Source: Desulfobacterales bacterium (lineage in GTDB: Bacteria; Desulfobacterota; Desulfobacteria; Desulfobacterales; JAHEIW01). From it: a stretch of 38,537 bases of DNA. The stretch lies in assembly GCA_041559695.1 (NCBI GenBank), contig JBFFCW010000003.1, positions 1 through 38,537 of the forward strand. Direction: 5' to 3'. Of the stretch, positions 1 to 38,537 are shown one piece after another; the stretch's first letter is position 1, and each line of letters opens with the position of its first letter. The notes under the pieces were generated by a model. The model was given only the letters and a program-made list of their open reading frames with translations. It had not been told where the DNA came from and did no database searches. The translations under genes and the position numbers were made by a program.

Positions 1-1
1 G

Positions 2-673
2 CTGCCGTCGGCGGCGGAAAAAGTCAAATCCTACAGCAAATGGAACAAAGATCTGTTGCGCTGGGTTCGTCAAAATCGCCCCTTGACCCTCTATCGCTCC
101 AAACGTTTTAAGCTGACCAGCGGTCCTGAAGAATCCAGAAGTGAGTTTTTGTCGCGGCTGACTCAGGCCGCCCGGGAAAAGCGCGATCTGGAAGTCGAAA
201 AGCTGCGCTGCAAATACAGTGCCAAATACAATACGCTTCAACGCCGCTTGATGCGCGCTGAACAGGCGCTGCAGCGGGAACAGGAGCAGGTCAAATTAAA
301 AAAAATGGAGACCATGGTTTCTTTTGGCACCGCCATTCTGGGCGCATTTCTGGGCCGCAAGGCCGTCAGCGCCGGTTCGGCCACACGATTCGGGACCGCT
401 GTCAAGTCTGCCGGTCGCATGCGCAAAGAAAGCATGGATGTTGCCCGGGCCCAGGAAACGGCCGCAGCCGTTAAACATGAAATGGGCGAACTCGATGAGC
501 GCCTGCAGAGCGATATCGACAGCCTTGATGCCGCCTTTGATCCGGCTGCCGAAGAGCTGGAAGAGGTTACGGTGAAACCGCAAAGCACCAACATTACGCT
601 GGAAGCCTTCGGTCTGACCTGGATGCCGTATCGCAAAGATGCCGGCGGACGGCTATCACCAGATTGGCAGTAG
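2..673 (+). CDS. 5'-partial gene; C-terminal coiled-coil part of a probable HerA/DUF87-like ATP-binding protein
   Basis: Frame is open from position 2 (LPSAAEKVKSYSKWNKDLLRWVRQ...), so the TTG at 56 is not the start. The coiled coil, GTAILGAFLGRK and ...FGLTWMPY resemble the tails of DUF87/HerA-like ATPases (recollection; the ATPase domain lies outside the window). Confidence 0.55.
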   Translation: MPSAAEKVKSYSKWNKDLLRWVRQNRPLTLYRSKRFKLTSGPEESRSEFLSRLTQAAREKRDLEVEKLRCKYSAKYNTLQRRLMRAEQALQREQEQVKLKKMETMVSFGTAILGAFLGRKAVSAGSATRFGTAVKSAGRMRKESMDVARAQETAAAVKHEMGELDERLQSDIDSLDAAFDPAAEELEEVTVKPQSTNITLEAFGLTWMPYRKDAGGRLSPDWQ

Positions 674-676
674 AAG

Positions 677-825
677 AAAGTGACTAAAATTATCGCTCAC
701 CTCAGAGACGCAGAGTCCGCAGAGGTTTTTTATAAAAAAATTTTATCTCTGCACTCTCTGCGTCTCTGCGGTGAAACATTTAAAAATGACACAACTCCTC
801 GACTCTAGTGCACTTTAGTCACTTT
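677..825. repeat. Nested palindromic intergenic element: outer 12-bp inverted repeat, inner CGCAGAG-type element
   Basis: Outer AAAGTGACTAAA 677-688 / TTTAGTCACTTT 814-825. Inner TCACCTCAGAGACGCAGAG 697-715 / CTCTGCGTCTCTGCGGTGA 756-774 around an AT-rich spacer. Confidence 0.85.
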
Positions 826-919
826 TTCCCCTTAAACCTCGCTTGCAAATTATCCGCACTAACGATATGGCTTAGCATCTTTTTAACCACGACGACGGTT
901 AATTTTTTGACGAGGAAAA

Positions 920-2314
920 ATGCATTCTCGGTTTTCAGATCATAAAGAAAGTAAACCCTACCGGAAAGTCCTGCGTGTCAGTGTGCCGCTGGTGCTCAGT
1001 ATGTCTTCAACGATGATCATGGAGTTTACCGACCGGGTTTTTCTGGCAAATTATTCACTGGATGCCATTGCCGCTGCGCTGCCGGCGGGCATCACCGCAT
1101 TTTTGTTGATTTCATTTTTTCTGGGTACCGCCCAATATCTAAATGTCTTTGTGGCCCAGTATAGTGGATCCGGCCAGCCGCAGCGGGTTGGTGCGGCCCT
1201 GTGGCAGGGGATTTATTTCTCCCTTCTTTCAGGAGGGGCGCTGGCCGCTCTGAGTTTTTTGGCTGAACCGCTCTTTCGGCTTAGCGGACATCCAATAGAG
1301 GTGCAGGTATTAGAGGTTGTTTATTTCAAAGTCCTTTGCCTGGGCGCGGGAATCCTGATTGTGGGAACCACACTGTCCTGCTTTTTTAGCGGGCGGGGCC
1401 ATACGCGACTCGTGATGATTATCACGATGATCGGAACCCTTTTCAATATCCCTTTGGATTATGCCTTGATCAATGGTATCTGGATTTTCCCGGAATGGGG
1501 GATCCGGGGAGCCGCGATTGCCACCGTTATGTCCTGGTCGCTGGCCACGCTTATTTTTACGCTTCTGGTTTTTACACGGGAAAATGACCGCACTTTTAAA
1601 GTGCTGACCCATCGTGCGCTCGAAAGCGATCTTTTCAGCCGTCTCATGCGTTATGGCTTGCCCAGTGCAATTCAGTTTAGCCTGGACATTTTCGCTTTTA
1701 CCTTCTTTATCTTTATGGTGGGACGTATTGGCAAGACCCAGCTGGCGGCCACCAATATCGTGTTTTCAATCAATTCATTGGCCTTCATGCCGATGATGGG
1801 ATTTTCTTTGGGCACCAGTACGCTGGTGGGACAGGCTCTGGGCCGCAACCGGGTTGCTGAAGCGATTGCTGCCACGAAAGCAACGATTCATATTGTTTTA
1901 GGCTATATTTTTATTTTGCTGATTCTTTTTTTGTTTCTTCCACAACCCCTGCTCGAGCTTTTCCAACCGCGACATTTGGCGTTGGAAAATTTTGCTCCCA
2001 TCATTTCAATCGGAATCGTACTTTTACGGTTTGTGGCGGCTTATATATTTTTCGATGCCCTGTACATGGTCTGCATCGGCGTGCTCAAAGGTGCCGGAGA
2101 TACCCGCTTTATTATGTTAAGTATCGGTGTGCTCTCATTGGCTATTATGATCCTGCCGGTTTACATCGGCGTGGAAGTGTTTGGTGCCGGGTTATATTAC
2201 GCCTGGAGTTGTGCCACCGGGTTTGTTTTCTTTTTATTTGCCACATCTTTTTGGCGTTATCGTCAGGGCCGCTGGAAAAATGTGCGGGTGATCGAACGTG
2301 CTCCAGAAATTTAA
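920..2314 (+). CDS. MATE family efflux transporter
   Basis: 464 aa, about 12 TM segments; motifs FTDRVFLA, NIPLDYALI, GIRGAAIAT, GVLKGAGDT; GAGGA RBS upstream. Confidence 0.93.
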   Translation: MHSRFSDHKESKPYRKVLRVSVPLVLSMSSTMIMEFTDRVFLANYSLDAIAAALPAGITAFLLISFFLGTAQYLNVFVAQYSGSGQPQRVGAALWQGIYFSLLSGGALAALSFLAEPLFRLSGHPIEVQVLEVVYFKVLCLGAGILIVGTTLSCFFSGRGHTRLVMIITMIGTLFNIPLDYALINGIWIFPEWGIRGAAIATVMSWSLATLIFTLLVFTRENDRTFKVLTHRALESDLFSRLMRYGLPSAIQFSLDIFAFTFFIFMVGRIGKTQLAATNIVFSINSLAFMPMMGFSLGTSTLVGQALGRNRVAEAIAATKATIHIVLGYIFILLILFLFLPQPLLELFQPRHLALENFAPIISIGIVLLRFVAAYIFFDALYMVCIGVLKGAGDTRFIMLSIGVLSLAIMILPVYIGVEVFGAGLYYAWSCATGFVFFLFATSFWRYRQGRWKNVRVIERAPEI

Positions 2315-2368
2315 TCCCACGAAATGCTTTCGGGCAGCATCTAATATTCATCTGCCGTAGTTTTTCTT

Positions 2369-2397
2369 TTGACAGCAAAATTTCTTTTTCTTAGTAT
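2369..2397 (+). promoter_or_regulatory. Putative sigma70 promoter for the DUF4384-cyclase pair
   Basis: TTGACA (2369-2374)-N17-TAGTAT (2392-2397). Confidence 0.55.
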
Positions 2398-2452
2398 ATT
2401 CGGCGAATGATCCGGTCTTAAATGATGTATTGACTGAAATGGAGGCTGCCAA

Positions 2453-3157
2453 ATGAAAACACTTCGGTTGGTTGGTATCATTATAACATCTCTGTTCTGT
2501 CTGTTTTTTTTGTTAGATACCCACGCGGCTGTGCACGCCCAGCAAACTGCACCTCCGTCCGATGACAGCATTAAATTTCAGTGGGCTTTCGGCGCCCTGA
2601 AAAAAGCCAATGGATCCAAATTTGAAGCGGTCACGCGTGACACGGTTCTAAAAACCGGCGATCAAATCAAATTTTTTATAAATGTCAACCAGGACTGTTT
2701 TGTTTATCTGATCTACCGCAGCTCACAGGGTGAACTCAGCGTATTGTTTCCCAAACGGTTCCAGTTACTGAGCACTGAATACACCGTGGCCGGCGATCAC
2801 TATATCCCCACCGATGATCAATGGTTCGAACTGGATGAGCACACCGGAGAAGAACGCTTCTATTTGCTTGCTTCTGTGAAGCGCCTGACTGAATTGGAGG
2901 CGCATATCAACGACTATGAAAGTGCCGATAAAGCTAAAAAGCCGCCGCTGGCCAAAAAAATTCTCACCGAAATTCGCAAATTAAGAAAACAACACCTGAA
3001 ATTTAAAACCTATGCCGAGCGGCCGGTGAACATTATCGGAAATTTGCGAGGTACCGAAAAGGCTGAGCCGGAAGGGGCTAGAGACATTGCCAAATATGCC
3101 GTAGAGATTTCAGCCGATACGTTTTATAGCAGGACCTTTACGATTGACCATCAGTAA
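2453..3157 (+). CDS. Secreted DUF4384-domain protein
   Basis: Signal peptide; LKTGDQIKFFI...CFVYLIY...GELSVLFP...GEERFYLLAS pattern typical of DUF4384; GGAGG RBS. Confidence 0.8.
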   Translation: MKTLRLVGIIITSLFCLFFLLDTHAAVHAQQTAPPSDDSIKFQWAFGALKKANGSKFEAVTRDTVLKTGDQIKFFINVNQDCFVYLIYRSSQGELSVLFPKRFQLLSTEYTVAGDHYIPTDDQWFELDEHTGEERFYLLASVKRLTELEAHINDYESADKAKKPPLAKKILTEIRKLRKQHLKFKTYAERPVNIIGNLRGTEKAEPEGARDIAKYAVEISADTFYSRTFTIDHQ

Positions 3158-3158
3158 A

Positions 3159-5501
3159 ATGCGAAGCATACGCCTTCCGATCGTATTAATCCTATCCGCT
3201 TTTTTTGCGGCCCACCTGTGTTTTTGGCTTTTGCCGAATGTCTTCGAGATTTGGAATTCCCAGACGATCGATCAACTTTTCATTTTTCGATCGCGAAATG
3301 AAAACCTTCGTCCGGATTACGACCCCACGGTTGTTCATCTGGATTTTAACAACACCAGTATTGAGCGGTTAAAGAATCTTTACCTGAACCGGCTTCATTT
3401 TGCCCAGCTGATTCGCAATCTGGCGTCCATGCAGGTCGCTGCCCAGGTTTACGATTTCATTTTTGCTGCCAAATTAAATGCCCAGGATGATCACGAACTG
3501 ATTCAAGCCGCCAAAGCAGCCGGCAATGCCTATTTTGGCCTGGCCCTGGAATTGCGAAAACCCGGTGAGCCGGGAATCCGCAAAAAAATTGCTTCAAAAG
3601 GCAGTAGTTATGTGCTCCAGACCTATTGGAATATTGGTGTGGATGCAGTCGATGATAAGCTTTATGTGGGCGAAAATCCACTGACCACCTATGCCGAGCT
3701 GGCGAATGCGTCCCGTGCGCTGGGGTCGCTGAGCGTTAAATTTGACCCCGATGGTGTTCTGCGACGCGTGCCGCTGCTGGTGCGTTTTGAAGATGCGTTT
3801 TATCCGCTTTTGCCGCTGCGCGTCATTTGTGACTATCTTCAGGTGCCGCCGGGAAAAATTGTGCTCGCAGCCGGACGGCATCTTATCCTGCAGGACGCCA
3901 TCCGGCCGGGATTGCCTGGCTCAAAACCTCACGATATCAAGATTCCCATTGATCGCCATGACAATATGATCGTCAACTATATTGGTCCGTGGGAGCGCAT
4001 GGACCACTATAATTTTGCCGACATTTTACGTGCCTCCGACGATCGTGATGAACTGGAAATCTGGGCTGAAGAACTAAACGGCAAAATCATCATTATTTCG
4101 GATGTGTCCACCGGCTCAACGGATGTCGGGCCGGTGCCGACCGATGCGAATTATCCCCTGAGCGGGGTGCATGCCAATGTGATTCACAATATTCTGACGG
4201 AATCCTTTCTCAGAGAGCTGTCCGAATGGGAAATGCTGCTTATCGAGATCTTGCTGTTAGCGGTGCTCCTTTTGCTTTCAATTCGTTTTTCTTCCCTGAC
4301 CTTTTCCCTGGGCACGGCTTTTGTTGCAGCAGCTTACATTGGTGTCGCGATGTTGAGTTTTTTATACGCGCAGGTCATCTTTAACCTTGTTCGTCCGCTG
4401 TTGATTATTGGTTTTGCCATGGTTGCCATCGTGGTTTACCGCTACGTTTTGGAAGAAAAGGCCAAGATGGAAAGCCTGCGCCAGCGAGATTTCATCCGCG
4501 ACACCTTCGGCCGCTATCTCAGCAGTGAAGTGGTTGAAGAACTGCTGGGTTCACCCGAAGGCTTGAAAATGAGCGGTGAAAACCGCGAGGTTACTTTTAT
4601 GGTTTCAGATCTGAGGGGATTTACGGCCCTCACATCCAGGCTTTCCCCCCATGAGGTTATCGAAATAATGAACCGGTATTTCGAATATATGGTTGAAATC
4701 ATTGCCCGCTATCGGGGGACGGTGAATGAGTTTATGGGTGATGGCATCTTGGCATTTTTTGGCGCGCCCCTGTATGCCGATGACGATCCGGAACGGGCGG
4801 TGGCCTGCGCCATCGAGATGCAAAATGCGATGGTGACGGTGAATGCCGAGCAGCGCCGGCTCAAACTGCCGAATCTTGATATGGGGATCGGCATTAATAC
4901 CGGTGAGGTGGTGGTCGGCAATATCGGCTCCGAGCAACGCGCTTCCTATGGCGCCGTTGGGACGCCGATTAACGCGGCCTATCGCATCGAGTCTTTCACC
5001 GTTGGCGGTCAAGTTCTAATCAGTCCCAGCACTTATGAAAAAGTGCAATCGCGGGTCAGCATCATCGGGACCAAGGAAGTCAAATTCAAGGGACTTGATC
5101 AGCCCGTATGCCTTTACGATGTTGGCGGTATCGGTGATCCCTATCAGGTTTTTTTGCCGGAAAAAGAAGCGGTTTCGCTGACCCAACTGAATCCGCCCTT
5201 GCCAATTGAATGCTTTCTGGTTGAAGGCAAAACCGTGTCCGGTACAGCGATTGACGGCCGCATTACCCACCTTGCAGGAAATGAGGCCGAAGTGGTTTTA
5301 GATGAAAAGCTATCGGACTTTACTAACCTGAGAATCGTACTGGTATCTTCTGAAGCCCGCGGGCTATCGGAATTTTATGCGAAAGTTTTGCCCCAGGATA
5401 AACCAGACGGTTCCGCTTCAGAACACCGCGCACAACTGCAATTTACCTCTATACCTCAAGACACCAAAGAATTTCTGGGCAAAAGGCAATCTGAGGGCTG
5501 A
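3159..5501 (+). CDS. CHASE2-domain class III nucleotide cyclase, Cya2-like (possible guanylyl cyclase)
   Basis: N-terminal TM; CHASE2 motifs DPDGVLRRVPL and GVHANVIHNIL; 3 TMs; cyclase motifs SDLRGFT, EFMGDG, GIGINTGEVVVGNIGS, INAAYRIE. The ATG at 3159 lies 1 nt after the upstream stop and is preferred to the TTG at 3144. Confidence 0.9.
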   Translation: MRSIRLPIVLILSAFFAAHLCFWLLPNVFEIWNSQTIDQLFIFRSRNENLRPDYDPTVVHLDFNNTSIERLKNLYLNRLHFAQLIRNLASMQVAAQVYDFIFAAKLNAQDDHELIQAAKAAGNAYFGLALELRKPGEPGIRKKIASKGSSYVLQTYWNIGVDAVDDKLYVGENPLTTYAELANASRALGSLSVKFDPDGVLRRVPLLVRFEDAFYPLLPLRVICDYLQVPPGKIVLAAGRHLILQDAIRPGLPGSKPHDIKIPIDRHDNMIVNYIGPWERMDHYNFADILRASDDRDELEIWAEELNGKIIIISDVSTGSTDVGPVPTDANYPLSGVHANVIHNILTESFLRELSEWEMLLIEILLLAVLLLLSIRFSSLTFSLGTAFVAAAYIGVAMLSFLYAQVIFNLVRPLLIIGFAMVAIVVYRYVLEEKAKMESLRQRDFIRDTFGRYLSSEVVEELLGSPEGLKMSGENREVTFMVSDLRGFTALTSRLSPHEVIEIMNRYFEYMVEIIARYRGTVNEFMGDGILAFFGAPLYADDDPERAVACAIEMQNAMVTVNAEQRRLKLPNLDMGIGINTGEVVVGNIGSEQRASYGAVGTPINAAYRIESFTVGGQVLISPSTYEKVQSRVSIIGTKEVKFKGLDQPVCLYDVGGIGDPYQVFLPEKEAVSLTQLNPPLPIECFLVEGKTVSGTAIDGRITHLAGNEAEVVLDEKLSDFTNLRIVLVSSEARGLSEFYAKVLPQDKPDGSASEHRAQLQFTSIPQDTKEFLGKRQSEG

Positions 5502-5556
5502 TTGTCTTCAGGCGGATAGCCTCAATTCGGGTTAGGCGATTGTGTAAAGCAATTTT

Positions 5557-6885
5557 TTATACCGCCCGGTACAGGTTGTTCATATATTCTACGGCAAATT
5601 CCCTGGCCATACTTCTATCGGGCATGGTGCCCAGCATGGCATACATGGCGGCCTGTTCCGAGAGGTCCTGGGAGTCGGCCGGGGGGACTTCAGGAGCGAT
5701 ACGGCGCAAGTCATCAAGGAATTTATCCGCAACCGGCAGATGCACCGGAGATACCGTCATGTGAAGGCTGGGCGGTAATTGCTGGGCTTCAATGTGCCAG
5801 CCGACCTCGGCCATCCGGGCCGACAGCTCGTAGATATTAATTTGGTCGCTGCTGAAAGCAAAAACGGTCGCATCCGGATCCCCCAGAACATATAGTTGCG
5901 GTATGGCGTTGATTCCTTCTATGAGTTTTTCAGTGGCCGCCCGGGCTTTTTGCGCCAGCGCCATAAAACCTTCCGCTCCAAGGTAATGCATTACCGCCCA
6001 TGCGGCCGCCATCGTGCCGCCGGGGCGGGCGCCGGCCAAACAGGGGGTTGCGTAAACGCCCCCGGACCAATCCGCGTAAGCAAAGATTTGAAATTTGCGA
6101 AAATCGCGGTTGCGGTACATAACGGTTGAAACCCCCTTGGGGGTATAAGCGTATTTATGGATGTCGGCCGAGATGGACGTCACACCCGGTACGCTGAAAT
6201 CATAGGGCGGAATTTTGTGTCCCAGGCGTTTTAGAAACGGCAGCATCAATCCTCCCAGGCAAGCGTCCACATGCAGCCAGAGGTTTTTCTTCTCTGCGAG
6301 CGCGCCAATTTCTTCTATCGGGTCTACCATGCCGTGTGGATAGGTGACCGCGGTGCCGCCTAAAATGATGGTGTTTTTCGTGATCGCGTTTTTCAGGGCA
6401 GCCACATCGGCCCGCAGGTCATCTTTTACCGGTGTCATAATTATTTTAAGTCCCAGATAGTGCGCGGCCTTATTCCAGGCCGGGTGGGCGGTTACCGGCA
6501 CCACCATCTCAGGCGCCTTAATCCGGGGATAGGTGTGCCGGGCCCAATCGCGAGCTGCTTTCAAGGCCATAAAAATACTTTCGGTACCCCCGCTGGTAAA
6601 GCTTCCGACGGTTTCATCGTCGCCGCCGCTCAAGGAGATGACGTTAGAAACCACTTCGGTTTCCATTTTTACCAGACTCGGAAAGGCCATCGGGCTCAGG
6701 CCGTTTTCAATCAAAAAAAGAGCGCTGGCCTCTTTTACAAGCGCCTCGACTTCCGGACCGGCTCCGTAAATCAGGCCGAACAGCTGGCCGTCATGCCATT
6801 TGACATCATCGGATTTAAATGACTTCAGGGTGTTCAACACGTCTTCTTTTGGCATGCCTTTTTTGGGCAGCGAGATTTGTCCCAT
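5557..6885 (-). CDS. PLP-dependent group II decarboxylase family, sphingosine-1-phosphate-lyase-like
   Basis: FTSGGTESI, AHPAWNKAAHY, LHVDACLGG, SISADIHKY (PLP Lys) and WSGGVYATP match the S1P lyase (Dpl1-like) branch; GGAGG RBS. Confidence 0.85.
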   Translation of the reverse strand: MGQISLPKKGMPKEDVLNTLKSFKSDDVKWHDGQLFGLIYGAGPEVEALVKEASALFLIENGLSPMAFPSLVKMETEVVSNVISLSGGDDETVGSFTSGGTESIFMALKAARDWARHTYPRIKAPEMVVPVTAHPAWNKAAHYLGLKIIMTPVKDDLRADVAALKNAITKNTIILGGTAVTYPHGMVDPIEEIGALAEKKNLWLHVDACLGGLMLPFLKRLGHKIPPYDFSVPGVTSISADIHKYAYTPKGVSTVMYRNRDFRKFQIFAYADWSGGVYATPCLAGARPGGTMAAAWAVMHYLGAEGFMALAQKARAATEKLIEGINAIPQLYVLGDPDATVFAFSSDQINIYELSARMAEVGWHIEAQQLPPSLHMTVSPVHLPVADKFLDDLRRIAPEVPPADSQDLSEQAAMYAMLGTMPDRSMAREFAVEYMNNLYRAV

Positions 6886-6959
6886 TCTCCATCCTCCGTT
6901 TTACTTTTAATATTTCACACCGGTACCATAACTGCACAAAGTACCAAGGGCATACTATA

Positions 6960-7015
6960 AGGTTTCGGGTGTCAGGTGTCAGGCTCGAAGAACAAAGGAT
7001 TCGAAACCCGAACAC
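6960..7015. repeat. Heptamer-arm palindromic element downstream of the four-helix-bundle gene
   Basis: AGGTTTC GGGTGTC AGGTGTC AGG (6960-6983), a short spacer, then the degenerate inverted arm CGAAACCCGAACAC (7002-7015). Confidence 0.8.
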
Positions 7016-7028
7016 TCAAGCTTAAAGC

Positions 7029-7499
7029 TTACTCCGTAACCGCTGGCCATCCATGCGGGAGAATTTCATCATTTGAGCCAAACACTTCCGGTTCCTCTGC
7101 TATTTGCCAGCGTTGCTCTCGTTCTGGGATCTTCCGCTCCAATGTTTTCTCTGATCCATTGAGCATGCGAATGCATTCTTTGCAAAGGCCCCGAAATTTT
7201 AAATATACCTCTTCGGAGATATATCCTTTGAGTTTAGCCATAAACAGGTGATGAATTGTCTCAGCTGCTTCACCTCGGCTGCGATTTACGCCTTCAATTT
7301 TATTACGGATATGCCGATCATCATTTTTCTCGGCAAGTTGGGCAGGTGCGCTGTTTGACGAATGCCTTGCCTGACTTCCCAACTCGTACTTCTCTTCTTG
7401 GGGCCAGGTGTGTGTCAAATCACAAACATCAATGTGCAACCGGCACAATTTTTTATAGACCTCAAGTTCCTCGACTTCCAAATAGTTCTTCGCAGTCAT
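7029..7499 (-). CDS. Four-helix-bundle protein (23S rRNA IVP-like family)
   Basis: ELEVYK...WPQEEKYELGSQARHSSNSAPAQLAE...SRGEAAET...AKLKGYI...IRMLNG is the family pattern. Start placed at ATG 7499 behind GAGAGGAG; the ORF-track extension to 7535 translates the repeat arm. Confidence 0.88.
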   Translation of the reverse strand: MTAKNYLEVEELEVYKKLCRLHIDVCDLTHTWPQEEKYELGSQARHSSNSAPAQLAEKNDDRHIRNKIEGVNRSRGEAAETIHHLFMAKLKGYISEEVYLKFRGLCKECIRMLNGSEKTLERKIPEREQRWQIAEEPEVFGSNDEILPHGWPAVTE

Positions 7500-7515
7500 T
7501 TCGCTCCTCTCAAAA

Positions 7516-7531
7516 CCTGACACCTGACACC
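7516..7531. repeat. Heptamer arm upstream of the four-helix-bundle gene
   Basis: CCTGACACCTGACACC is the exact reverse complement of 6968-6983 and abuts the symporter stop codon (7532-7534). Confidence 0.88.
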
Positions 7532-8893
7532 TCATATAGTTGGCCCCCAGAATTTAAGCGCGCGAATCAGCGCCAGCCCCACTGCCATCACGCCCAGAAA
7601 GACGAGCGAGGTGGCCCCAGCCCCCCAGTTCCACCAGACCGGGGCATTCACCAGCAGCAAACAACCGCCGATAGGCACGATGGAAAGGACATTCATCACC
7701 GCGATTTCGATGGCCACCGGAGTCTTAAAATCCGGGTCTGCGATCCGTAAAAGTAAAAGCCCGCAGGAGACGGTTCCGGTTACCGCCCCGTAGACAGCGG
7801 CCGTTCTTTCGAGGTTGTTGTCCCACAGGCGCTTTCCCAGGTAAACAACCATTATCGTGGTCAAAACGCCGTTGAGGATTGAAATCAGGAAAATGGGAAG
7901 CGCATATTTCCATACCACCAGAAATTGAATGGCCATCACCGTCGCCACGATCAGGAAATCGATGGACCATCCGGTAATTCTGCGCTGGATGCCGGGGTCA
8001 ATCAAATGTTGGGCACCAAATTTTTGGATCAGCATCCGGACGCAGATCGCAAAAAGAAGCCCGAACACAAAGAAAAATCCCCACATAATCTTAGCGGCAT
8101 CCGGCGGCAGCAGCAACCCCGTATATTTCACGAACCCGTAGGTCAGGAGGTAAACCAGCCCGACCAAGGCAGCCTGAAACGCCATTGAATCAACGTTGCC
8201 TGCATGCAGGGTCAGCTTACCGGCTGTTTCGGTCTGTTTGTCCCGGGGTATGATTCCGGTGAGAAAGTCCCGGGGTAACGCTTTCGCGCCGTAAGTGGCC
8301 AGCCCGTTTCGGATTCCCCGGTTGACGATCGGCACGCCCACAAAAAACGCAAACAGGTAACCGATGGCAGCAAAGGTCAGCCCGATTGTGGCGGCCTGTT
8401 CAAAGCCGAAACCCTCCCAGACTTTTCCGACCGACAGGGCCTGGCCGGGCCCTTCCTCAAATCCCAGGGGCGCCAGAAAACCAAACGTCGGAAAAAGCTC
8501 CATTCCCAGGACCCCGAAAAGTATGACCAGCAGACCGCCCACGGCCGCCTGCAGGCCAAAACACGAACCCTGGACCAGCGCCATCCAGGCCGGCCCCCGG
8601 ATAAACGCTTTGCCGCGGGGCGAGCTGTCTTTTTGGTCGGTGCTGTGGGTCAGCCCGACCGAAATAAAGGAGATATTGAAGAAATGATAGGCAAATATTT
8701 CCAGATCCGAAACGGCAATATTGATAACCCGGAAATTAACAAGGATCAGGCCGACGATGCCGCCGATGAGGCAGCTCGGAAAGAGAAATCTCTGAAAAAA
8801 GGGAACCCTGGCTCTCAGCAGCACGCCGATCAGCAGCATGCTTGCCAGCCAGCCGAAAACCAGCATGGATTCAAAAGGAAACGGGGCTGTCAT
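7532..8893 (-). CDS. Sodium/glutamate symporter (GltS/ESS family)
   Basis: Polytopic; PSCLIGG, GFEEGPGQA (variant of GGHGT), GLTFAAIG, YGAVTGTVSCGLLLLRIADP. Confidence 0.85.
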   Translation of the reverse strand: MTAPFPFESMLVFGWLASMLLIGVLLRARVPFFQRFLFPSCLIGGIVGLILVNFRVINIAVSDLEIFAYHFFNISFISVGLTHSTDQKDSSPRGKAFIRGPAWMALVQGSCFGLQAAVGGLLVILFGVLGMELFPTFGFLAPLGFEEGPGQALSVGKVWEGFGFEQAATIGLTFAAIGYLFAFFVGVPIVNRGIRNGLATYGAKALPRDFLTGIIPRDKQTETAGKLTLHAGNVDSMAFQAALVGLVYLLTYGFVKYTGLLLPPDAAKIMWGFFFVFGLLFAICVRMLIQKFGAQHLIDPGIQRRITGWSIDFLIVATVMAIQFLVVWKYALPIFLISILNGVLTTIMVVYLGKRLWDNNLERTAAVYGAVTGTVSCGLLLLRIADPDFKTPVAIEIAVMNVLSIVPIGGCLLLVNAPVWWNWGAGATSLVFLGVMAVGLALIRALKFWGPTI

Positions 8894-9108
8894 TTCTACC
8901 CTCTCGTTTGGCTGCTATTGGGAAGTTTTTAAACAGTGTGATTGCAGGACAGGTCAGAATAGGGGATCAGGAAAACCCTGTCAATTAATAATGATCTCAT
9001 ATCAACAGCTCCTTTTAAATCGATCATAGCAAGATCTTATCGATTGACATTTAGGTCCCAATAAAACATAAAAAAATAGATCAATTTCTAACCGAAAGGA
9101 GGTCTGAG

Positions 9109-10851
9109 ATGAAAAGATTTTTGTGTCTTTTGAGCATCTTTGCACTGATCCTGTGTGCGGTCGGTGCGAAAGCCGAAGTTAAAAATCCGGATATCTTTGT
9201 GCTGGCCGACTACCGGACGGTGCAGACGATTGACCCGGCCACATCCTACGATGTTGCCGGATCCATGCGGATCTGGAATATGTATGAGACACTGATTTTC
9301 TTTGACGGCAGTTCAACGGAAAAATTTGTACCGCTGCTGGCAGCCGAAGTTCCAACGGTGGAAAACGGCGGCATCGCGGCAGATGGCAAAACCTATACGT
9401 TTAAAATTCGCAAAGGCGTAAAATTTCACGCCGGTGGTGAATTGACTCCGGAAGATGTGGTCTATTCCTTCAAGCGCAATATGATTGTGGACCAGGACGG
9501 CGGTCCCATGTGGATGTTGCTGGAAGCTCTGACGGGCAATGGTTCGACACGGGATAAAGACGGCAAAATCATTCCCGGTGTGTTTGAAAACATCGACCAG
9601 GCAGTTGAAGCCAAAGGGGACAGCGTCGTTTTCCATTTGCCCAAACCCTACCCGCCTTTAATGAGTATTATGTGTTATACGGCGTCTTCCATTTTAGACA
9701 AAGAATGGGCCATCGCCACAGGCTGCTGGGATGGAAATATTAAAAATGCCGCTAAATACAACAATCCGGCACCCGGTCACGAGCCCTTGCAAAAAATCGA
9801 AAATGGAACCGGCCCGTATCATTTGAAACAGTGGGAACCGGCCAAACAGTTTATCTTTGAACGCTTTGACGGGTACTGGGGCCCCGCGGCCAAGATTAAA
9901 ACGGGAATTGTCAAGTATGTCAAAGAATGGAGCACCCGCAAGCTGATGCTTCAAAATGGCGACGCCGACCGCGTTGTGGTCGACACACCCTATGTGCCGG
10001 AAGTCAAGGCCATGAAGGCGCTCAGCATTTATGAGGTGCCCCAGTTGTCTTATACCGCCGGCATGTTCTGTCGCAAAATCAACCCAAGCGGCAACCCCAA
10101 TATCGGCAGCGGCAAACTGGACGGAGACGGTATTCCGCCGGATTTTTTCACCGATATCAATGTGCGCAAGGCGTTCTTGCACGCTTTTGACCGCAGTACT
10201 TACAAAAAAGATGTCTTCCACGATCTGGTCATCATGCCCACCAGCCCGAATGTAGAAGGTCTGCCATACCACATCGATGTGCCGGTGTATGAATTTGATT
10301 TGAAAAAAGCCGCTGAATATATGAAACAGGCCTGGAACGGCCAGGTGTGGGAAAAAGGCTTTAAGATGATCATCACCCACAACACAGGCAATGAAATGCG
10401 TGAGGCGGCCGCCGTGATGCTGGCTGAAAATATCATGTCCCTGAATCCCAAATTCAGAATCGATGTGCGCAATGTCGAGTGGAAAGACTATGTCGTTAAA
10501 ATCCGCGATTTTCAGTACCCGATGTTTTTGAGCGGCTGGGGGGCGGACTATGCCGACCCGCACAATTTTGTCTATCCGTTTATGCATTCAAATGGGTATT
10601 ACGGTAAATTTATGAGCCTGAAGAACGACAAAATTGACGGCTTGTGCGACGCCGGTATCGAAAATGTCGACCCCCGCAAGCGCCAGGAAATTTATTCACA
10701 GCTTCAAAAAATCTGGTACGAGGATGCCATCGGCATTCCGCTTTACCAGCAGATCGTGGTGCGCGCCTACCGGGATTATGTGCACGGCTTTGTCCCCAAT
10801 GCCATGTTTACCGATGATAATGAGATCCTGAAACGTCTTTACAAAAAGTAG
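9109..10851 (+). CDS. Peptide/nickel ABC transporter substrate-binding protein (family 5)
   Basis: Signal peptide (AKA-E); TIDPATSYD, DGKTYTFKIRKGVKFH, NGTGPY, GWGADYADP; AAGGAGG RBS. Confidence 0.93.
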   Translation: MKRFLCLLSIFALILCAVGAKAEVKNPDIFVLADYRTVQTIDPATSYDVAGSMRIWNMYETLIFFDGSSTEKFVPLLAAEVPTVENGGIAADGKTYTFKIRKGVKFHAGGELTPEDVVYSFKRNMIVDQDGGPMWMLLEALTGNGSTRDKDGKIIPGVFENIDQAVEAKGDSVVFHLPKPYPPLMSIMCYTASSILDKEWAIATGCWDGNIKNAAKYNNPAPGHEPLQKIENGTGPYHLKQWEPAKQFIFERFDGYWGPAAKIKTGIVKYVKEWSTRKLMLQNGDADRVVVDTPYVPEVKAMKALSIYEVPQLSYTAGMFCRKINPSGNPNIGSGKLDGDGIPPDFFTDINVRKAFLHAFDRSTYKKDVFHDLVIMPTSPNVEGLPYHIDVPVYEFDLKKAAEYMKQAWNGQVWEKGFKMIITHNTGNEMREAAAVMLAENIMSLNPKFRIDVRNVEWKDYVVKIRDFQYPMFLSGWGADYADPHNFVYPFMHSNGYYGKFMSLKNDKIDGLCDAGIENVDPRKRQEIYSQLQKIWYEDAIGIPLYQQIVVRAYRDYVHGFVPNAMFTDDNEILKRLYKK

Positions 10852-10882
10852 GAGCGATCTTAAATAATAATCAAATGATACG

Positions 10883-10997
10883 GGTTGAGCCCGTTGGCCC
10901 GTTAGCCCGTTTGCCGGTTAAAAACAACACCAGTCCTTTTCCTATCTTAATCGGCTTAACTGGCTCAATCGGCTCAACCGGCTCAACCGGCTCAACC
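10883..10997. repeat. Inverted tandem 8/9-mer element, GGCTCAACC family
   Basis: Left arm GGTTGAGCCCGTTGGCCCGTTAGCCCGTTTGCCGGTTAA (10883-10921); right arm TTAATCGGCTTAACTGGCTCAATCGGCTCAACCGGCTCAACCGGCTCAACC (10947-10997). Confidence 0.9.
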
Positions 10998-11005
10998 TGA
11001 CAATT

Positions 11006-12037
11006 ATGCTCGCCTATATTACGCGACGGTTTTTGCTTTTGATATTGGTGCTGTTCGGGGTATCGGTGCTGCTTTTTGGCATCTTTATGACCTTCAGCCC
11101 GGAACGCAGAGCCGCCGCCTACGTCACCTCTCCCCAGCAGGCCAAAGACATTCCCCGGATCATCGAGCAGTTCGGTCTGGATGATCCCTTTTACATCCAG
11201 TATTTCCGCTGGGTAAAAGAACTATCCCAGGGCAACCTGGGCTGGTCCCTTGTGGCTTCGCGGCCGGTGGGCGAAGCCTTCTGGAATTATTTTCCGGTCA
11301 CCCTGGAGATGAATCTGTTTGCGGCCCCCATTGTTATTATCTTTGGCATCTGGCTGGGGACCTTATCCGGTATCCACCGCAATACCTGGATCGACCATTC
11401 GACCCGAATTCTGGCGATTGTGGGCTGGTCGCTGCCCACCTTTTTCTTTGCGCTGGTTATGCTGATGGTCTTTTACGGCTACTTTCAAATTTTTTCTCCG
11501 GGTGTGATCAGCGACTATTTGTCCATGTCAATCATGGACAATCCGGAGGCGTTTACCCGCTACACCGGTTTATACACGCTTGACGGCATCCTCAACCGGC
11601 GCTGGGATGTTACCCTGGATGCGATGTCCCACCTGGTTCTTCCGGTTCTAACCTATGTCATCGTTGTTGTGGCACTAAACATGCGGGTGATGCGCTCGGG
11701 CCTGATCGAAGAGCTGTCCAAAGATTACGTGATTACGGCCAGAGCCAAAGGCGCCGATAACAAAACCGTTTATATCAAGCACGCCCGGCGCAATGCCTTG
11801 TTGCCGGTGATTACGGTGGCCGGTCAGATGGTGGCCCTGTCCATGGAGGGCAGCATTGCTGTGGAAGTGGTTTTTAACCGCCACGGCATCGGCTGGTGGC
11901 TGGCCGAATCGTCGATTCAACTCGATACACCGGTGCTGCTGTGTATTTGCCTGTTTATGGCGGTGGTGTTTGTCATCACCAATCTGACGCTGGATATGAT
12001 GTATGCGTATATTGATCCGAGAATACGGTTGAATTAG
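11006..12037 (+). CDS. Peptide ABC permease, DppB/OppB-like
   Basis: MLAYITRR, GLDDPFYIQY, DYVITARAKG (EAA loop), YAYIDPRIR. Confidence 0.93.
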   Translation: MLAYITRRFLLLILVLFGVSVLLFGIFMTFSPERRAAAYVTSPQQAKDIPRIIEQFGLDDPFYIQYFRWVKELSQGNLGWSLVASRPVGEAFWNYFPVTLEMNLFAAPIVIIFGIWLGTLSGIHRNTWIDHSTRILAIVGWSLPTFFFALVMLMVFYGYFQIFSPGVISDYLSMSIMDNPEAFTRYTGLYTLDGILNRRWDVTLDAMSHLVLPVLTYVIVVVALNMRVMRSGLIEELSKDYVITARAKGADNKTVYIKHARRNALLPVITVAGQMVALSMEGSIAVEVVFNRHGIGWWLAESSIQLDTPVLLCICLFMAVVFVITNLTLDMMYAYIDPRIRLN

Positions 12038-12127
12038 TTCTATTAGTTAAATTGGTTCAATTGGTTATGTCTCCGAGGACGCTTTATAAACAAATTAAAC
12101 CAATCAAACCAATCAAACAAATGAAAC
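12028..12127. repeat. Inverted tandem 9-mer element, AAACCAATC family
   Basis: Left arm GTTGAATTA GTTCTATTA GTTAAATTG GTTCAATTG GTT (12028-12066, overlapping the dppB stop); right arm TAAACAAAT TAAACCAAT CAAACCAAT CAAACAAAT GAAAC (12087-12127). Confidence 0.85.
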
Positions 12128-12137
12128 GGTTTTACAT

Positions 12138-13043
12138 ATGACCACACGACATCCCAGACTGCGTGAGCTTAAATTTACGCTGCACCGGATTTTCAGAAAC
12201 CCGGCGGCCATTATCGGGTTTTCCCTGATTTTGTTTTTCGCGGCCGTGGCCGTTTTTGCGCCGCAAATCGCACCACCGAAATACGACCACAACCCCTATC
12301 TGATGCCCCACAAAGGCTTTTCGCCCACTCCCAAACCGCCCAGCGAAACCCATATTTTCGGCACCGCGTCCGGCCAGTACGATATCTTTTACGGCGTGGT
12401 CTGGGGGACGCGGACCGCCTTTAAAATCGGGTTGTTTGTGGTCGGCATCGCGGCGTTGATCGGGGTCACTCTCGGAGCGATATCCGGCTATTACGGCGGA
12501 ATTGTCGATGAGGTGTTGATGCGCATTGTGGATATCATGTGGGCCATCCCCACCCTGGTGCTGGCCATGACCATTGTGGTGGCTTTCGGCCGGGGTCTCG
12601 ACAAAATCATGATTGCCCTGGCGCTGGTGGGCTGGCGCTGGTACGTGCGCGTGATACGTTCTGAAATCCTGACGTTGCGCGATCAGGATTTTGTCCAGGC
12701 CGCCAAAATAATGGGCGTGTCCGACGTTATGATAATTCTGCGCCATATCATCCCCAATGCGATTTATCCGGTATTGATCCTGGCAACCATGGACATGGGC
12801 TCCATGGTGATCACCGCCTCGTTTATGAGCTTTGTGGGGCTGGGGGCACCCAAGGGATTTGCCGATTGGGGCCAGATGATTGCCCTGGCAAGAAACTATA
12901 TTGTGGGCCCGCCGGACGATCCGCTCAAGTTCTGGTATGCGATTGTCTTTCCCGGCGGCTGTATCGTCCTGTTTGTTCTGGGGTGGAATCTGATCGGCGA
13001 TGCCTTGCGCGACGCCTTCGACCCGAAGTTGAGACGCAGATGA
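12138..13043 (+). CDS. Peptide ABC permease, DppC/OppC-like
   Basis: HIFGT..GQYDIF, DFVQAAKIMG, RHIIPN, NLIGDALRDAFDPK. Confidence 0.93.
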   Translation: MTTRHPRLRELKFTLHRIFRNPAAIIGFSLILFFAAVAVFAPQIAPPKYDHNPYLMPHKGFSPTPKPPSETHIFGTASGQYDIFYGVVWGTRTAFKIGLFVVGIAALIGVTLGAISGYYGGIVDEVLMRIVDIMWAIPTLVLAMTIVVAFGRGLDKIMIALALVGWRWYVRVIRSEILTLRDQDFVQAAKIMGVSDVMIILRHIIPNAIYPVLILATMDMGSMVITASFMSFVGLGAPKGFADWGQMIALARNYIVGPPDDPLKFWYAIVFPGGCIVLFVLGWNLIGDALRDAFDPKLRRR

Positions 13044-13077
13044 TTTGAATGCGGATTTTAGAATATTTGATTTGTTT

Positions 13078-13332
13078 TTTTGGACAGGATTTACAGGATT
13101 AACTGGATATTTTTTTGGCTTTCCGGATGAAAGCCAAAAATCTCAATCGCCTTCGGCGAATAAACATAATTTAAATTCCCATGATATTGGTTACTTGAAA
13201 GTATGCTGCTGCCATTAAAATACATTGAGTGGTTTTTCCCGCCGTCAGGCGGGATTGGGTTTCATCACTTTCTTCTGGAAAGTGATGAAAAATAAAAATA
13301 ATCCTGAATAATCCTGTAGATCCTGTCTAAAA
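13078..13332. mobile_element. MITE-like element, about 255 bp, with ACAGGATTT tandem terminal arms and four internal hairpins
   Basis: Left arm TTTTGGACAGGATTTACAGGATTAACTGGAT (13078-13108); right arm AATCCTGAATAATCCTGTAGATCCTGTCTAAAA (13300-13332). Internal hairpins at 13112-13140, 13147-13159, 13237-13254 and 13260-13290. Mobility is inferred. Confidence 0.7.
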
Positions 13333-13344
13333 CAAAAGAGAAAA

Positions 13345-14505
13345 ATGACCAAATTGCTGGAAACCGAAAACCTGGTGACCAACTTTTACACCTACGAAGG
13401 GGTGGTCAAGGCTTTGAACAAAGTGAGCCTGGTGGTCGATCACGGCTCTACCTTCGGTCTGGTGGGCGAATCCGGTTGCGGCAAAAGCGTAACGGTCCGC
13501 TCCATTATGCGAATTGTGCCGGAACCGGGAAGCATCGAAGGCGGCAAAGTGATTGTTTATCTGGACGAAAAGAACAAAACGGCCGGCATCGACCTTCTTC
13601 AGCAATCAGAGGCTTATATGCAGCGCCTGCGCGGAGAGCGCATTTCCATGATCTTTCAGGAGCCGAATGCAGCCTTGAATCCGACGATGCGTATCGGTGA
13701 TCAGATCGCTGAAAGCTTTTTGTTTCACCAGAAACAGCAGATGTGTAACAAAGTTTTAAAGGATCTCGAATCCCCGGACTGTCGCACGGTTTTTCCGTTC
13801 AAACGGTTACAGCAGACCATCTATCGGATGGCGGCCCGACGTCCCGATGCCTTCATAATCCGCCTTTTCAACCGGATTCCGCTTTTACGGTTCTGGCAGC
13901 GGCGCCTGAACGCTGAGGCCCGGGCCCGCGCGGTTGAAATTATCGCCAAGCTGGGGATTCCCAACGCCAAAAGTATCATCGAACAGTATCCGCATCATTT
14001 ATCCGGCGGTATGAAACAGCGCATCGTTATTGCCATTGCGCTGGCCTGCAGCCCCGTGCTGCTCATTGCCGATGAGGCCACCTCGAATCTGGACGTGACC
14101 ATCCAGGCCCAGATTCTGGAACTGCTTCACCGGCTGAAGCAGCAAGAGATTTCTTCGGTTTTATTGATTACCCATGATCTGGGCGTTGTCGCTGAAACCT
14201 GTGACCGCGTGGGCGTTATGTATGCCGGGAACCTGTGTGAAGTTGGCGATGTGAAAGATTTATTCCAAAAGCCGTTGCATCCCTACACCCGGGCCTTACT
14301 GGCTGCCGTACCTAAATTTTCAATGGAAGATGAGTTAAAAAGCATTGAAGGCAATGTGCCCAATCTGGTGACCCCGCCGAGCGGCTGCCGGTTTCACCCG
14401 CGCTGCCCGCATGCCATGGCGGTGTGCCAGGAGGCATTTCCCGAAATGACCGAAATAGGACCAACGCATCTGGTGGCCTGTTACTGGGCCGCCTCGAAAA
14501 GATAA
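13345..14505 (+). CDS. Peptide ABC ATPase, DppD/OppD-like
   Basis: [24 protein letters not shown]-terminal GCRFHPRC...C...C. Confidence 0.93.
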
Positions 14506-14506
14506 T

Positions 14507-14593
14507 TCACCGCCCGCTTCGCTAAAGCCGCAGAGGGCGCAGAGAAACAAAATATAAATAAAAAACTTTGCGATCTCTGCGTCTCTGCGGTGA
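14507..14593. repeat. CGCAGAG-family palindromic element, second copy
   Basis: TCACCGC...CCGCAGAGGGCGCAGAG, AT-rich spacer, CTTTGCGATCTCTGCGTCTCTGCGGTGA. The right end is identical to 756-774. Confidence 0.88.
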
Positions 14594-14604
14594 GAAATGG
14601 CAAA

Positions 14605-15633
14605 ATGGACAAAATACTGGAGCTGAAAAATCTGAAAAAGCACTATCCCATTTTAGGGGGAGTGCTGCGCCGGGAAGTCGGCACCGTCAAAGCTCTTGAT
14701 GGGATCGACCTGGATATCTATCGCGGGGAATGTCTCGGGGTGGTCGGAGAATCAGGCTGCGGCAAGACCACTGCCGGAAAAGCAATCATCCGCCTGTTCA
14801 AGCCGACCGGCGGACATGTTTATTATTACCGCAAAGGCGCTGAATCTATAGTGCCGGCGGATCTTGCCCACGAGAAAAAGTCCCGTATTAAAAAACTCGG
14901 CCTGCGCGGCAGGTTGCAGATGGTCTTTCAGGACCCCACTACCTCGCTGGATCCCCGCATGCTGATAAAACATATTGTTGCCGAACCCATCAAAACCCAG
15001 AAACGGATGAGCGGCCGGGATCTGGAAGAGCGGGTTCTGGAATTGCTTAATCGGGTGGGTTTAACCCGGGATCATCTGCTGCGCTATCCGCATGAATTTT
15101 CCGGCGGGCAGCGGCAGCGGATTGCGGTCGCCCGGGCGATTGCCACCGATCCTGAGTTTATCGTGCTGGATGAACCGACCTCTGCCCTGGACGTATCGGT
15201 TCAATCACAGATTCTCAACCTGTTAAAGTCTCTGCAGCAAACCCTGCATTTAACCTATATGTTCGTCACCCACCACCTGCTGGTGGTCAAATACATCAGT
15301 GATCGGGTGGCGGTGATGTATCTGGGAAAAATTGTAGAAATTGCCGACACCCGGGTTATCTTTTCGAAACCGGTACATCCTTATACCCATGCGCTGATGT
15401 CCGCGATCCCGATTCCGGATGTCGCCTATCAGCAGCAGCGCATCGTTTTGAGCGGCGATGTACCCAGCCCCGCCAATCCACCGGCGGGCTGCCGATTTCA
15501 CACCCGCTGTCCCTTTGCCGTTGATCGTTGCCTGACCGAAGAACCGCTACTTGAAGCCGTGGAAACCGGACATCTGGTGGCCTGCCGTCGCAAACATGAA
15601 ATGGAAAAGCTAGTGGCCGAAAGATTTGGCTAA
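14605..15633 (+). CDS. Peptide ABC ATPase, DppF/OppF-like
   Basis: [38 protein letters not shown] 14605 is preferred because GTG 14590 lies inside the repeat. Confidence 0.93.
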
Positions 15634-15667
15634 AATCATAAACCTTTAATCACAAGGAGTTATCATT

Positions 15668-16630
15668 TTGGAGATAACCACCATCGACCCGAAGGTGTTT
15701 GATCCTGTTTCCGCCGATCCCGAAACAGCGACCTTTAATCAAAAAATTGAAAAAGATCTTGCCGCCATGCCGCCGTTATACGAATTTGAACCTCAGGCTA
15801 TTCGCGATGCACGCGCTGCCGGATACTCCATATTTGGTCCCATCAAACACCTTGAAGAAGCCAACGATCGCATGGTTCCGGGTTCGGCCGGCGACATTCC
15901 CATTCGCGTTTTCCTTCCGGATAAAGCGGCAGGGGTTTATATGCATATGCATGGTGGCGGATTTGTGCTGGGCAGTGCGGACCAACAGGATGAATTTTTA
16001 TATGAAATATGCAGGACTTGCCAGGTTGCCGTTGTGAGCGTGGGCTACCGGCTGGCACCGGAAAACCCGTATCCTTGCGCACCGGATGACTGCGAAGCGG
16101 TGGCCGTGTGGCTTGCGGAAAACAGCAGTGCAGAATTTGGAACCGATAAGCTGGTCATTGGAGGAGAGTCAGCCGGGGCGAACCTTTCCCTAGTCACCCT
16201 TCTTAGAATGCGGGATCGGCATGGTTTCAGGGGATTCTCCGGAGTGGTTCTGACATATGGCGGGTACGACATGTCCATGACACCCAGTGCTCGGCGCTGG
16301 GGAGAAAGATATCTGATTTTAAATACGAAAATCATAGACTGGTTTCATAAGAATTATGCGCAGGGTGAAAACTTGTTCGATCCCGATATTTCGCCGCTTT
16401 ATGCTAATTTAATCGGTCTACCGCCGGCTATTTTTACGATCGGAACCATGGACCCCCTCTTGGATGATAGTTTATTTATGCATATGCGCTGGCTGGCTGC
16501 CGGCAATAAGGCGGAGTTGGCCGTTTATCCCGGCGGGATTCATGTCTTTAATTTTTTTCCGATTGAACTTGCACGTAAAGCAAACAGCAAAATCAACGAT
16601 TTTATCATCAGGGCAATGGCTGACGAATAG
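15668..16630 (+). CDS. Alpha/beta hydrolase, HSL-family esterase/lipase
   Basis: HGGGF oxyanion motif, YRLAPE, GESAG nucleophile, DPLLDD, GIHVF; AAGGAG RBS before a TTG start. Confidence 0.92.
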   Translation: MEITTIDPKVFDPVSADPETATFNQKIEKDLAAMPPLYEFEPQAIRDARAAGYSIFGPIKHLEEANDRMVPGSAGDIPIRVFLPDKAAGVYMHMHGGGFVLGSADQQDEFLYEICRTCQVAVVSVGYRLAPENPYPCAPDDCEAVAVWLAENSSAEFGTDKLVIGGESAGANLSLVTLLRMRDRHGFRGFSGVVLTYGGYDMSMTPSARRWGERYLILNTKIIDWFHKNYAQGENLFDPDISPLYANLIGLPPAIFTIGTMDPLLDDSLFMHMRWLAAGNKAELAVYPGGIHVFNFFPIELARKANSKINDFIIRAMADE

Positions 16631-16827
16631 ATACACAGCATATTTCCACAGGGCCCTGTAGTTATCTTTTAACTATCTTTAAACAAGCGCTTTTTTTCAG
16701 GCCTGTGTTCCGAAAGCTGCCGCTGTTATCGTTGACACACCAATAAACTATTGGCATATTGCAGAATACAAGAGGCCATGTCTCGATTCATATTTTTTTT
16801 GTTGACTTCTAATCGAAAGGATTCATC

Positions 16828-17862
16828 ATGGCACGCAAAGAACTTCCGATCCCGTCTCATTTCAACCCGCAAAGCGTAGGTGAAGTCTGGAAAGTCCCCT
16901 ATGAGAGCCGGGCAGCCGATGCAGAAAACTGGGCAAAGCAGCATAACCTGAAGCCGGCCTCCAGCGATAAGCTGAAAATTTCCCTATTACTGGTCGATGT
17001 CCAAAATACGTTCTGTATTCCGGATTTTGAGCTTTATGTCGGTGGAACTTCCGGAACAGGAGCTGTGGATGACAATCGCAGGCTGTGTGAGTTTATTTAT
17101 CGCAATCTCAATGTGATCACCGAAATTTGTCCGACAATGGATACCCATCAGGCCGTGCAAATCTTTCATGCTATATTTCTGATAAATGACAAAGGGGAGC
17201 ACCCGGCGCCGTATACCCTTATTTCGTCAGAAGATGTTGAAAACGGGGTATGGAAATTTAATCCCCAGCTTGCATACAGCCTTCAAATCGACGAGGCCTA
17301 CGGCCAGGAATTTTTACTTCACTATACCCGTAAACTAAAAGAAGGTGGCAAATACGATTTAACAATTTGGCCCTATCACGCCATGCATGGCGGAATCGGC
17401 CAGGCGCTGGTTTCGGCCGTCGAGGAAGCGGTCTTTTTCCACAGCATCGCCCGTTTAAGTCAACCCGACTTTCAAGAAAAAGGAGACAATCCCTTTACCG
17501 AGAATTACTCGGTTCTCAGCCCGGAGGTACTGGCAAGCCATGTGGGGGAAGGGATTGCAGAGAAGAATGTCGAATTAATAAACAAATTATTGAACTTTGA
17601 TGCCGTAATTATTGCCGGACAGGCAAAAAGCCACTGCGTGGCGTGGACGATTGAAGATTTATTGAAGGAAATCCTTGGTTCAGATAAGAAGCTGGCTGAA
17701 AAAGTTTATCTGTTAGTGGATTGCACAACACCGGTGGTGATTCCAGGCGTTATCGATTACACCGAACAGGCCAATCAAGCCTTTCAAAAATTTGCTGATG
17801 CTGGAATGCATGTCGTGCGTTCTTCCGATCCAATCGCGAGTTGGCCCGGAATCAGACTTTAA
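16828..17862 (+). CDS. Isochorismatase/nicotinamidase-family cysteine hydrolase
   Basis: [29 protein letters not shown] (catalytic Cys). Confidence 0.85.
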
Positions 17863-17867
17863 GTCTT

Positions 17868-18641
17868 ATGAATCAAACCGTTGTTATTATCGGCATCGGT
17901 GAAATGGGCGGTGTCTTTGCAAAAGGGTTTTTGCGCAGCGGATATCCGGTTTATCCGGTTACCCGGAATATGAATCTGTCAGATGCGGTGACACAGATCC
18001 CCAATCCGGTGCTGATTCTGGTGGCAGTCGCTGAAAAAGATCTGCCCGATATTCTGGCCGGCATACCTGAGCGCTGGCGCGGATGCCTCAGTCTCCTGCA
18101 AAACGAGCTGCTGCCTGCCGATTGGCAACGGCATCATATCAACAATCCGACGGTGATTTCGGTCTGGTTTGAAAAGAAAAAAGGGCAGGACTGTAAGGTT
18201 TTCACCCCCTCGCCGATTTACGGTCCAGCGGCCGATATCATTTCGAATTCTCTGAAATCAATTGACATTCCTTGCCGAATACTCACCACTGAGGATGAGC
18301 TGCTTCTCGAATTGGTCCTTAAAAACCTGTATATTCTGACGTTGAATATTGCCGGTCTGGAAACCCTTGGGACGGCTGAAAATTTGTGGTTTAATAACAG
18401 TGCGTTGGCCCGGAGCGTTGTCCGGGAAATCATCGACGTGCAATCGTGGCAGACCCAGGTCGAGCTGCCGCGTGAGACTCTGATCGAAGGAATGGAGCAG
18501 GCAATTAAAGCGCAACCCAATCACCAATGCGTGGGGCGCTCGGCTGCAGCACGTTTGGAGCGCACGGTTAAAATAGCAGATGAAGCCGGATTAGCCGTAC
18601 CGACAATAAGGGAAATATATGCGCACCAAAAACCGCATTAA
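17868..18641 (+). CDS. Ketopantoate-reductase-like Rossmann oxidoreductase
   Basis: IIGIGEMGG, LLQNEL and KNLYIL..N resemble PanE motifs. ATG 17868, 5 nt after the previous stop, is preferred. Confidence 0.65.
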   Translation: MNQTVVIIGIGEMGGVFAKGFLRSGYPVYPVTRNMNLSDAVTQIPNPVLILVAVAEKDLPDILAGIPERWRGCLSLLQNELLPADWQRHHINNPTVISVWFEKKKGQDCKVFTPSPIYGPAADIISNSLKSIDIPCRILTTEDELLLELVLKNLYILTLNIAGLETLGTAENLWFNNSALARSVVREIIDVQSWQTQVELPRETLIEGMEQAIKAQPNHQCVGRSAAARLERTVKIADEAGLAVPTIREIYAHQKPH

Positions 18642-18785
18642 TGGGTCAATTAAAAGCGATTTTAGTCTGTCGTAAACACATATTGGCAGACGAAGTGACG
18701 ATTTTTGTCCGAATGGCCCGCGGTACAAAAGACGAAGTTTATTGTAACCATATGATATTTATATAAATGTTGATTTTATCCCTGC

Positions 18786-18801
18786 TTGGTATAAATATTG
18801 C
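18786..18801 (+). promoter_or_regulatory. Putative sigma54 (-24/-12) promoter
   Basis: TTGGTATAAATATTGC: GG 18788-89, N10, GC 18800-01, preceded by an AT-rich stretch. Confidence 0.55.
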
Positions 18802-19030
18802 CTGTTTAAATCATACTGTTTTTATCCCTGCCGGCCACAATCAATTATCTTTTTTGCTAAGTGGCCGATATTATAGTAGAAATGGTTAAAACCCCATCTG
18901 AGGCTTTGAAACCACTTCTGGATAAAAATAATTGCCGCTGTCAGGGTGAATTGATGTATAATATTATCAATCGCAGGGTTTAAGATGCCAAAACTCAGGG
19001 GGGGACATTCTGACGATGGATGTTGCTTTG

Positions 19031-20224
19031 ATGTTTAAAAAACCAACATACGAAGAATTAACTGCAAGAATCAAAACACTTGAAAGAGAGTTGCAGCAGC
19101 GGGTCCAAACCGAAACGGATCTGCGGGAGCAGGAGCAGAAGTACAGGCTCATATTTGAAAGAGCGCGGGATGCCATTTTTATCATCCAGAAAGACGTGAT
19201 CCGTTTTGCCAATCGCCGCGCTCGGGCGGTACTGGGCTATACCGACGAAGAGCTGTCGACAACCGCCATTGCCGAACTTATCCACCCGAAAGACAGAGAT
19301 CTAGTGGCCGCCCGGCATTTTAAAAGGCTAAAAGGTAATAAAGTACCCGGCACCCAATCATTCCGGGTGATCAGTAAAGAGGGCAGAGAAATATGGGTCG
19401 AGCACACCGCCGTGCGCGTCAGCTGGGAAGGGCAGCCGGCCACTTTAAATTTTGTTCGCAACATCACCAAAAAGAAAAAACTGGACGCCCAGCTTCAATT
19501 TGCCGCCAGACTGGAGGCCATCGGCACCCTGGCCGGCGGGATTGCGCATGCTTTTAATAACCTTTTGATGGGCATCCAGGGGCACACCTCTCTGCTGCTG
19601 CTTGACCTCGACTCCAAACATCCCCATTACGCGGCCTTAAAAAAAATCGAAACCGCAATTCAAGGGGGTGCCGAGCTCACCAGCCAATTGATCGGCTACG
19701 CGCGCAAAGGCAGATACCGGTCCAAATCCATTGCCATTAACGAAATCATTGAAAATACCTCCCAGACGTTTCAAAAAATGAAAAGGGAAATTACCATCCA
19801 TCGTGAGCTCACCCAGAGGCCGCATGCCATCGAAGCCGACCAGGGCCAGTTGGAACAAATGCTGCTAAATCTTTTCATTAATGCGGCCGATGCCATGCCG
19901 GATGGGGGGAATATTTATTTGAAAACCAAAAACGTGACCCACCGGGATATCAAAAGCAAACTTTACGATGCTCGGCCGGGAAAATACGTCAGGATCACGG
20001 TCTCGGATAGAGGCGTCGGAATAGACAAAAAAATACAGCATCGTATTTTTGATCCTTTTTTTACGACCAAAACAATCGGTAAGGGGACCGGCCTCGGGCT
20101 GGCCTCGGTTTACGGGATCGTAAAAAGCCACGAAGGTTATATTAACGCGGAGTCTAAAAAGGGTCGTGGAACCACATTTTTAATTTATTTGCCGGCAGCG
20201 GATAAGCGAAAAAAGAGGAAATAA
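19031..20224 (+). CDS. PAS-domain sensor histidine kinase without receiver domain
   Basis: KKPTYEEL N-terminus, PAS (IHPKDR), H-box [12 protein letters not shown]-box [29 protein letters not shown]. Start could be 19016 or 19031. Confidence 0.9.
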
Positions 20225-20250
20225 AAATCAGATTCCTGGCGGGTGGAAAA

Positions 20251-20892
20251 ATGCTTGAGAATATATCCAAATTAAATCTGGTTCGTATTGGAAGCTACAT
20301 CACTTATAGCAGTCTCAAGAAGATCGGCGACGATCTGCTGGAATCCTTTTCCGGTATCCTTGGTGAGGTCGATCTGTCACATTATGATTCACCGATGATT
20401 GACAGCATCGATGCCCAGCTGCTGACGCTGATACTCGGAGAGGAATATGTCGGAAATACCCTGGGGATCACCGATGCGGATTTAAAAATAGACGATGGGG
20501 ATGAATTTTATAATTCGATTATCGGCGGGAAAAATCCTAAAAATGATGTGGCCGTTGTTTCCACTAAAAAATTGACTCCCCGGCGGATGGAATCAGACGA
20601 AGAAATTGAACGGTATATCGATCGCACGACCAAGGTGGCATTGCACGAGGTCGGCCATAACTTCGGTTTAACCGATCATGCCTCTTTTAAACCGGCACCG
20701 GATGGCGCGTTGTGCCCCATGAGCAGAGGCGAGTTTAATAAATTCGGCTATCGGGGATACGTGCGGGCCATTGTCGATGGCCGCGGGCTTAGATTTTGCG
20801 ATGAATGCAGCGGGTTTTTGAGATCGGTTTATGGCTATCGGACAGCGTCAAAAGGGCTGGTCAAAGACGGGCTCACATCCGCTGCGAATTAG
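20251..20892 (+). CDS. Archaemetzincin-like (peptidase M54) zinc metalloprotease
   Basis: LGITDADL, AVVST, HEVGHNFGLTDH, CPMS Met-turn, FCDEC. Confidence 0.8.
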   Translation: MLENISKLNLVRIGSYITYSSLKKIGDDLLESFSGILGEVDLSHYDSPMIDSIDAQLLTLILGEEYVGNTLGITDADLKIDDGDEFYNSIIGGKNPKNDVAVVSTKKLTPRRMESDEEIERYIDRTTKVALHEVGHNFGLTDHASFKPAPDGALCPMSRGEFNKFGYRGYVRAIVDGRGLRFCDECSGFLRSVYGYRTASKGLVKDGLTSAAN

Positions 20893-20913
20893 AAGCATTT
20901 TCATAATCGATTT

Positions 20914-20951
20914 TTAACGGGCTTTTCGGGAAACGGGCAAACCGGCAAACC
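20914..20951. repeat. Solo degenerate arm of the GGCTCAACC-family element
   Basis: TTAACGGGCTTTTCGGGAAACGGGCAAACCGGCAAACC resembles the right arms at 10947 and 38089; no partner arm seen. Confidence 0.6.
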
Positions 20952-20964
20952 TTATAAGTACCCA

Positions 20965-21417
20965 TCAGATTACCTTCAGCAACTTTTCGATACTTTTGCG
21001 GCGTTCTGAAATCACAAAGGATTTCGGTGCTGCAAAAATCTCTTCCGACATCTGCAGCAATGCATTGCGGGCTTCAATAATATCGGCCTCTCTGGGTAGA
21101 AAAAACAGCAGCTTGGCGATTGCATAAAACGGAACCAGACGATAGCCGGCATTGAGCATGGATGCCAGCTTGCGATATTCGTCTGCGGCCTGTTCCAATT
21201 TCTCCTGATCCATATTCTGCCCCGCCGCTTCGCCGGATGGTTCTTCAGAAGATGCAAGCTTAAAAACGTGTGAATAATGAATAAGCTTGAAAGCAATTTC
21301 GGCAATCACCCGTTTGAGTTCCTGAACGGGGTCAATGACAATTTTAACAATAATTTCGCCTAAAACATAAATTATCACCCCGGCTATAATAATATAAAAA
21401 ACGAGCGCGATTTCCAT
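20965..21417 (-). CDS. Hypothetical membrane-anchored protein
   Basis: N-terminal TM (MEIALVFYIIIAGVIIYVLGE); GGAGG RBS before ATG 21417. Confidence 0.7.
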   Translation of the reverse strand: MEIALVFYIIIAGVIIYVLGEIIVKIVIDPVQELKRVIAEIAFKLIHYSHVFKLASSEEPSGEAAGQNMDQEKLEQAADEYRKLASMLNAGYRLVPFYAIAKLLFFLPREADIIEARNALLQMSEEIFAAPKSFVISERRKSIEKLLKVI

Positions 21418-21441
21418 GATTTTTCCTCCCCCAATGCACAC

Positions 21442-21476
21442 AAAACCCCAATTCTCGATTCGAGAAAAGGGGTTTT
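21442..21476 (-). terminator. Terminator-like hairpin upstream of the 20965-21417 gene
   Basis: AAAACCCC-aa-TTCTCG-att-CGAGAA-aa-GGGGTTTT, symmetric, so possibly bidirectional. Confidence 0.55.
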
Positions 21477-21604
21477 AAGTTCAGTCCATTTTGCGACCTT
21501 TCAGTACGGGTTTAATTTTGTTTAATATTAAATAGTTATCATAATTAATGCCTTTAAGTCAACAGAATTGAAATGGGGTGTCGCACATCGGTCAGGACAT
21601 ACAT

Positions 21605-21955
21605 TTAGAAATTAAATACTTTACCTTCAGCGGCGAGATCAATCAAATGGGGTCCGCCGTCCAGGGCCATATTTGAAAAAAAGTTTGCCTCGTCGACCTG
21701 ACGAGCTCTGGCGCATGGAATTCAGACGCCAATGGGGACCTCGTTTTCAACCAGATACGGCAGATATTCATTCGGGTTGTCACCGGTCGGCGTTTTCGTA
21801 TCAAAATCTCTGTTTGAATCCGCCCAAAAGGCGCCGTCATCAATAAAAAACAGGTTAACGTCATGCCCTTTTGAATGCGCAATTTGAGCAAATTGAAAAC
21901 AGCGGATTGCTGCCTGGTTGTCATCCCGGCTTAACATGAACAGAAAATTCGTCAT
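21605..21955 (-). CDS. DsrE-family selenoprotein (116 aa, Sec at codon 78, UxxC)
   Basis: The track ORF stops at TGA 21724-21722. The frame continues as ...EVPIGV-U-IPCARARQVDEANFFSNMALDGGPHLIDLAAEGKVFNF to TAA 21607-21605, completing a DsrE-sized protein (VNLFFIDDGA motif). AAGGAGG RBS present. Confidence 0.9.
21686..21721 (-). promoter_or_regulatory. Bacterial SECIS-like hairpin
   Basis: After the UGA: AUUCCAUGCGCCAGAG-CUCGUC-AGGUC-GACGAG-GCA. A perfect 6-bp stem (21705-21700 / 21694-21689) with an AGGUC loop begins 16 nt after the UGA. Confidence 0.8.
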
Positions 21956-22141
21956 CCCAAACCTCCTTTCTTTTTATCAAAATTAAGCGCGGAACGCTTT
22001 CTGGTTTAAACGAGAATTTATCAGAATTCAATCTAGACTTTCAACCGAAAATATAAGAAGAACAGAAGTAGAGATCAGGACAATAAACGGCTGTCGCGGC
22101 CTGGATGGAAAAACTTCGGGACTTAATTGCGAAGGATGCGA

Positions 22142-22846
22142 TCACCGCTTAACGCCCACATAACGGAGCAACGGTTGCGGATTGACAGCCAGGTCGTCAG
22201 GCGTTGCCTCGCCGCGCACGGAACCGTTCTCGATGAAGGTAATCCGGTCCGCCACCTTGAGCGCGGCCTCTATCTTCTGCTCGACCAGCAATACGGCGAC
22301 GCCATGCGCCTTGAGCTCGACAATCGAGCCCAGGAGCTTTTCTACCAGACGCGGCATCAGCCCTTCACTGGGTTCGTCCAGCAGCAGAAGCTTGGGTTCC
22401 AGGCAGAGGGCCCGCGCCATGGCCAGCATCTGCTGTTGCCCCCCGCTCAACGTACCCGCACGCTGGCGCAGCAGCTCCTTGAGCGCCGGAAACAGGTTCA
22501 GCACCCAATCGAGGGTTTTTGAGCCCTTGTCCCTCACCAGCAGTCCCATCTGCAGATTTTCTGCTACGGTCAATAACGGGAAGAGCCGGCGGCCCTGGGG
22601 CACGTAAGCGATGCCAAGCTGCGGGATTTCGTGCGGCCTCAGGCGGGTGAGTTCGCGCCCCTCGAGCTGGATGCCCCCCGAGCGCGATTTGACGAGGCCC
22701 ATGATGGCTTTCAGCGTGGTTGTCTTGCCCGCACCGTTGCGGCCCAACAGGCCGAGGATCTCACCCGGCGCCAGGCGCAGTGAGACGTCTTTGAGTACGT
22801 GAACTTTGTCATAGTAGCAGTTGATGTGATCCAGAACCAGCATCAT
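22142..22846 (-). CDS. Branched-chain amino acid-type ABC ATPase, LivF-like
   Basis: GRNGAGKTT, YVPQGRRLF, LSGGQQQML, LLDEPSEGL; ATGA overlap with the upstream gene. Confidence 0.93.
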   Translation of the reverse strand: MMLVLDHINCYYDKVHVLKDVSLRLAPGEILGLLGRNGAGKTTTLKAIMGLVKSRSGGIQLEGRELTRLRPHEIPQLGIAYVPQGRRLFPLLTVAENLQMGLLVRDKGSKTLDWVLNLFPALKELLRQRAGTLSGGQQQMLAMARALCLEPKLLLLDEPSEGLMPRLVEKLLGSIVELKAHGVAVLLVEQKIEAALKVADRITFIENGSVRGEATPDDLAVNPQPLLRYVGVKR

Positions 22847-23589
22847 TTACCCAGGTACGCCTTCTGAACTTCCCGGTGGCGCTCGATCTCTGCCGGAGAA
22901 CCTTCGGCAATGATCTCACCGCTGTCCATTACGGTGATCATCTCCGCCAGCTCGAGGACCACCGATACATTATGTTCAATCAAAAGCACCGTCACTTCCT
23001 GCGAGATCGTGCGGAGGAGATCGCAAAATGCCGATATCTCCTCCTGTGCAAGGCCCTGTAAGGGCTCGTCGAGGATCAGAAGCTCCGGGTCCAGCGCAAG
23101 CGCCATGGCCACCTCCAACAACCGCTGATGGCCGTATGGCAGGGTGTCGGCCCGCTGGTCGCCGGCAGCCGACAGTCCGACTTGAAGCAAGGCGGCCTGC
23201 ACGCGGTCGGCGATCTGGCGCTCGCTGAGTACGAGACGGTTGGTCACACCGCCCATCAAGCGCCGCTGAGCGGCAAGGGCGACGTTCTCATAGCAGGTCA
23301 GATTCTTGAAGATGCTCGTCACCTGAAAGGTGTACACGATCCCCCGAAACACGCGGCCCCAGGCTTTCAGCCCGGTGATGTCCTGCCCCTTGAACCTGAC
23401 CTGCCCGGAGGTCGGGGACATCCGCCCGCTGATCATGTTCATCAATGTCGTCTTCCCGGCCCCGTTGGGCCCGATGATGGCCCGGATCTCCCCGCGAGTT
23501 AGGCTCAGGTCAACATCCTTGACCGCATGCAGCCCGCCAAAGCGTTTGCACAGCGCAGTTGTCTCAAGTAGCGAATCTACGGCAGCCAC
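22843..23589 (-). CDS. Branched-chain amino acid-type ABC ATPase, LivG-like
   Basis: FGGLHAV, GPNGAGKTT, LPYGHQRLLE, VQKAYLG. Likely GTG start at 23589 (or 23598); the track start 23778 would overlap the permease by about 200 nt. Confidence 0.9.
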   Translation of the reverse strand: MAAVDSLLETTALCKRFGGLHAVKDVDLSLTRGEIRAIIGPNGAGKTTLMNMISGRMSPTSGQVRFKGQDITGLKAWGRVFRGIVYTFQVTSIFKNLTCYENVALAAQRRLMGGVTNRLVLSERQIADRVQAALLQVGLSAAGDQRADTLPYGHQRLLEVAMALALDPELLILDEPLQGLAQEEISAFCDLLRTISQEVTVLLIEHNVSVVLELAEMITVMDSGEIIAEGSPAEIERHREVQKAYLGK

Positions 23590-24539
23590 GGCAACCACCT
23601 TGTCCGTACCGCCCCCATGATGCCCTTGGGAAACCACAGTATCAGCATCACGAGCACGGCTCCGACCACGAAAAGGTAGCTCGAGGTAAGTCCGCTGGCG
23701 ATGTCGACGAGATAAAACATAATACCCGTCCCGATCATTGGACCCGTCGTCGTGCCCGTCCCTCCGAGCAGGGTCCACAGAATGGGATAGATGGAGTACA
23801 AAATTGACGCGAAGGAAGCCCCAACATACGAAAACAGCAACGCATAAGCCGCACCGGCCACGCCTGAAATTCCGCCCGATATTACCAGTGACAGGAGTTT
23901 ATATTTATAGGTGTTGTATCCGAGCAGTCCGGTGCGCTCTTCGTTCTCGCGTACTGCAATCAGCACGCGTCCGGTGGGCGATCCCACCAGTAGGGCACTG
24001 AGCAGAAAGCTTCCAGCGAACAGCAATAGTGCGATGTTGTATTTCACCGCAGGGTCGGAGAATGCGAATTCGAACGAGCCCAGAGACACCGATTCCAGGC
24101 TTTTGGAAAGAATGAAGCCCTGGTCGCCCATTGTGATCTTGTTAAAATAAAGGAGCGCAAGATAACAGGCCTGAGCAAACATCATCGTCACAATCAGAAA
24201 CGACACGCCGCTGGTTCGCAGCGCAATGAGGCCGAACAGGGCGGCGAGCACAAGGCTCAGCAGAACGCCGACGCAGAAAGCCGGAACGGCCCCGAACTGC
24301 AGGTAGTAGATGGGCAGTCCGGCGCCGTACATGCCGGCGGCAAAGAACATGGCGTGCCCCAGGCTCATCAGACCCGTGTAGCCCAGCAGTATGTTGTAGC
24401 CCACCGCATAAGTGGCCAGCACCATGATCCGGGCCACATTGGTGTGGTGGTAGGCCGGCAGAACGAATTGGGCGATAAACAACAGTCCGAGAATACCCAG
24501 GTGGAGCGCGAGCACTTTGCCTGTTAGCCGTCCGCTCAT
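23577..24539 (-). CDS. LivM-like ABC permease
   Basis: NILLGYTGLMSLGHAMFF, GRVLIAVRENE, LLGGTGT..GP, PKGIMG. Confidence 0.92.
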   Translation of the reverse strand: MSGRLTGKVLALHLGILGLLFIAQFVLPAYHHTNVARIMVLATYAVGYNILLGYTGLMSLGHAMFFAAGMYGAGLPIYYLQFGAVPAFCVGVLLSLVLAALFGLIALRTSGVSFLIVTMMFAQACYLALLYFNKITMGDQGFILSKSLESVSLGSFEFAFSDPAVKYNIALLLFAGSFLLSALLVGSPTGRVLIAVRENEERTGLLGYNTYKYKLLSLVISGGISGVAGAAYALLFSYVGASFASILYSIYPILWTLLGGTGTTTGPMIGTGIMFYLVDIASGLTSSYLFVVGAVLVMLILWFPKGIMGAVRTRWLPWLP

Positions 24540-25417
24540 GAGCCTTCCTCCCCGAACAGGCCGCCAGGCCTTAACACCAGCACCGCAGCCACAAGAAGCG
24601 TGGCGACGATTTTCGCCAGTGTCGGCGAAAAGAAGACGGACACGACACCGTCACTGATCCCGACGACAAAGGCCGCCACCACGGTTCCCTTCAGGCTTCC
24701 CAGACCGCCGATGATTACGACAATAAACGACAGCAACAGCGGGTCGAGTCCCATGAGGTAGTGAGCTTGTTGAATCGGCACCACCAGCACACCGGCGACA
24801 GCAGCCAGCATCGCTCCCAGGGCAAAGGCCTTGGCATACACCCTTCGGACCGGCACACCGAAGGCCTGTGCCATCTCCTGGTCCTGCTGGGTGGCCCGCA
24901 TGTAAAGCCCCAGCTTGGTTTTGGACATCGCCAGCCAGGTTCCCAGGAGCAACAGACCCGATACGCCGGCCACGATAAGCTTATAACCAGAATATCCGAA
25001 CCACGGAAACGAAACCCGGAAATATATGGGGGGGACAACCGGACGGGCATCCGCGCCGAAGAGCGTCAGGACCAATTGCTGAATGATATAAAGGAGTCCG
25101 ATGGTGGCGACGATGGTACTTTCGGGCTGATAGTTAATGCGACGCAGAATCAGCCCATCGGCGGCGACGGCCATTGCTCCAACGATCAGCGGACCAACGA
25201 CCAGCGCCACGGCAAAACCCATGAACGCGCCGCCGCCGACCAGCATCGAGCAGGACCAGGCAAGCACCGCACCGAGCATAAAGAACTCACCGTGCGCGAT
25301 GTTGACGATGCGCATGACCCCGAACACCAGAGACAGTCCCAGGGCAATGAGGGCCAGCACAAAAGCGGTGACCGTGCCCTCCAGCAGCGCCAAAAAAAGA
25401 TGCGGCCCGAAGCTCAT
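24536..25417 (-). CDS. LivH-like ABC permease
   Basis: GLSLVFGVMRIVNIAHGEFFM, LGLYMRAT, VIIGGLGS, RPGGLFG. Confidence 0.92.
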   Translation of the reverse strand: MSFGPHLFLALLEGTVTAFVLALIALGLSLVFGVMRIVNIAHGEFFMLGAVLAWSCSMLVGGGAFMGFAVALVVGPLIVGAMAVAADGLILRRINYQPESTIVATIGLLYIIQQLVLTLFGADARPVVPPIYFRVSFPWFGYSGYKLIVAGVSGLLLLGTWLAMSKTKLGLYMRATQQDQEMAQAFGVPVRRVYAKAFALGAMLAAVAGVLVVPIQQAHYLMGLDPLLLSFIVVIIGGLGSLKGTVVAAFVVGISDGVVSVFFSPTLAKIVATLLVAAVLVLRPGGLFGEEGS

Positions 25418-25485
25418 AATAAATCAACGTTCCATAGTTCTAATATTCAGATCCACAAATAAACTCAGAAAATCCATTCAAGAAC

Positions 25486-26820
25486 TTACAGGGCCTGTTT
25501 TGTGTAGTCCACATCGGACGCGTAGATTGAATCTTCGATTTTCGTTCGGTGTATCACCTTGAGTTTGCGATTCTTAACCTCAGAGATGAACTGCTGGCCG
25601 AAGCTCTGGTGCAAACGGCCGATAAATTTCTTGTGACCCTGGGGATGCGCTATCCCTTCGTTGAACCACTGGAAATTCTCAAGGGTTTCGATCAAGGCCT
25701 TATAGTCCTTTTGGGTTGGATTTTCGTACCCGCTCTGCTCTACAGCTTCCTTGATGGCAAACAGCGTCTCCCAGCATGAAAACATATGCGCGTAAGTGGA
25801 AACGTCCTTCGGATCCTTGACACTTGCGCCGTCAGCGTTGACGCCCACGCTTTCCCTGAAGAACTTCTCATAGGGTGTGGCATATTCTCCCGCATAGCGC
25901 GGAAATCCTTCCCAGAAATAGGTCCCCTCCAAAAACTCCAGCCCCGGGCTGCCCATATCCACGCCCTCCAGCGAGTCGATGAACCCGAAGATCTGGGGAC
26001 GTTTGGAGCCGAAGTGCTCGCCCATCTCTTTAACGAAAGTGAGCACAGCCGGTCCGACCATGACGTGATATATCACTTCCGTATCAGCGGGAATGCGTGC
26101 AAAGTATTTCGTGAACGAAGCTTCGGTGGGTGGAATTGGCAATTGGGCTAAGACTTGGCCGCCTTTTTGTTTCACGGCGCCACCGAAGAAATCTCGATGA
26201 TCGTATCCGAAGGCATAATCGGGATAGATCATCGCCACTTTCTTGCCCAGGTTCTTCATCACCCAGCCGGTGATGGCGGTTACCTGTGAGCGAACATCAG
26301 TGATACCCGGTTGGAAAACCCAGCGATTCATCGTTCCTGAGGGAACGTGGTACCCCTCGCTTGCCACAAACAACGGAATCTTCAATTCGGCAGCCCGTGG
26401 TGCAGAAGCGATAACGACATGTGAAAAAAGCGTCCCATAGACAAAATCCACCTTGTGCTGCACCGCAAGTTTTTCAACGACTTCGGCACCGCGCTTGGGA
26501 TCGGTTCCATCATCCTCGATTACCACTTCAACCGGTCTGCCGGCCATGCCCCCCATTTTATTAATCAATTTTACCGCCGCTACTGTCGTGCGTTCGTACC
26601 AGCGCCCATACACCGCCCCGATGCCGGTCCGATGCACACTAAAACCGATCTTGATAGGCTTGGCCCCTGCCGATTGAGCAGCTGCCGGGCGGGTGAATAC
26701 GGCCGGCACGCCGGCGATTCCTGCGCCGACAAGCGCTCCTGCGGTCTTAAGGGCTGTGCGCCTGGAGATCCCCTTTGCCGTTGTGTCTGTCTTTTTAGTG
26801 TTGTTCTCTTTTTTGGCCAT
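25486..26820 (-). CDS. Liv-type ABC substrate-binding protein with Tat signal
   Basis: ISRRTALK twin-arginine signal; IKIG, GGMAGRPVEVVIEDDGTDP, DYAFG; GGAGGAG RBS. Confidence 0.9.
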   Translation of the reverse strand: MAKKENNTKKTDTTAKGISRRTALKTAGALVGAGIAGVPAVFTRPAAAQSAGAKPIKIGFSVHRTGIGAVYGRWYERTTVAAVKLINKMGGMAGRPVEVVIEDDGTDPKRGAEVVEKLAVQHKVDFVYGTLFSHVVIASAPRAAELKIPLFVASEGYHVPSGTMNRWVFQPGITDVRSQVTAITGWVMKNLGKKVAMIYPDYAFGYDHRDFFGGAVKQKGGQVLAQLPIPPTEASFTKYFARIPADTEVIYHVMVGPAVLTFVKEMGEHFGSKRPQIFGFIDSLEGVDMGSPGLEFLEGTYFWEGFPRYAGEYATPYEKFFRESVGVNADGASVKDPKDVSTYAHMFSCWETLFAIKEAVEQSGYENPTQKDYKALIETLENFQWFNEGIAHPQGHKKFIGRLHQSFGQQFISEVKNRKLKVIHRTKIEDSIYASDVDYTKQAL

Positions 26821-27209
26821 TTTTTCTCCTCCCTTCGTTTGATAGGGTGTTAAAATGGTTAGATAATCGGGTGGTTAGATGATAGGATGCAAAAATTTCG
26901 GCTTTGATCGGCAAATCATATGAGCAAGAGAATTGCCTGTCAAGTGAAAATGATTTTACATGATCTAATATGCGGCATTCATGAGGTCTCTGGGGCGCTG
27001 CCCCTTTTCCCAAAACTCAAGCGGCGGTGGGCGGGCCATGCTGAACCTCGCAAGAGCGAAGACGGGTCGTTTTTCGGCATGAGCAGGATTCTTGAAAATC
27101 TTTTTAAAGGGCTTATCTTTTGGGACCTTAATTTAACAGGTGCCCTATAATCAAAAGGGCGGTTTGGACCGCATGCCTGATCGATATATCTTTATAAAGA
27201 TGGAGGTTA

Positions 27210-27599
27210 ATGATGAACAATCAAATCATAAGGTTTTGTATTATCATTCTATCATCTATTTTTCTGCTCAGTTCGCCGGCTTTGGCCGGCGGCAAGGACA
27301 AAGGCAAAAATAAAACCCAACCACCCGGTTGGGAACAGGGCGAAAAGACCGGCTGGAAAGGAGAAGATACGCCTCCGGGACTGACCGAAGAGAAACTGGA
27401 GAAAAAACAAAAGGCCGGGCTGAAGGGCCAAGAGGCCAAGGCACAAAAGGAAGGCAAAAAAGCGAAACCGGAGACCGAACTGGAAGCGGAAAAAGCAAAA
27501 CAGGAAGCTGAAATAGAGGAAGAGCAAAAGAATCGAGAAGCGGAGATAAAAAAAGAAAAGGAAAAGCTGAAATCCAATTCAAAGAAGAAAAAGGGTTGA
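27210..27599 (+). CDS. Small secreted Lys/Glu-rich hypothetical protein with PPG motifs
   Basis: GGAGG RBS; signal peptide ending ALA; PPGWEQGEKTGWKGEDTPPGL followed by a charged helical tail. Confidence 0.75.
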   Translation: MMNNQIIRFCIIILSSIFLLSSPALAGGKDKGKNKTQPPGWEQGEKTGWKGEDTPPGLTEEKLEKKQKAGLKGQEAKAQKEGKKAKPETELEAEKAKQEAEIEEEQKNREAEIKKEKEKLKSNSKKKKG

Positions 27600-27687
27600 A
27601 GCACAAAAATTCAAAAAATTAATGTCATTTAGTTTCATGGGCATTAAAACCTAAATTCCTACCGCCTTTGTGTGTGGAAGTCAAAGA

Positions 27688-30600
27688 ATGGCTCCTGAAT
27701 CCTTACAAGAAGAACGGAAACTGGTGACTGTAGTTTTCGCTGATCTGGTTGGATCTACTGCGCTGGCGGCGCAGCAGGACCCCGAACAGCTCCGCGGATT
27801 GCTTTCCGCTTTCTTTGAAGAGATGGCCCAACAGATCAGGTCCTTCGGCGGCACGGTCGAGAAGTACGCCGGCGATGCGATCATGGCTGTTTTCGGCGTG
27901 CCGCGGGTGCATGAGGACGATGCCGAGCGTGCTGTGCGCGCTGCAATTGCTATGCAGGAGACCATCGGCCAGCTTAATCCCACCTTCGAGCAGGAATACC
28001 ACAGCCGGTTAGCGCTTCGAGTCGGCATTGCCACCGGGGAGGTAGTGGCTGCAACACAGGAAACCCGGGAGTTTATGGTCACCGGAGAGGTGGCCAACCT
28101 TGCTGCCCGTCTACAATCTGCCGCTTGCGGTATTGTCGTCAGTGAAGAAACGCACCGGCTCCTCGGGCCTCTGCTCGAGTCCAGGCGGTTGGACCCGCTA
28201 TCGCTGAAAGGGTTCTCTGAACCGGTTACGGCCTATCGCGTCATCGGACTTCGGCAGCTTGACAGAAAGCCACGCGGCATTCCCGGGTTGCATTCGCCGA
28301 TGGTGGGACGGGATCGCGAGGCAGAGATCCTGAACCGCTGTGTGGAAGACCTCCAGCGGGCCCGTGGCCAGATTATTTCCATTATTGGAGAGGCCGGGCT
28401 GGGGAAGTCCCGCCTGAAGATCGAACTTCGCGAGGGACTGCCTGAAGGTGTAAGCTGGCTCGAAGGACGGTGCTATGCACACACCCAGACGACCAGCTAC
28501 GCACCGTTTATTCAGATTCTAAAAGCGGACTTCCAACTGGGAGCCGCAGAGCCCCAGGTGGTTGCTCGGACAAAACTCCGCGCTGCCCTTCGGTCGCTGG
28601 TTGAAGAACGTTACGATCAGGTGCACCCGGCTGTTGCTCACCTGCTAAATATTGAACTTGAGCCGGGGCAGCTTGATGGCCGTTCGCTGGATCCCCGAGC
28701 GCTGCAATCCCAGCTGGTGTCCGCCATGAGAGCCTTGATAGAGGCCCTCTCAGCCCGTAAGCCACTGGTTCTGGCGTTTGAGGATATCCACTGGGCCGAC
28801 GCGGCGTCAATCGAGCTCCTCACTGTTCTCATGGAGCTGACGGACTTCATTCCGCTCATAATTCTGACCGTGTGTCGACCGGACGTCGAAGGGGGATCGT
28901 GGGATTTCAGGTTCCATGCACAGCGCAACTACCCCCATCGCCTCACTGAAATCCAACTCGCCCCGCTGGCATCAGAACAGGCCCAGCGATTGATCCGCAA
29001 CCTGCTGCACATCTCCGACCTTCCAGATCAAATTCAGGGTCTGGTTCTGGACCGATCCGAAGGCAACCCGTTGTTCCTCGAGGAGATCGTCCGAACGTTG
29101 ATTGAGGAGCAGGTGCTCCGCCGTGAAGGCGAGCGCTGGATCGCCGCGGGCGAAGTGGAGCGGCCGGTTATCCCGGGCCTTCTGCGGGGGGTTATTGCCG
29201 CCAGGATCGATCATTTACCCCCGGCCGCCAAGGTGGTGCTCCAGCATGCTGCGGTCGTCGGTCGTGTCTTCACCTATCGCGCGCTCCAGGCGCTCACCGA
29301 CGGCGACGGGGATCTGGATCGCGCTCTCGCTCACCTGCTGCGCGCCGATTTTATCCGCGAGCAGGCGCGCCTGCCCGAGGTCGAGTATCTGTTCAAACAT
29401 GTGCTCACCCAGGAAGCCGCATACGCCAGCATCCTGAATGAACAACGCCGGTCCCTCCACCGCAAGGTTGCGGTGTTCATGGAGCCGGCAGCGGCGGATA
29501 CACCCGCTGAGCACGCGGCCGTTCTCGCTCATCACTGGTTGTGTGCTGAAGATTGGGCGAAGGCGTTGAAATATACACTGCAAGCAGCCGAACGGGCCAG
29601 CAAGCTCTATGCCCGGCCGGAGGCCATCGCTCACTACTGGCAGGCTTTGGAGCTGCTGGAGCGCGTTCCTCAGACGCTTGAGCAACGCCACACCCATATG
29701 GATGTAGTTCTCGCGCTGGTCAAGCAGCCAGGATCTTTCAGAGACGCCGACGAACAGAAGCGAGGGTCGCGGCATATCGATAAAGCCATCCGTTTCGCTG
29801 CCGATAGCGGCGAGATGGGAACGCTGGCCCAGCTGGAGGCGCTGAAAGCATACGACCTGTGGGATGAAAGCCTTTTCATACAGGCGGTTGCTCACAGCGA
29901 GGTCTCAGGAGATAAATTTGCACAGGCATTCACCGCCGAGCTCTATGGACACTATCTGGGGGCGAACGGACAGTTCGTTAAGGCCCTCACCCATATCGAT
30001 CAGGCGATGGACATCATGGCTGCTGCGGGAGCAACATACGCGCATGCCTGGTATATGGCCTCGGGAGGACGGTGCTATTGTGCGCGTGCCGGCAAGCTGG
30101 AAAAGGCGCTGGGATACGCTGCAGGGGCTCGCGAGATTGAAGCGGCCATGGGCGATGCAAGGCTGCGGGCCTGGTGCGGCATGGAAGTAGAGCCATTATT
30201 GTACAAGGGCCTTTGGGAGCAGGTGGTTCGAGTCGCAGAGAAGGGCCTGACGGTCTCCTGGGAGATCGGGGAATGGGGGGTGATCTTCGCGCTATCCGCC
30301 TGGCTGGGCATCGCTTATCTGAAACTCGGGCGCCTTGAGGACGCCAGGACTGTCATAGACCGGGCGCTGAAAGAGAGCCAGGCAGGCAACTTTCCCCCGT
30401 ATGCAATAACTTACCTGCAGATCAGTGCCGCCCAGCTCCGCCTCGCCCTCGGTGAGCCCGACCAAGCTCTAAAATCCATCCGAAAAGCGTTGCAGCTATC
30501 TGAAATCAGCCATATCCGTCTGGAGCAGGGGGCTGCGAATCGCGTCCTGGGACAGGTCCATGAAACTATGGGGAGTCGCGAGGAGGCGGACGCTGCTTTT

Positions 30601-30792
30601 CGCCTCAGCCTGCAGATCTTGGGCAAAATTGAATCTCGTCCCGAGCTGGCACAAACGCTGCTCGCTTACGGCCGCTTCAAGGCCGGGGACGACCCTGATA
30701 AGGGGAGTAGGCTCATTGAGCGCGCTTTACGCACGTTTGAGGAAATCGGCGCAACTGGATGGATCACCGAGGCGCGGGCCGCGCGCTCCTGA
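27688..30792 (+). CDS. Class III adenylate cyclase-AAA ATPase-TPR protein
   Basis: FADLVGST, EKYAGDA, NLAARLQ; Walker A GEAGLGKS; FEDIHWAD; GNPLFLEE; FKHVLTQEAAY; helical TPR-like tail. ATG 27688 or GTG 27670. Confidence 0.9.
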   Translation: MAPESLQEERKLVTVVFADLVGSTALAAQQDPEQLRGLLSAFFEEMAQQIRSFGGTVEKYAGDAIMAVFGVPRVHEDDAERAVRAAIAMQETIGQLNPTFEQEYHSRLALRVGIATGEVVAATQETREFMVTGEVANLAARLQSAACGIVVSEETHRLLGPLLESRRLDPLSLKGFSEPVTAYRVIGLRQLDRKPRGIPGLHSPMVGRDREAEILNRCVEDLQRARGQIISIIGEAGLGKSRLKIELREGLPEGVSWLEGRCYAHTQTTSYAPFIQILKADFQLGAAEPQVVARTKLRAALRSLVEERYDQVHPAVAHLLNIELEPGQLDGRSLDPRALQSQLVSAMRALIEALSARKPLVLAFEDIHWADAASIELLTVLMELTDFIPLIILTVCRPDVEGGSWDFRFHAQRNYPHRLTEIQLAPLASEQAQRLIRNLLHISDLPDQIQGLVLDRSEGNPLFLEEIVRTLIEEQVLRREGERWIAAGEVERPVIPGLLRGVIAARIDHLPPAAKVVLQHAAVVGRVFTYRALQALTDGDGDLDRALAHLLRADFIREQARLPEVEYLFKHVLTQEAAYASILNEQRRSLHRKVAVFMEPAAADTPAEHAAVLAHHWLCAEDWAKALKYTLQAAERASKLYARPEAIAHYWQALELLERVPQTLEQRHTHMDVVLALVKQPGSFRDADEQKRGSRHIDKAIRFAADSGEMGTLAQLEALKAYDLWDESLFIQAVAHSEVSGDKFAQAFTAELYGHYLGANGQFVKALTHIDQAMDIMAAAGATYAHAWYMASGGRCYCARAGKLEKALGYAAGAREIEAAMGDARLRAWCGMEVEPLLYKGLWEQVVRVAEKGLTVSWEIGEWGVIFALSAWLGIAYLKLGRLEDARTVIDRALKESQAGNFPPYAITYLQISAAQLRLALGEPDQALKSIRKALQLSEISHIRLEQGAANRVLGQVHETMGSREEADAAFRLSLQILGKIESRPELAQTLLAYGRFKAGDDPDKGSRLIERALRTFEEIGATGWITEARAARS

Positions 30793-30910
30793 ACATTTAT
30801 CGGAGGCCCGTGCTGCACCCGAATCTAAAAAAATCAGATGCGAATCCCGCTCGCGGGGCAACGCAGCCATTGGGCCTAAGATGGGGTTTTGAAGCCACTT
30901 CTAAGCGTCT

Positions 30911-32704
30911 TCATGCCGGATGCTGCGGGAATCCGGCCCTGCCGAGGGTTTCAATCTCGCGCTGCAGGTGGTCGGGGTTTTTAAAAGGCTGAGTTTGTTT
31001 GAAAAGCGCCAATTTTAAGCGGGGATTAATCTTGAGCGCTTGCGCCATACAAACGCGGGCTTCATCCTCCCTGCCGGAGGCGGCGTAAATTCCGGCCAGA
31101 TGAACCAGCGCCCAATCTTCCGGATACTCACCCCTGCGGCTGCGATCATAAAGCTGTTTGCTGCTGGCAAGGGCCTCTTCATACCTCCTCTTAAATGCGC
31201 AACTCCTGGCCAGAGCACTCAGATAGAAAGCCGGGTAGTAAGGACTGAGACGCATGGCTTTGTCTGTCAACGCAATGGCCTCATCGAACCGTCCCGCAAA
31301 CAACATTATTTGGGCCAAATGCGCATGTCCAATTGAAAAGTTGGGATCGAGTGAGATGGCCCGTTTTCCCTCGGTGATGGCCTGATCATGCTTTCTTTGA
31401 AAGAGATAAATCAATCCCAACATGATATGCGCGGAAGCACTTTTATCATCCAGGGACAAGGCCTTACGGGCAAGTTCATGCGCACTTTTGAAAGAATCAG
31501 CCGGGGACGCACTCCACCCGTAAGCCGCAGCCGCGGTATGGGTAGCACCCAGCCATACATAAGCAAGTACATAGCCGGGGTCGAGCTTTATCGCCCTTTC
31601 AAAGAGCTCTCGAGCCTTGACATTATCTTCCCTGTTAAATCTATCAAGAAGGCAGTTTCCTTTGACCCCGCAACTCCAGGCCTCAAGGTTATCTGTAGTT
31701 TTTGCATATGCGCGGGCCTGCTCTCCATGCGTTAATTCCACCTGGAGCGAGACCACGATCTTTTTGGTGATTTCATCCTGCAATTCAAAAAGCTCCACCA
31801 TTTTGCGGTCGTACTTATCCGACCAGAGGTGATAGCCGTTGAGGGCATCAATTAACTGGGCGGTAACCCTCAGCCGCTCACCGGATTTCTGAACACTGCC
31901 TTCCAGGACATAGTGGACTCCCAGATCCTCAGCGATTTGCTGAACTTTTACGGATCTTCCTTTGTAAGCGAATGTGGAGTTGCGGGCGATGACCAACATT
32001 CCCGAGCCCACCGACAAGGCGCTGATGATGTTTTCGCTGATTCCGTCACCGATATATTCCTGGGCAGGATCGCCGCTCATGTTGGTAAACGACAGAACTG
32101 CGATGGAGGGCTTTTCAGGCAGTGGAAACGTCATGCGCTCCATCTGCGCTTTGTTTCCCTTCCTGACCACAGCATCCGGAACCGCGAGCACCCGGTAAAC
32201 ATGTACGGCTTCTTCAATGTTTTTTAAGCGTTTTTTGCCCGCATATTGATAGTCCAGTTTTAGCTTTTTCTTGACCTGATCATAGGCAATGCCGGACATA
32301 CAAATCCCGCCGGGTTCAGCTAAAGACTCCAGGCGTGCAGCCACATTGACGCCTTCGCCGTAAATTTTTTCTCTTTCCTGAATGACATCGCCAAGGTTAA
32401 TTCCGATACGGAACTGCATTTTTCGGTTTTCAGGCAGTTTTTCGTTGCGGATCTTGATCTCTTTTTGGACCGCCATTGCGCATTGCACCGCATCGACCAC
32501 ACTGGCAAACTCGGCCAGCAGGTTGTCGCCGGGAGCGTCCAGCACCCGGCCGTTGTACTGCCGGATCAATGTGCTCATCACCTCTCGGTAGGCCGTTAAG
32601 GTAAGAACGGTGGCTTCTTCGTCTTCGCCCATCAAACGGCTGTACGCTGCCGCATCTGCGCTGAGAATGGCGGCAAGCTTGCGTTTCAAACCTCCTTGAG
32701 CCAT
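30911..32704 (-). CDS. Class III cyclase-TolB-N-like-TPR protein
   Basis: KRKLAAILSAD, GDNLLAEF, FRIGINLGDV, NVAARLE, PSIAVLSFTNMSGDP, VIARNSTF, TPR repeats; GAAAGGA RBS. Confidence 0.92.
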   Translation of the reverse strand: MAQGGLKRKLAAILSADAAAYSRLMGEDEEATVLTLTAYREVMSTLIRQYNGRVLDAPGDNLLAEFASVVDAVQCAMAVQKEIKIRNEKLPENRKMQFRIGINLGDVIQEREKIYGEGVNVAARLESLAEPGGICMSGIAYDQVKKKLKLDYQYAGKKRLKNIEEAVHVYRVLAVPDAVVRKGNKAQMERMTFPLPEKPSIAVLSFTNMSGDPAQEYIGDGISENIISALSVGSGMLVIARNSTFAYKGRSVKVQQIAEDLGVHYVLEGSVQKSGERLRVTAQLIDALNGYHLWSDKYDRKMVELFELQDEITKKIVVSLQVELTHGEQARAYAKTTDNLEAWSCGVKGNCLLDRFNREDNVKARELFERAIKLDPGYVLAYVWLGATHTAAAAYGWSASPADSFKSAHELARKALSLDDKSASAHIMLGLIYLFQRKHDQAITEGKRAISLDPNFSIGHAHLAQIMLFAGRFDEAIALTDKAMRLSPYYPAFYLSALARSCAFKRRYEEALASSKQLYDRSRRGEYPEDWALVHLAGIYAASGREDEARVCMAQALKINPRLKLALFKQTQPFKNPDHLQREIETLGRAGFPQHPA

Positions 32705-32994
32705 TAATCTTCCTTTCGGGTTTCGAACGGCCTGGATATGAATCCATGAAATTTATCAGATAAGGCGCCCGCAATAGCGGTCGAGACATTCCAAATCAGG
32801 TGGAAGCAGCGGTTCTGCAAAGCGGTCGCATATCCTGAAAAGTACTATAATTTGAAAGGATTACTCAAATCAAGAGATTTAAAAAGCGGGGTTTGGTATC
32901 GGTATAAAAACGCCGTTCAGTCCCCGGGATTTCGCACCCGATGATAGAAATGATTCCGACGGCATGCGAATTGAGAAATTTTTTAAAAAAAAGC

Positions 32995-33023
32995 TTGACA
33001 TACCACAATGTAGCAGATATACA
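32995..33023 (+). promoter_or_regulatory. Putative sigma70 promoter
   Basis: A-tract, then TTGACA (32995-33000)-N17-TATACA (33018-33023). Confidence 0.55.
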
Positions 33024-33029
33024 TACTTT

Positions 33030-33134
33030 TCAGAGTTGAAAGACTCTAAGCATTATTATACCTCCAAAGCTTTTTTCCTTATCCATTAATGAAGGGGCGG
33101 TTCATTCCTCCGTGAGCCGCCTTTTTCATTTTTT
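33030..33134 (+). ncRNA. Candidate sRNA of about 100 nt with two CCUCC motifs
   Basis: Lies between a promoter and an intrinsic terminator. 5' GAAA hairpin AGAGTT-GAAA-GACTCT (33032-33047); CCTCC at 33061-33065 and in the terminator loop. Confidence 0.5.
33088..33134 (+). terminator. Intrinsic terminator
   Basis: AATGAAGGGGCGGTTCA-TTCCTCCG-TGAGCCGCCTTTTTCATT followed by a T run. Confidence 0.75.
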
Positions 33135-33285
33135 GGCATTTCACCGGTTCTCTTTTCTAAAACGAGAAATATACTTCAGTATTTCATTAAAGTTTCCCCC
33201 ATGTTTTACCGATTAAATAAGATAACATAATCCATAACTTACGTTCTGATCTTTATCAACCGCCTTATGTGAGGAGAGTGATATT

Positions 33286-33942
33286 ATGTATTTGAAATTA
33301 TTTAAAATGTTTGCGATTTTGCTGTTTGTGGTGCTTATTTTCCCTCCGGGGAATTCGGTTGCTTTTAAATCATTGACCCGCGATCAGCTGGTTTATGATG
33401 CCATTGAATTTTGCCCGGCTGAATTAAAAGCTTACCTGCGCAGCAATTTAGCCACGATCTCGTCGGGGATGCATTTTAAGGAAAGGCATCGTAACGGCAG
33501 CTATTCAATTGACCCTTACGATAGTGAATTGGTTTATCAAAATCTCATCAAGGATTTAAGAGACGGAAAACAAGATGAATTCAATACGGCGCATGCTTTT
33601 GGCGTTCTGGCCTGCTTTCTGGCTGAAACAATTTCTCCGGATAATTACAAAACACCCAGTCATTTGATTCCGGAAATAGTCGAATACGATGGTCACCATC
33701 AGGTTGAAACGGCCAGTATCAAACCCCATATCACCAGTTTAATTGAGAATTACCGTATTCCCTGCAAAAAAAGGATGAAAAAAGAGATTACCGATCACCT
33801 TTATAATGTAGCGGTCAACGAAATTGTTGATTATTGGGTCAGCGCCTGGGAAGCCGGCGGTTATCAGACAGGCCTGTTTGCCAGCGTCGGTGAAGAGATT
33901 ACGCACCAAAACCTGGTGCTGAACTTCAAGGTGGTCGGCTGA
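33286..33942 (+). CDS. Secreted hypothetical protein, possibly phospholipase C/P1-nuclease-like fold
   Basis: GAGGAG RBS, signal peptide; AFGVLACFLAE and YNVAVNEIVDYWVSAW recall PLC/S1-P1 helices (inference). Confidence 0.65.
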   Translation: MYLKLFKMFAILLFVVLIFPPGNSVAFKSLTRDQLVYDAIEFCPAELKAYLRSNLATISSGMHFKERHRNGSYSIDPYDSELVYQNLIKDLRDGKQDEFNTAHAFGVLACFLAETISPDNYKTPSHLIPEIVEYDGHHQVETASIKPHITSLIENYRIPCKKRMKKEITDHLYNVAVNEIVDYWVSAWEAGGYQTGLFASVGEEITHQNLVLNFKVVG

Positions 33943-34013
33943 CGGCCGCGCTAACGGGCAGGTTCTGCCCGTCAATTTCCGGGAAATAAATAAACGGGTT
34001 TTTATAACCCTTT

Positions 34014-34048
34014 AAAAAATCCCGCCCTACCGGGGCGGGATTTTTTTT
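34014..34048. terminator. Bidirectional intrinsic terminator
   Basis: AAAAAATCCCGCCC-TACCG-GGGCGGGATTTTTTTT between convergent genes; it overlaps the 3' end of the minus-strand gene. Confidence 0.8.
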
Positions 34049-35784
34049 ACGATGTGTTTGAGATCTTCCCAGGCATCGGTGAGCATCGCATTGGGCACAT
34101 AGCCCTCAATCCAATCGCGGTAGGCGCGGATGTTGATCTGCTGGTAAAGCGGAATGCCGATGGCTTCTTCAAACCACAGGTGCTGCAGCCGGGTGTAAAT
34201 TTCTTCGCGTTTTGCCGGATCTACCGTGGCGATGCCGGCTTCGCAAAGCCGGTCGACCTCATTATTTTTATAAGCCATGAATTTGCCGTAAACGCCCCGG
34301 GAGTGCATGAAGGTATACAGGAAGTTATGCGGATCAGCGTAGTCCGCTCCCCAGCCCGTGATAAAAATCGGAAACATAAAGCTGCGGTACTGAACCAGAT
34401 AATCCTTCCATTCCACGTTGCGGATCTCGATGTTGAATTTGGGATTCAGCGACATGATGTTTTCCGCCAGCATAATCGCAGCGGCCTCACGCATGGCATT
34501 GCCGGAATTATAGGTGATGACCATTTTAAAACCGTTATGCCACACCTTGCCGTCCCAGGCTTTTTTTAGAGCGGCTTTGGATTTATCCAGATCAAACGCG
34601 TATACCGGTACCGCTTTGTGAAAGGGCAGCCCCTCGATATTGGGGCTGGTGGGCATAATCACCAGACCGTTAAAAACATCTTCGCGGTAAGTTTTGCGGT
34701 CCAGGGCGTGCAAAAAAGCCCTGCGAACGTTGATATCCGAGAAGAAATCCGGCGGGATACCCTTGCCGTCCAGTTTGCCGCTGCCGATATTCGGGTTGCC
34801 GGTGGGGTCGACGTTCTGGCAAAAGAGCGCAAATGAAACCGACAGCTGCGGCACCCGGTAAAATTTCAAGCCCTGCATGGCTTTGACTTCGGGCACGTAG
34901 GGGATGTCCACCGTAACCCGGTCGGCATGCCCGTTTTGCAGCATGAGTTTACGGGTGCTCCATTCTTTTACGTATTTGACAATGGCCGTTTTGAGGGCCG
35001 GCCGGTTTCCCCAGTACCCCTCAAAGCGTTCGAACACAAACTCCTTGGAGGGCTTCCAGGATTTCATGCGAAAGGCACCGGTACCGTTGGTAATTTTTTG
35101 CAGGGGTTCATGGCCGGGCGCCGGATTGTTGTATTTCGCCGCATTTTTGATATCGCCGTCCCAGCATCCATTGGCGATGGCCCATTCTCTGTTCAGGATA
35201 ACCGACGAGGAATATGCCAGGATTCCCATCAGAGGCGGATACGGTTTGGGCAGGTGAAAAACGACGCTATCGCCGTTAACTTTTACGGCCTGGTCGATCC
35301 TGTTAAAAATTCCCGTTATGATTTTTCCGTTTTCATCGCGGGTTGAGCTTTGACCGGTCAACGCTTCCAGCAGCATCCACATGGGGCCGCCGTCCGGATC
35401 TGCGATCATGTTGCGTTTAAACGAGTAAGCGACATCCTGCGGCGTTAAGTCGGCGCCGTTCTGGAATTTGACACCTTTGCGGATCGGAAAGGTATAGGTC
35501 GTGCCGCTGCCGCTGATACCGCCGTTTTCCAGCGTGGGTACCCGGGTGGTCAGAACCGGTATAAACGCATCGGTTTTTGATCCGTCAAAAAACACCAGCG
35601 GCTCGTAGATATTCCAGATGCGCTGGGACCCGGTGGTGTCATAGCATGCCGCCGGGTCCAGCGTTCGCAGGGTCCCGTAGGTGGCTAAAACAAAAGTGTC
35701 CGTAACTTCAACTTCATCCTGAACCGTGCAGGCACTGATGAAAAAAATCAAAGAAAAGATGAGCGCTAGGCGAGTGCGTTTCAT
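34027..35784 (-). CDS. Family 5 ABC substrate-binding lipoprotein, paralog of 9109-10851
   Basis: Lipobox-like ISAC. Shares long identical blocks with the first SBP (DGGPMWMLLEALTG, IKNAAKYNNPAPGHEPLQKI, IVKYVKEWSTRKLMLQNG). ATG 35784 preferred over TTG 35790. Confidence 0.93.
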   Translation of the reverse strand: MKRTRLALIFSLIFFISACTVQDEVEVTDTFVLATYGTLRTLDPAACYDTTGSQRIWNIYEPLVFFDGSKTDAFIPVLTTRVPTLENGGISGSGTTYTFPIRKGVKFQNGADLTPQDVAYSFKRNMIADPDGGPMWMLLEALTGQSSTRDENGKIITGIFNRIDQAVKVNGDSVVFHLPKPYPPLMGILAYSSSVILNREWAIANGCWDGDIKNAAKYNNPAPGHEPLQKITNGTGAFRMKSWKPSKEFVFERFEGYWGNRPALKTAIVKYVKEWSTRKLMLQNGHADRVTVDIPYVPEVKAMQGLKFYRVPQLSVSFALFCQNVDPTGNPNIGSGKLDGKGIPPDFFSDINVRRAFLHALDRKTYREDVFNGLVIMPTSPNIEGLPFHKAVPVYAFDLDKSKAALKKAWDGKVWHNGFKMVITYNSGNAMREAAAIMLAENIMSLNPKFNIEIRNVEWKDYLVQYRSFMFPIFITGWGADYADPHNFLYTFMHSRGVYGKFMAYKNNEVDRLCEAGIATVDPAKREEIYTRLQHLWFEEAIGIPLYQQINIRAYRDWIEGYVPNAMLTDAWEDLKHIVKKIPPR

Positions 35785-35795
35785 TTTCAAAAAAG

Positions 35796-36044
35796 CTATT
35801 TTTTAACTGCCCGGTAGATAATGAGCAGAACCACTGAGCCGCAGACGGCGATAATCAAACTGCGCAGGTCAAAGCCGGTGATCTGGCCGAAACCCATGGC
35901 GGAGCTGACAAAACCGCCCCCGATAGCGCCGGCAATTCCCAGCAAAATGGTGATGAAGATTCCCCCCGGATCTTTGCCGGGCATGATAAATTTTGCAATC
36001 ACCCCGACAACCAATCCCAGGATAATCCATGAAATGATTCCCAT
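35796..36044 (-). CDS. GlsB/YeaQ/YmgE family (transglycosylase-associated) membrane protein
   Basis: MGIISWIILGLVVGVIAKFIMPGKDPGG...LGIAGAIGGG; AGGAGG RBS. Confidence 0.92.
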   Translation of the reverse strand: MGIISWIILGLVVGVIAKFIMPGKDPGGIFITILLGIAGAIGGGFVSSAMGFGQITGFDLRSLIIAVCGSVVLLIIYRAVKK

Positions 36045-36125
36045 GTCGACCTCCTTTTTTGGTGGCGCTTTTTAATGGTTCTATCACCGATTGTTATCCG
36101 AAAGTAAAGGCGATTGAAATCGAAA

Positions 36126-37250
36126 TCAGGCGGCCAGTGCGCTGTCTATATCGGCGATGAGGTCGCCGGCATCCTCAATGCCGACGGACAACCGCAGAAG
36201 ACCGTCGCTGATGCCCAGCTCGACTCTTTCTGCCGCCGTGATTTTTTGATGCGATGTCGTTGCCGGCGAGCAAATAATGGTTTCCACTCCCCCGAGGCTG
36301 AGGGCCGGTGTGATCACCTTTAAATTTTTTAAGAATCGTTCCGGCTGCCGGCCGTCGAGCTCAAATGACAGCATGCCGCCGAATCCGGTCATCTGCTTTT
36401 TGGCCACCGCATAACCCGGATGATTTTCAAGACCGGGATAGTGCACCTGCGGGATGCGGGGATCTTTTGCAAGATATTCGGCAATCATCCGGGCGTTGCG
36501 GTTATGTTTGTCCACCCGGACGCCTAAAGTTTTCAGGCTTCTTTCCAGCAGGTAGCAGGTCATTGCATTCATGCTGCCGCCCAGATTGGCTGCCGTCGCT
36601 GAAATTTTGGCTGCCAGCTCTTTGCGCGTTAACACCGCCCCGCAGCACAGGTCGCTGTGGCCGCCCAGGTACTTGGTGCCGCTGTGGGTGACGATGTCGA
36701 TGCCCAGGTCCAGGGGGTTCTGGTTGATCGGCGTCGCAAATGTATTGTCGATAATGCTCAGGATATTGTTGGCTCTGGCAATCTGAGCGGTTGCGGCAAT
36801 ATCCGTAATTAAAAGCAACGGATTGGAAGGTGTTTCAATATAGATGACGCGGGTGTTTTTTTGGACCGCCTGTTCAATTTCGTCGGCACGGTTGGATACA
36901 AAGGTGTATTCGATTCCGAAACGCTCGTATTCAGCAGTTACGAAATGATGCGTTCCACCATAGATATCTTTTTGCAGGACCACATGATCTCCGCTGCTGA
37001 GAAAAGATAACATGGCGGTGCTGATGGCCGCCATACCCGAACTAAACAGCAATCCGTCTTCCGCATTTTCCAGTTCACACAGTTTCTGAACAACGGCTTT
37101 TTGATTGGGAATGTTGAAGTACCGCGGATATACGTTTTCGGGCGTATCCAGGTATTCAAAAGAAGAAGACGTATAAATCGGTGTGTTGAGGCCCCGGGTG
37201 TTGGGGTCGATACGGGTGCCGCTGTGTACGCAGCGGGTATCTTTTCTCAT
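36126..37250 (-). CDS. Cys/Met metabolism PLP enzyme (cystathionine gamma-lyase/synthase-like)
   Basis: FSSGMAAI, YGGT, ETPSNP, DNTFATP, HSGTKYLGGHSD, SLGGVET, RLSVGIED. Start ATG 37250 with AGGAGG RBS. Confidence 0.93.
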   Translation of the reverse strand: MRKDTRCVHSGTRIDPNTRGLNTPIYTSSSFEYLDTPENVYPRYFNIPNQKAVVQKLCELENAEDGLLFSSGMAAISTAMLSFLSSGDHVVLQKDIYGGTHHFVTAEYERFGIEYTFVSNRADEIEQAVQKNTRVIYIETPSNPLLLITDIAATAQIARANNILSIIDNTFATPINQNPLDLGIDIVTHSGTKYLGGHSDLCCGAVLTRKELAAKISATAANLGGSMNAMTCYLLERSLKTLGVRVDKHNRNARMIAEYLAKDPRIPQVHYPGLENHPGYAVAKKQMTGFGGMLSFELDGRQPERFLKNLKVITPALSLGGVETIICSPATTSHQKITAAERVELGISDGLLRLSVGIEDAGDLIADIDSALAA

Positions 37251-37441
37251 GATCAATTCCTCCTGAAAGTCGGCGTCATTTGATCTATAAGAACCATATT
37301 GCGTATCTGTTTTGCAATAAATTTTTATTTTTATACCCTTGCAAACGCACAAACGGGTCGAGCAGACACCCATCGCCGTTAAACCCACTCAATTTTATCA
37401 TCAGGGAACCGGGTCCATGATCCATGATGACCGCAGATCTC

Positions 37442-37696
37442 TTATTGGGTGTTGAGGCCTACCTGATTATATATTTCTTTCCACTGGACAAAAGGGATAC
37501 TTTTGAGTTGTTGCAGATCGCTTGCGGGGATGCAGCCTACCGTTGAGTTGGGAATATAAAAACATTGTTGTCCTTTGTGAGGCCCCTCTTCCAGGGTCCA
37601 GCCTTCATGAACGGCCACTTTTTTGCCCACAAAGTCGGCGGCACCAGAATTGTACTCGGTATCATTTGACGGTTGAAAAACGGCTTCAAAATACAT
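37442..37696 (-). CDS. Small hypothetical protein (84 aa)
   Basis: GAAAGGA RBS, protein-like composition, no recognised motif. Confidence 0.65.
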   Translation of the reverse strand: MYFEAVFQPSNDTEYNSGAADFVGKKVAVHEGWTLEEGPHKGQQCFYIPNSTVGCIPASDLQQLKSIPFVQWKEIYNQVGLNTQ

Positions 37697-37713
37697 AATT
37701 TAATTCCTTTCAG

Positions 37714-37748
37714 AAAAAAAATCGGCAGCGCCTGAAAAGACCCTGCCG
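37714..37748 (-). terminator. Terminator-like hairpin just upstream of the 84-aa gene RBS
   Basis: Minus strand CGGCAG-ggtcttttcaggcg-CTGCCG-A-T8. Confidence 0.55.
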
Positions 37749-38029
37749 TACTAATGTGCCATTGCTGTTACGATTTTAATTGAAAATTTTAAACGCAAAG
37801 AAAGCACTACCTTTAGCCACGCCAACGCGTGGCTGTCTGAAATGGTTCGATCATTTATTATGCTGCGATTGGATAACGACATCATTATTGAATAAATAAA
37901 TTCGATTAAAGGGGTAAAAGCTCGCTACAATACGGATTTAGAAATAAATGTCAATGGTTTTTTGCAGTTTAATAGAATTTTTTTTAATGTAAAAGAAAGC
38001 TGTCTCAAAAGTAGCAGATTACTTCTTCA

Positions 38030-38131
38030 GGTTGGCCGGTTGAGCCCGTTAGCCCGTTGTGCCCGTAAGAAAGTACCCCGTTCCATTTTTAACGGGCTAA
38101 ACTGGCGCAACCGGCTCAACGGGCTCAACCG
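38030..38131. repeat. GGCTCAACC-family inverted tandem element, second full copy
   Basis: Left arm GGTTGGCCGGTTGAGCCCGTTAGCCCGTTGTGCCCGTAA; right arm TTAACGGGCTAAACTGGCGCAACCGGCTCAACGGGCTCAACCG. Confidence 0.9.
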
Positions 38132-38203
38132 ATGAAAATTAGTCCACATGGGTGTGGATAAAACGTGATTTCGAAATCGTTTTTAGAAAAAAGTACATAG
38201 CCT

Positions 38204-38537
38204 ATGCCTGTCCATAACACCGATATCGCCGGCATTTTTGAGGCGATCGCCGATTTTCTGGAGATCGAAGGTGCAAACCCCTTCCGCGTCCGGGCCTATC
38301 GCAATGCAGCCCGCACGGTCAGCGGTCTGGGATCGGAATTGAAAGATATGGTGGCAGTCGGCGAGGATCTCACAAAACTGCCGGGCATTGGCAAACAGCT
38401 GGCTGCCAAAATTTGTGAAATACTGGAAAGCGGCACGGCCAAAGCCCTGATCGAACTTCAGCAGCGCATTCCCGAAACGGTTATCGAAATGTTAAAGCTG
38501 CCCAACCTGGGCCCCAAGCGCGTGCGGGTTTTATACC
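38204..38537 (+). CDS. polX: DNA polymerase X family protein, 3'-partial (not in ORF track)
   Basis: MPVHNTDIAGIFEAIADFLEIEGANPFRVRAYRNAARTV...LTKLPGIGKQLAAKI...LPNLGPKRV: 8-kDa lyase domain and HhH motifs; runs off the window end. Confidence 0.92.
   Translation, partial: MPVHNTDIAGIFEAIADFLEIEGANPFRVRAYRNAARTVSGLGSELKDMVAVGEDLTKLPGIGKQLAAKICEILESGTAKALIELQQRIPETVIEMLKLPNLGPKRVRVLY

Follow-up and report, generated by a model that had tools for sequence, protein, structure and literature searches.

A PF05635 four-helix-bundle gene between inverted tandem heptamer arms: a probable intervening-sequence-type element outside rRNA in a Desulfobacterales genome

Introduction

In Coxiella, the intervening sequence (IVS) of the 23S rRNA carries two to three tandem GACAGAT heptamers just upstream of the S23p open reading frame (ORF), and it is closed by a 28-bp terminal stem in which RNase III cuts (PMC4990558). 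The same paper describes a variable copy number of the heptamer and a decaying ORF, and the element is regarded there as selfish and possibly mobile. Members of the protein family concerned, PF05635, have also been described in 16S and 23S rRNA insertions of CPR bacteria (bioRxiv 10.1101/2024.02.27.582315), and PF05635 has been reported as the commonest family in the neighbourhoods of DGRs (PMC10053308). The DGR accessory protein Avd is a pentameric barrel whose five protomers all grip an RNA stem-loop through the same residues (bioRxiv 10.1101/2023.10.23.563531). PF05635 is still called uncharacterised in recent literature (PMC4990558, PMC10053308, bioRxiv 10.1101/2024.02.27.582315). A second group of sequences is formed by intergenic tandem heptamers, which have been recorded in cyanobacteria, Beggiatoaceae, Bacteroidetes and Geobacter with no explanation of their origin or role; they form many families, such as TAACTGA in Beggiatoaceae and the heptanucleotides of Geobacter, which occur exclusively in intergenic DNA, are patchy across distant phyla and have no assigned function (PMC4679880, PMC2700814).

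Here we describe a PF05635 gene of a Desulfobacterales bacterium that is enclosed by inverted arrays of tandem heptamers, and we compare the locus with these systems.

Results and discussion

Architecture of the element

We analysed positions 1 to 38,537 of contig JBFFCW010000003.1 (GenBank assembly GCA_041559695.1), hereafter called the window; the genome is designated G000. The four-helix-bundle gene lies on the minus strand (7029..7499) and encodes 156 amino acids plus the stop codon at 7029-7031. The ATG at 7499-7497 is the likely start and was preferred over a longer ORF from 7535, and a GGAG ribosome-binding site, read directly from the minus strand (7504..7507), is located 4 nt upstream of it, between the 5' arm and the start codon. 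As the initial annotation had stated, GGTGTCAGGTGTCAGG at 6968-6983 and its exact reverse complement at 7516-7531 bracket the gene, forming a perfect 16-nt inverted repeat (100% complementary) with a spacing of 532 nt, which lengthens to 22 nt at 86% (6956-6977 / 7515-7536). TRF reports both arms as tandem arrays. The left arm (6960..6983) consists of 3.4 copies of AGGTGTC, read as AGGTTTC, GGGTGTC, AGGTGTC and AGG, and is on the gene's (minus) strand the 3' arm CCTGACACCTGACACCCGAAACCT. The right arm, ACCTGACACCTGACACCT (7515..7532), consists of 2.6 copies, is on the gene's strand the 5' arm AGGTGTCAGGTGTCAGGT, and ends 16 nt before the ATG. The third, degenerate arm that had been noticed just past the gene is also present as GAAACCCGAACACT (7002..7015), comprising two AGGTGTC-family units in the opposite orientation 14 nt beyond the stop codon. 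When up to two mismatches were allowed, the double AGGTGTC unit matched four times in the window, all at this locus (expected 0.07; 0/100 shuffles reached four).

The element sits in an intergenic gap between co-directional protein-coding genes. Downstream lies a gene for a PLP-dependent decarboxylase (PF00282; 5557..6885, minus strand), and upstream one for a 453-aa membrane protein (7532..8893, minus strand), whose stop codon (7532-7534) abuts the arm end at 7531, so that the arm directly follows the upstream stop as annotated. The name 'symporter' given to this membrane protein has as its sole basis a protein-atlas likeness of 0.98 to Na+/glutamate symporter clusters, and no Pfam or NCBIfam match was found for the protein. 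Beyond the direct neighbours, the next two ORFs encode a CHASE2 cyclase and a binding protein of the SBP_bac_5 type, and the reported lack of an adjoining transposase or integrase agrees with these identifications of the direct neighbours. No separate promoter was found upstream of the four-helix-bundle ORF; a promoter-like CTGACA-17-TATAGT (6954..6982, minus strand), a 10/12 consensus match only, has its -35 inside the arm and faces the decarboxylase gene. An Rfam search of 6500-8000 at E values up to 1 gave no match.

It had been proposed that the arms pair in RNA, and as a prediction this is borne out by the fold. The RNA of the whole element (6956..7536, minus strand) is predicted to pair the arms in a long-range stem of 16 bp perfect, or 22 bp at 86%, with an MFE of -193.3 kcal/mol (z -4.6; 0/100 shuffles as stable), and this closing stem would enclose the ribosome-binding site, the ORF and the inner arm. 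No local pairing partner exists for the 5' arm, and the local hairpin downstream of the gene, between the inner arm and 6964-6973 (10 nt, 90%), is weak (-20.1 kcal/mol, z -0.95). In the IVSs of Coxiella burnetii and Leptospira a PF05635 ORF is likewise enclosed by terminal inverted repeats forming a stem, and in Coxiella tandem heptamers likewise stand upstream of the start. Unlike those IVSs, the element described here is located between protein-coding genes and not in a 23S or 16S rRNA helix. A further difference is that its arms are members of a hairpin family spread through the intergenic DNA of the whole genome (about 218 arrays in this 3.9-Mb MAG), with the unit itself polymorphic and present at several loci. 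In addition, the gene is under purifying selection (dN/dS 0.06-0.18), unlike the ORF of the Coxiella IVS, and RNase III processing, which is established for that element, is here a prediction by analogy.

Protein fold and relation to Avd

The protein matches PF05635 with an E value of 3.8e-22 (79 bits against a cut-off of 33.8) and TIGR02436 with 2.3e-20 (72.8 bits against 24). The AF2 model (pLDDT 83) contains four helices (residues 13-29, 34-59, 64-90 and 96-121) and a disordered acidic tail (134-156). Foldseek matched it to XCC0516 (2gsc, TM 0.90-0.93), BT_0352 (2rld, TM 0.74-0.88) and Avd (4dwl, TM 0.88), and also to the DGR RNP entries 8ub7 and 8ube. A PDB search with the single protein sequence gave no match, and a profile of the family alignment matched 2rld and 2gsc; both of these solved homologues have five chains per entry. 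The protein thus has the same fold as Avd. Unlike Avd, with which its sequence identity is about 8%, the AGGTGTC lineage has a neutral core (net charge 0, pI 7.0) and an acidic tail, where the Avd barrel is basic; most other four-helix-bundle lineages are basic. The genetic setting also differs from that of a DGR, as no reverse transcriptase (RVT_1) match was obtained in G000, which is 72% complete, and no long direct repeats or template/variable repeat pair were found around the gene.

Arms accompany the PF05635 family

We searched the genus for PF05635 genes and obtained 104 family matches, from which the 13 weakest or partial ones were excluded to leave 91 genes; six with short flanks were then set aside, leaving 85 evaluable genes. 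Flanking inverted arms scoring at least 26 were present at 59 of the 85, compared with 6/728 control ORFs of 100-200 aa and 9/550 cross-lineage permuted pairs. A periodicity test was passed by 44 of the 59 arms, 36 of them at period 7, and by none of the six control arms. The expectation that other family members carry tandem arms was therefore confirmed, with units that differ from gene to gene: in G000 itself, one further family gene has ATTGGGT arms (C431), and another has an array of CATTTTAG on its one readable side (C368). The arm unit was AGGTGTC in 11/11 genes of cluster 1, CTAAAGTGA in 6/6 of cluster 2, GGATTGC in 7/7 of cluster 3, GTTATTN in 5/5 of cluster 5 and GTGTTTR in 4/4 of cluster 6, while two sublineages, a 138-aa type (including G000:C172) and the 146-aa cluster 8, have no arms. 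The protein alignment excludes G014:C212, which contains a stop codon. The two arms of one element resemble each other more than they resemble the arms of sister elements (mean score 37.2 for own arms versus 28.2 for foreign arms; 0/2000 permutations reached the own-arm mean). These results indicate that the arms are real and specific to the PF05635 gene family, and that nearly every branch of the family has its own type of repeat arm.

The association extends beyond the genus. In the AGGTGTC lineage (80 loci, two with short flanks excluded) arms were found at 49/78 loci, and arms of AGGTTTC, AGTGTTC or AGGGTTC type occurred in Verrucomicrobiota, Victivallales, Lentisphaerales and Lacipirellula MAGs at 62-75% amino acid identity. 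In a 121-aa lineage (79 loci, one with short flanks excluded) they were found at 48/78, with NAGARGN-type units in Desulfobacterota, Omnitrophota, Planctomycetota and Bacteroidota. Among family loci in five MAGs from other phyla, 16/27 had arms (30 loci, from which the partial matches L207, L209 and L211 were excluded). Two protein lineages hence retain their unit type across phyla. Cultured carriers are Maribacter ulvicola DSM 15366, Maribacter sp. R77961, Ulvibacterium marinum and Desulfosarcina widdelii PP31.

Here, we need to consider that the arms might be the nearest halves of two ordinary hairpins or terminators that happen to flank a small resident gene. AGGTGTC is the commonest array family of the genome, and at C110, C286, C159 and C49 hairpins of one family in successive intergenic gaps do bracket ordinary genes. 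Against such a coincidence stand the missing local partner of the 5' arm, the same layout in 11/11 copies of the AGGTGTC lineage at no fewer than five loci, the low count of positive control ORFs (6/728), none of which has tandem units, and the existence of empty alleles (see below). The lineage-wide arms and the control ORFs refute this explanation unless the flanks are assembly artefacts, and we give it almost no credence.

Presence, absence and copies at other sites

All of the comparative genomes are MAGs or drafts, in which repeats readily cause breaks and mis-binning. Ten genomes of the genus have both flanks of the locus (locus 1) adjacent; three contain the cassette (G000, G010 and G031) and seven have an empty site (G018, G002, G013, G011, G014, G005 and G015), so that the gene is not fixed and the empty alleles that had been looked for exist. 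In G005 the empty locus 1 carries an AGGTGTC-family hairpin with the same arm positions and a loop of about 95 nt without a gene. At locus 2 the cassette is present in G005, G010, G017 and G031, and the empty site in G000 (C129) is a gene-free allele with same-family arms at the same positions. Further cassette loci are G015:C198, G002:C77 and G014:C253. Besides locus 1, at least five loci contain the unit from arm to arm (window 6959/6960 to 7527/7534), and its copies there are scattered singly and not arrayed. Both arm junctions are spanned by contigs from independent runs; contigs of RNA libraries (X13 and X16) also span the element with both junctions, which as contigs are not evidence of transcription or of RNA ends. 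Based on these observations, we conclude that the gene and its arms move as a unit, being present or absent at locus 1 and found at other sites.

In the tree of the upstream membrane protein, G000 nests at 100/100 support among gene-less genomes that have a different hairpin, and on the decarboxylase side its identity to G031 is 91.7%. Part of the pattern of presence and absence could stem from differential loss after a multi-copy ancestor, or from allelic transfer through flank homology.

Among the contigs of four runs, no excised, cleaved or joined form and no circle was found with adequate flank support. Skips of 527-530 nt (6982/6983 to 7511/7513) were considered as an excised form or empty allele and rejected: their sides match over 19-21 nt with other letters between them, and they represent other AGGTGTC hairpins of the metagenome. 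Loose contig ends at 6960 and 7531/7532 reflect arms or cassettes in other contexts in those metagenomes. The six junction pairs read showed no consistent target-site duplication; the inverted ends are present, and no transposase was found.

The initial annotation had likened the locus to an IVS or an integron cassette. The first half of the analogy fits the Coxiella architecture well, and the second half does not hold. In that second reading, a site-specific recombinase would recognise the folded arms as it does an integron attC, and the cassette would leave and enter the DNA in circular form. Integron cassettes and MITEs do share with this locus a small ORF or none, bounds of structured or inverted repeats, and polymorphic presence, and the small ORF, for which no separate promoter was found upstream, also suits a cassette. 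Unlike an integron cassette, however, the element has two inverted arms rather than a single attC, it adjoins no integrase, its copies are single and scattered, and no adequately flanked joined form was present in the run contigs, so that we regard this explanation as highly implausible. The locus also appears to differ from MITEs and insertion sequences, with no transposase found and no evident target-site duplication at the junctions read, and from MITEs in that its empty forms share only heptamers with the loaded form.

Genome-wide arrays and the role of the gene

Cyanobacterial STRR sequences are intergenic tandem heptamer repeats. The arrays in G000 are similar in unit length; unlike the described intergenic heptamers, they are inverted pairs forming hairpins and are tied to one gene family. 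The abundant TRF families of G000 (ACACCTG with 112 rows, AAACACC, AAATCCG, ACTGAGG, AACGAAT, AATACCC, AATATTCC, AACCTCTG, AAACCAATT and AAAGTGACT) have the units that serve as arms in the four-helix-bundle lineages of the genus. Since exact AGGTGTCAGGTGTC counts were too narrow, a degenerate pattern, RGGTKTCRGGTKTC, was used to compare genomes; the gene was found in 5/14 genomes with at least 20 matches and in 0/87 with fewer, a threshold set after the counts were seen. By the query used, 9 of the 14 array-rich genomes are without the gene, among them one of the same genus that is 97% complete; examples are G028, G067, G064 and G004 with 194, 172, 138 and 88 matches and completeness of 77-97%. 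AGGTGTC-type arrays are thus abundant where the gene lineage was not found, and therefore the arrays do not need the gene; a strict dependence on it is ruled out.

The proposal that the cassette is the gene-loaded form of empty elements was upheld in the sense that same-family empty hairpins occupy the same positions in G005 and in G000:C129. These hairpins have only the heptamers in common with the cassette. Neither the subterminal 87 nt nor the subterminal 46 nt of the cassette occurs a second time in G000, and because no subterminal sequence is shared, the empty hairpins are not simple deletion derivatives, which excludes a MITE-like derivation. On one point the proposal is corrected: the other tandem-arm elements of the window belong to other unit families, and further AGGTGTC arrays lie in the rest of the genome. 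As to a resident enzyme, Y1 transposase (PF01797) gave no match in G000 (72% complete), as was the case for reverse transcriptase; both retro-mobility and Y1-driven mobilisation were accordingly set aside, with the reservation that absence is not proven at this completeness.

These data allow a reading in which the hairpins are independent, either terminator-like structures of the host or selfish ones, and the gene is a passenger moved among those of one family by homologous recombination or template switching across the arms, its protein being unrelated to the arms. The empty alleles with same-family arms, the abundance of hairpins without the gene, the lack of a mobility enzyme and the restriction of shared sequence to the arms all agree with it; the flank identities of G000 suggest allelic exchange with a G031-like donor, and the neutral protein core argues against nucleic-acid binding. 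It leaves unexplained, however, why tandem arms occur at 0/728 control ORFs and inverted arms at 59/85 PF05635 genes, and why a unit type is kept across phyla at 60-75% amino acid identity. Moreover, arms of no more than 14-30 nt would be short substrates for exchange of the RecA type. We consider this reading rather unlikely, although it is the strongest of the competing explanations.

The REP/REPIN systems offer another comparison. In these, a low-copy RAYT gene is flanked by inverted copies of a short intergenic repeat that forms hairpins; RAYT lineages differ with the repeat families, the RAYT is a Y1/HUH transposase, and the REP is a single palindrome. By analogy, each four-helix-bundle lineage would be a trans-acting partner, or 'master copy', that spreads, keeps or uses one hairpin family, for example as an RNA-stem regulon. 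The gene does lie between inverted copies of a repeat found in intergenic regions across the genome, just as a RAYT lies between REPs, and the correspondence between abundant array units and arm units, the confinement of the gene to array-rich genomes, the joint divergence of protein and unit, and the grip of five equivalent Avd protomers on an RNA stem also point this way. The likeness has limits: the protein is a four-helix bundle from a family with no known catalytic activity and not a Y1/HUH transposase, units of 7-9 nt are repeated in tandem where a REP has one palindrome, the heptamers are all that the empty hairpins have in common with the cassette, and the arrays persist in the nine array-rich genomes where the gene was not found. 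In addition, G000 has many array families and only four four-helix-bundle genes at 72% completeness. A partnership of this kind is in our view improbable, more so than the passenger reading.

Proposed model and its meaning

Taken together, we favour as the probable explanation that the locus is an IVS-type element outside rRNA, in which a PF05635 gene and two inverted AGGTGTC-family heptamer arrays occupy what in relatives is the site of just a short tandem-arm hairpin. In a read-through transcript the arms would close a stem of 16-22 bp around the ribosome-binding site and the ORF. The closed stem would be a substrate for RNase III, as in the 23S rRNA IVS, and the element might thus be cut from the host RNA with little harm. 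An Avd-like and probably pentameric protein may read the periodic arms, one protomer per unit, which would explain why each lineage keeps its own unit. Since neither a transposase nor a reverse transcriptase nor a Y1 transposase was found, movement presumably relies on the arms, and the simplest route would be an exchange with same-family hairpins already resident. The excision, the mechanism of mobility and the binding of protein to arm are inferences.

A bolder extension, which we put forward tentatively and hold to be possible rather than likely, is that four-helix-bundle proteins are sequence-specific readers of periodic stems and that their cassettes founded the many tandem-hairpin families that populate the intergenic regions of these bacteria, possibly including those of the STRR type and the heptamers of Beggiatoaceae. 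The pentamer of each lineage would recognise its own 7-9 nt unit with one protomer per unit, in a REP/RAYT-like partnership built on a protein that is not a transposase.

Our literature search, largely confined to papers outside subscription journals, found no paper that connects PF05635 genes in general with flanking tandem repeats. PMC4679880 does not mention 'four helix', 'S23' or 'intervening sequence', and PMC2700814 does not mention 'four helix' or 'intervening sequence'. The present results suggest that the ORF of the rRNA IVS and the intergenic tandem heptamers belong together. The rRNA IVS would then be one special landing site of a wider class of cassettes with lineage-specific arms, and the same repeats would populate the genome as hairpins. 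Regarding the element as an intergenic passenger would also give a simple reason why family genes are found inside operons such as cas loci. Both puzzles become testable, through binding of the protein to its own arms and cutting of the stem by RNase III. If the bolder reading is true, it would provide a function for a family that has been without one since 1993, and an origin for intergenic heptamer repeats.

Organization of the element

The initial annotation placed a four-helix-bundle gene between exact inverted arms, and this layout was confirmed. The arms, GGTGTCAGGTGTCAGG (6968-6983) and the reverse complement of that sequence (7516-7531), form an inverted repeat that is perfect over 16 nt and lengthens to 22 nt at 86%. 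They enclose a minus-strand gene of 156 aa (7029-7499), and both consist of tandem AGGTGTC heptamers (3.4 and 2.6 copies by TRF). When the double AGGTGTC unit was searched with at most 2 mismatches, all 4 matches in the window fell at the element, against 0.07 expected. The gene belongs to PF05635 (E 3.8e-22) and TIGR02436 (E 2.3e-20) and carries GGAG 4 bases 5' of its ATG. The upstream 453-aa membrane protein, the four-helix-bundle gene and the PLP decarboxylase are all encoded on the minus strand. As first described, the right arm lies directly against the membrane protein's stop codon, but the name symporter reflects only protein-atlas features resembling a Na+/glutamate symporter, and the protein has no Pfam or NCBIfam match. 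A third, degenerate arm noted just past the gene's stop was identified as two AGGTGTC-family units in the opposite orientation (7002-7015); the local hairpin open to it is weak (z -0.95). Since contigs of runs from other studies span both arm junctions with zero mismatches, the arrangement is no product of misassembly in the metagenome-assembled genome (MAG) holding the window (G000). We also observed a promoter-like site (10/12) on the minus strand at 6954-6982, with CTGACA in the arm as a -35-like element and TATAGT 17 nt downstream, which points toward the decarboxylase gene.

Tandem arms in the gene family

G000 contains four PF05635 genes. Outside the window, the gene on contig C431 is flanked by ATTGGGT arms (767-796 and 1277-1305) with no alternative partner, that on C368 is bordered by a CATTTTAG array on the only side readable on the contig, and that on C172 has no arms. 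The reading frame of the C431 gene (869-1201) is interrupted by TAA close to its start while its arms are intact, and single stops occur in several other genus copies (G004:C38, G014:C212, G006:C56, G016:C101 and G014:C253). At C172:2780-2830, the arm-less 138-aa gene adjoins a small ORF read from its sequence as ribbon-helix-helix-like, 5' of which lie five tandem ATAACGNN octamers resembling operator repeats.

A genus search gave 104 PF05635-family matches in 21 of 22 genomes, and the scored set comprised 80 + 7 matches and the 4 of G000, with the 13 weakest of the 104 excluded. Arms, defined as an inverted repeat scoring at least 26 between 200 nt upstream and 250 nt downstream, were present around 59 of the 85 genes with readable flanks, compared with 9/550 cross-lineage permuted flank pairs and 6/728 G000 ORFs of 100-200 aa. 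In the six positive control ORFs the repeats were operator palindromes or AT-rich matches, and none had tandem units; among these ORFs are two small regulators that read as ArsR-like (G000:C31:8092-8406 and G000:C119:6120-6446), found as control hits only, with matching AT-rich palindromes upstream and downstream. A strict periodicity test was passed by 44 of the 59 arms, 36 of them with period 7, and by none of the six control arms. In the median, the 5' arm ends 29 nt before the start and the 3' arm starts 36 nt past the stop.

The arm unit is specific to each protein cluster: AGGTGTC/AGGTTTC in cluster 1, the window's lineage (11/11 positive), CTAAAGTGA/CTAAAATG in cluster 2 (6/6), GGATTGC/GGATTTT in cluster 3 (7/7), GTTATTN in cluster 5 (5/5), GTGTTTR in cluster 6 (4/4), TGGAATA in cluster 7 (3/3) and CAGAGGA in the 121-aa sublineage of cluster 0 (4/5). 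Among the genus genes, arms are missing from cluster 8 and, within cluster 0, from the 138-aa sublineage. Some ORFs run into tandem arms and acquire repetitive C-termini (...RLNRLNL), as in L027 (G010:C14:2409-2723) and the upstream ORF at G000:C431:760-800, and the stop codons of neighbouring genes frequently lie inside or right against an arm.

Hairpins across the genome

The window is contig C3 of the G000 assembly (3.9 Mb, 487 contigs, 72% complete), in which TRF reported 2125 short tandem arrays (1756 once merged), mostly with periods 7, 8 and 9. AGGTGTC is the commonest heptamer family (112 TRF rows). By regular expression, arrays of at least two AGGTGTC-family units numbered 100 forward and 118 reverse; for 68 of the forward ones a reverse partner lies no more than 700 nt away, and the loop is almost always shorter than 150 nt. 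When all families were considered, 201 arrays had an inverted partner scoring at least 26, with a loop of at most 150 nt in 171. These 171 were placed in ORFs (8), at contig edges (22) and in co-directional (103), convergent (28) and divergent (10) gaps, and comparison with the background of 1235, 355 and 297 gaps, respectively, indicates that promoter-only gaps are depleted. Based on these array, loop-length and gap-type counts, the usual form of tandem-arm elements is a short hairpin with tandem-repeat arms, 3' of genes.

The element had been viewed as the gene-loaded form of empty tandem-arm elements elsewhere in the window. Several hairpins are indeed present, but all belong to other unit families, and the window holds no further AGGTGTC array. 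Six are intergenic with arms of tandem 8-10 nt units, for example GTTGGCCC/GTTGAGCC, GTTCAATTA and ACAGGATTA (746-825, 10884-10997, 12028-12127, 13084-13108 with 13297-13316 across a loop of ~190 nt, 14569-14615 and 38031-38129). Heptamers are the only sequence common to empty hairpins and the cassette, that is, the gene with its two arms. Since CAGCAAACAGATGAC-like sequence trails many AGGTGTC arrays in G000, the sequences suggest that one hairpin family nests inside another. At G000:C129:1770-1960, where four relatives carry the cassette (locus 2 below), degenerate AGGTGTC-type outer arms surround a nested AAACCAATT-family hairpin.

Across the order (101 genomes), the gene lineage was found in 5, all within the 14 genomes with at least 20 RGGTKTCRGGTKTC matches and in 0/87 with fewer (hypergeometric P ~2.5e-5, with the threshold chosen after the data were seen and the gene's own arms adding up to ~11 of the matches). 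It was not found in nine array-rich genomes, one of them a 97%-complete genus member. Neither a reverse transcriptase nor a Y1 transposase was found in the 72% complete G000.

Occupied and empty sites

We compared the window's site (locus 1) across the genus with a 1.7-kb query, followed by flank comparison. Locus 1 is occupied in G000, G010 and G031 and empty in seven genomes (G018, G002, G013, G011, G014, G005 and G015), where ~117-243 nt separate the decarboxylase start from the symporter stop; the gene is thus not fixed. Five empty sites (L007, L008, L009, L012 and L021) carry a CACAGAC-type hairpin of another family, and two (L020 and L015; G005 and G014) carry AGGTGTC-type arms. In G005 these form a hairpin with arms positioned as in the window around an unrelated loop of ~95 nt, and in G014 they enclose 243 nt. 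Because one intergenic site bears different unit families in species of one genus, tandem-arm hairpins turn over fast at fixed sites.

Arm-to-arm matches to the window element (6959/6960-7527/7534) were found at other loci with 75-85% identity. At locus 2, which adjoins a LexA-like gene, the cassette is present in G005, G010, G017 and G031 and absent from G000, and three more cassette loci lie in G015/G033, G002 and G014. In the symporter-flank tree, G000 is nested with 100/100 support among the gene-less CACAGAC-hairpin genomes G002, G018 and G013; its decarboxylase-side flank is equally close to G031 (91.7%) and G018, and the closest copy to its gene is that of G031 (91%). Based on these comparisons, the sequences point to a gain of the cassette in the G000 line, possibly through allelic exchange. 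Purifying selection acts on the gene (dN/dS 0.06-0.18 in 22 pairs with finite dS). Both tests named in the initial annotation, arms on other family members and empty alleles, thus support its interpretation.

Distribution beyond the genus

For relatives of the window protein, 80 loci in named MAGs were collected, and arms were positive in 49 of the 78 with readable flanks. AGGTTTC/AGGTGTC/AGTGTTC/AGGGTTC-like units are kept in Verrucomicrobiota, Victivallales, Lentisphaerales and Lacipirellula records at 62-75% aa identity; in several GC-rich Lentisphaerae and Kiritimatiellae copies no arms were detected. Ten loci (L125, L147, L150, L153, L165, L170, L172, L173, L129 and L162), labelled Verrucomicrobiota, Victivallales, Lentisphaerales, Lacipirellula, Lewinellaceae and Sumerlaeota, hold close relatives (62-75% aa identity) with related arms. 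Such close relatives in MAGs of other phyla reflect either inter-phylum transfer or, on short contigs, mis-binning. In 70 elements of the window's lineage, the two flanks of one element paired with each other at a mean score of 37.2, versus 28.2 with the flanks of other elements, and the own-arm mean was reached in 0/2000 permutations.

The 121-aa lineage was positive at 48/78 loci, with NAGARGN-type units in Desulfobacterota, Omnitrophota, Planctomycetota and Bacteroidota that drift to AGTAGGC/AGTAAAA types at ~50% identity. In five MAGs of other phyla, 16/27 PF05635 genes were positive.

RNA, protein and known systems

In the predicted fold of the minus-strand RNA (7545-6950), the 5' arm pairs with the 3' arm (-193.3 kcal/mol, z -4.6), and this long stem encloses the RBS and the ORF. 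The 5' arm by itself has no local pairing partner, and no convincing promoter or terminator was seen inside the element. The arms had been proposed to pair and loop the gene out; the predicted pairing agrees with the first part, but contigs of read runs contained neither an excised nor an empty form of the window locus.

The protein was modelled as a four-helix bundle, and the model matches XCC0516, BT_0352 and Avd. Both solved homologues have five chains in the crystal. The core of the window lineage's protein is uncharged; most lineages are basic. In the DGR ribonucleoprotein, as outlined in a preprint (bioRxiv 10.1101/2023.10.23.563531), one RNA stem-loop is held by the whole Avd pentamer, each of the five protomers using the same residues. 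The 23S rRNA intervening sequence (IVS) of Coxiella (PMC4990558) has a 28-bp terminal stem within which RNase III cuts and 2-3 GACAGAT heptamers, variable in number, just 5' of the S23p start codon. The window element shares this anatomy of terminal stem and heptamers before the start codon. From the predicted stem, the Coxiella anatomy and the Avd-RNA precedent, we infer that RNase III would process the arm stem and that the protein may read the arms periodically. Several results speak against bolder readings of the element: the heptamer-only overlap with empty hairpins, the nine array-rich genomes in which the gene was not found, the lack of a reverse transcriptase or Y1 transposase match in G000, the uncharged core of the protein and the failure to see an excised or empty form of the locus among reads.

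Of the two analogies first drawn, to an IVS and to an integron cassette, the former holds, since apart from its location the element shows the anatomy that defines an ORF-bearing IVS, but the latter does not. The element is also not a DGR and probably not a classical MITE. Its layout is like that of a REP/RAYT pair, whereas the protein differs.

Separate pieces are on record, and the literature searched gave no statement of a family-wide link between PF05635 and tandem arms. Intergenic heptamers are known in several phyla (PMC4679880 and PMC2700814), and PF05635 occurs in DGRs (PMC10053308). The family has also been linked in the literature to CRISPR adaptation modules, and 18 of its genes lie in cas loci, one of them flanked by cmr3 and cmr2 in Pleurocapsa PCC 7327. 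An intergenic passenger cassette would account for PF05635 in cas loci without any CRISPR function.

Follow-up and report, generated by a model that had tools for sequence, protein, structure and literature searches.

Intervening sequences, which fragment 23S rRNA, exist in other bacteria also without an ORF. Short tandem units and inverted repeats similar to those described below are known from other taxa as well: the STRR of heterocystous cyanobacteria are intergenic tandem heptamers, and eukaryotic foldback transposons carry long inverted terminal repeats composed of tandem subrepeats. REP, BIME and REPIN sequences are likewise abundant extragenic palindromes that lie after genes and are rare in divergent spacers, but the elements reported here differ from them in their design of tandem units, which come in dozens of unit families. 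According to the available portion of a 2016 paper, intervening sequences are stem-loops with terminal inverted repeats that are cut by RNase III and sometimes contain an ORF of the PF05635 family; several genera are listed, their distribution is sporadic, and their origin is called unclear (PMC4990558). The accessible part of another paper describes Chunjie, a MITE of Geobacter uraniireducens that has inserted in an operon, with inverted repeats of 21 bp and direct repeats of 9 bp (PMC3184786). No description of arms consisting of tandem 7-9-nt units was found in the literature searched.

The window, that is, the whole stretch of 38,537 nt analyzed here, belongs to a Desulfobacterales MAG (3.9 Mb, 72% complete) and contains a peptide transporter operon with the gene order SBP_bac_5/permease/permease/ATPase/ATPase:

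9109-10851, forward strand: solute-binding protein gene (SBP_bac_5; Pfam PF00496, E 5.3e-70), first gene of the operon
11006-12037, forward strand: permease gene (Pfam domain BPD_transp_1)
12138-13043, forward strand: second permease gene (Pfam domains BPD_transp_1 and OppC_N)
13345-14505, forward strand: ATPase gene (Pfam domains ABC_tran and oligo_HPY)
14605-15633, forward strand: second ATPase gene (start uncertain: 14590 GTG, 14597 ATG or 14605 ATG)

An earlier note on this DNA had placed inverted arrays of short units in each internal gap of the operon, and TRF together with a comparison of inverted arms recovered arrays of 8-10-nt units at the same positions in 4/4 gaps. Further copies occur elsewhere in the window:

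10883-10997, no strand assigned: gap 1 element of the GGTTGAGCC/GGCTCAACC family, with left arm (10883-10920), loop and right arm (10952-10997)
12028-12127, no strand assigned: gap 2 element, AACCAAT-type 9-mers; period-9 arrays 12028-12067 and 12088-12127
13066-13344, no strand assigned: gap 3 element of the ACAGGAT family, ~250 nt long, with outer arms (13084-13108, 13297-13326) and a variable centre
14507-14593, no strand assigned: gap 4 element of the CGCAGAG family with units of 8 nt; right arm 14561-14593, left arm degenerate
698-773, no strand assigned: second CGCAGAG-family copy, in the loop of a AAAGTGACT-armed element (about 677-870)
20927-20951, no strand assigned: solo arm (CGGCAAAC, 8-nt units), lacking an inverted partner
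38031-38129, no strand assigned: second GGTTGAGCC-family copy; fold -57.2 kcal/mol, z -7.1

The four operon elements are ORF-less, and a search of the whole window against Rfam at gathering score returned 0 matches. They are no assembly artefact, as gaps 1, 2, and 4 are covered with 0-1 differences by contigs of X4, a DNA run of another study that was compared with the gaps. In gap 1, the left array (10884-10920) has a period of 8 with units GTTGGCCC and the right array (10952-10997) a period of 9 with 5.1 copies of CGGCTCAAC (both TRF); the inverted arms are 84% complementary, the RNA fold reaches -51.5 kcal/mol (z -6.05), and contigs from other loci have loose ends beginning at the element boundary, 10883. 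The left arm of the gap 2 element overlaps the permease stop codon, and its arms (25 nt, 80% complementary) yield a weak RNA fold (-21.5 kcal/mol, z -2.0) that was equally good in 7/200 shuffles. The gap 3 element is a composite of roughly 250 nt and more than a simple hairpin: besides the arrays at 13084-13108 (ACAGGATTA) and 13297-13316, it comprises an inverted pair of 36 nt (13066-13101/13309-13344) and two perfect subterminal hairpins of 12-13 bp (13112-13140 and 13260-13290), with an RNA fold of -104.3 kcal/mol (z -10.2). The gap 4 element carries the family termini TCACCGC...GCGGTGA at 14507 and 14593, contig loose ends lie at 14560 and 14593, and its inverted arms (14526-14544/14566-14584) are 79% complementary; it folds with -36.4 kcal/mol (z -4.3) and the family copy at 698-773 with -45.8 kcal/mol (z -10.3). 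That the elements end 8-12 nt before the next ATG is true of this operon but not as a general rule, the median distance to the downstream start being 49 nt in 143 co-oriented contexts, based on crude ORF calls.

Like intervening sequences, these elements have a stem-loop with inverted repeats at its termini, and in both, a small four-helix-bundle ORF can be present in the loop or missing. Complementary termini forming a long stem are found in the predicted folds of all four gap elements and in the rRNA copy of genome G057 (see below), and a PF05635 ORF in the loop is absent from the four operon elements but present at 6960-7532 of the window. Differences are the position of the operon elements between protein-coding genes instead of in rRNA, and their hundreds of copies per genome. 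As far as Chunjie and MITEs are described in the accessible part of PMC3184786, they share with the gap elements the small size, the absence of coding capacity, multiple copies, terminal inverted repeats, stable RNA folds, and an operon left unbroken; for the gap elements, however, neither a target duplication nor a transposase partner was found, and their inverted repeats are tandem short units. Of the features of a plain MITE, terminal inverted repeats, small size, non-coding nature, and multiple copies are all present, but no target-site duplication was seen by eye, and no full-length IS with these ends was found among the PF05635 and Y1_Tnp loci examined. We consider it probable that each gap element is an ORF-less representative of one of four small palindromic families, a foldback, MITE-like DNA with the architecture of intervening sequences.

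Each gap family is multi-copy in the host genome, in agreement with the proposal of small non-coding palindromic elements that have one design and several families. The genome contains 55, 31, 13, and 53 arms of the families of gaps 1 to 4, respectively, and arm counts per family range from 13 to 233. Arrays with periods of 6-12 number 1819 compared with 525 in a first-order Markov shuffle, and those scoring at least 40 number 439 compared with 28. An inverted partner within 600 nt (score at least 12) accompanies 472 of the 1769 merged arrays, vs. 12 in the reversed and 37 in the complemented control, and 971/1769 arrays fall in the non-coding 14.5% of the genome. About 249 inverted-array elements with a median length of 104 nt are present in the MAG. 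Their terminal inverted repeats consist of 2-5 degenerate tandem 7-9-nt units with the G-rich version on the 5' arm, on either strand; G exceeds C on this arm in 194/249 elements and C exceeds G in 33/249. Family polarity is also apparent from pairs in one orientation (17/18 and 67/70). The unit sequences, thought to be unrelated, do define distinct families, but have this polarity in common.

The families are multi-copy and common to species of the genus and family. CGCAGAG copies are ~70 nt long and extend from TCACCGCAGAG to CTCTGCGGTGA; the pattern has 47 matches in the host genome and matches in 17/21 other genomes of the genus, and copies per genome range from 0 to 112 within this one genus, the reversed-pattern control being 0 everywhere. 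The ACAGGAT family has five paired copies in the host genome, and in the alignment of four long copies homology ends at GACAGGA...TCCTGTC, while the stems of the hairpins differ in sequence between copies and the hairpins persist. Both families have defined termini, the loops are related in the CGCAGAG and GGTTGAGCC families, and contigs of other loci join at arm boundaries, with a related loop. Such elements could also have originated locally and repeatedly without transposition, if slippage duplicates units and templated quasi-palindrome correction copies them to the other arm. Unit numbers that vary between orthologous copies, the more than 60 unit families, and arms that in some cases combine related CAG-type heptamers into a mosaic would all agree with this route; still, we regard it as highly improbable in view of termini common to many unlinked loci, the related loops in two families, the recurrence of the same families across genera, and a PF05635 cassette that is 73-89% identical at no fewer than five unrelated sites. 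Growth in place could account for the tandem design, though not for the dispersal. No target-site duplication was seen by eye at 17 CGCAGAG copies or at cassette copies, whose flanks are A+T-rich, and no clean pair of an empty and a filled site was found at nucleotide resolution; for these reasons, transposition is what we infer rather than what we observed.

The earlier note had also suggested comparing the operon in relatives for presence and absence of the elements, and both gap occupancy and family indeed vary. Elements turn over at orthologous sites, with conservation in six relatives for gap 1 (AB), where loci L003-L008 have an orthologous copy, L001 is empty (40 nt), and L002 is mostly replaced. 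The gap 2 family is also found in L002 and L007 and as a remnant only in L001. In the window operon CGCAGAG occupies gap DF, whereas L002 and L005 have it in CD; ACAGGAT occupies CD in the window operon and L001 but DF in L005 and L007. Operon gaps of distant relatives measure 4-20 nt. That six relatives have kept the gap 1 element at its site is also consistent with a function that has been retained.

Such a function could be exerted at the RNA level. Long mRNA hairpins tuning processing and stoichiometry had been offered as one reading of the gaps, a claim left unsupported by strand-folding and arm-complementarity tests. In its general form, this explanation holds that selected cis-acting mRNA hairpins (REP-like stabilizers or processing sites) set the levels of binding protein, permease, and ATPase, and that repetitiveness is secondary. 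It can point to an element in every internal junction of the five-gene operon, to strong predicted stems in three of the four gaps, and to the gap 1 element kept in six relatives. In gaps 2 and 4, moreover, the stem base begins on the upstream stop codon or a few bases from it at most, and 3-12 nt separate the end of the stem from the next start, which makes ribosome-dependent melting or coupling conceivable. Gap 1 is spanned by an RNA-library contig (X16 record 11), as is gap 2 (X15 record 4), which would agree with co-transcription, though DNA may be present in libraries of this kind; the references of PMC3184786 include a citation for REP involvement in a transport operon. However, in 135 co-oriented elements both strands fold equally well, with no asymmetry between sense and antisense (76 vs. 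58, p = 0.29; G-U pairs 410 vs. 385), and arms of the same copy are no more complementary to each other than arms of different copies (24.29 vs. 24.98; 18.47 vs. 19.30). Furthermore, the family in a given gap changes among relatives, the gap AB of L001 (40 nt) has no element, and the gaps of distant relatives measure 4-20 nt. The co-oriented share, finally, equals the background: of the 198 classifiable elements 143 (72%) lie between co-oriented genes, as do 71% of neighbouring gene pairs, so that the supposed preference for co-oriented junctions was not borne out. The only depleted class is that of divergent spacers (15/198 elements vs. 467/3191 gene pairs). On balance, selected mRNA hairpins are an unlikely explanation.

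Alternatively, the gap elements might depend, as non-autonomous partners, on a transposase family that is already known and present in these genomes, being either REP/REPIN sequences with a RAYT or palindromic elements derived from IS200/IS605. The survey of transposases, which covered Y1_Tnp (PF01797) genes, detected them in 21/21 other genomes from the genus, each with 3-12, and the genus also includes a true REP-RAYT pair; the lack of an evident target duplication resembles single-strand transposition, and the ACAGGAT subterminal hairpins change sequence between copies and stay paired. Among 11 further Y1_Tnp regions, an ACAGGAT arm occurs at L155 only, where an IS200-type tnpA lies inside an ACAGGAT element. 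This gene has its own hairpin just 5' of the ORF and looks nested in the element, and a contig end cuts the locus. Against such a partnership, the Y1_Tnp genes of roughly 325 aa have inverted ends of their own, unlike those of the gap elements, at 5/5 complete loci, a non-tandem REP palindrome of another kind flanks the single RAYT-like gene that was examined (L152), and the host genome (72% complete) gave no match to PF01797. No REP/RAYT or IS200-type partner with tandem-unit arms was found among the Y1_Tnp loci examined, and we judge a dependence on these transposases to be quite unlikely. The hallmark of the REP/REPIN-RAYT class, a RAYT gene flanked by the very repeat in question, was found neither at the RAYT-like gene of L152 nor in the 72% complete host genome.

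The only ORFs found bracketed by tandem-unit arms belong to PF05635, and the window contains one such locus:

6960-7532, reverse strand: heptamer-armed cassette with GGTGTCA-unit arms (6966-6983 and 7516-7531)

It encloses an ORF for a PF05635 four-helix-bundle protein (7029-7493 or 7535; Pfam E 4.6e-22). The suspected link between the gap elements, this cassette, and four-helix-bundle ORFs is real; the same arm design brackets PF05635 genes. Inverted flanking repeats scoring at least 14 are present at 19/29 and 47/58 assessable PF05635 loci of the genus (66/87; 87 loci were examined of the 108 listed); many of these loci are orthologous sites, and the counts therefore overstate independent events. 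As background, 19 of the 249 elements enclose any called ORF (3678 ORF calls). At the level of the phylum, PF05635 occurs in 51/81 sampled genomes, and 27/30 loci from 30 genomes have inverted flanking repeats, 20/30 also passing the periodicity filter. Arms of the gap 1 family (L056, L057) and of a gap 2-like family (L067, L072) are found at PF05635 loci; none of the 87 genus loci examined has a PF05635 gene with CGCAGAG or ACAGGAT arms, and two of the four gap families are consequently without an ORF-bearing counterpart.

The heptamer-armed cassette is homologous at five or more sites in the genus (A, B, C, L102, and L114), and its homology (73-89%) is confined to about 570-590 nt and ends at the arms. 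Genomes G019 and G010 each possess copies at both site A and site B, and these sequence comparisons show that at least this cassette has spread between sites as a unit. In the host genome the window cassette recurs as arms only; the ORF-less copies are thus no simple deletion derivatives, because the cassette interior is absent from them. Both 23S rRNA genes of the related genome G057 are 3466 nt long, and in each a PF05635 ORF is enclosed by CTAGAGA-type heptamers in inverted orientation. This copy is a true 23S rRNA intervening sequence with the same arm architecture, and its heptamer pattern has 241 matches in G057, compared with 0-1 in each of four others. Arm copy number is only weakly linked to the presence of a matching PF05635 cassette, with 23-347 pattern matches in genomes that have the heptamer-armed cassette vs. 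5-212 in those without; G006 (97% complete) has 212 matches and no heptamer-armed cassette.

If the gap elements are, as we propose, ORF-less members of palindromic families, they would be selfish or near-neutral insertions tolerated in spacers, intra-operon junctions included, and the operon spacers would originally have been only 4-20 nt long. In the operon transcript the elements would fold into stems of 20-35 bp, which by analogy to intervening sequences are probable RNase III substrates. Unit number might drift through slippage, and insertion may favor hairpin loops, as suggested by the site in an rRNA helix and by nesting inside other elements. We tentatively entertain a wider reading, which is possible but more doubtful: all inverted tandem-unit elements might form one widespread bacterial foldback mobile class that inserts in hairpin loops, with the PF05635 (S23p) cassette as its ORF-bearing form and the four-helix-bundle protein as its own factor, for example as an oligomer reading tandem units on single-stranded nucleic acid. 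Insertion targets would be rRNA helices, other elements, and intergenic stems; the classical 23S rRNA intervening sequence would be just one insertion site of the PF05635 cassette, and the hundreds of ORF-less hairpins per genome, those in all four operon gaps included, would be its non-autonomous relatives.

The data join three topics that are usually kept apart, namely abundant intergenic short tandem repeats, the PF05635 family, and the intervening sequences that fragment 23S rRNA. A large share of the non-coding DNA in these genomes consists of the elements, which, with 16/249 of them at contig ends, probably break metagenome assemblies. They put long stems into polycistronic mRNAs and are therefore relevant to operon prediction and to transcript ends in metatranscriptomes of sulfate reducers. 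If the link to PF05635, a widespread yet functionless family named "23S rRNA intervening sequence protein," is causal, it would point to a class of mobile elements without recognizable transposase and would offer a direct experimental handle on the spread of intervening sequences. Should the wider foldback reading be true, it would provide a biology for intervening sequences, which have long lacked an explanation, and for the PF05635 family.

The MAG containing the window (3.9 Mb in 487 contigs, 49% G+C, completeness 72%) carries left and right arrays of 8-10-nt units, inverted relative to each other, in all four internal gaps of the operon, and the four inverted tandem-unit elements reported in the earlier note are thus real. 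The features concerned are:

9109-15633: operon genes for an SBP_bac_5 binding protein, two BPD_transp_1 permeases and two ABC_tran/oligo_HPY ATPases
10883-10997: gap 1 (AB) element, RNA fold -51.5 kcal/mol, z -6.05
12028-12127: gap 2 (BC) element, RNA fold -21.5 kcal/mol, z -2.0 (weak)
13078-13332: gap 3 (CD) element, RNA fold -104.3 kcal/mol, z -10.2
14507-14593: gap 4 (DF) element, RNA fold -36.4 kcal/mol, z -4.3
6960-7532 (-): heptamer cassette enclosing an ORF for a PF05635 four-helix-bundle protein (23S rRNA intervening-sequence protein)

An Abhydrolase_3 gene follows downstream of the operon genes. The gap 3 element is a composite of about 250 nt with two perfect subterminal hairpins, and in that of gap 4 the left arm is degenerate and the termini are those typical of the CGCAGAG family. 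Gaps 1, 2 and 4 are covered by contigs of another study's DNA run with 0-1 differences, and no Rfam family matched the window at the gathering threshold. The relatives retrieved with the binding protein were Desulfobacterales MAGs, including one Olavius-associated Delta 1 genome (83% identity). Two contigs labelled as Gammaproteobacteria and as an archaeon (L009, L014) carry the Desulfobacterales operon with 83-84% protein identity and are probably mis-binned.

Such arrays are abundant throughout the genome of the MAG. Tandem Repeats Finder (TRF) detected 1819 arrays of period 6-12, compared to 525 in a first-order Markov shuffle, and 439 versus 28 at a score of at least 40; after merging, 971 of 1769 were intergenic, although crude ORF calls span 85.5% of the genome. 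An inverted partner within 600 nt (score at least 12) was found for 472 arrays, versus 12 and 37 in two composition-preserving controls. Pairing yielded 249 elements with median arm, spacer and total lengths of 23, 57 and 104 nt, respectively, and a unit period of 7 (103 elements), 8 (64), 9 (62) or 10-12 (20). The families share a common polarity, the 5' arm having G>C in 194 elements versus C>G in 33, and unit orientation relative to the element centre is nearly fixed within families (17/18; 67/70). With genes defined by crude longest-ORF calls, which makes distances to starts approximate, 143 elements lie between co-oriented, 40 between convergent and 15 between divergent genes, 35 overlap an ORF call and 16 lie at contig ends. 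Since the background comprises 2265 co-oriented, 459 convergent and 467 divergent gene pairs, divergent (promoter) spacers are avoided, whereas operon junctions are not specially targeted.

Arms of the following families recur in this genome (counts for two units with at most 2 mismatches; some shuffled-unit controls also match, because they coincide with other families):

GGCTCAACC arms: 55
AAACCAATC arms: 31
ACAGGATTT arms: 13
CGCAGAGA arms: 53
heptamer CAGGTGT arms: 233

CGCAGAG copies measure about 70 nt, their termini being conserved and their loop rich in A+T, and a long form contains hairpin-rich cargo of about 150-200 nt; several copies are nested inside the loops of AAAGTGACT-armed elements, for example at window positions 698-773. 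ACAGGAT copies can be aligned over about 250 nt, with homology stopping at the arms, and their subterminal hairpins change in sequence between copies while pairing is kept. Contigs from other loci, assembled from sequencing runs, meet the window exactly at 10883, 12122/12127, 14560 and 14593, and those of gap 1 contain an alternative, related loop. Of all joints listed for the run contigs, most connect ABC-ATPase paralogues or other repeat copies. Parts of the window without run coverage and the small-share RNA runs X17-X20 were left out as evidence. The long forms of ACAGGAT and CGCAGAG follow one internal plan, consisting of an arm, a 12-13-bp hairpin with A/T-run ends, a small G+C hairpin, a variable centre and the mirror image of these parts (window 13112-13140 and 13260-13290; gap CD of L005). 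Some heptamer elements (G000 C10, C150, C19, C26, C165) have two-layer arms with outer CAGGTGT and inner CAGAGGA-type units, and the units of many heptamer families begin with CAG.

Comparison of the operon with loci in other genomes revealed turnover. Gap AB holds the same family as the window in L003, L004, L005, L006/L008 and L007 (DppA identity 88-89%). In L001 (best segment 95-96% identity) this gap measures 40 nt without the gap 1 element, and in L002 (95%) only the last gap 1 units are left beside a different REP-like doublet. This doublet (~11742-11926), made of a GTGGGAGCGGC-type palindrome that also flanks the Y1_Tnp gene of L152, has taken the place of most of that element. The CGCAGAG family occupies gap CD in L002 and L005 and gap DF in the window, ACAGGAT is found in gap CD of the window and L001 and in gap DF of L005 and L007, and gap BC of L005 contains a gap 1-type element; the family classifier used for the operon gaps misses degenerate arms, and many gaps scored as one-armed or empty hold an element visible by eye. 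In more distant relatives (e.g., L034, L038, L012, L014) the gaps measure 4-20 nt, so the long gaps are derived. The arm pattern of the CGCAGAG family was present in 17 of the 21 additional genus genomes (0-112 matches per genome), in all three genomes from another genus and in 2 of 16 further families in the order; its reversed control had no match anywhere. Comparison of intergenic regions between the window and L002 yielded neither a target-site duplication nor an exact empty site, as these regions are too diverged or occupied by other elements. Tandem-unit arms enclose another palindromic repeat, of the GTAGGGTCGGCC...GGCCCGCCCTAC type, in gap DF of both L001 and L002. L063 and L075, two copies with identical scores in the same genome, belong to a 3.3-kb duplicated or contaminant region with 96.7% identity throughout and were uninformative.

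Alternatively, the elements might be retained as long mRNA hairpins that tune operon expression. Contigs from RNA libraries bridge gaps 1 and 2, which is compatible with read-through transcription, though short of proof. Sense and antisense folds did not differ among 135 co-oriented elements (76 vs. 58, Wilcoxon p = 0.29), and complementarity was no higher between the two arms of a copy than between arms taken from separate copies; both findings speak against the hairpin of the individual copy being under selection at the RNA level. An effect of the elements on the operon may still exist and would be compatible with both. Arms in this genome were even slightly less complementary within an element than across copies (4982 and 4999 of 5000 permutations reached the observed value), perhaps because perfect palindromes are avoided or as an effect of the alignment. 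The earlier note's multi-family set of non-autonomous elements is largely borne out, while its proposals of junction targeting and of expression tuning found no support.

The Y1 transposases (PF01797) are absent from the 72% complete genome of the MAG and number 3-12 in each of the 21 further genus genomes. Those in open frames of about 325 aa, where the Y1_Tnp domain is N-terminal (L142-L146), occur 3-12 times per genome in the genus, with none found in the genome of the MAG, and have inverted ends of their own (~25-35 nt). L152 (G018:C19), a RAYT-like Y1_Tnp gene (194-aa frame) flanked by the GTGGGAGCGGC-type palindrome, forms with it a classical REP-RAYT pair, but this REP differs from the tandem-unit arms. 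No transposase bracketed by tandem-unit arms was seen among the Y1_Tnp loci examined in the genus. The idea that IS200 drives the ACAGGAT family was rejected: the only case, the IS200-type gene of L155, sits within an ACAGGAT element next to a contig end and is probably nested.

The arms were also associated with PF05635 genes; among the 21 further genomes of the genus, G007 has none of these genes and the remaining 20 have 2-9 each. Flanking inverted repeats scoring at least 14 were found at 66 of 87 assessable loci (19/29 and 47/58; maxima of the reversed controls 13.5 and 17, respectively), many of these loci being orthologous and most of those without arms representing one conserved site. 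The repeats visibly consist of tandem units of many families, among them the gap 1 family (L056, L057), a gap 2-like family (L067, L072) and AAAGTGACT (L112, L116, L119, L120); CGCAGAG or ACAGGAT arms surrounded none of the 87. In the phylum, PF05635 occurred in 51 of 81 sampled genomes, and among 30 loci from 30 genomes the flanking repeat scored at least 14 in 27 and above control in 29, with 20 passing an added periodicity filter. Heptamer-armed cassettes share 73-89% identity over only ~570-590 nt between unrelated flanks, and were found at several sites:

Site A: window, L101, L104
Site B: L103, L107, L108, L109
Site C: L096, L097
Further sites: L102; L114

G019 and G010 each have both a site A and a site B copy, and the number of arm units varies between orthologous cassettes. 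On these sequence comparisons, the heptamer-armed cassette has moved as a unit. At the site orthologous to that in the window, L007 has heptamer arms without the ORF, and in L002 and L003 the units belong to a different family; elsewhere in the genome of the MAG the cassette arms recur and the interior does not, and only 19 of the 249 elements surround any ORF call. A relation between arm copy number and the presence of a cognate PF05635 cassette amounted to a weak trend only. Adjoining the window cassette is a 453-aa ORF (7532-8893, -) lacking a Pfam match at E 0.001. The four-helix-bundle protein of the window gave no match in the plasmid collection (tblastn) or, as a single sequence, in the PDB, and a 12-sequence profile matched only 2gsc and 2rld, both uncharacterised.

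The same architecture extends to ribosomal RNA. In G057, a closed genome from the same phylum, each of the two 23S rRNA genes measures 3466 nt and includes a PF05635 match:

L190 (G057:C1:554973-561438), ~2760-3240: PF05635-bearing 23S insert; also L191

The ORF lies between inverted CTAGAGA-type heptamers (score 27.5 vs. control 10), and G075 has a 29-nt hairpin in place of the insert. Across the G057 chromosome the heptamer pattern matches 241 times, compared with 0-1 times in each of four other genomes, and these heptamers are also present immediately upstream of the 23S genes. Intervening sequences are described as stem-loops with terminal inverted repeats, cleaved by RNase III in the stem and of unclear origin, and an old proposal holds that their ORF serves mobility (PMC4990558). 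Like the window elements and the PF05635 cassettes, the intervening sequence of G057 has inverted arms of tandem units.

Searches of open-access papers turned up no account of inverted tandem-unit elements, nor of such elements flanking PF05635 genes. What is new is that a tandem-unit arm architecture is common to the gap elements, the PF05635 cassettes and a 23S rRNA intervening sequence. The weak copy-number relation and the lack of an ORF-bearing counterpart for two of the families call for caution about a simple autonomous/non-autonomous model, and the four-helix-bundle protein may be involved in the movement of the elements.
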